From: Candidatus Electrothrix sp. GW3-4
Lineage (GTDB): Bacteria > Desulfobacterota > Desulfobulbia > Desulfobulbales > Desulfobulbaceae
Assembly: GCF_037902255.1 (NCBI RefSeq)
Contig: NZ_CP147990.1
Location: 1,830,001 to 1,862,000 of the forward strand
Length of the DNA stretch: 32,000 nucleotides
Direction of reading: 5' to 3'
The notes under the pieces are model-generated. The model ran no database searches, was not told the origin of the DNA, and saw only the letters and a program-made list of their open reading frames with translations. A program made the translations under genes and the position numbers. This document shows positions 1-32,000 of this stretch, piece by piece. How positions within the stretch are numbered: position 1 is the first letter of the stretch; each line of letters begins with the position of its first letter.

Positions 1-937
1 TAAAGACCCATAACCATCGTTTTTCGGCCCACTCCTTCCAGGATGTCTCATCCACGAACAGGATCAGTGATTCACGCACCTCCTCAAGAAACTCATCGCT
101 AAGGGGAGAAACGGCGCGGCCAGCTTCATGGATACATTGATTGATCGTGCCGATGCCCAAATCCAATCGCAGCCAATCTTGCAGAAATTCCCGGATGCGG
201 CGGCGAGAAAGGCGCATGCGCTTGGAGAGGCACACGATCAGAGCGGTCAATTTTGGGCCGACCATGTGCCATTGGCTTATTTCAACCCCCCAGTCTTCGT
301 TTTTTTCGAGACGATGGGGCATAAGCCGATTGACATGACCACAGCCGCCGCACGTCGTGTCTCCGTAGATATGCTTGGTGTTGATCACCTCTATTCCCGG
401 GCCGGTGGCATCGCCCACCTCAATATCAACGACATAATGACCGGTGCGAGCGATGAAGTCGCATGTTTCGTCCAGCTCAAGGTTACAAGCCAAGCAGGTG
501 TCTGCTTTGTGAATGATGGTGTCGTGTACGGGAAGTTTTTGCGTTCGACCATGCCCGGTGGTGCCGGGTTGCTTGCCGGGTTTGTTGCCCTTGGGGCGAT
601 CATCAATATTTTTGGGGGAATCCTGCTGGTCGGACTTGTCCGCATCTTCATCATGCTCGACGGACTCCTCGTCAGAATCGTCGAGTTCTATGTGCGTGGC
701 TTCGACTTGCTCTTCATCCGGTTCCTCCTCGTCGGCTTGAGCGTCGGCATCAAACCGGGCCCAGGGGAAATTTGAGCTGGGAGGCATGGAGCTGTTTTCG
801 GAATTTTGACCCAGCCGTTCGTGAAGTTCTTTGAGGTCATCAAGTGCGAGCAGGCACAGCTCCTTTGCACTCTTACCGGGCAAGGAGTCAATAAACTGCT
901 TATCTATTTTTAGCAACTCTTCTCTGGATAGATGCAT
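1..937 (-). CDS. IS66-family transposase (TnpC-like), N-terminal ~312 codons; ORF continues past the left window edge
   Basis: My own minus-strand translation from the ATG at 937-935 gives MHLSREELLKIDKQ...LKELHERLGQNSENSSMPPSS...KPGKQPGTTGHGRTQKLPVHDTIIHKADTCLACNLEL...TTCGGCGH...LILFVDETSWKEWAEKRWLWVF. The coiled-coil start, PPSS motif, GxxGHxG, CxxC...CxxC zinc finger and DETxW are the usual IS66 TnpC layout. There is no stop before position 1, so it is missing from the ORF track. Confidence 0.85.
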   Translation of the reverse strand, partial: MHLSREELLKIDKQFIDSLPGKSAKELCLLALDDLKELHERLGQNSENSSMPPSSNFPWARFDADAQADEEEPDEEQVEATHIELDDSDEESVEHDEDADKSDQQDSPKNIDDRPKGNKPGKQPGTTGHGRTQKLPVHDTIIHKADTCLACNLELDETCDFIARTGHYVVDIEVGDATGPGIEVINTKHIYGDTTCGGCGHVNRLMPHRLEKNEDWGVEISQWHMVGPKLTALIVCLSKRMRLSRRRIREFLQDWLRLDLGIGTINQCIHEAGRAVSPLSDEFLEEVRESLILFVDETSWKEWAEKRWLWVF

Positions 938-1050
938 GCGAACTCAGAACGTGGATAGATCTCGTAAAAAACGTTGTGACCGTTAAACTATCGTGATCCT
1001 CTTTTTTGTCCAGTTCTTTTTTGTGTGGAATGAGGGGGGTGAACGGTTAC
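1..1050 (-). mobile_element. IS66-family insertion sequence, right-hand portion; no tnpA/tnpB upstream of the transposase; outer end tentative
   Basis: The transposase starts at 937. The reverse complement of 1028-1050 reads GTAACCGTTCACCCCCCTCATTCC, and a GTAA-type terminus is typical of IS66 inverted repeats. The other end lies outside the window, so the IR cannot be confirmed. Confidence 0.5.
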
Positions 1051-1089
1051 TCGGTAGCATTTATTCTTTTAATTTAGAGGGAGAATATT

Positions 1090-1650
1090 ATGAAATTAAA
1101 AATCTGTTTGTTTTCTTGTTTTCTTGTTTTCTTGTTTTCAATATCTGCTGGGGCGCAGACCGAGATTAACACACCTGAACCATTTGACAATTACGTATCT
1201 AGTTACAAGCAGCGCTTTAAGGATATTGCAGAAAAATATTCCAAGCTGCAACCAAGCATGGATGTCCTGAAAAGATTCTCAAAAGATCTAAGTAATCTTG
1301 AAGGTGAGTTCCGTAAAGAACGCCGTGAAGATTATCAGACATACCGCTATCGCATTCAGAAGACTCAAAGCTGTACAAATGGTGTAAGTGGAAAGAGGAA
1401 GGTATGTTCGGGACCCAAGATTACCTGTCCACCAGATACAGTTCTGGTGGGCAATGAGTCAGGCGTGAAAGGTGGCGGAACTTATGAGAATGGAAGAACT
1501 ACCAATTCTCTGTCATGGGAAGTTGTCAAAACCGGCAAAGGACGCAACGAGGGAACGGCGACTGTCCATTGCACGTATGATGAAAGATATGTTAGTGTTA
1601 AGGTCGAGGATGAGCTGAAGCGCATAAAAAAACTGGCAGGAGTTGAGTAG
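1090..1650 (+). CDS. Small secreted hypothetical protein (186 aa)
   Basis: A strong SD (GAGGGAG) sits 7-8 nt before the ATG. The N-terminus MKLKICLFSCFLVFLFSISAGAQ looks like a Sec signal peptide with an AxA-like cleavage site. The C-terminal half contains several Cys. The gene is followed by a clean intrinsic terminator and is AT-rich compared with its neighbours. I recognise no family. Confidence 0.7.
   Translation: MKLKICLFSCFLVFLFSISAGAQTEINTPEPFDNYVSSYKQRFKDIAEKYSKLQPSMDVLKRFSKDLSNLEGEFRKERREDYQTYRYRIQKTQSCTNGVSGKRKVCSGPKITCPPDTVLVGNESGVKGGGTYENGRTTNSLSWEVVKTGKGRNEGTATVHCTYDERYVSVKVEDELKRIKKLAGVE
1107..1138 (+). repeat. Tandem 8-nt repeat (TTTGTTTT then CTTGTTTT x3) inside the signal-peptide coding region
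   Basis: Read directly: tttgtttt cttgtttt cttgtttt cttgtttt, encoding LFSCFLVFLF. Confidence 0.85.
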
Positions 1651-1670
1651 TAGTCGCAGACCAAACACAA

Positions 1671-1720
1671 GACAAACCAAGAGCAGTTCTCTGTCCCTCC
1701 CTTGGTTTGTCTTCTTTTTC
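1671..1720 (+). terminator. Rho-independent terminator of the 1090-1650 gene
   Basis: An 11-bp perfect stem GACAAACCAAG (1671-1681) / CTTGGTTTGTC (1701-1711) is followed by TTCTTTTTC. Confidence 0.7.
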
Positions 1721-4700
1721 TATAATTTCATTGACTAACCCTCCACCCCCCACCTACCGGCTGGCCCAGGTCACTGACCCGGAAGGCCATGCGGTCAGCT
1801 ATGCTTATGATGCTGACGGCAACCGCATCAGCAGAACCTCGGCCCTTGGGATCAGCACCCGTTTTGCCTACGATGCCCTGGATCGCCGCATTGCCGTGAT
1901 CCGTAATGCAGACTCGGGCCTGTCCGCAGATCATCAGACCAATGTCCGCACCGAGTACGGCTATGATCTGGCAGGCAACCTGATCCGCCTGACCAATCCC
2001 CTGGGCTATCAGGCCGAGTTCAGCTATGATGCAGCCCATCGTCGGACAGAGGCGGTTGATTTTGAAGGCGGCAGCACCCTGTACAGCTACGATAAGGTGG
2101 ACAACCTCCTCAGTATCACGGACGCTGAGGGCAATCCCACCCTGTACCAGTACGACGACCTGAACCGACGCATCAGCAGCACCAATGCCGAGGACGAGAC
2201 CACCGGCTTTGTCTACGATTTGATGGGCAACCGGATTACCCTGATTGAAGCGGATGAAACCCTGACCCGGTACGAACACGACGGGGTCTATCGCCTGCAC
2301 CGGGTCACGGAGAACTACCGACCGGACGAGGCTCCTGGCAATGATGTCAACAAGCTCACCCGATACAGCTACGATGCCCGTGGTCTGCTCACTGAGATCA
2401 TCAATGCCAACGAGGCAGCCACCGCCTTTGCTTACAACGGGGTGGGCAATCTGATTGAAGAGATCAACCCGTTGGGCAGGACCTGGACCTACAGCTATGA
2501 TGGCATGGGCAACCGGATCAGTCGCAGGGACGGCAAGGGTGCGCTGACTGCGTACAGCTTTTATCCCGATGACCTGCTGCAAAGCATCGCCTACAGCGAC
2601 GGCACCGCAGTCAGCTATGCCTATGATGCGGACAACCGCCGCATCCAGATGCAGGATTGGTTGGGACAGACCAGCTGGGACTACGATCCCTTGGCACGGG
2701 TCACCGGAACTGTTGACCCGCTGGGTTCTGTACTGGCGGCCAGCTATGATGCGGCAGGCAATCGTACCTCCCTGACCTACCCGGACAGCAGCGTGGCCGA
2801 GTATGCCTACAGCCCTAATAACTGGATGCAGCAGATCATTGCAGGGGATACAGGGACACGGCATGCCGTATCCCAACAAACCCAATACAGCCGCAACCGG
2901 GTTGGACGGGTGACCGGGATCATCAATTCCAATGCAACCCGGACCGATATTGCATACGACCGGGTCTATCGCACCCTGCGGCGGGAGACCGTGAATCGCA
3001 AGGAAACAATTGCCGCCTTTGAATACGCCTACAATCCGGTGGGCCATGTCACCGAGGCCGTGAAGGAGTACGGCTGGCGCAATCCCACCCAACAACGGGA
3101 GAGCTACTCCTACGACGGCCTGCACCGACTGGCCGGGGTGGTGATCAACCCGCTGAAGAACAACGGCGATCCTGTGCAGATGGGCTATGCCTATGATCCG
3201 GTGGGCAACCGGCTCTCCTGGTCAAGCGAGGACGACCTGGCTACCAACCAGCCCTGGGACGGTTTCACCATCACCTCCGCCTATAACGCGGCCAACCAGC
3301 TGCTCCGGGCCGAGACCGACTCCCTGACCCCGAACCCCAACCGCAGTCCAGTGCAGGAGTTCCGCTATGACGGCAACGGCAACCGTATCCGTGTGCAGGC
3401 CGACGACGGCCACGGCCCGGTCATCGGCACCGACTACAGCTATGACCCGGAGAACCGGCTGATCCAGGCCCTGGATTACCAACTCACCGGCTCTGATGCC
3501 GGGAACCGTATCGACCGGGCAGTCACGGCCCTGGAATACGACGGCGGCGGGCGCAGGTTGGTCAAGCATTACGATCCCAAGGCCAATCAGAGCCTCGGCA
3601 GCACAACAGGCGGGAAAAAGGGCGGCAAGAAGAACAGTACAGGCGCGGGCACCCAGGGCGTGGACAAGCGCACCGAGTACGTGTTCGACGGCCTGGACCC
3701 GGTGGCTGAGTACGACACCCTGAACGGCCAATACGAGAATTACTACCGGGGCACGGATCGGCAGATCAGCATGGCCCAGCACTTCAACTCCGGCGCAACC
3801 GGTCAGCTCCGCTGGTACCACTACAACCATAAGGGCGACGTGGCCGGACTGACCAAGCAGAACGGCAATGCCGTGCATACCTACCGCTATGATCCCTACG
3901 GCGGGGTGATCCCGGCCAACGGCAACTTCACGGACCCGCATAACCACTACACCCTGACCGGCAAGGAGTTTGATGAACACACCGGACTGGTCTGGTTCGG
4001 GGCGCGGCATTATGATCCCGAGACCGGGGTGTGGATGGGGCAGGATACGTATCGGGGGCGGTTAAACGATCCGGCGAGTCTGCATCGGTTTATGTATGTT
4101 GATGATAATCCGGTTACGTTTTGGGATTGGTATGGGTACGCAACAAAGGGGGAAATTGAAAGAGTCAAATCAGTTATAGATGATGCTGCGAAAACATACG
4201 GTGTTCCTGTTGAGGCTATTGCAATTTTGCTTGATGTTGAGAATCCATCTGATAATAATTTTAATCGTCAAGTAAAACAACTAGGTGCTTTTGCTCTAAA
4301 TCCTCTGGGGCTCGGAAAAGTAGCAAATCGTGTAGGAAACTCTTTCGGAATGAATTTGATGAAAGATCATTGTAGATACGGATGCCCTCAAGGAGTAGGA
4401 AATATCTCCCCAGACGTTGCACAAGAAATTAGTGATTATTTTGACAAAAACTATCCAAGCACAAAAATGTCTTGTATGGCCCATGTTAATTCTTTCACAA
4501 GAAATATAAAGCTAACAAATGATTATTATAATGTTTATATTGTTGCAGCAAGTATTAGGCGTGGCATGGAAGAATTAAAGAGGCTAGGAGTGGTCAATAA
4601 TGTTGATAATGAAGAATTAACAAAGAAAGAGTTATCATTAATTATTCAATATCATAATTATCCAGCATCAAGTGTATCTGGAATCTGTAGCACGGTGTAC

Positions 4701-4772
4701 TGCAATAGGATTGTTGAGTTATTAAATAAATACAATAAAGGAGAAACTGGTCTCCAGTTTATAGATAATTAA
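1707..4772 (+). CDS. RHS/YD-repeat protein with C-terminal polymorphic toxin domain; apparently 5'-truncated (orphan fragment)
   Basis: There are dozens of YD repeats (YAYDADGNRI, FAYDALDRRI, YGYDLAGNLI and others). The core ends with GARHYDPETGVWMGQD...SLHRFMYVDDNPVTFWDWYG, the RHS core-end motif (DPxGL variant). GC content then drops sharply at ~4100-4140, followed by ~210 aa of unrelated AT-rich sequence. The only available start is a TTG lying inside the upstream gene's terminator; there is no ATG for the first ~170 codons and no SD. Confidence 0.85.
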   Translation: MSSFSIISLTNPPPPTYRLAQVTDPEGHAVSYAYDADGNRISRTSALGISTRFAYDALDRRIAVIRNADSGLSADHQTNVRTEYGYDLAGNLIRLTNPLGYQAEFSYDAAHRRTEAVDFEGGSTLYSYDKVDNLLSITDAEGNPTLYQYDDLNRRISSTNAEDETTGFVYDLMGNRITLIEADETLTRYEHDGVYRLHRVTENYRPDEAPGNDVNKLTRYSYDARGLLTEIINANEAATAFAYNGVGNLIEEINPLGRTWTYSYDGMGNRISRRDGKGALTAYSFYPDDLLQSIAYSDGTAVSYAYDADNRRIQMQDWLGQTSWDYDPLARVTGTVDPLGSVLAASYDAAGNRTSLTYPDSSVAEYAYSPNNWMQQIIAGDTGTRHAVSQQTQYSRNRVGRVTGIINSNATRTDIAYDRVYRTLRRETVNRKETIAAFEYAYNPVGHVTEAVKEYGWRNPTQQRESYSYDGLHRLAGVVINPLKNNGDPVQMGYAYDPVGNRLSWSSEDDLATNQPWDGFTITSAYNAANQLLRAETDSLTPNPNRSPVQEFRYDGNGNRIRVQADDGHGPVIGTDYSYDPENRLIQALDYQLTGSDAGNRIDRAVTALEYDGGGRRLVKHYDPKANQSLGSTTGGKKGGKKNSTGAGTQGVDKRTEYVFDGLDPVAEYDTLNGQYENYYRGTDRQISMAQHFNSGATGQLRWYHYNHKGDVAGLTKQNGNAVHTYRYDPYGGVIPANGNFTDPHNHYTLTGKEFDEHTGLVWFGARHYDPETGVWMGQDTYRGRLNDPASLHRFMYVDDNPVTFWDWYGYATKGEIERVKSVIDDAAKTYGVPVEAIAILLDVENPSDNNFNRQVKQLGAFALNPLGLGKVANRVGNSFGMNLMKDHCRYGCPQGVGNISPDVAQEISDYFDKNYPSTKMSCMAHVNSFTRNIKLTNDYYNVYIVAASIRRGMEELKRLGVVNNVDNEELTKKELSLIIQYHNYPASSVSGICSTVYCNRIVELLNKYNKGETGLQFIDN

Positions 4773-4778
4773 GTGCAA

Positions 4779-4798
4779 GGGCACGGCCCGCCGTGCCC
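4779..4798. repeat. GC palindrome GGGCACGGCcCGCCGTGCCC (leader hairpin, copy A)
   Basis: One mismatch from the perfect 20-nt palindrome seen at 8166-8185. Confidence 0.8.
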
Positions 4799-4897
4799 CA
4801 ACGGGACCACCCACCACCCGTTCCATCCCCCTGCGCCATGACGATTATGCCCGGCCCGCACCCCGCCCCGATAATCAATCAGGGCAGGGCCGATCCC

Positions 4898-4999
4898 GTA
4901 GGGGCGGACCCCTGTGTCCGCCCTGATCGTCCTGTGTCCACCTGTTTGTCCACCATCCCGGCAGATCAACCAAGGGCAGGCACGGGGGCCTGCCCCTAC
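4898..4999. repeat. REPIN-like inverted REP doublet (leader A)
   Basis: GTAGGGGCGGACCCCTGTGTCCGCCC (4898-4923) pairs with GGGCAGGCACGGGGGCCTGCCCCTAC (4974-4999). The reverse complement of the second, GTAGGGGCAGGCCCCCGTGCCTGCCC, is a variant of the first with stem-compensating changes. Confidence 0.8.
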
Positions 5000-5159
5000 A
5001 ATTCGTGGTGAATAACGAATCATGAATGAACCTGACATCCATCATCGCCGGTCCATCCGCCTGCGCAATTATGATTACACACAGGCCGGGGCCTATTTCG
5101 TGACGATATGCGTGCAACACCGGGAATGCCTGTTGGGCCATATTTCCGTTCCCGCCACC

Positions 5160-5185
5160 GTAGGGGCAGACCCCTGTGTCTGCCC
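5160..5185 (+). repeat. Single REP unit GTAGGGGCAGACCCCTGTGTCTGCCC inside the RAYT gene
   Basis: It has the same 26-nt architecture as the units at 4898, 5339 and 8284. Its length is 3n+2 and it lies exactly where the reading frame changes. Confidence 0.8.
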
Positions 5186-5338
5186 TGGTATTTCCCTGAA
5201 ATCCGTCTGACCGACGCAGGCCGCATGGTTCAGACAATATGGGATGAAATCCCGGATCATTATCCTGGTGTCGATATTGATGCCTTTGTGGCCATGCCGA
5301 ATCATATCCACGGGATTGTGGTATTGACCAATCCTGTC

Positions 5339-5439
5339 GTAGGGGCGGACCCCTGTGTCCGCCCGGATCCCTGTGTTCGACCGTATATTCCGCCATCGCG
5401 GCAGAACCACCAAGGGCAGGCACGGGGGCCTGCCCCTAC
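5339..5439. repeat. REPIN-like inverted REP doublet translated in frame inside RAYT
   Basis: GTAGGGGCGGACCCCTGTGTCCGCCC (5339-5364) and GGGCAGGCACGGGGGCCTGCCCCTAC (5414-5439) encode VGADPCVRP...GQARGPAPT, between the HUH and Tyr motifs. Confidence 0.8.
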
Positions 5440-5740
5440 GGAACCGTTATCATTACCGGATGTGGTCCAACGATATAAATCCCTGACCACCAACCGGTAT
5501 ATTGACGGGGTGAAACAACACGGTTGGCCGCCGTTTCCCGGCAAATTATGGCAACCCAATTATTGGGAACACATCATCCGTAACGAAAACGAATTGCACC
5601 GCATCCGCGAATACATCCGCACCAACCCGGCCCGTTGGCAGGAGGACGCATTGCATCCCGATCAGCCCCCATTCCCCGGTGAAACCCGTGAATCATCACC
5701 GCCTTATGATTCTTATGGTCATGAGGTATGGATGGTGTGA

Positions 5741-5780
5741 CCTGCCGCCACCATTCCATCCGCCTGCGCAATTATGATTA
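5741..5780 (+). other. Short RAYT 5' remnant directly after the RAYT stop codon
   Basis: cctgccgccaccattccatccgcctgcgcaattatgatta resembles RAYT nt ~5036-5079 (HHRRSIRLRNYDY region) and the fragment at 9141-9176. Confidence 0.6.
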
Positions 5781-5855
5781 AGGATCAATGGGGTCAGAGT
5801 CGATTGATTTTATCAAGAAAGGATAACCGGGGCGGCCTGATGTCTGAAATTTCGA

Positions 5856-5885
5856 TTGCCGAAACAACCTTTTTTCAGATATAAA
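5856..5885 (+). promoter_or_regulatory. Candidate sigma70 promoter of TA pair 1 (TTGCCG-N18-TATAAA)
   Basis: Both hexamers and the spacing are conserved at 9229-9258 upstream of TA pair 2. The site overlaps an inverted repeat, TCTGAAA (5843-5849) / TTTCAGA (5873-5879). Confidence 0.4.
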
Positions 5886-5933
5886 GAAGGAATGGGCAAT
5901 CCGAATAACCCAACAGATGGAATGAGACGCATT

Positions 5934-6134
5934 ATGACGACATTAACAGAGATAGAAAGAGCTGTGACCAATTTATCCCGGAAGGATTTCAATAAATTCC
6001 GGGACTGGTTTTCCGCCCTGGAGCAGAGAAAGTGGGACAGGGAATTCGAGGAAGATGCACAAAACGGACTGCTGGATGATCTGGCGAACGAGGCATTAGC
6101 CGATTTCCAATCCGGCAGATGCAGGGAGCTGTGA
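5934..6134 (+). CDS. Putative antitoxin of ParE/RelE-like TA pair, copy 1 (66 aa)
   Basis: MTTLTEIERAVTNLSRKDFNKFRDWFSALEQRKWDREFEEDAQNGLLDDLANEALADFQSGRCREL is a small acidic protein. Its stop overlaps the toxin's GTG start (GTGA). It is ~90% identical to 9306-9506. Confidence 0.7.
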   Translation: MTTLTEIERAVTNLSRKDFNKFRDWFSALEQRKWDREFEEDAQNGLLDDLANEALADFQSGRCREL

Positions 6135-6487
6135 AGCATTACACTTCACCGAAGTATTGGCAGGCATATAACCGGCTGTCCGCCAAGGTTCGAACCATTG
6201 CGGACAAGAACTTCGATCTTCTCAAAAAAGATCCTCGCCATCCCTCGTTGCATCTGAAAAAGGCAGGTCGTTTTTGGTCAGTACGGGCCGGAATCAAGCA
6301 TAGAGCCTTGGGTGTTGATTCCCCCGGCCAGGACGGTATCGTCTGGTTCTGGATAGGTGCGCATGCTCAATATGACAAATTATTGGGCAAAAAACAGGTT
6401 ACATCCCACATTCAGCATACCCTCTATCCATTTCCAGAATATAATTTTTCATATCTCCCACCCAACAGCTTCAGCAGACGCAAATGA
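6119..6487 (+). CDS. ParE/RelE-superfamily toxin (ParE-like), copy 1; 3' end runs into IS1634
   Basis: The body reads KHYTSPKYWQAYNRLSAKVRTIADKNFDLLKKDPRHPSLHLKKAGRFWSVRAGIKHRALGVDSPGQDGIVWFWIGAHAQYDKLLGKK. The pattern NP/DPxHPSLxxKK...WSVRxxxxxRALG...WFWIGxHxxYD is what I associate with ParE-like toxins. The conserved start is probably the GTG at 6131. The last ~28 codons are read from IS sequence. Confidence 0.7.
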   Translation: MQGAVKHYTSPKYWQAYNRLSAKVRTIADKNFDLLKKDPRHPSLHLKKAGRFWSVRAGIKHRALGVDSPGQDGIVWFWIGAHAQYDKLLGKKQVTSHIQHTLYPFPEYNFSYLPPNSFSRRK

Positions 6488-8154
6488 TGTTCATTTAAAT
6501 TCAGGACCAGCTGTTGCATTCCGCCGACAAGCAGCAGGTGAATTCCTGAAAAAAACTGAAATACCCAACGAGCAGTAGGGTTAGGGGCAGGTTTTCCTTT
6601 CTGGTTGGGAAATGTTTCATTATTTATTTCGAGCGCTTGTCTGATGCGATATTCCAACGCGGCGTACACCAGGAGGCAAAGCGTCATAACCATCATCAGG
6701 GCCATGATACGTTTTCGGGATTTTAAAAAAAGCGTTGAAGCCATAAACATAGGATCTTTGAGGAAACGAAAACCCCGTTCAACCTTTTGCTGATCTTTGT
6801 ACACTTTCAAGAGTTCCTCGTCGGACAATTCTTCGCAGTCCAACTGATTCGTTGCAAGAATAAAACAGCTTTTTCGTTCCAACAATCGGGTTCTCTCCTG
6901 AAGCAGGGAGGCTGGGTTGCCTTCAATGCGGTAAACATAAAAGTCCGGTTTCTTGCCCTTGGCTGGCCGTCCTTTGCCCTTATGGCGAGGTAAAGCAACA
7001 ACACGAGCGTCATGAATTGAGAGTATTTTCAGCTTTTTTTCAAAACGGGACAGTGCTTTCAATGCATCGGCCTCGCAGGCAAAATCCTGTTTGCACAATT
7101 TATCGAATTGCTTGGATTCATTTGTGCTCAGCTTGAGGCATTTTTTGTTTACGGTCTTGCGTCCCCGTTGATATGCTTCAGGCGAATAGACAACCAACCA
7201 GCGCTGCCTGACATCGCCATAAACTACCCCGAGACTGCGAGATGCTGCTTTTTCAGGATCCTGCATCAGATTTGAAGCTACTTCATGGATGATCTCCTGG
7301 GACAGATTCAATGTCTCCGGTACACGGGAAATCCACAATATCATGCTCAGTTCTTTTAATGTTTGCGCTGTATAGAGCGCACTATCCGCAACCAGATATT
7401 CCAGGCTGAAATCGTTTTTCATCTGATCAATATGCGCTTGCACTGTTTCCCGAAAATCTGTTTTATCGCTACTGTTACCACTTAACGGCTTCATCAGAAG
7501 CGGGATGCCAGCCTGTCGTTCGCAAATGAGCTGCAACACGATCTGGTTCAGATCCGGACGATGATCACGGCTGTAGCCTTTTGTGATCCGAATAACACCT
7601 TCTTCCTCTTCTGATCCGTTGGCTGGATAGCGACCGTCGGTATGAAAACTCGTTGAATCCAAGTGACCAAAACGTGCCAGCAGCCCTAGACGACCAATTG
7701 CCCTAGCTGCAAGCTGCGAATATAACTCTTCGGGATTATGCTCGTAAATCACTTCTAAGGCCCGGCCCAAAACAGTATCGTTCAGGTGCTGGGCCTCAAT
7801 GCCTTCTCCGATGAGTCGATCTACCGGTTTATCCTGGAAAAAATGCGGGGTCAGATACAATGCCCGATTCGCAAAGCCCAACCCGTTAAGAACCATTGCC
7901 TTAACTGCCTGACCAACTGAGACAACTCGCTTTTCTTTATCCTGATGAATCAGACTGTCAATCAGCTCCCCAAGTCCGAGTTCGTCATACATACCCGCGA
8001 CTAGGCCCAAGTGATTGAGGAGTTTACTTGAGCATTCCTGTGGTAAAATCGTTGTGTTGTTTTCCATACCTGCTGCCTGGTTGATTTATTAAATGTCTTT
8101 TTGAGGCAGCAGGTTATAAAATATTTTTTTATGTGTCAACGTGCGGAATGTGGG
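6405..8154 (-). mobile_element. IS1634-family (IS4 superfamily) insertion sequence, complete, 1,750 bp
   Basis: The terminal IRs are CCCACATTCAGCA (6405-6417) and the reverse complement of 8142-8154, CCCACATTCCGCA (12/13 match). It is flanked by the direct repeat TTACAT (6399-6404 and 8155-8160; up to 8 bp, GGTTACAT, if the IR is drawn shorter). An uninterrupted paralogous site, ggttgcattgtaag, is present at 9778-9791. Confidence 0.85.
6424..8067 (-). CDS. IS1634-family DDE transposase (547 aa)
   Basis: The sequence HLGLVAGMYDELGLGELID...GQAVKAMVLNGLGFANRALYLTPHFF...HLDSTSFH...GYSRDHRPDLNQ...LVADSALYT...KDQQKVERGFRFLK is the typical IS1634/IS4-type layout. Confidence 0.85.
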   Translation of the reverse strand: MENNTTILPQECSSKLLNHLGLVAGMYDELGLGELIDSLIHQDKEKRVVSVGQAVKAMVLNGLGFANRALYLTPHFFQDKPVDRLIGEGIEAQHLNDTVLGRALEVIYEHNPEELYSQLAARAIGRLGLLARFGHLDSTSFHTDGRYPANGSEEEEGVIRITKGYSRDHRPDLNQIVLQLICERQAGIPLLMKPLSGNSSDKTDFRETVQAHIDQMKNDFSLEYLVADSALYTAQTLKELSMILWISRVPETLNLSQEIIHEVASNLMQDPEKAASRSLGVVYGDVRQRWLVVYSPEAYQRGRKTVNKKCLKLSTNESKQFDKLCKQDFACEADALKALSRFEKKLKILSIHDARVVALPRHKGKGRPAKGKKPDFYVYRIEGNPASLLQERTRLLERKSCFILATNQLDCEELSDEELLKVYKDQQKVERGFRFLKDPMFMASTLFLKSRKRIMALMMVMTLCLLVYAALEYRIRQALEINNETFPNQKGKPAPNPTARWVFQFFSGIHLLLVGGMQQLVLNLNEHHLRLLKLLGGRYEKLYSGNG

Positions 8155-8165
8155 TTACATTGTAA

Positions 8166-8185
8166 GGGCACGGCGCGCCGTGCCC
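8166..8185. repeat. Perfect 20-nt palindrome GGGCACGGCGCGCCGTGCCC (leader hairpin, copy B)
   Basis: Read directly; it is its own reverse complement. Confidence 0.85.
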
Positions 8186-8283
8186 CAACGGGATTACCAC
8201 CACCCATTCCATCCCCCTGCGCCATAACGATTACCCCCGGCCCGCACCCCGCCCGGATAATCAATCAGGGCAGGGCCGATCCT

Positions 8284-8366
8284 GTAGGGGCGGACCTATG
8301 TGTCCGCCCGGTTTGTCCACCATCCCGGTACCTTCCAACCGGGCAGGCACGGGGGCCTGCCCCTAC
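8284..8366. repeat. REPIN-like inverted REP doublet (leader B)
   Basis: GTAGGGGCGGACCTATGTGTCCGCCC (8284-8309) and GGGCAGGCACGGGGGCCTGCCCCTAC (8341-8366). Confidence 0.8.
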
Positions 8367-8396
8367 AATCCGTGGTGAATAACGAATCATGAAATA

Positions 8397-8675
8397 TCAT
8401 TCCGATATCCGGGGATCTGCCTCTACGGATGTCTCCGACATAATCTCATCTCCCGGCAAGGGTGTCCGATCAGGCACCTTATCCAATATACCCCTGAAGG
8501 CCGCCCGATCCGCCTTTTTCGCCCGTTGCTCCAGATAATTTTCTGTTGTAAGGGCGGAAATCTTTTCAGACACAGCCGTCGAAATAAACTGATTGATCGA
8601 TACACCTTCTTGCGTTGCTATTTGCTTAATATGACGATGAATAGAATTTGGTAACCGTAAACTAAGTGTACTCAT
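8397..8675 (-). CDS. Ribbon-helix-helix antitoxin (HicB/Arc-like RHH family), 92 aa
   Basis: MSTLSLRLPNSIHRHIKQIATQEGVSINQFISTAVSEKISAL...AFRGILDKVPDRTPLPGDEI matches the RHH antitoxin pattern LRLPxSxHxxxxxxAxxEGVSxNQ. It overlaps the upstream PIN gene by 4 nt (ATGA). Confidence 0.75.
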   Translation of the reverse strand: MSTLSLRLPNSIHRHIKQIATQEGVSINQFISTAVSEKISALTTENYLEQRAKKADRAAFRGILDKVPDRTPLPGDEIMSETSVEADPRISE

Positions 8676-9085
8676 TGTATTGCCTCCAATAATTTTCCGG
8701 GGCGGAGCGCAGTTACCCCGAATTTATCAACCCCTTTAAAATCTTTCATATTATGGGTGACGATTATTCTTGTTTTTGATGCCACAGCCACCTCAAGGAC
8801 ATGATCATCTTTCGGGTCTTTCAGGTACGGTCGCCACAAAAAATATATTTTTTGAAATTTGCTGAGGGCGCAGATATTGTCAAGAACTACCTCAATCTCG
8901 TTGTCAGATAACCCTAATTCCTTTTGTTTCCGTTTTAGAACATCTTCGTATTCAAAAAGGAGCGTAGTTGATATAACAGGTATTATTCTGCCGGTATCAA
9001 TGCGTCTTAATATTTGATACGATGCCCCTGATGAGGAATACAGCCCTGAAAAAAGTATATTGGTGTCCATAATGATTGTATCCAT
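8672..9085 (-). CDS. PIN-domain toxin (137 aa), encoded upstream of its antitoxin
   Basis: The sequence MDTIIMDTNILFSG...LLFEYEDVL...DPKDDHVLEVAVASKTRIIVTHNMKDF carries acidic PIN residues (DTN, E, D, N/D) in the usual order. It is translationally coupled to the 8397-8675 gene. Confidence 0.75.
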   Translation of the reverse strand: MDTIIMDTNILFSGLYSSSGASYQILRRIDTGRIIPVISTTLLFEYEDVLKRKQKELGLSDNEIEVVLDNICALSKFQKIYFLWRPYLKDPKDDHVLEVAVASKTRIIVTHNMKDFKGVDKFGVTALRPGKLLEAIQ

Positions 9086-9140
9086 GTTTAAACAATACCG
9101 AATATGGTATCGTTATGTCAAGCGGGAATATAACGAGCAG

Positions 9141-9210
9141 CATCACTGCCGCCCCAGCCAGCTGCGCAATTAGATTACACACGGGCCGGGGCCTGTTTCG
9201 TCACGATATG
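9141..9210 (+). pseudogene. RAYT 5' remnant (codons ~6-29 only)
   Basis: catcactgccgccccagccagctgcgcaattagattacacacgggccggggcctgtttcgtcacgatatg aligns with RAYT 5036-5109 (HHRRSIRLRNYDYTQAGAYFVTIC) and carries an indel. Homology stops where the TA cassette begins. Confidence 0.65.
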
Positions 9211-9228
9211 TATATCCTGAAATTCCGA

Positions 9229-9258
9229 TTGCCGAAAAGACCTTTCTTCAGGTATAAA
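9229..9258 (+). promoter_or_regulatory. Candidate sigma70 promoter of TA pair 2 (TTGCCG-N18-TATAAA)
   Basis: It is the conserved counterpart of 5856-5885 and overlaps the inverted repeat CCTGAA (9216-9221) / TTCAGG (9247-9252). Confidence 0.4.
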
Positions 9259-9305
9259 GAAAGAATGGGCAATCCGAATAACCCGGCAGACCGGAAGAGA
9301 GTATT

Positions 9306-9506
9306 ATGACGACATTAACAGAGATAGAAAGGGCCGTGACCAATTTATCCCGACAGGATTTCAATAAATTCCGGGACTGGTTTTCCGCCTTGGATCAGCG
9401 GAAGTGGGACAGGGAATTCGAGGAAGATGCGCAAAATGGCCTGCTGGATGATCTGGCGAACGAGGCATTAGCTGATTTCCAATCCGGCAGATACAGGGAG
9501 CTGTGA
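9306..9506 (+). CDS. Putative antitoxin of ParE/RelE-like TA pair, copy 2 (66 aa)
   Basis: A paralogue of 5934-6134 with only a few substitutions. Its stop overlaps the toxin's GTG start. Confidence 0.7.
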   Translation: MTTLTEIERAVTNLSRQDFNKFRDWFSALDQRKWDREFEEDAQNGLLDDLANEALADFQSGRYREL

Positions 9507-9778
9507 AACATTACACTTCGCCGAAGTTCGCCGAAGTATTGGGAGCGTATAACCGGTTGTCCGCTAAGGTCCGAACCGTTGCGGACAAAAATTTCGATCT
9601 TCTCAAAAAAGACCCTCGTCATCCATCGCTGCATCTAAAAAAGGCAGGTCGATTCTGGTCGGTACGGGCCGGAATCAACCATAGAGCCCTGGGTGTTGAT
9701 TCCCCCGACCAGGACGGTATTGTCTGGTTCTGGATAGGTACGCATGCTCAGTATGATAAACTGCTGGGCAAAAAATAG
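9503..9778 (+). CDS. ParE/RelE-superfamily toxin (ParE-like), copy 2, intact (91 aa)
   Basis: A paralogue of 6131-6404. It has a 9-nt internal duplication (ccgaagttcg ccgaagtatt) near the 5' end and ends ...YDKLLGKK-TAG. Confidence 0.75.
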   Translation: MKHYTSPKFAEVLGAYNRLSAKVRTVADKNFDLLKKDPRHPSLHLKKAGRFWSVRAGINHRALGVDSPDQDGIVWFWIGTHAQYDKLLGKK

Positions 9779-9854
9779 GTTGCATTGTAAGCTCGTAAGG
9801 GCACGATGCGCCATGTCCCAACGGGATTACCCACCACCCGTTCCATCCCCCTGC
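9779..9854 (+). repeat. REP-rich leader, copy C (5' ~75 nt only, degenerate)
   Basis: attgtaag..gggcacgatgcgccatgtcccaacgggattacccaccacccgttccatccccctgc matches the first part of leaders A and B. The palindrome (9799-9818) carries several transitions. Homology ends at ~9854. Confidence 0.7.
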
Positions 9855-9971
9855 AACAGAACGGTTCGGCAAACCGGTGTCCGGTTCCTTTCCCACCGTT
9901 ATCCGATCATTCAAATTCGTTGTCACCAAACACATCAACATCTTGCGCAATATATCCGGCAACAGAGCAGC

Positions 9972-11078
9972 CTACCCCAACACCTCATCAAACGGCAGCA
10001 CTAACTGCTTCAACACAGGTTTGTTGCGCTCCTGCTCAAGTTCCGTCTTGGAACAGAGGTTGGAGACGGTCAGGCCCAAAAGGCGGACCATCTTTTGCCC
10101 TGCATCAGTGGCCGCAAGCAGGGCAGGCACCTCTTGCATGATATCTTCGGCATCGCCAAAGCCAGTGGCACGAGTAACCGAGCGGGTGATCGTACGAAAA
10201 TCCTGATAGCGAATTTTCAGGGTCAAGGTGCGGCCAGCTTTTTCTTTGTCTGTAAGGGATCTGCCCACCTGCTGGGCCTGCTGAGCAAGGATGGTCAGCA
10301 TGGTTTGTTGATCCCGGATGTCCTTTTCCAGGGTGGTCTCCGTGCCCATGGATTTTCGCCCCTGTCTGGGCTGAACCGGGCGGTTATCAATGCCCCGCAC
10401 AATGTCATAGAAAAAATTACCAGGCTTGCCAAAAAGCCTAACCAGTTTTTCCCGGCTGTAGCCTTGCAGGTCAGCCCCGGTTTTGATCCCCAGCTCAAGC
10501 ATCCGCTGCTCCGTGACCCGACCCACCCCGAAAAATTTGCGTACCGGCAGGGTGCGGATAAAGGGCAGGGCCTGCTCCGGGGTGATCACTGTTAGTCCGT
10601 TGGGTTTATTGATATCCGAGGCCACCTTGGCGAGAAATTTATTGCAGGATACCCCGGCGGAGGCGGTCAGGCCAGTGGCCTGAAAGATTTCCTTACGAAT
10701 GGTTTCTGCAGTCCAGGTGGCTGATGGAATGGCCTTGGTGTTTTGGGTGATGTCGAGAAAGGCCTCATCCAGGGACAGGGGCTCTACCAAGGGCGTATAG
10801 TCTCGGAAAATAGCCATGATCTGTTGGGACACCTCACGGTAGCGCTCTTTGCGGGGCCGGACAAACAGGGCCTGAGGGCAAAGGGCGTAGGCTCGGGCAC
10901 AGGACATGGCCGAGTGGATGCCGAATTTTCTCGCCTGATAGGAACAGGCCGCCACTACGCCCCGGCCCTGAGGATCACCACCAACAATCAGGGGCCGGTT
11001 GCGGAGTTCTGGGTTGTCCATCTGCTCCACAGAGGCGAAAAAGGCGTCCATGTCTATGTGGATTATTTTTCGGAGCAA
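9972..11078 (-). CDS. dinB: DNA polymerase IV (Y-family)
   Basis: The sequence RKIIHIDMDAFFASVEQMDNPELRNRPLIVGG...SLDEAFLDIT...NKFLAKVASDINKPNG...VRKFFGVG matches canonical DinB motifs. The start is a TTG. Confidence 0.93.
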   Translation of the reverse strand: MLRKIIHIDMDAFFASVEQMDNPELRNRPLIVGGDPQGRGVVAACSYQARKFGIHSAMSCARAYALCPQALFVRPRKERYREVSQQIMAIFRDYTPLVEPLSLDEAFLDITQNTKAIPSATWTAETIRKEIFQATGLTASAGVSCNKFLAKVASDINKPNGLTVITPEQALPFIRTLPVRKFFGVGRVTEQRMLELGIKTGADLQGYSREKLVRLFGKPGNFFYDIVRGIDNRPVQPRQGRKSMGTETTLEKDIRDQQTMLTILAQQAQQVGRSLTDKEKAGRTLTLKIRYQDFRTITRSVTRATGFGDAEDIMQEVPALLAATDAGQKMVRLLGLTVSNLCSKTELEQERNKPVLKQLVLPFDEVLG

Positions 11079-11104
11079 TGGGAGAGCAAGAGGGGGCAGG
11101 GGAG

Positions 11105-11124
11105 GGGGACGGCGCGCCGTCCCC
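11105..11124. repeat. Perfect 20-nt palindrome GGGGACGGCGCGCCGTCCCC in the serS-dinB spacer
   Basis: It is the same palindrome as the leader hairpin (8166-8185) except for a C/G swap at position 4 matched on the other arm. A T-run follows on the + strand only. Confidence 0.75.
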
Positions 11125-11145
11125 TTTTTATATTCCTACTGGAAA

Positions 11146-12417
11146 TTAAAACCGATCCGCAAAGTACGGCTCAAGCACCTTGGGCACGCGAACCGTCCCG
11201 TCTTCCTGCTGGTAATTCTCCAACACAGCCAACAGGGTGCGGCCTACCGCGAGACCGGATCCGTTCAGGGTATGCACGAGACGACTTTTTTTCTGCCCAT
11301 CAGGACGATAACGGATGCCTGCCCGGCGGGCCTGAAAATCAAGAAAGTTGGAACAGGAAGAGATCTCCCGATAGGTATTCTGGCCTGGCAGCCAGACCTC
11401 TATGTCGTAGGTCTTGGCAGCGGAAAAACCCAGGTCCCCGGAACAGAGGGTGACCACCCGATAGGGCAACTCCAGTAATTGGAGGACCTCTTCTGCATCA
11501 GTGAGTAAGGCCTCCAGCTCCGCAGCAGAGGTCTCCGGGGTGGTGAACTTGACCAGCTCCACCTTGTCGAACTGGTGCTGGCGGATCAGGCCGCGGGTGT
11601 CCTTGCCATAGGAGCCAGCTTCGGAGCGAAAGCAGGGGGTATAGGCGGTATATTTGAGGGGCAGCTCTGCCTCGGCCAGGGTCTCATCGCTGTGGATATT
11701 GGTCAGCGGTACCTCGGCGGTGGGGATCAGCCAGAGATCCCAGTCCTCAATCTTGAACAGATCTTCCTTGAACTTGGGAAGCTGACCCGTGCCGGTCATG
11801 GACCGGGAATTCACCATAAAGGGGGGCAGCATTTCAGTGTAGCCGTGTTTCTGGGTGTGTAGATCCAGGAAAAAATTGGTCAGGGCCCTGGAGAGCTTGG
11901 AGGCAAAGCCCTTGAGCAGGGCAAAGCGGGCCCCGGAGAGCTTGGCCGCTGTCTCAAAATCCAGGATACCTTGACCTTCACCGATCTCCCAATGGGGTTT
12001 GGGGGCAAAGGAAAACTGGGGGATCTTGCCCCAGGTGCGGAGCTCCATGTTATCCGTATCATCAGTTCCCTTGGGGACAGAGTCATCGCAGAGGTTGGGG
12101 ATCGCCATCACCACGTCCTCAAGCTCTTCCTGGATGGTGGCCAGTTCTTTGTCCATCTCTTTAATTCGCTCAGAGACCTCACGCATTTCCACGATCAGCG
12201 GTTCTGCCTTATCATGCTCACCGGCCTGCTTTAACGGTGCGATCTCTTTGGACACCCTGTTGCGTCGATTTTTCAGCTGTTCCACCTCAGCCAGCAGGGA
12301 GAGGCGCTTGGCGTCAATTTCTGTAAATTTTTCCATCAGATCCGTCTGCATCCCTCGATGAAGACATTTCTCGCGGACAAGATCTCTGTTTTCCCGGATA
12401 AAACGTAGTTCAAGCAT
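11146..12417 (-). CDS. serS: Seryl-tRNA synthetase
   Basis: A 423-aa protein with an N-terminal coiled-coil arm ([14 protein letters not shown]...) and class II motifs ([39 protein letters not shown]). Confidence 0.95.
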
Positions 12418-12720
12418 GATATGTTCTCGGTAATAAAATCAATACGATGGATATTTGACCCTCTGTTAACTCCAGGGAGCTCATAAATATATATTTTTTT
12501 GCTCGCCACAAGCATGAGGGAGAGATTGCTAATGTCCAGTAGTTTCTGGAGACAAACCTATTTTATTAGCATGACCAGAAACATTCAGCAATGGTTATTC
12601 AAGCATTATAAGGAGCTGGTGAATACCACTGATATGCTCGATAATCCCGAACGAAATCTAAGAAGTCATTGTACCAACTCATTGATTAAATTTAAAGTTG
12701 TTTTTCTTAAACTGAAATCT

Positions 12721-12729
12721 TGGTATAAT
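12721..12729 (+). promoter_or_regulatory. Candidate extended -10 promoter element (TGgTATAAT)
   Basis: Read directly in the 450-bp AT-rich spacer, ~140 nt upstream of the 12871 start. There is no good -35. Confidence 0.3.
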
Positions 12730-12870
12730 GAGGCAAGAGATATTATTTATTCAATTTTTCTGTATTATGTTATATAAAAGTGCTGAAAATGCAGTCTTCC
12801 AGCAGTGTGGGAACGTATTTTTTCACTACCCTCATGACAGACCATAATTATTGAGTGTTCATCAGGATAA

Positions 12871-14799
12871 ATGAATTCATCGCAAACTACGCAAGAGATC
12901 GAACTACAACTCGTCACTCCTCAGGATTTTGTTGAGCTGATAAACGCATTGCAACGAATTTTTACCATTGGCCTCTACTATCCATCGGGACATGGCGTGG
13001 TTGACCAGGCAATGAGTTCTTTTTTACATTTTTTCAGAAGGATAGTGGGCAACAAGACCAATTTTCTCCACTTTGCAGTGACAGAGGAAATGCTGACGAT
13101 TCAGGAAATTGAACTCGATATGCAACTCCCCTCTGTAAAATCTTTTCATAACCTCCTTTATAAACTCAATATAATCACCCTTGACATTCACCGTGATATC
13201 ACAGCAGAGGAGGCCCTGCTCTTTGTCCGGAAGCTCATCTCGTTTCGTGCCAGAATCAAGAATTGCCGCAACTTTTCAGAGTTAAAAATCACCGACCTGC
13301 CTGAGACAATTAAAATTCGTCAGCTGCAATTCTTAACCAGTCAATCCATAATCGCCGAAAAGGGTTCTGGAGATGCTTCACAACCAACTATCGACTACTT
13401 ACTCTCCTCCTTGGCGGAACAGGGTGCCAAGAGAGAGCAACTAGCACTCTGCGGCCAATTGCTGCAATCAATCCCGGCTGCTATACAAAAAAGACAGCTT
13501 GTTGAACATCATCTTCCTTCAGTGACTTGGGATGATGTGGAAAAACTGCTTTTCGAGCTCGCTGAAAGCATTGACTGCTCCTCTCCTGTTGCGACAACCG
13601 GCCAACGTCAAAAGAAACACAAAAAATACTATAATAATATAGATCCACTGATAGCTATTTTGCTCTCTTTGGAAGAACCGAGAGAAACAAGACAGTCCAG
13701 AGAGGCTATCGATCTTCTTATTGATCTGACAAGAGCTGCCTTACCGCATGTAGAGGAGCAGGATTCCGATACATCCATAGGCTTGCGTTCCAAAGACAGA
13801 GGAGGTATCAGTATCAAACAACTCCAGAAGGAGCTGCTGTTGATGAGGAATCACGCGCTTCCGAGGGATTTTTTTGCAAACGAGCGCAGCGAACAGCTCT
13901 CTCTTCTTATGCAGATGCTCGGCCAAAATCCTCCTCTTCAGGTTATGATGAGGACACATGAGGTACTTCGTGATTGTCTGGCAAGCGAGCTGGAAGCACG
14001 AGAGTGGAAAGTTGTGATAGCCGGGATGTGTCAGTTAATAAGGACCTTGAACACTGAACGATTGCATTTTGTTTTCATTATGTTTATTAATCTCTTTCGT
14101 CGCTCTAGATATATTACCCCTTTGGTCTTCTTACGAGATGTCTGTCAGAGATTACCCATGACTGAGTTTGCCACCTGCTGGCCCTTTCTGATCAACGAGC
14201 TTCTCGTTGAAGGCCCACAAAAGGACCCAGAAATTTTTCGGGAACTCTGTGTTGTGTACAAAAATTTTCCTCTGCAGGAAATGCGTAACAAGCTCCCTCA
14301 GCTGAAACAACTTGATGCCCTGAGTGAGAAAAAAATTGCATCCTATATTTTTTCGCCTCCCCCTCCTGAACTGTACCCGCTTCTCGTTGTCTTACTGAGA
14401 TCATCACAGGCGGCATATATCAGCGAAGAACTCCTTAACGGTCTTCGGAAACAGGCTATCGGCTGGCTGGACCGGGCTGTTATACCTTACCTGGACAGCC
14501 GCTCTTCAACAGACCAACGTTTCATTGTTGAGCTGCTCCGGCAGGTCAATCCTGCCAAACCGAGTCAACGCCTTAAAGGAATTGGCGGACAAATTATCGT
14601 TGAGAGATTACCGGCAATACCTCTTGAGCAGAGAAAAGAAAAATGGGTGATTGACAGTATTGACGCTTTGTCCCGCATACGGCTACGGGATGCTCAAAAA
14701 TTGCTTAGGGATATAGTACAGAGCAGGCGTTACCTGATTATTCCTCTCTGGCCCAGGGCTGCCCGTGCAGCTGCTCGTAAGGTTTTGAGCTATTATTAA
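12871..14799 (+). CDS. Hypothetical protein, 642 aa, predicted mostly helical
   Basis: A long uninterrupted ORF in the same orientation as, and 95 nt upstream of, the HD-GYP gene. Its first ~120 aa loosely resemble the N-terminal region of that gene. I recognise no catalytic motif. Confidence 0.65.
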   Translation: MNSSQTTQEIELQLVTPQDFVELINALQRIFTIGLYYPSGHGVVDQAMSSFLHFFRRIVGNKTNFLHFAVTEEMLTIQEIELDMQLPSVKSFHNLLYKLNIITLDIHRDITAEEALLFVRKLISFRARIKNCRNFSELKITDLPETIKIRQLQFLTSQSIIAEKGSGDASQPTIDYLLSSLAEQGAKREQLALCGQLLQSIPAAIQKRQLVEHHLPSVTWDDVEKLLFELAESIDCSSPVATTGQRQKKHKKYYNNIDPLIAILLSLEEPRETRQSREAIDLLIDLTRAALPHVEEQDSDTSIGLRSKDRGGISIKQLQKELLLMRNHALPRDFFANERSEQLSLLMQMLGQNPPLQVMMRTHEVLRDCLASELEAREWKVVIAGMCQLIRTLNTERLHFVFIMFINLFRRSRYITPLVFLRDVCQRLPMTEFATCWPFLINELLVEGPQKDPEIFRELCVVYKNFPLQEMRNKLPQLKQLDALSEKKIASYIFSPPPPELYPLLVVLLRSSQAAYISEELLNGLRKQAIGWLDRAVIPYLDSRSSTDQRFIVELLRQVNPAKPSQRLKGIGGQIIVERLPAIPLEQRKEKWVIDSIDALSRIRLRDAQKLLRDIVQSRRYLIIPLWPRAARAAARKVLSYY

Positions 14800-14894
14800 C
14801 AACGCAAGAGCGTCGGATACGATCAAATTGGCAGGCTTTGTCTCGCGAACTCCTCACGAAATGAGCTCTATGAAAACAGGGAGGTCCATACACC

Positions 14895-16259
14895 ATGAGT
14901 GCAACACTGAATAACCTGATCGTTTTGTTGTGTAAGGGGATCGGGCAGCGAAAAATCTACTTCACACGTCATCCTATACTTACAAAGACCTGCCAACATT
15001 TTGTCGATAATCTGAATATTTTTTTTTCAGAAAGAGAAACAGAGGAGCTGTTTATCGGTATTGTTGAAAACAAACTTGTGCATGACGGACAGTACCTTAT
15101 CGGGCCGAGTATTATGGGCCTGCAGCTCGTAACCTTTGCGCAACAGATTCATTGCGGTGGCTTTGTTTTTCGTGCAAGAACAGCAGTCAAAGACTTACAG
15201 GAGCTCCTTGAGCTGAGTGACCATATCACGCATTCTGTGGGCAGCCTGCAGGAGGCCCGAGATTTCTTAGCTGCGCATAATGTTACCAATATAAAACTGG
15301 CCAGGCATTATACAGCCCCCTCCACCTTAATCCCGCTGGAAGATCAAGTTGTCTGGCAAGGAGAGGATTCGAGCGGCAATCTCTACACTCCTCTTCTTAT
15401 CTATCAGGCCCTTTTTGATGTCGTTGCCAAGGCATACGGTAATGTGAGCCTCAATCGTACTCTTGACATCGACGGAGCCCAAACGGTGAGCGAACATCTA
15501 CTCAGCTACACCCGTCTCAGTTTTAGCGACATCCTCCAATTTGTCCATTATCCTGACCACGACAGTTATACGGTGGGACATTCGGTCAGGGTCGCGACCT
15601 TAGCGGTTTTTTTTGGCAACGCCTTAGGGTTTGATGACGAAAAACTGGTTGAGTTAGGTGCCGCAGCCCTGCTTCATGATATCGGCAAGGGAAAGATCCC
15701 TTCAGAAATTCTCCATAAACAGGGTAAGCTCAATCATGATGAATTCGCCCTTATCCAATCGCACCCCAAGTTTGGAGCGGAAATCCTGCTCGAACATAAG
15801 GATGTTACCCCCATGCAGCTTGCCTCTGCATGGGGGCATCATATCCGTTACGACGGCGGGGGATATCCCAAACCTCCTCCCTGGGCGGTTTATAGTCATG
15901 TCACCGCGCTTCTCCATATTTGTGATGTCTTTGAGGCCTTGACAGCTGTCCGGCCGTATAAACCGTCAATCAGCCCGTTATCGGCATTCGGGATCATGGC
16001 TCAAGACAAAGGGGACTTTGACCCTGCTCTGTTCTTTGCCTTTGTCTCGGCCCTGGGCATCTACCCCCCAGGCAATCAAGTCCGACTGAGTAACGGCTGG
16101 CAGGGGATGGTCATTGCTTCCAGTGCGGCCATTGATAAACCTGTTGTGCGCATCAATCGTGATAATACAGGCAAGGCGTTAGAGATGTGCGATCAGCATC
16201 TCATCGATCTCTCAAAGGATCCAAAAGGAGAATTAACGGTTGTTGAACTGTTAACCTGA
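14895..16259 (+). CDS. HD-GYP domain phosphodiesterase (probable c-di-GMP hydrolase)
   Basis: SD AGGGAGG precedes the start. The motifs are HSVRVA...LLHDIGKGKIP (HD), HHIRYDGGGYP (GYP) and DVFEALTAVRPYK. Confidence 0.85.
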   Translation: MSATLNNLIVLLCKGIGQRKIYFTRHPILTKTCQHFVDNLNIFFSERETEELFIGIVENKLVHDGQYLIGPSIMGLQLVTFAQQIHCGGFVFRARTAVKDLQELLELSDHITHSVGSLQEARDFLAAHNVTNIKLARHYTAPSTLIPLEDQVVWQGEDSSGNLYTPLLIYQALFDVVAKAYGNVSLNRTLDIDGAQTVSEHLLSYTRLSFSDILQFVHYPDHDSYTVGHSVRVATLAVFFGNALGFDDEKLVELGAAALLHDIGKGKIPSEILHKQGKLNHDEFALIQSHPKFGAEILLEHKDVTPMQLASAWGHHIRYDGGGYPKPPPWAVYSHVTALLHICDVFEALTAVRPYKPSISPLSAFGIMAQDKGDFDPALFFAFVSALGIYPPGNQVRLSNGWQGMVIASSAAIDKPVVRINRDNTGKALEMCDQHLIDLSKDPKGELTVVELLT

Positions 16260-16540
16260 TCCCATTCTCTTGAAAAGAGGACAGGGTAAATATAAAAAGG
16301 TTGTAGTTATAAGTGTAATATTATTTAAAAAATGTTACAAGTCACCCTGTCTTTAAAAAATATTGGAAGGGACGCAGCAAGTGGTATTCAATTGCTTTTC
16401 CCAGGAAGGTTTGCTACATATTGATTAATGGTTCTCCGCAACCAGGGAAATAAATTTCGTTTATACGTTTTCAGAACCTTGTCCTTTGAACTCCTAAGCG
16501 TACTCGTCCTTTAACGGCAAATCGAGCAGCAAACATCCTC

Positions 16541-17283
16541 GTGCAACAGTACAATAACCTTGTTATCTTTTTATCGGAACTGCGAAAGTCAATTCGCTTA
16601 CTGGCTATCAGCCTTATCCTGCTCAGTATTGCGATCTTTTTTCTCTCTACCGGACTAATCACCGTTTTTCAGGAGCATTTACAGGAAAAACTGTATTTTT
16701 TTCCGTAGCTGGACCTTTTCTTGCTCACGTCAAGGTGGCTTTTTTCGGGGCAGTGTACTTCCTTATGCCCCTGCTCATGTTTGCCCTCTGGAAGGCCATG
16801 GGGAAACCCTTTGCCGTGACCGGCAAAAAATTATTCTGGTTTGTTTTTGCCACCTGCTTTCTCTTTTACAGCGGCACCTTGTTTTGCTATTTTATCACGC
16901 TGCCCTACGGAGTTGAATTTCTGCTCAGCTTTCAGTCAGAAAATATGAAGGCGGTTATCTCTATTGGTCGTTTTATCAATTTTGTAACCATTTTTATCCT
17001 GGCCTTTGGAATTATTTTTGAGCTGCCGGTTTTTATGGTATTCTCAGCTCAGGTGGGGGTATTTTCCCGTCGAATTTTTGAAAAAAATCGACGTTTCGCC
17101 GTGCTTGGTATTGCTATTCTGGCGGCCCTGTTGACACCTACCCCGGATGTGGTGAACATGGCCTTGATGGGTGGACCTCTGTATCTGCTCTACGAAGCAG
17201 GTATTTTGGTGATTCGCTTTTTACAGCTTGATGAGAAACGCGCAGCGCTGAAGCTCGAAAAAAAAAACAGAAGGTGGACGTGA
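16541..17283 (+). pseudogene. tatC: Twin-arginine translocase subunit TatC, reading frame broken in a T7 run
   Basis: Frame A (GTG 16541 to TAG 16706-16708) gives QQYNNLVIFLSELRKSIRLLAISLILLSIAIFFLSTGLITVFQEHLQEKLYFF. Frame B (to 17283) gives SVAGPFLAHVKVAFFGAVYFLMPLLMFALW...FELPVFMVF...LLTPTPDVVNMALMGGPLYLLYE. Joined, they give ~247 aa colinear with E. coli TatC. The frames meet at the T7 run 16696-16702. Confidence 0.75.
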
Positions 17284-17328
17284 AGGACGGAGAGAGAATG
17301 CATGAACTCTTCCGCCCTCTGTGCATTA

Positions 17329-17730
17329 TTAAAACTCAACGAGCTTAATGCCGTTTGTCTCTAAAAGTGCTGCTGTCACCCCGAGTCGTTTTACTCCGCA
17401 GGAAGGGCTTCGGGCCTTCAACAGGGCAAGACGGATATTTTGATCACGGGCAATTTTCAGCACAGCCTCAGCACCAGCAAGAAATTCTTTTGTAACGTCT
17501 TTACCATCCCGGGTAAGAACAGAGGCAAACCCGGTCAGAACATCCATTCCATCGCCGCCGCTCAGCTCCGCTGCCGGACGAGGGGTCGGCAGGCCGCCGA
17601 GCTGCTCAGGGCAGACAGGGATATAGATAAAATTGCCAAGATATTTTAAGCAGCGTTCATTCGGCTTGCTTTGTCCATCATAGCGGGTACATAAACCGAC
17701 CAGGCAAGTACTGATTAGACATTTTTTCAT
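17329..17730 (-). CDS. DUF523-family protein (TudS/YbbK-like)
   Basis: The sequence STCLVGLCTRYDGQSK...PVCPEQLGGLPTPRPAAEL..GDG...LLKARSPSCG...GVTAALL fits the DUF523 cysteine pattern. Confidence 0.75.
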   Translation of the reverse strand: MKKCLISTCLVGLCTRYDGQSKPNERCLKYLGNFIYIPVCPEQLGGLPTPRPAAELSGGDGMDVLTGFASVLTRDGKDVTKEFLAGAEAVLKIARDQNIRLALLKARSPSCGVKRLGVTAALLETNGIKLVEF

Positions 17731-17749
17731 CTTAAAACTCGCAAAAAAA

Positions 17750-18100
17750 TTGCAAAGAAAAAGAACAAACAGACCAAAACGAAGACAGAGTAAAGGACTT
17801 ACTCTGAGAGAAAAGAGGGCATTTCGTCGCGTTCTGCTGACTGTTCTTTTGTCAGGGGGAATTTTTCTATTATGTGCTCCTCATTGTAGCTTGTATTCTT
17901 ATTATAAGATGGAAAAAAAGTCAAACAGACTGGTAGAGGAGAACAAAAAACTGTTACAGGAAAAAGCAACCTTAGAAAAAGAAATAGATCTGCTTCTCCA
18001 TGACAAGAGGTACCTGGAAAAAGTGGCCCGAGAGAAATACGGAATGTTGAAAAAGAATGAGGAAGTGTATTATCTTGAACCGCTGGCGAAAAAAAAATAG
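17750..18100 (+). CDS. ftsB: Septum formation initiator (FtsB/DivIC family)
   Basis: A basic N-terminus, one TM helix (VLLTVLLSGGIFLL), a coiled coil and the ending DKRYLEKVAREKYGMLKKNEEVY. The start codon (TTG 17750) is uncertain. Confidence 0.7.
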   Translation: MQRKRTNRPKRRQSKGLTLREKRAFRRVLLTVLLSGGIFLLCAPHCSLYSYYKMEKKSNRLVEENKKLLQEKATLEKEIDLLLHDKRYLEKVAREKYGMLKKNEEVYYLEPLAKKK

Positions 18101-21100
18101 GGTTTTTTCTGTTTCGGTCGTACTGTTCCTGTCACTTCTTTTTTTTACCAGGACAGGCTGTGCCGCGAAGAGAGGCTCTGTAGAACTCTCACCGGCAGAG
18201 CAGGAATGGCTGGAACAGCACCCTCAGATTACCTTAGGCTATACTCTGGATCTCCCTCCTATACTCGTGAGCCAGGAGGATGGCAAACTGGCAGGCATAT
18301 TAACTGATTATATCCAGCTGCTTAACCAGAAGCTAAATATTGATATTCAGCTGGCTGTGGCTCCATGGCCAAAGACCATCCGCCGGGCTCAGGAACATAC
18401 TATCGACGGCTTAGGCCCAAGCTTTCCTCTCGAATCAAGAAAAAAGCATTTCCGCTTCACCCAGCCTCTTTTTTTCCACTACCATTGTATTTATGCCCGC
18501 TCCGATGAGCTGGGGCGCTTTAAACGGCTCTCTGATCTTGAGGGGCTCCGGGTTGGGTACACGAGTAATATTGATATTGAGGAAGAGCTCCTGGGCAAAT
18601 ATAAGGCGATCATCCCTGTGCCACTGGAGAATAACGAGGCCTTAGCAGCGGCCTTGATGAATGGTAACATAGACGCCATTGTTACCAATATTACTCTGGA
18701 ATATTGGCGAAAGCAGAATGTCCAGCCCAGTTTTGGCGTGGCGGCCATCATTCCCGAGAGCCGTCTGCCGGTCGTTTTTTCTCTCCGTAAGGACTGGCCG
18801 GAGTTGGTGTCCATCCTGGATAAGGGGTTACAGGCAATCAACGCCCAGGAAAAACAGCAGATTCTTAATCGTTGGTTTGGAGATCAGACCGTTGTCCAGG
18901 GCATTCAGCTAGACTTCACTGGCCTGACAGCAGAAGAGCTGCATTGGATTACAAAACATCCGGTTTTTCGTGTCGGTTCTTTTTCCCTTCCACCCTATAT
19001 TATTCAAAATAATCAAGGGAAGATCGCTGGTTATATGCCGGATTTGCTCCGTATACTCAGTGCCCGGGTCGGGCTCACACCAAAATTTATTCGCTTTGAT
19101 CAACTGGCTGACGTGCTGACTCAGGTTGAACAGGGAAATCTTGAGGCGGCAATGGGCATGATACGGACAACGGAACGGGCACAGCTCTTTACGTTCTCAG
19201 CCGAGACTATGCCGCTGAACATGGCTATTTTTGCCCGTATGAATGATCAGCGCATTACCAGCCTCTCTTCGCTGCACGGAAGACGTATTGCCTCGTATCA
19301 TGATTATGCAATGCAGAAGGTGATAGAGCAGCAACTGCCCGATGCGTTGCTGGTTATGGCGGATAACGCTGTAGACATGCTGCAACTGGTGGTTCGTGGG
19401 CAGGCTGATGCGGCGATTCAGGAGCTGCACAGTGGTCAGTACATGTTGCGCAATTATTACCTGAACAATCTTGAGGTAAAAGCTTATGCACGGTTTCAAG
19501 GAGGAGAGCGGCAGCAGGGGCATTCGTACCTCGTGCGTCGGGATCTGCCCCTGCTTCAATCCATCCTGGATAAGGCCTATTTTTCTTTAAGCGAAGGTGA
19601 TAAGCAGGCGATATGGAAAAAATGGTTGGGAGGTTCGGACCTTCCTCAACCGATTTTTAGCCCTGAAGAGGAGGAATGGATAGCTGCGCATCCGACCATT
19701 CCCTTTACCTTTGACCCGGCCTGGGCACCGATTGAATTTACCAGCGATCAAGGCCAGCCTCAAGGGATTTCCACTGACTACCTTCACCGTCTGGAGAAGG
19801 TCTTGGGGACGCACTTCCAGCCGTTTTTTCCCCAACCCGGCAAGCAGGCACGACAGCTGGCTGAGGACGGTCAGGTTCTTCTCTTGCCTGCTTTGGCCGA
19901 GACCGAAAAACGACAAAAGGATTTTTTATTTACGGCCCCCTATCTCTCACTCCCGGTAGCTATTTTTTCTGCTGCCAATGTGGCCTATTTAGGGGATCTC
20001 AAGGCGTTGGCAGGAAAAAAGGTCGCTGTGCTTGCTGGCGATGCTGTTCAGGAATGGCTGCACCGAGATTACCCGCAGTTTGATCTGCTCCCAATAGAAA
20101 CAACTGCTCAAGCATTGCACATGGTGGCGCACGGTAAGGCCTTTGCCTTTGTCGGCACCCTCTTGTCTACTAGCTATTATATCGGCCAGACGGGTCTTTC
20201 CCAAATTCGGGTAGTAGGTGAAACTCCCTATACGTATCAAGTGGGTATGGCCGTTTCCAAAGAGGAACCGATACTGCGGAGCATTTTAGAGAAAGGCCTG
20301 GACACTCTTTCCAAGCCAGAACGCGATGCCATCTACCATCGCTGGATTTCTGTACAGTATGCTCATGGGGTTGATTACCAACTTTTGCTGGCCGTACTTG
20401 GAGGAGCAGGTCTGCTCCTGCTCTTATTCAGCTGCTGGATCTGGCGCATGATGAAAGAGGTCAAGCGGCGACGAAAGACTGAAGCGGCGTTGCTGGATAA
20501 GGAACATCTTCTTTCTGACATTATAGAGTTTTTTCCGGAAGCCGTGCTGATTATTGATCGAAAAGGCATTGTCCTGGCCTGGAACAAGGCCATGGAGCAG
20601 CTGACAGGTGTTGCAGCAGAAGAGATGGTGGGTAAGGGCGATTATGCCTATGCCGTCCCTTTTTATGGGGAGGCAAAACCCACCCTGATTGATTCTGCGG
20701 GACGATCTGATCTGGAAATTACATCAGCGTATGATCATGTCCAGATAGAAGGGGATAAGGTCGTAGCGGAAAATTCACATATTATGTTACAAGGGAGAAA
20801 GGTCTGTCTGTTGGGTACAGCTTCTGTCCTCAGGGATTCCCAGGGAAAAATTGTTGCGGCCATTGAAGCCATTCGCGATGTAACAGCAGATCGGCAGGCA
20901 GAAGTCGAATTGCGTCAGGCCAGGGATACAGCGGAATCAGCGGCAAGGGCCAAGTCGGAATTCCTCGCCACCATGAGTCATGAGATCCGAACCCCCATGA
21001 ACGCGATTATTAACCTCACCCGTCTGCTGCTGGACACCCAGCTCGATCAGGATCAACGAAGGTATGCAGAAATATCGATGAACTCTTCAGAGTTACTGCT

Positions 21101-22490
21101 TTCGTTGATCAATGATATTCTCGATTTTTCTAAAATTGAGGCGGGGAAGCTCGAACTGGAGCACACAGCCTTTGAGCTCAGAGAGCTGGTGGAAACAGTT
21201 ATTAACCCCATGCGCATCAAGGCCAACAAGAAGGGATTGTACCTTGAACTCGCGATCGCCCCGGATGTCCACCCCTTCGTTATCGGTGACCCGGTCCGTC
21301 TTCAACAAATTCTTATGAATTTTCTCAATAATGCCATTAAGTTTACCGAGTGCGGCGGCGTCAAGGTCCGTATTCTTCTCCAAGAGGAGCAAGACAAAGG
21401 CCTTTTGCTTAAAATATGTGTGCATGATACCGGCATTGGTATTCCCAAGGAAAGGATGCATCGACTTTTTCAGTCGTTTTCTCAGGCTGATGCATCGACT
21501 TCCCGTAAGTACGGAGGCACAGGTCTGGGCCTGGCTATCTGCAAGCGATTGACAGAGCTCATGGGCGGTCAAGTTGGTGTGACAAGCGAGCAGGGGAAGG
21601 GCAGCACGTTTTGGTGTACAGTGCTGGTTGAGAAAGCCACCGAAGATGCTCTTGTGGGCAAGAAGGAGAAATCTAGCGATCATAAGTCGTTGCCACTGTC
21701 TTCAAGCCTGCTTCTGGTAGAAGATAATAAAATCAATCAATATGTAGCCCTGTCCATTCTTAAAAAATTTCATCTGGAGGCAGATGTGGCGGAGAACGGG
21801 GTACAGGCCCTTGAGATGCTGCGAAAAAAAGAGTATGACCTCGTTTTGATGGATATTCAGATGCCAGAGATGGATGGTTTTGAAACGGCTCAGCATATCC
21901 GACAGGCCGATTCCGGTGTCTTGCAGCCGGATGTGCCCATTGTTGCTATGACGGCCGATGCCAGCAAGGAAGACCGGGATAAATGTTTGGCTGCTGGCAT
22001 GAATGATTATATTCCTAAACCGGTCAATCGAGAACGTCTTCTCAGCGTGCTTCAGCAGCAACTCAGTGGGGCAGCTGCTCAACAACAAGGGGAAAGGAAA
22101 AAGGTTGCAGAGGAACAGAGCCAAATGGAAACTTCTGTTATTCTTTCTCTGGATCATCTTCCGATTTTTGATCGGGCTGGTCTCGTGCAGCGCCTGGGAG
22201 GCTATGAGGAGGGCATTGATAATTTCATACGCAAGGTCCCTGATTATCTGGCTGTTGACATCAAGGAGTTGAAGGATGTCCTGGATAAAAACGATGTAGA
22301 GGGGATCCTCGCAAGCGCCCATAAAATAAAGGGGATGTGTGCGAATGCCTCTGCTGAACGGGTCCGGGAGGTAGCATATCGCATAGAATCTGCCGCAAAA
22401 GAGGGGCAGATCGATACGGCTCAATCATTATTCAGTCGCCTTGAGCAGGAAGAAAAGGCCTTGCGCCATTGCCTGACCCAGAAAAGTTAA
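18057..22490 (+). CDS. Hybrid sensor histidine kinase: 3 periplasmic SBP/PBPb domains, TM, PAS, HisKA-HATPase, receiver, HPt
   Basis: A signal/TM segment is followed by three ~230-aa modules, each ending in a ...LDKG/LEKGL...W motif. Then come a TM helix (LLLAVLGGAGLLLLLFSCWIW) and a PAS domain. The kinase core has the H-box SHEIRTPMNAI and the G-box GTGLGLAICKRLTELMGG. The receiver is LLLVEDNKINQ...DLVLMDIQMPEMDG...KP and the HPt is SAHKIKGMCANASA. The start overlaps the ftsB 3' end by 44 nt and may be slightly later. Confidence 0.9.
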   Translation: MRKCIILNRWRKKNRVFSVSVVLFLSLLFFTRTGCAAKRGSVELSPAEQEWLEQHPQITLGYTLDLPPILVSQEDGKLAGILTDYIQLLNQKLNIDIQLAVAPWPKTIRRAQEHTIDGLGPSFPLESRKKHFRFTQPLFFHYHCIYARSDELGRFKRLSDLEGLRVGYTSNIDIEEELLGKYKAIIPVPLENNEALAAALMNGNIDAIVTNITLEYWRKQNVQPSFGVAAIIPESRLPVVFSLRKDWPELVSILDKGLQAINAQEKQQILNRWFGDQTVVQGIQLDFTGLTAEELHWITKHPVFRVGSFSLPPYIIQNNQGKIAGYMPDLLRILSARVGLTPKFIRFDQLADVLTQVEQGNLEAAMGMIRTTERAQLFTFSAETMPLNMAIFARMNDQRITSLSSLHGRRIASYHDYAMQKVIEQQLPDALLVMADNAVDMLQLVVRGQADAAIQELHSGQYMLRNYYLNNLEVKAYARFQGGERQQGHSYLVRRDLPLLQSILDKAYFSLSEGDKQAIWKKWLGGSDLPQPIFSPEEEEWIAAHPTIPFTFDPAWAPIEFTSDQGQPQGISTDYLHRLEKVLGTHFQPFFPQPGKQARQLAEDGQVLLLPALAETEKRQKDFLFTAPYLSLPVAIFSAANVAYLGDLKALAGKKVAVLAGDAVQEWLHRDYPQFDLLPIETTAQALHMVAHGKAFAFVGTLLSTSYYIGQTGLSQIRVVGETPYTYQVGMAVSKEEPILRSILEKGLDTLSKPERDAIYHRWISVQYAHGVDYQLLLAVLGGAGLLLLLFSCWIWRMMKEVKRRRKTEAALLDKEHLLSDIIEFFPEAVLIIDRKGIVLAWNKAMEQLTGVAAEEMVGKGDYAYAVPFYGEAKPTLIDSAGRSDLEITSAYDHVQIEGDKVVAENSHIMLQGRKVCLLGTASVLRDSQGKIVAAIEAIRDVTADRQAEVELRQARDTAESAARAKSEFLATMSHEIRTPMNAIINLTRLLLDTQLDQDQRRYAEISMNSSELLLSLINDILDFSKIEAGKLELEHTAFELRELVETVINPMRIKANKKGLYLELAIAPDVHPFVIGDPVRLQQILMNFLNNAIKFTECGGVKVRILLQEEQDKGLLLKICVHDTGIGIPKERMHRLFQSFSQADASTSRKYGGTGLGLAICKRLTELMGGQVGVTSEQGKGSTFWCTVLVEKATEDALVGKKEKSSDHKSLPLSSSLLLVEDNKINQYVALSILKKFHLEADVAENGVQALEMLRKKEYDLVLMDIQMPEMDGFETAQHIRQADSGVLQPDVPIVAMTADASKEDRDKCLAAGMNDYIPKPVNRERLLSVLQQQLSGAAAQQQGERKKVAEEQSQMETSVILSLDHLPIFDRAGLVQRLGGYEEGIDNFIRKVPDYLAVDIKELKDVLDKNDVEGILASAHKIKGMCANASAERVREVAYRIESAAKEGQIDTAQSLFSRLEQEEKALRHCLTQKS

Positions 22491-22491
22491 G

Positions 22492-22523
22492 GTCCCGAAG
22501 CCTTTTTTTGCTGACTTCGGGAC
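22492..22523. terminator. Hairpin between convergent genes (possible bidirectional terminator)
   Basis: A 9-bp stem GTCCCGAAG / CTTCGGGAC begins 2 nt after the kinase stop. The T-run is in the loop rather than after the stem, so terminator function is uncertain. Confidence 0.35.
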
Positions 22524-22588
22524 GGAATGCTAACAGGATATAGTATGAAAAATTTTGGAAAGCCGCACGGGCTCTCTGGCTGCTATGC

Positions 22589-22804
22589 TCAGGAAAACCC
22601 AGAGTTGGACGGACAAGCTGAGGAGGGGCCACAGGGTATGGAAGATCCGCCGGAACTCACCCTAAAATTACTTGATGATATGGCCTTTTTCACTTCAGGA
22701 CTTTGGCATTCCGGGCAGTTCACTGTTTCGTTATCATTGGATGAGGTCTTGAGCACCTCAAAATGTTTTGCGCATTTTTTGCATATATACTCATAAATGG
22801 GCAT
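22589..22804 (-). CDS. FmdB-family zinc-ribbon protein (CxxC-CxxC)
   Basis: MPIYEYICKKCAKHFEVL...VNCPECQSPEVKKAISS is the classic FmdB/TIGR02605-type N-terminus. The ORF track starts two codons earlier (22810). Confidence 0.8.
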   Translation of the reverse strand: MPIYEYICKKCAKHFEVLKTSSNDNETVNCPECQSPEVKKAISSSNFRVSSGGSSIPCGPSSACPSNSGFS

Positions 22805-22924
22805 GATCATTCTCCAGATTTTGATGAGATAAAGGTGGACGGAGTACAGTATGTTTTCCGGCAGTACGCCGGTGTTATTTTGTTTTCAATGTGTTCAAGA
22901 AAGATATAAGCACTGGAGCAGCTT

Positions 22925-23857
22925 TTGTCAGCCCAAAAAAATAATCTTGCCCCATCATCGGACAAGGGAAGAGACGGAAAAATTGATCCAGCAGCACTGG
23001 CATTGTTGACCGGACAGTGCCGTCATCTCCTCGCGTTTTATCAGGAAATGGGACTCGCAGTCTATCCGGCTGTACCTATGTTACAGCAGTTCCTCACCCG
23101 TGTGCAGAAACAGCAACCGGGGTCTTCAGGAGGGTCTTTGAGCGAGCAGGGGAGGGGACGGTATCATATGCCAGCGTCTGGACAGCAGCAGGGGCATCAG
23201 CCCGAGAAGTCAGCTCCCCCTCCTCGGAAGCCTGAACAACAGAGCAGGCAAACAACTGCACCTGCAAGGCCGACAGCCGAAGCTGTTGCGCAACAGCTTG
23301 AGGTGCTCAACCAGGAACTTGGCCAGTGCCGGTGCTGTACTCCTGATAGTGGCGCAAAAATTATTGTAGGGCAGGGAAGCCCAACGCCTCGTTTGTTGGT
23401 TGTTGGAGACTGTTTTTTCGGAAGCGCCCCGGAAAAAGACCTGCTCTGGGGTGAGGAAGAAGACGCTATGCTCTGGAGGATGATGCAGGCAATTGGTCTT
23501 GATAAAGGATCTGTCTATGTCACCAATGCGCTCAAATGTTCGCAGCCAAAGCCTGTTCCTCCAGGCTCCTTGGTGGAACAATCCTGTTTCTCCCATGTAG
23601 AAAAAGAGCTCCAGATCATTCGTCCGAGGTTGATTTGTGCTCTGGGTGATACAGCGACGCGGGCCTTACTAAGGACCAAGGCACCACTGGTCCGTCTGCG
23701 AGGGCGATTTCATCCTTATCGCTCTCTGCAAGGTGATGGCGCCAAGATCATGCCGACCTTTCATCCTCGTCTCCTTTTGCAATATCCTGAAATGAAACAG
23801 GCTACCTGGAAGGATCTCCAGGCCGTGCAAAGGATGTTGCAGGCCTCTTCACGCTGA
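22925..23857 (+). CDS. Uracil-DNA glycosylase family-4-like protein with a long Q/P-rich N-terminal extension
   Basis: The C-terminal ~180 aa read CRCC...RLLVVGDCFFGSAPEKD...VYVTNALKC..P......C...L..QI..IRPRLICALGDTA...MPTFHPRLLL, which is colinear with family-4 UDGs. GDCFFG replaces the usual GEAPG motif. The start is a TTG and is uncertain. Confidence 0.7.
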   Translation: MSAQKNNLAPSSDKGRDGKIDPAALALLTGQCRHLLAFYQEMGLAVYPAVPMLQQFLTRVQKQQPGSSGGSLSEQGRGRYHMPASGQQQGHQPEKSAPPPRKPEQQSRQTTAPARPTAEAVAQQLEVLNQELGQCRCCTPDSGAKIIVGQGSPTPRLLVVGDCFFGSAPEKDLLWGEEEDAMLWRMMQAIGLDKGSVYVTNALKCSQPKPVPPGSLVEQSCFSHVEKELQIIRPRLICALGDTATRALLRTKAPLVRLRGRFHPYRSLQGDGAKIMPTFHPRLLLQYPEMKQATWKDLQAVQRMLQASSR

Positions 23858-23944
23858 GGCAAATGCCTTTCATCTGAATCCAGCCTACAAAAAAAAACTT
23901 GTCAAATTCATTTATTTATGTAATGAACCGATAAATTTATTTTT

Positions 23945-23980
23945 CGAACAACAGCAGGCTCCGCTGTTGTTCGTTTTTTT
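23945..23980 (+). terminator. Rho-independent terminator (after the UDG-like gene)
   Basis: An 11-bp perfect stem CGAACAACAGC / GCTGTTGTTCG with a 7-nt loop is followed by T7. A T-run also precedes the stem. Confidence 0.75.
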
Positions 23981-24007
23981 ATGTTGGAGCAATCAAAGGG
24001 ATCATCA

Positions 24008-24493
24008 ATGAAGAAAAGAGGGATAATGGCTGTTGCCATCGGATTATGTATGAGTGTTGCTTCTGCCGCATGGTCGTATGATACCCAACAAGCTGAAAGC
24101 TATGCAAAGATGTTCGCCCCGGCAGAGGGTATCAAGGTGGGTAAAGAACTCCATTTTATCAATCCAGATGGTTTTATCAAAAATCTTCAGGCCGGAAAAG
24201 AGTACGTGGCTATTGACGTGCGGACCTCCGGGGAAGCGGCAATGGTAGGCTTGATCATGCCCGGCAGCATGGTTATTCCGCTCAACGAGCTGTTTAAAGA
24301 GGAAAACCTAAAACGTGTCCCCACAGACAAGATGGTGGTGATTATCTGTAAGTCCGGTGCGCGGGCCACCGCAGCAGGGACAGCCCTGCGTCATATCGGC
24401 TTTGATAATGTCTACATCCTCAAAGGTGGATTGCAGGCCTTGAGCACGGCCTATGGGCCCAGAGAAGGGGCCTCTGTCACATTTAAAAAATAG
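24008..24493 (+). CDS. Periplasmic rhodanese-domain sulfurtransferase
   Basis: It has the signal peptide MKKRGIMAVAIGLCMSVASAAWS and the rhodanese core IDVRT...VVIICKSGARATAA...GFDNVYILKGG, with the active-site Cys loop CKSGAR. The ATG at 23981 abuts the terminator T-run, so I prefer 24008 (SD AAGGGA). Confidence 0.8.
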   Translation: MKKRGIMAVAIGLCMSVASAAWSYDTQQAESYAKMFAPAEGIKVGKELHFINPDGFIKNLQAGKEYVAIDVRTSGEAAMVGLIMPGSMVIPLNELFKEENLKRVPTDKMVVIICKSGARATAAGTALRHIGFDNVYILKGGLQALSTAYGPREGASVTFKK

Positions 24494-24512
24494 CAGGAGC
24501 ATATTCTGGTGG

Positions 24513-24543
24513 CCGGACGAGTGCTCGTTCGGTCTTTACTCTT
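24513..24543 (+). terminator. Possible terminator after the rhodanese gene
   Basis: The stem CCGGACGAG / CTCGTTCGG (one G-U pair) is followed by TCTTTACTCTT, a weak U-tract. Confidence 0.35.
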
Positions 24544-24582
24544 ACAGGCCTTGCTGGAATAACCGAAAAAGTATAAAAACCT

Positions 24583-25521
24583 ATGTCCCTTCCCGTCCTC
24601 CCTTCCCGCCTTCACCCCGGAGATACCATAGCTGTGATTTATCCGGCTGGCCCGGTGCGCGATCAGGCACGGCTGGCTAACGGTCTCCAGGTCCTGAGGG
24701 ATCTGAATCTCCGTATCCGTCATTATCCTCTTGATGGGAGTGGTCCTGAGTATCTTGCCGCAGATGATGAGCAACGTATCCAGAATCTCTACCGCCTCTG
24801 GAACGATGAAGAGGTCAAGGCCCTGATAGCGGCTAGGGGGGGCTATGGCTGTCTGCGCATCATAGGAAAGATGAACCCGGATCTGCTTCGCTCCCGGCCC
24901 AAATGGCTGATCGGTTTCAGCGACCTCACTGTTTTGCTGAATGGAATTTTTGCCGCAACTGGCTTGGTCACGCTGCACGGACCTATGGTGACCACCTTGG
25001 CAGATACTGATCAGCTTTCTTTTCAGTGCTTTAAGGAGGCTTTAAACAATACGTTTCAGCCCCTTGCTCCAACCAAGGATCTGGAAATCCTGCGTTCTGG
25101 AAACGGGCAGGGCAGGCTTGCTGGCGGCAACCTGACCACACTCACCCATTTGCTCGGCACGCCTTGGCAACCGCAGTTATCCGGCCGTATCCTGTTTTTG
25201 GAAGACACCGGTGAACCGCTTTACAAACTGGATCGCATGCTGACCCATCTTGCCTGTTGCGGTCTATTGGATAATCTTGCTGGCCTGATCCTTGGTGTTT
25301 TTGATCCAGGGCAGTATGATCGTTTGGAGATTCTCCGCCTCAATGAACAGGTCTGGAGCCGTGCCCTGGAGCTGACCCAGGGGGCGTCGTATCCGCTCTG
25401 GGGGGGCTTTCCCCTGGGGCACCAGCACGGCAATGTGGCCTTGCCTATTGGCATGGAAGCTGTTATGGACAGCACAAACGGAACCCTGAGCTTCCTGCCG
25501 CAGAGTTGTCAGGTTGGGTGA
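24583..25521 (+). CDS. ldcA: LD-carboxypeptidase (peptidase S66, muramoyltetrapeptide carboxypeptidase)
   Basis: The sequence LHPGDTIAVIYPAG...DDEQRIQNLYRLWNDEEVKALIAARGGYG...LIGFSDLTVL...LHGPM...FLEDTGE...GFPLGH contains the Ser-Glu-His triad contexts. Confidence 0.85.
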   Translation: MSLPVLPSRLHPGDTIAVIYPAGPVRDQARLANGLQVLRDLNLRIRHYPLDGSGPEYLAADDEQRIQNLYRLWNDEEVKALIAARGGYGCLRIIGKMNPDLLRSRPKWLIGFSDLTVLLNGIFAATGLVTLHGPMVTTLADTDQLSFQCFKEALNNTFQPLAPTKDLEILRSGNGQGRLAGGNLTTLTHLLGTPWQPQLSGRILFLEDTGEPLYKLDRMLTHLACCGLLDNLAGLILGVFDPGQYDRLEILRLNEQVWSRALELTQGASYPLWGGFPLGHQHGNVALPIGMEAVMDSTNGTLSFLPQSCQVG

Positions 25522-25641
25522 GAGGCCCCTGTCTTTTTGCTTCTTCCGCAGGTCGCTGTTCTGTCTCATATCCAATTGGATACCTGTTGCCCACTCAAAA
25601 AGACTTCTGAGCTGATGAGCTCTGCCCGTTTTGATTTGTAG

Positions 25642-25669
25642 TGACATTTTTGCTTATTAACAATATGAT
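25642..25669 (+). promoter_or_regulatory. Candidate sigma70 promoter (TGACAT-N16-TATGAT) for the lipoprotein gene
   Basis: Read directly, ~90 nt upstream of the ATG at 25760. Confidence 0.3.
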
Positions 25670-25759
25670 ATTTAGCGAGAACCTTTTTGTAGCTTGCTCT
25701 CTGCCAACGGAGCGGCCGAGGTGCCCAACCCGCTGTCGCCCATAACTCAAAGGAACACG

Positions 25760-27547
25760 ATGAAATCGACAAAGAAAAAAGCGCTGGTCCTCATTCTGGT
25801 GTCCTTGCTCCTCTTTGCCTGTGACAGGAAGGAGAAGGAAGAGGCACAACCGAAACAAAAACCTGAGCCCCCTAAACCGGTAAGCATGCTTGATGTGGTG
25901 CCAGCAGATACGATTTTTTTCTCTGGTGGCTTAGAGCCAACCCCTTTGCAGGAAATTTTACAATGGAGCGCTGATAACTTTAATGTGCTGCAAGAGCTTG
26001 ATCCAGACAGCTTGCTTCCCATTGACCAGGACGAGAAACGCCCAGGGCGACGTATGGCTGCCCAGCTTTGGTATGACTACTACGCAATGATGCTTTCCCC
26101 TGGGACAGAATTAGCAAAATGGGGTGTGGAAGAAAAACCTTTTCTTACCAGCTATGCTGTCGGACTCGCCCCGGTTTTGCTTCGTATTAGTCTGAAAGAT
26201 GTTCAGCTCTTTAAGAAGAAGATTGATGAGCTGGAGGCCAAGGCAAAGATAAGCAGTAAACCTGAGACGCTGGGCAAGGCCACCTATCGACGTTACGTAC
26301 TGAATGAAAAAGGGCCTGCTGTTGATCTTATCATTGGGGTAGACAATACACGTAAGCACGGGGTGTTTATGCTGGACATAGGTGTTGACAGTGAACAGAC
26401 CCTTGCCATCGCCTTAGGACAACAAAAACCCCAAAAAACGCTGGCTGAAAGTGGACGCGTTGAGGGCTTAGTGAAACAGTATGATTTGCATTCCTCTTGG
26501 GTCGGTTATCTGGATCATCAACAATTGATTACCGGCCTGACCACCAAGGACGGCAATAGTATTGCCAAAATGATGCAGAAACTTGCTCCGCAATTGCAGG
26601 GATCTGCTGCGTTATTGGAAGAATTACAAATAGAAGGCTGTCGTAATGACCTCGTGTCCATTGGCAAGGATTGGCCGCAAACCGTTTTTGGTTATACGGC
26701 TCTGCAACTGGCAGCGACGCCATCTCGTCTTGACTCCTTGCTCGTGGTTGAAAATAAAGATAAGGCGCTGCTGGATGGCCTACAATCCCTGCGCGGAGTT
26801 ATCCCACAATATGTGGCGGGGCATTCAGCTGAAGCACCGGTTGTTGCTGCTGGCATTGGCCTGAACTTCGAAAAAATTGCCCCCTTTATCACCGAGAGAC
26901 GGACAGCAATCGCCCAGAAGCAGTATAGCTGTTCCTTTTTAAAGGAAATGCAGGAAGATGCAAAGTCGCAGCAACCTGCTGCTCTTGCTATGATGACAGG
27001 GATGGCCCCTGGTGTGCAAGGGCTCGCTTTTTCCCTGATGTCGTTGGCGGTAGAGGCACCAGAAGCAGGCGGTCCTCCCATGCCAAAGAGCATTGACGCC
27101 TTAATCAGCCTCACGGCCAAAAATCCGACGAATTTGGTGCAGATGTTTGGTACCTTTTTTCCACCACTTGCTCAACTGCAACTGCCAGCAGATGGTACTC
27201 CGGTCCCGCTCTCCTTACCGGTGCCGCTTGCCTTTCCTGTTATGGCGGCAATCAACGGTTCTCATCTCACGGTATATGCTGGTGAAAAATCTCAAGCCTT
27301 AGCGCAGGAGCTACGCTCGGAAGACGTTGAGGAATCACGAGGCATTCTAGCGACTGATATAGATTATGGCAAGTATTACGGCCTGATTGGCGATGCTTTG
27401 ACCAGCCTGAATCTTCCTGATGCGCAACAGTCGGAAACCAAGGCTCTTTTCGAGGCCATGAAAGATGTAAAGATGCGTCTTCGGATGAATATGGATATAA
27501 CAGGGCGCGGTATTGAAATGAAGATTGGTATGGCTGCGACAGAATAA
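25760..27547 (+). CDS. Large lipoprotein of unknown function (~595 aa)
   Basis: MKSTKKKALVLILVSLLLFAC has a lipobox (LLFAC), with SD AAAGGA upstream. The ORF track extends upstream to 25694, but that extension lacks a signal sequence. A strong terminator follows the gene. Confidence 0.75.
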   Translation: MKSTKKKALVLILVSLLLFACDRKEKEEAQPKQKPEPPKPVSMLDVVPADTIFFSGGLEPTPLQEILQWSADNFNVLQELDPDSLLPIDQDEKRPGRRMAAQLWYDYYAMMLSPGTELAKWGVEEKPFLTSYAVGLAPVLLRISLKDVQLFKKKIDELEAKAKISSKPETLGKATYRRYVLNEKGPAVDLIIGVDNTRKHGVFMLDIGVDSEQTLAIALGQQKPQKTLAESGRVEGLVKQYDLHSSWVGYLDHQQLITGLTTKDGNSIAKMMQKLAPQLQGSAALLEELQIEGCRNDLVSIGKDWPQTVFGYTALQLAATPSRLDSLLVVENKDKALLDGLQSLRGVIPQYVAGHSAEAPVVAAGIGLNFEKIAPFITERRTAIAQKQYSCSFLKEMQEDAKSQQPAALAMMTGMAPGVQGLAFSLMSLAVEAPEAGGPPMPKSIDALISLTAKNPTNLVQMFGTFFPPLAQLQLPADGTPVPLSLPVPLAFPVMAAINGSHLTVYAGEKSQALAQELRSEDVEESRGILATDIDYGKYYGLIGDALTSLNLPDAQQSETKALFEAMKDVKMRLRMNMDITGRGIEMKIGMAATE

Positions 27548-27586
27548 TCTCCCCTTAGGGAGGGTGCATTCTTTGAGATGGTAGGT

Positions 27587-27624
27587 ACCGGTCCTGCTTT
27601 AGCAGCAGGACCGGTTTTGTTTTT
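27587..27624 (+). terminator. Rho-independent terminator of the lipoprotein gene
   Basis: A 12-bp perfect stem ACCGGTCCTGCT / AGCAGGACCGGT with a 5-nt loop is followed by TTTGTTTTT. Confidence 0.85.
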
Positions 27625-27750
27625 AAAAAATCTCTTTCAGATAACGCCCATCCCTCCCCTCTGGGAGGGACAACAAAACATGAAAGGTGAGGGAAGTCTG
27701 GTCGGGCTTCGCCAACCACTTTCATATCAAACTGATAAAATAATTGATCG

Positions 27751-29100
27751 ATGGAAAACATCCCCACCAATATTGTCCAGCGTGATCCTGACCAGAAGGA
27801 ATTCCTTCAGACAGTTTCCGAGCTGCTTGAAACAGTGAAGCCGGTCCTGGATCGTAATCCAGAGTATCGTAGCCAGGCGATCGTTGAGCGTATCACGGAG
27901 CCGGAACGAATGATCATATTCCGCGTACCCTGGGTGGACGACCAGGGCAGGGTGCAGGTAAATCGCGGATTTCGGGTTGAAATGAATTCAGCTCTTGGGC
28001 CCTATAAGGGCGGCCTGCGTTTTCATCCTTCTGTAACCCTGTCCATTATTAAATTTCTCGCATTTGAGCAAGTCTTTAAAAATAGCCTAACGACACTTCA
28101 AATGGGCGGAGGGAAGGGCGGAGCAGACTTTGATCCCAAGGGGCGTTCTGATGCTGAGGTCATGCGATTCTGTCAGGCATTTATGACCGAATTATCGCGC
28201 CACATCGGCCCGAATACCGATGTTCCTGCCGGGGACATCGGGGTAGGAACAAGGGAGATCGGCTACCTCTTCGGGATGTATAAAAAAATATGTAATGAAT
28301 TTACAGGGGTCATCACAGGAAAAGGGCTGCACTGGGGCGGAAGTCTGATTCGGCCACAGGCCACGGGCTATGGTGTGGTCTATTTTACAGCTGAGATGCT
28401 GGCCGAGGAGGGCACATCTCTGGAAGGAAAAAAATGTTTGATCTCAGGCTCAGGAAACGTGGCCCAGTACACTGCGGAAAAGATTCTTCAGTTGGGTGGT
28501 CGGGTGCTCACATTATCTGACTCATCTGGATATATCTATGATGAGGGGGGCATTGATGCGAAAAAGCTCCAGTATGTAATGCAGCTGAAAAATATTCGCC
28601 GGGCACGTATCCGTGAATACTGTGAGAAATATCCACATGCGGTCTACACAGAGCTCAGGCCTGAGCTTGATTATAATCCGCTCTGGAATCATAAAGCAGA
28701 CTGTGCTATGCCGTGTGCAACACAAAATGAGATCAACGAGCAGGACGCGCAGCATCTTCTGAAAAATGGGGTAGGTCTTGTTTGTGAAGGAGCAAATATG
28801 CCGAGTACTCCTGACGCTATTGATATTTTTATTGAAAATAAAATCCTTTATGGCCCGGGTAAAGCGGCCAATGCCGGAGGTGTTGCGGTTTCAGGGCTTG
28901 AGATGTCTCAGAATTCCATGCGTCTTGCCTGGTCTGAAGATGAGGTAGATAGCCACCTCCGCAGAATTATGAAATCTATTCACACAACCTGCCTGGATGC
29001 TGCTGAAGAATATGGGTTGCCGAAAAATTATTTGGCTGGAGCCAATATTGCCGGTTTTGCTAAGGTCGTGAATGCCATGCTTGATCAGGGATTGGTCTGA
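27751..29100 (+). CDS. gdhA: NADP-specific glutamate dehydrogenase
   Basis: The sequence YKGGLRFHPSVTLSIIKFLAFEQVFKNSLTTLQMGGGKGGADFDPKG...GPNTDVPAGDIGVG...GSGNVAQY matches canonical GDH motifs. Confidence 0.95.
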   Translation: MENIPTNIVQRDPDQKEFLQTVSELLETVKPVLDRNPEYRSQAIVERITEPERMIIFRVPWVDDQGRVQVNRGFRVEMNSALGPYKGGLRFHPSVTLSIIKFLAFEQVFKNSLTTLQMGGGKGGADFDPKGRSDAEVMRFCQAFMTELSRHIGPNTDVPAGDIGVGTREIGYLFGMYKKICNEFTGVITGKGLHWGGSLIRPQATGYGVVYFTAEMLAEEGTSLEGKKCLISGSGNVAQYTAEKILQLGGRVLTLSDSSGYIYDEGGIDAKKLQYVMQLKNIRRARIREYCEKYPHAVYTELRPELDYNPLWNHKADCAMPCATQNEINEQDAQHLLKNGVGLVCEGANMPSTPDAIDIFIENKILYGPGKAANAGGVAVSGLEMSQNSMRLAWSEDEVDSHLRRIMKSIHTTCLDAAEEYGLPKNYLAGANIAGFAKVVNAMLDQGLV

Positions 29101-29146
29101 AGTTTAAAAAAACACAATATGCCAAGAGGATAGGGCGCCAGAAGTA

Positions 29147-29884
29147 ATGACAGTAAACGAGTTAACCAAACAGAATGAAGATAGTCTCAGAAGTTCGTTA
29201 GAACAGTACTTTGTTGATATAACATCTGAATGTCCCTATGGGATGCCGCAACATGCTGTCTACCATCAAGCTTTTTTTGGATCAATACCTGATTCCACAA
29301 TGGATTTTTTCTTTCGTAACGGGTATCGAAGGAATGGAAATTGTATGTATTCCATGCGTTGCCCTGGGTGTCAGGAGTGCATTCCCATCCGTTTAATCCC
29401 AGAGGACTTCTCTAAAAATCGCAACCAGAAGCGGGTGTGGGCAAAAAATCGGGATATCAGCGTGGGGTTGGCGCCATTGACCATGTCTGCTGAAAATCTT
29501 GAGCTCTTGGATCGTTTTCTTAAAAACCGTTTTCCAGACGGACGAGCTAACGCAGAAAGCTACTACAGCGGTTTTTTTATAACCTCCATGACCAAATGTT
29601 TTGAAATCCGCTATCGAGTGGCTGAGCAATTACTGGGTGTTGCAATTGTTGACTGTTCTGATGATTGGCTCAATGCGGTTTATTTTTATTTTGATCCTGA
29701 TCAGGGAGACCGCAGCCCAGGAACGCTAAACATTCTTTACCTGATAGAATTTTGCCTGCGGCATGGAATCAGCCATCTTTATCTTGGTTATTGGATCAAT
29801 AAGGTCAAAGGAATGCAGTACAAAACCGCGTTTAAGCCGTATGAGCTTTTTTTCGATGGCACATGGAAAAGCGTAACCAAATAG
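29147..29884 (+). CDS. bpt: Arginyl/leucyl-tRNA--protein transferase (Bpt/ATE family, N-end rule)
   Basis: The sequence CPYG...FFFRNGYRRNGNCMYSMRCPGCQECIPIRL..EDF..NRNQKRVWAKN...NAVYFYFDP...RSPGTLNILYLIEFC...LYLGYWI....MQYKTAFKPYELF matches the family pattern. Confidence 0.85.
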   Translation: MTVNELTKQNEDSLRSSLEQYFVDITSECPYGMPQHAVYHQAFFGSIPDSTMDFFFRNGYRRNGNCMYSMRCPGCQECIPIRLIPEDFSKNRNQKRVWAKNRDISVGLAPLTMSAENLELLDRFLKNRFPDGRANAESYYSGFFITSMTKCFEIRYRVAEQLLGVAIVDCSDDWLNAVYFYFDPDQGDRSPGTLNILYLIEFCLRHGISHLYLGYWINKVKGMQYKTAFKPYELFFDGTWKSVTK

Positions 29885-30044
29885 AAAAACAGAGCTTATT
29901 GCGGATTAATATAATTATTTCAGATCTTTAACTTAACAGCCCTTACGTAAAGTTAACATAATATATATTATGCGACATTATGTGTATTCCATTAAAAATT
30001 TCATTGTAATTTTGCAGCGTTCGATTTGCTGCCCCTGATATCCT

Positions 30045-31139
30045 ATGCCCTCCTCCATTTTAACCTGTTATTATCGACCCAAGCCCGGCGGTTTTTGTAA
30101 ACGACTCTTTCGTGGAATCAACGCGCTGCTTGATCGCGGGCATACAGTTCATTACCTCGCGGTTGTTTCTTTTCCTATCGAACATCCGAATTGCCATTTT
30201 CATCGTTTTCCCTGGCCTGAAGCAAAAACTTCAGGCTATGTCTTCTGGGCTGTCTTTCATCTGCTCACTCCCCTCCTGCTTCTCTTTCTTGGATTCAAAT
30301 ATCGAGTGAAGCATTTATTCGCTTTCGGACATACGTACTCCTTATTATTACAGCCAGTTAGGCTGGTGAAAAGTATTCCCTTAATTCTTTTTTTACGAGG
30401 CGATATGCTTGAAAAACATCGAACAACAGGAAGATCAAGGTCGCTTGTCAGGCTTGAGCTGTTTCTTGAAGGAGTAGGAATTGCTGGAACTGTAATGTAT
30501 GGTGTCTCGGAATCTTTAACCAACAGGATTAATGATCGACATCATTTTTTTCGAGCGACAAAATGTGGCATTCTTCGCAATGATATCCCTTCGCACTACA
30601 CTGTGGACCATAGAAAGGCCTCTTTTCATCTTCCCCTCCGAGCAGCTTGCGTCGGCATGATCGAACCTGGAAAAAATCAGTTTTTCCTCCTTAATGTATT
30701 CAAAAAAATGAGTATCGGGCAAATCCAGCTGTATCTTTACGGCACTGGTCCAGACGAGAAGCTTCTGAGGGCGTTCACAGCAAAAGAAAACATGTCGGAC
30801 CGAGTTTTGTTTAGAGGTTGGGTACAATCGGAGCAAATATGGCCTGAGATTGACCTGTTGCTCATGCCCTCCCGTCACGAAGGAGCACCGAATGCCGTGT
30901 TAGAAGCGTTGGCAACGGGCACCCCTGTTTTGGCAAGTGATATTCCAGAGCATCGCGAGATCTTACCGAAAAGCTGTCTGCTCTCCCTTTGTGATGAGGC
31001 GGCATGGCAAGAGAGACTCTGTGCAATCTCAGCAAATCCTGAGAAACACCTCTCCCAGATTGCCCGTGAGCAAGAATCCGCATGTATGCAGTTACAATTT
31101 GATTGGGACGATAAAATTGTCAGCTCTATTGTAAATTGA
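30045..31139 (+). CDS. Glycosyltransferase family 4 (GT-B fold)
   Basis: The C-terminal motif is LLLMPSRHEGAPNAVLEALATGTPVLASDIPEHREIL (EX7E-type), with an N-terminal GG..K...L...L..RGHTVH. Confidence 0.8.
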   Translation: MPSSILTCYYRPKPGGFCKRLFRGINALLDRGHTVHYLAVVSFPIEHPNCHFHRFPWPEAKTSGYVFWAVFHLLTPLLLLFLGFKYRVKHLFAFGHTYSLLLQPVRLVKSIPLILFLRGDMLEKHRTTGRSRSLVRLELFLEGVGIAGTVMYGVSESLTNRINDRHHFFRATKCGILRNDIPSHYTVDHRKASFHLPLRAACVGMIEPGKNQFFLLNVFKKMSIGQIQLYLYGTGPDEKLLRAFTAKENMSDRVLFRGWVQSEQIWPEIDLLLMPSRHEGAPNAVLEALATGTPVLASDIPEHREILPKSCLLSLCDEAAWQERLCAISANPEKHLSQIAREQESACMQLQFDWDDKIVSSIVN

Positions 31140-31364
31140 TAAGGTCCTATTGTTTACAGGAGGATCAATTTTCATCCCCAAAAAATCGTCACATGTTCCG
31201 TAATAGGTATTTTGTTGTTTTTCGAGTAATATTCTGTCAAGACACGCCCCACTCCACTCCCTGCAATCGCTCTCTATTGTACAATCAGATTGAGAACGAG
31301 TATCATGTGGATACAAGAAGGCAGTTGATCTGCCGCAGAGGAAATTGGACAGGGAGAGGTTAGC

Positions 31365-32000
31365 ATGACCAAACAACATGTGCGCAAATCATTCATACTG
31401 GACACCAACGTGATCCTGCATGATTCATCCTGCATCAAACATTTTGACGAACATGATATCATAGTCCCCATTACAGTGCTGGAAGAACTTGACCATTTTA
31501 AAAAAGGAAACCAGAGTGTTAACTTCCATGCCCGTGAGTTTGTCCGCTCCCTGGACTGTCTGAGTGCCAACAAGCTGTTCAATGGTGGGGTCTCACTGGG
31601 AGAGGGCAAAGGCCGTTTATCCATCAAACTGGAACTGGCCCCACATCCAGAGTTAGTTCACCACTTTCCTGCTTCTGCGAAACCAGACCATCAGATCCTC
31701 AATATCTGCTATCATCTGCACAAGGAGGATACATCTCGTTTATTTATCCTGGTCACCAAGGACGTCAATCTGCGGATGAAGGCCAAGGCTGTGGGGTTGA
31801 TGGCAGAGAACTACATCACTGATCATGTCAAGGATTTAGGGGCGCTGTACACTGGTACCCGTGTTATTAATGACAATCCTTTCGGCCTGATTGATGAGCT
31901 GCACACCCGCGAGGAAATTCCAGCAAATGATCTGGATCTGCCCCCGGGGGAACCCTTGACCGCCAATGAGTTCATCATCCTTCGCGAGGCCAACAAGTCT
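31365..32000 (+). CDS. PhoH-like protein with N-terminal PIN domain (YlaK-type), 5' part; runs off the right edge
   Basis: My own translation from the ATG at 31365 (SD GGAGAGG) gives MTKQHVRKSFILDTNVILHDSSCIKHFDEHDIIVPITVLEELDHFKKGNQSVNFHAREFVR...PDHQILNICYHL...ILVTKDVNLRMKAKAVGL. There is no stop in the window, so it is missing from the ORF track. Confidence 0.8.
   Translation, partial: MTKQHVRKSFILDTNVILHDSSCIKHFDEHDIIVPITVLEELDHFKKGNQSVNFHAREFVRSLDCLSANKLFNGGVSLGEGKGRLSIKLELAPHPELVHHFPASAKPDHQILNICYHLHKEDTSRLFILVTKDVNLRMKAKAVGLMAENYITDHVKDLGALYTGTRVINDNPFGLIDELHTREEIPANDLDLPPGEPLTANEFIILREANKS

Follow-up and report, generated by a model that had tools for sequence, protein, structure and literature searches.

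The locus treated here lies in a 32,000-nucleotide stretch of DNA (the window) from Candidatus Electrothrix sp. GW3-4, a cable bacterium, and raises the question of why type II toxin-antitoxin (TA) operons stand where the body of a RAYT gene should follow its 5' end. Positions 4775-9966 are probably one instance of a TA cassette array built from parts of a REPtron, in which a RAYT gene has its REPs on both sides and REPINs are the proposed mobile unit; the arrangement is non-standard for a RAYT, as a preliminary description of this DNA had held.

Table 1. Features of the array and its borders, in window coordinates
Feature	Position	Strand	Remarks
RHS-repeat gene fragment	1707-4772	+	left array border; Pfam RHS_repeat, E 3.5e-66
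REP P1	4775-4802	+	GCAAGGGCACGGCCCGCCGTGCCCCAAC, hairpin; variant of 28-nt GTAG-tagged palindrome GTAGGGGCACGGCGCGCCGTGCCCCTAC
Pseudo-stump in leader 1	4801-4862	+	diverged RAYT 5' segment, ~RAYT nt 14-75; 77-85% identical to RAYT 5'
REP doublet, type Q	4898-4999	4898-4923 +; 4974-4999 -	REPIN-like; pattern matches, inverted repeats
RAYT (Y1 HUH transposase)	5022-5740	+	Pfam Y1_Tnp, 23.6 bits; NCBIfam REP_Tyr_transpos, E 2e-13
RAYT 5' stump 1	5743-5780	+	~nt 27-59; directly 3' of RAYT stop codon
V element	5781-5820	+	ATCAATGGGGTCAGAGTCGATTGATTTTATCAAG; second repeat found at cassette junctions
TA cassette 1 (TA1)	5844-6404	+	5' region 5844-5933; antitoxin 66 aa, 5934-6134; ParE-like toxin from 6131
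IS1634-family element	6405-8154	-	transposase 6424-8067; NF033559, 342 bits
Leader 2	8162-8410	+	includes spacer between REP Q' and RAYT 5' part
REP P2	8162-8189	+	leader 2 component
Pseudo-stump of leader 2	8188-8248		
REP Q of leader 2	8284-8309		
REP Q' of leader 2	8341-8366	-	
RAYT nt 1 to ~22	8389-8410		end of leader 2
Inverted TA cassette	8397-9128	-	RHH/HicB-like antitoxin 8397-8675; PIN_3 toxin 8672-9085
RAYT 5' stump 2	9141-9210	+	~nt 22-93; 5' of TA2; 85-88% identical to RAYT 5'
TA cassette 2 (TA2)	9217-9778	+	5' region; antitoxin 66 aa, 9306-9506; ParE-like toxin 91 aa, 9503-9778
Terminal unit	9795-9966	+	P3, pseudo-stump, mid-RAYT fragment
REP P3	9795-9822		degenerate; hairpin lost
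Pseudo-stump of terminal unit	9821-9854		
Mid-RAYT fragment	9849-9966		~RAYT nt 351-468 of E. laxa-type allele
dinB (DNA polymerase IV)	9972-11078	-	right array border in GW3-4; NF002677, 464 bits

BLASTN of positions 4700-9900 against the whole 32-kb window, the self-comparison that the preliminary description had proposed, recovered all that it had listed at the positions given: three leaders, a pair of RAYT 5' stumps and both ParE-like TA pairs (E 1e-14 to 0); no further copy of leader, TA region or RAYT 5' end was found in the rest of the 32 kb. Leader 1 (4774-5026) aligns with 8161-8393 at 84% identity over 255 nt (E 2e-76) and with 9795-9866 at 86-88% (E 1e-14 to 3e-17). This third copy is present, however it is not simply truncated at 9854 as had been thought, but runs on into a mid-RAYT fragment ending 5 nt short of the dinB stop codon; an ORF from 9877 encodes 'GSFPTVIRSFKFVVTKHINILRN', in agreement with the RAYT alignment. 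The 5' end of RAYT matches stump 2 at 85% (5040-5110 with 9141-9210, E 4e-15) and stump 1 at 100% (5052-5077 with 5755-5780), and the leader itself carries a diverged RAYT stump that had been missed.

The REP consensus GTAGGGGCRGACCCCTGTGTCYGCCC occurs seven times in the 32-kb window, all within 4898-8366, where shuffles predict none. By fold calculation both P and Q form stable DNA hairpins; REP P1 reaches -10.1 kcal/mol (z -3.1) and the Q doublet at 4898-4999 reaches -24.5 kcal/mol (z -2.75). Three REP Q copies lie within the RAYT ORF (5160-5185, 5339-5364 and 5414-5439), and the gene is frameshifted in the GW3-4 assembly at a C-run (5194-5196); the orthologues of E. scaldis and strain LOE2 are intact, with 239 aa and CCCC at that run. 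Neither the frameshift nor the intra-ORF REPs appear in the preliminary description.

Besides an IS element and a third TA pair the GW3-4 array comprises five units, so the earlier count of three modules is too low. Unit 1 is P1-Q-RAYT, with the frameshifted gene; unit 2 is S-V-TA1 (S being the RAYT 5' segment), the IS1634-family element having landed later in the last codons of TA1; unit 3 is P2-Q-S(1-22) with a REP remnant, followed by the inverted PIN/RHH pair; unit 4 is S-TA2; and unit 5 is the degenerate P3 with a RAYT remnant ending at dinB. The junction at stump 1 is also present in LOE2 and in metagenome contig L021 (L numbers denote the loci compared); the V element recurs in L002, L006, L007, L013, L021 and L032, with four copies at cassette borders in L006. 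As a candidate Xer-type (pdif) site V was rejected, its geometry not fitting.

The TA regions 5844-6404 and 9217-9785 are 88% identical over 571 nt (E 0); their similarity is thus upheld, at 88-89% rather than about 90%. The direct evidence for the ParE-like label is weak, comparison with PF24732 giving 16.5 bits, below the cut-off of 24.4; however, 27 of 30 homologues match that family. The RAYT/TA junction '...gtcacgatatg|tatatcctgaaatt' falls at 9210|9211, as claimed, and a TA operon does take the position of the RAYT body behind the RAYT 5' segment. In TA1 the antitoxin and toxin genes overlap by GTGA; the IS displaces the toxin's last two codons and stop codon, the original stop being the TAA at 8163-8165, within REP P2. 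The element has inverted repeats CCCACATTC.../...GAATGTGGG and a target-site duplication TTACAT (6399-6404 and 8155-8160); the site is uninterrupted in LOE2, and E. scaldis likewise lacks the element there. This element, which had been overlooked, splits TA1 from leader 2. Also missed was the PIN_3/RHH pair at 8397-9085, between leader 2 and stump 2 (PIN_3, E 2e-22; HicB/RHH); it has a promoter-like site at 9121-9092 by promoter scan and is 88% identical over 710 nt to an E. laxa cassette, including the junction with a short RAYT stump and REP.

The stop codon of the RHS fragment directly adjoins REP P1, and positions 1749-4135 are 90% identical to a 2016-aa RHS gene of E. scaldis; homology with E. 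scaldis begins exactly at P1. The right border is dinB in GW3-4 versus a peptidase M48 gene in E. scaldis and E. aestuarii. Synteny breaks clearly at REP edges, those between GW3-4 and E. scaldis being the P1 edge and the RAYT stop/REP edge. The GW3-4 array looks old and partly decayed: its copies have diverged by 11-16%, its RAYT carries a frameshift, an IS element has entered it and its P3 has degenerated; with module copies that far apart, there has been no recent recombination or homogenisation at the locus, which counts against the shuffling proposed below.

The anatomy is not confined to GW3-4 but recurs in many assemblies. At least eight assemblies of Electrothrix or Desulfobulbaceae and five contigs from metagenomes have it, in most cases 3' of an RHS gene (which also flanks arrays in L001, L002, L003, L005, L017 and L032), and the cassette array is likely to be conserved in this setting across the cable-bacteria lineage. 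The junction consists of a 28-nt GTAG-tagged REP, a spacer and RAYT nt 1 to n, and on its 3' side comes RAYT body, a further REP or a TA operon of type II; the TA cassettes represent at least 14 families. The syntenic E. scaldis locus holds five different TA cassettes with leader or stump pieces between each, and the same grammar is seen in E. laxa, E. aestuarii, Rat3, an E. marina MAG, S24.Bin023, an uncultured Electrothrix and metagenome contigs. Because some cassettes are orthologous, the arrays of the various species do not form independent samples. That related species share the layout suggests that the repeats act as joints for shuffling TA pairs.

Stump pattern matches fall in 13 genome stretches and 7 metagenome contigs, every one Electrothrix or Desulfobulbaceae-like; within the closed E. 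laxa chromosome (4.08 Mb) the exact matches, seven in number, are all confined to a single 16-kb locus, and the closed YB6 genome has a single match. Of ~104 stumps, ~37 precede TA genes, ~45 abut a REP (S then ending at nt 30 or 70), ~13 continue into RAYT body and ~9 are at borders or of unknown type. Few and clustered as the matches are, the association of stump and leader with TA genes is no by-product of a generic dispersed repeat, which bears out the link proposed at the outset; the genome-wide density of P and Q REPs was estimated from the locus flanks.

The cargo is almost exclusively TA operons, an ordinary gene standing behind none of the ~104 stumps inside an array. The point where S meets its cargo is specific to the cassette family and is kept across species despite different neighbours: S ends at nt 79 before RelB3/ParE (L001, L003, L007, L010, L032), nt 54 before Phd/YoeB (L010, L032), nt 43-46 before HigB-like/HTH (L002, L011, L016, L024), nt 107-115 before RHH/ParE (L006, L011, L023, L032) and ~nt 95-103 before TA66/88 (L011, L016 and TA2 of the window), and the neighbouring cassettes differ in each of these five families. 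Across cassette families the right end of S varies from nt 22 to nt 124, therefore there is no single site-specific crossover point. The strand of S is uniform within each locus, and about one fifth of cassettes are inverted. Cargo-free [S(1-70)+P+spacer] units of 125-126 nt occur in tandem in 3.5 to 6.3 copies, as expected from deletion of cargo between flanking S repeats; in Desulfococcus tandem RAYT fragments are each bounded by REPs.

The most plausible account is that the locus arose from a REPtron as an array of TA cassettes, which recombination at REP and stump repeats reshuffles. Its joint comprises REP hairpin P (28 nt, GTAG-tagged), sometimes with REP doublet Q, a short spacer and S, the first 20-120 nt of RAYT; behind it comes the remainder of RAYT, a TA operon of type II or simply the next REP. 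The [S+TA] units would then be REP-bounded modules, open to duplication, loss, inversion or exchange when copies of REP or S recombine. Such recombination would probably depend mainly on RecA, acting between repeats of 30-250 bp by unequal crossing-over or by Campbell-type excision and integration; RAYT nicking of REP hairpins possibly stimulates it, and addictive TA genes would favour the keeping of whatever lands in the array. That the TA pairs would stabilise the locus, as had been proposed, is plausible in view of superintegrons. Against the account, searches turned up neither circular junctions nor an identical unit at two unlinked places in one genome, and among very close strains no TA unit was polymorphic for presence or absence, the IS element alone being so. 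REPs of 28 bp are short substrates for RecA, which counts against this route. The fusion of at least 10 different TA operons to the RAYT 5' end is not accounted for, given the variable S ends.

It is rather unlikely that the RAYT itself drives the shuffling, the intact enzyme cleaving and rejoining single-stranded REP hairpins in the 'peel and paste' style of IS200/IS605 to move REP-bounded segments; [P-spacer-S-TA-P] units would then be non-autonomous REPtron derivatives carrying TA cargo, mobilised in trans, and the array a functional integron analogue built around an HUH enzyme. Such activity is consistent with units that are REP-bounded, the stop codons of RAYT and TA toxin lying within REP (GTAG/GTAA), with solitary P-RAYT-P elements in differing genomic contexts (L015, L019, L022), with REP-S contacts at two sharp positions, and with REP variants that differ at one conserved site both in the leader and within RAYT alleles; the HUH and Tyr motifs survive in many RAYT copies, and the REP-bounded fragments of Desulfococcus are duplicated. 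E. coli TnpA-REP reportedly cleaves and rejoins REP ssDNA, which fits as well; however, we know of no RAYT that moves protein-coding cargo. Further points against RAYT-driven movement are the lack of a REP P close to the YB6 unit [S-RHH/ParE], the absence of P from several joints (such as window 5740/5743), the variable S ends, the frameshift in the GW3-4 RAYT and the fact that the array copies are diverged rather than recent.

A purely passive origin is less likely still: in a dispensable island 3' of RHS, TA operons would gather independently, RAYTs would duplicate and decay and REPs would fill intergenic gaps, with no mechanistic link between stump and TA. RAYT 5' stumps are indeed common as short ORFs in many phyla (215 matches of 39-79 aa), the three non-Electrothrix contexts sampled are not TA-related (an IS66-split RAYT, a lone stump, tandem RAYT fragments), and the YB6 TA array is punctuated mostly by the V repeat and not by S. 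REPs are known to favour gene 3' ends and intergenic space (PMC3733652). Passive accumulation is, however, at odds with the excess of 5' over 3' fragments (~90 remnants of S, but a handful from the body), the uniform orientation of S, the absence of non-TA cargo and the cassette-specific junctions, which move with their cassettes into new neighbourhoods, including YB6 with its single S. Two TA pairs and three leaders in one orientation inside 5 kb could also reflect recent tandem duplication of one [leader-stump-TA] module in GW3-4, as had been suggested, or a repeat assembly artefact; this is very improbable and already contradicted by copy divergence, TA1 orthology and gene order in LOE2. 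The copies are just 84-89% identical (11-16% divergence within the modules), and no tandem repeat was detected in the window. TA1 has its orthologues in E. scaldis and E. aestuarii, whose copies it resembles more closely (93-96%) than it does TA2 (89%); TA2 falls outside the clade of TA1 and its orthologues as an older paralogue. LOE2, an independent assembly, keeps leader, RAYT, stump, V, TA1 and P2 in the same order at 96% identity, and the same stump-TA units occur in other species beside other neighbours.

Set beside known systems, the cassette array resembles a REPtron in its Y1 HUH transposase with HUH and Tyr motifs, its GTAG-tagged palindromic REPs 5' of the gene and over its stop codon, and its REP doublets; it differs in that REPs and RAYT fragments are gathered in one locus rather than dispersed, the RAYT 5' end is present in tens of copies, TA operons replace the RAYT body, a locus holds two or more RAYT copies or alleles and REPs are embedded in-frame in the RAYT ORF. 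IS200/IS605 elements and PATEs are likewise hairpin-bounded Y1 transposase elements whose derivatives keep the ends and lose the transposase; to our knowledge they have no TA cargo or head-to-tail arrays, and no left-end/right-end cleavage motifs or target site of their style were identifiable in the Electrothrix arrays. Superintegrons share the linear array of short, mostly co-oriented cassettes with many TA pairs, to which a stabilising role is ascribed; imperfect palindromes able to fold as ssDNA stand between the cassettes, and a recombinase gene adjoins them. However, the Electrothrix array has no IntI tyrosine recombinase, attI or attC, its junction repeat takes in a segment of the recombinase gene, inverted cassettes make up ~20% of the total and cassettes carry their own promoters. 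The pdif modules of Acinetobacter plasmids, in which XerC/D sites bracket genes that are often TA pairs, are also small and vary in order between short recombination-site-like repeats, whereas the Electrothrix repeats consist of REP hairpins and RAYT stumps instead of 11-6-11 Xer sites, and the arrays are chromosomal. ISCR/IS91 rolling-circle capture (as in complex class 1 integrons, where the 3'-CS is partly duplicated) also involves an HUH enzyme and captured genes flanked by partial duplications with one end constant and one variable; RAYT, however, is a Y1 enzyme of IS200 type, and neither ori/ter ends nor rolling-circle copies were identified for the Electrothrix arrays. Like rhs loci with orphan toxin/immunity modules, the array is a modular, recombination-prone island directly 3' of an RHS gene with a strain-variable C-terminal region; its cargo, however, is classical type II TA operons and not rhs-CT/immunity pairs, and its joints are REP and RAYT sequences and not rhs core repeats.

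The array at 4775-9966 belongs to a type of locus that recurs across the genus Electrothrix, in which REPs and the 5' ends of the RAYT gene (for a REP-associated Y1 HUH transposase) join an array with addiction modules as its sole cargo. The grammar of these loci, read from repeat and ORF maps of 21 of them, is built on a three-part joint: P, a 28-nt GTAG-tagged palindromic REP (GTAGGGGCACGGCGCGCCGTGCCCCTAC and variants; -10 to -14 kcal/mol as ssDNA); a spacer of ~31 nt or a short linker, CAACGGGATTAC; and the stump S, which is RAYT nt 1 to n and is followed by the RAYT body, a further REP or cargo. The joints of some species add a doublet of a second REP type, Q, and an 80-nt GTAG...CTAC long hairpin. 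A census by BLAST thresholds and manual classification counts ~104 S elements, of which ~13 run into RAYT, ~45 abut a REP, ~37 stand before a toxin-antitoxin (TA) cassette and ~9 lie at a border or before unclassified cargo; no ordinary gene within an array has S in front of it. The S-REP abutment is sharp, at nt 30 or nt 70 of S. S keeps to a single strand throughout each locus, with about one-fifth of the cassettes inverted, and cargo-free S(1-70)-P-spacer units occur in tandem (period 125-126 nt, 3.5 to 6.3 copies). Nearly all cargo is type II TA, as judged by Pfam on 58 ORFs of the new loci and by precomputed annotations; the families are RelB/YafQ, Phd/YoeB, MazF, Gp49/HTH, HigBA, several ParE types, RelB3/ParE, RelE/ParD, five PIN types, FitA, MazE, HEPN/MNT and the ParE_like pair present in the window.

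The closest homologue of the window toxin leads to a syntenic locus in Ca. E. scaldis with the order RHS, leader, intact RAYT, HigBA-Phd, RelE/ParD (inverted), 66/92-aa pair, RelB3/ParE and Phd/PIN; every boundary carries leader or RAYT 5' stump pieces, and a final stump precedes the flanking peptidase gene. Matching arrays are found in E. aestuarii (5 cassettes), E. laxa (9) and Electrothrix sp. Rat3 (at least 10), the arrays of different species being partly orthologous and thus not independent samples. Among 185,579 species genomes (a set without GW3-4, E. scaldis and E. aestuarii), a degenerate 26-nt pattern for the stump matches 13 stretches only, all from Electrothrix or Desulfobulbaceae; its seven matches in the closed 4.08-Mb chromosome of E. 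laxa all fall within 16 kb, and the single match of the closed YB6 genome lies within a TA array. This distribution is not that of a generic dispersed repeat. The pattern also occurs in seven JGI metagenome contigs with the same array grammar; a plasmid collection yields no DNA match to leader and stump and only distant RAYT homologues (<36% identity).

When 4700-9900 is aligned by BLASTN with the full 32-kb window, all repeats listed in the preliminary description are recovered and no further copies appear outside 4774-9866; the REP consensus has 7 copies, every one inside the locus, where 0 are expected, and RAYT remnants lie at both ends of the array. The proposed modules of leader, stump and TA pair are thus real as repeats, but the proposal missed the IS element, the inverted third TA pair, the frameshift and internal REPs of RAYT, the continuation of leader 3 and a stump within the leader itself, where the first hairpin is directly followed by a diverged RAYT 5' segment. 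A recent tandem duplication of the TA pair is contradicted by the relationships of the two copies: TA1 groups with its orthologues in E. scaldis and E. aestuarii (93-96%), whereas TA2 (89%) branches outside. TRF finds no tandem repeats in the window locus; 4000-10500 matches no Rfam family at E<=0.1, which sets the leader apart from known RNA families; promoter and terminator scans give counts not above those of shuffles, with only the PIN/RHH promoter looking good.

Features of the GW3-4 window and of related loci (L001, Ca. E. scaldis; L002 and L008, E. laxa; L003, E. aestuarii; L005, Ca. E. aarhusensis; L006, YB6; L032, Rat3; other L numbers, further genome or metagenome loci)
Feature	Locus	Position	Remarks
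ORFs upstream of RHS	window	128-775, 1090-1650	no Pfam match
RHS ORF	window	begins only at 1707	lacks ~960 N-terminal residues of 2016-aa E. scaldis homologue
RHS 3' ~640 nt	window	4136-4772	unrelated to E. scaldis gene
P-type palindromes in RHS gene	L005	6129-6156, 6259-6286	upstream of RAYT
Leader 1	window	4774-5026	84% to leader 2, E 2e-76
Leader 2	window	8161-8393
Leader 3	window	9795-9866	86-88% to leader 1
Leader 3 extension	window	9849-9966	mid-RAYT fragment; stops just short of dinB stop codon
RAYT	window	5022-5740	frameshifted at 5194-5196 C-run; 3 REP copies within reading frame
RAYT 5' segments	window	5040-5110, 9141-9210	85% identical
RAYT 5' segments	window	5052-5077, 5755-5780	100% identical
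In-frame REP hairpins in RAYT	window	5160-5185, 5339-5364, 5414-5439
In-frame REP hairpins in RAYT	L002	9287-9314, 12621-12648
Leader REP stem-loops	L002	8547-8600, 10566-10632, 11596-11680
Leader REP stem-loops	L008	6817-6884, 7735-7800
TA1	window	5844-6404	88% over 571 nt to 9217-9785
TA2	window	9217-9778
Toxin 2 N-terminus	window	9503-9560	KFAEVLGAY vs family K(Y/F)WxAY
IS1634-family element	window	6405-8154	1750 bp; transposase NF033559, 342 bits; separates TA1 from leader 2
Third TA pair, inverted	window	8397-9085	PIN_3 (E 2e-22) and RHH/HicB-like antitoxin; between leader 2 and stump 2
V element	window	5781-5820	at cassette border
V element	L002; L007; L013; L032	11408; 1837; 654; 7068	at cassette borders
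V element	L006	1219, 2384, 3314, 4089	every boundary of TA array
80-nt hairpin	L016	852-908, 1712-1768
80-nt hairpin	L010	2840-2896, 4530-4586, 6293
80-nt hairpin	L032	7842-7898 and more
80-nt hairpin	L002	15570-15626, 17357-17413
S-RelB3/ParE junction	L001, L003, L007, L010, L032	S nt 79
S-Phd/YoeB junction	L010, L032	S nt 54
S-HigB-like/HTH junction	L002, L011, L016, L024	S nt 43-46
S-Gp49/HTH junction	L002, L016	S nt 73
S-RHH/ParE junction	L006, L011, L023, L032	S nt 107-115
S-66/88-aa pair junction	L011, L016, window TA2	S nt about 95-103
S-66/88-aa pair, second type	GW3-4 TA1, LOE2, L021 (metagenome contig)	S(..59)+V

TA1 and TA2 are pairs of small co-directional genes encoding proteins of 66 and 91-92 aa with a GTGA overlap; by exact-sequence look-up their two antitoxins and two toxins correspond to locus tags WGN25_08260 to 08290. 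The 91-aa toxin has >850 homologues; the window toxin scores 16.5 bits against Pfam ParE_like (PF24732), under the cut-off of 24.4, and 27 of 30 sampled homologues match this family (best E 5e-10). Its AF2 model (pLDDT 74.5) has an α-α-β4-α topology, which is the order of the RelE/ParE fold. A PDB sequence search with the toxin profile finds no relative. In Foldseek against the PDB the best six matches comprise RelE, HigB, YoeB and 2otr, a RelE-type protein of H. pylori; most of the top 30 are RelE, HigB, YoeB, ParE, GraT or related toxins, the remainder being frataxin and Txp40, and all matches are weak (E 0.09-0.6, TM 0.4-0.5). ‘ParE-like’ is a reasonable, not proven, label for the toxin of the pair. 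At its N-terminus toxin 2 has a 9-nt insertion and has lost a Trp with at least 90% conservation among 30 homologues; judged by sequence, this toxin may be attenuated.

The element between TA1 and leader 2 is assigned to the IS1634 family through its transposase, its inverted repeats (CCCACATTC.../...GAATGTGGG), a TTACAT target-site duplication and the empty sites of E. scaldis and the related strain LOE2, the latter on a 2.9-kb contig of 96% identity. Its removal returns the toxin 1 stop codon to a position inside the next REP, as in E. scaldis and LOE2; the element sits in the last codons of toxin 1, and the annotated toxin is thereby lengthened to 118 aa. The inverted PIN/RHH cassette is 88% identical over 710 nt to a cassette of E. 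laxa, with which it also shares the junction with a short RAYT stump and REP.

The RAYT gene of GW3-4 has CCC at its C-run, compared to CCCC in E. scaldis and LOE2; the frameshift may reflect either true pseudogenisation by mutation or an assembly error in the homopolymer. The HUH motif MPNH(I/V/F)HGI and the REYIxxNP motif are invariant across 10 Electrothrix RAYTs, among them orthologues of the window gene, which keep the HUH motif and the catalytic Tyr. RAYT matches NCBIfam NF047646 (‘REP-associated tyrosine transposase’) with E of 2e-13 to 3e-17 (orthologues 1e-15 to 1e-17), but at 50-63 bits stays below the curated cut-off of 80 because REP-encoded insertions split the domain; Pfam PF01797 is matched at 23.6 bits (cut-off 23), and the PDB contains no sequence relatives. 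P lies ~60 nt upstream of RAYT and also overlaps its stop codon in L015, L019, L022, L007 and L011; in the window a Q doublet is found upstream. The REPtron trait of one RAYT per genome does not extend to E. laxa, which has 2 RAYT copies and ~20 stumps at a single locus.

REP hairpins also lie in frame inside the RAYT coding sequence; one of them encodes a 15-aa insertion (VPATVGADPCVCPGI), and the loop just past the HUH motif is encoded by a REP or REP doublet. The REP type inside RAYT is allele-dependent (GW3-4, E. scaldis and LOE2 have the Q type, E. laxa the P type and L024 a GCGGTTCGCGAACCGC variant) and tends to match the flanking REPs; the internal region of E. laxa RAYT additionally contains 25-27-nt half-REP tandem repeats. 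The E. laxa leader has a constant frame (RAYT nt 1 to about 27 ... GGGACAACCACGG) around a REP whose stem-loop is copy-dependent (GCGGTTCGCGAACCGC, GCGTTTCGCGAAACGC or GCAATTCATGAATTGC), and looks as if REPs were exchanged at a fixed site.

A swapped C-terminal toxin domain would be expected to give such a divergent 3' end of the RHS gene that borders the array. RHS has no immunity-like gene behind it, since the REP P1 directly abuts its stop codon. The RHS gene of Ca. E. aarhusensis has two REP palindromes inside it.

The point at which S passes into cargo is specific to the cassette family and conserved across assemblies, and the neighbours of S+TA units vary by genome; YB6 has one such unit with a stump in an array otherwise punctuated by a separate junction repeat, V. 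Each fusion therefore has one origin or a few, after which the S+TA unit changed neighbourhoods. Between GW3-4 and E. scaldis, homology restarts exactly at P1, past the variable RHS C-terminus, and stops at the RAYT stop/REP edge; between L016 and L010, homology around a common cassette stops at P or just after it; and outside the genus, Desulfococcus multivorans has tandem RAYT fragments that are each REP-bounded. REPs therefore mark recombination joints. Directly observed are the anatomy, recurrence and cargo bias of the arrays, the portability of the junctions and the position of breakpoints at REPs.

In the preferred account, the repeated S and leader sequences (30-250 bp) recombine with each other and thereby move the units, whether by unequal crossing-over or by Campbell-type excision and integration; nicking of REP hairpins by RAYT would possibly stimulate such events, TA addiction would allow only TA cargo to persist, and the empty 126-nt units would be deletion products. 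Recombination at S and leader repeats would account for the shuffled cassette order, the single orientation of S in each locus, the empty units and the direct repeats of S(41-73) on both sides of cassettes in L010 and L016; it does not explain the fusion of at least 10 different TA operons to the RAYT 5' end at different positions. A passive ‘junkyard’ fits the frequency of RAYT stumps elsewhere without TA genes. Three features weaken it: RAYT remnants are far more often 5' than 3', S has a uniform orientation, and the S-cargo junctions are portable.

It is considered unlikely that RAYT itself moves the REP-bounded TA units, which the Y1 HUH enzyme would excise and insert as single strands; in this reading REP hairpins would have the role of attC and the RAYT 5' region that of a landing pad. 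The REP-bounded architecture and the two sharp REP positions within S point in this direction, as do solitary P-RAYT-P elements, which occupy different contexts in different genomes; against it, several joints have no P. TA-bearing units are seen only at differing positions within arrays and as one YB6 unit, and no target motif of the kind that an IS200/IS605-like element with cargo would have is found. A single site-specific crossover inside the stump is ruled out by S ends that span nt 22 to 124. Nested self-insertion of RAYT, as an origin of the tandem stump arrays of E. laxa, predicts nested 3' remainders, which are absent.

Integron arrays and pdif modules resemble these loci in their short cassettes, the foldable repeats between them and an adjoining recombinase gene; however, the arrays belong to neither. 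There is no IntI, attI or attC, the junction repeats being REP and RAYT sequences, and no tyrosine recombinase is among the window ORFs scanned; V has 7-nt arms 13 nt apart, compared to the 11-6-11 geometry of Xer/pdif sites. The parts are already known (REPtrons, GTAG REPs, type II TA operons, IS1634, rhs islands). Literature on RAYT together with TA, on TA in cable bacteria and on TA cassettes flanked by REPs, of which coverage is incomplete, yields no description of the layout; what appears new is the combination, a genus-wide conserved array of TA cassettes only with RAYT 5' ends and REPs as joints.

The prevailing view of RAYTs is of domesticated single-copy enzymes whose action is confined to REPs of 20-40 nt. 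Movement of units by RAYT, if true, would make this the first RAYT/REP system to move protein-coding cargo and an integron analogue of independent origin. If the joints are mechanistically involved, the arrays would provide a natural system with readable REP/RAYT products (stump lengths, REP positions, empty units) and would help to account for the assembly and reshuffling of chromosomal TA islands outside integrons; under the conservative reading, homologous recombination between portable repeats, they would still be a testable case of repeats as ‘homology handles’ for cassette exchange. In cable bacteria, which grow as multicellular filaments and are uncultured, dense TA arrays beside RHS toxins may bear on kin discrimination or defence.

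Short ORFs that correspond to the conserved RAYT N-terminus alone (..HHRRSIRLRNYDYSQAGAYFVT..) are present in many phyla, with Nitrospirota, Planctomycetota, cyanobacteria, Bacteroidota and Marinimicrobia among the hosts; at least 120 matches (P0147-P0266), all of 39-79 aa, are listed from a candidate collection that probably favours short ORFs and from which no ratio of stumps to full genes can be read. Three sampled contexts (L027, L029, L030), an IS66-split RAYT, a lone stump and REP-bounded tandem RAYT fragments, are all free of TA genes.

The V element (..ATCAATGGGGTCAGAGTCGATTGATTTTATCAAG..) folds weakly (z -1.3), and RAYT stumps are nearly absent from the YB6 array that it punctuates. 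The GW3-4 window lacks the 80-nt GTAG...CTAC hairpin, which in other Electrothrix arrays lies on the 3' side of many cassettes, is REPIN-like and folds at -22.5 kcal/mol (z -6.6).
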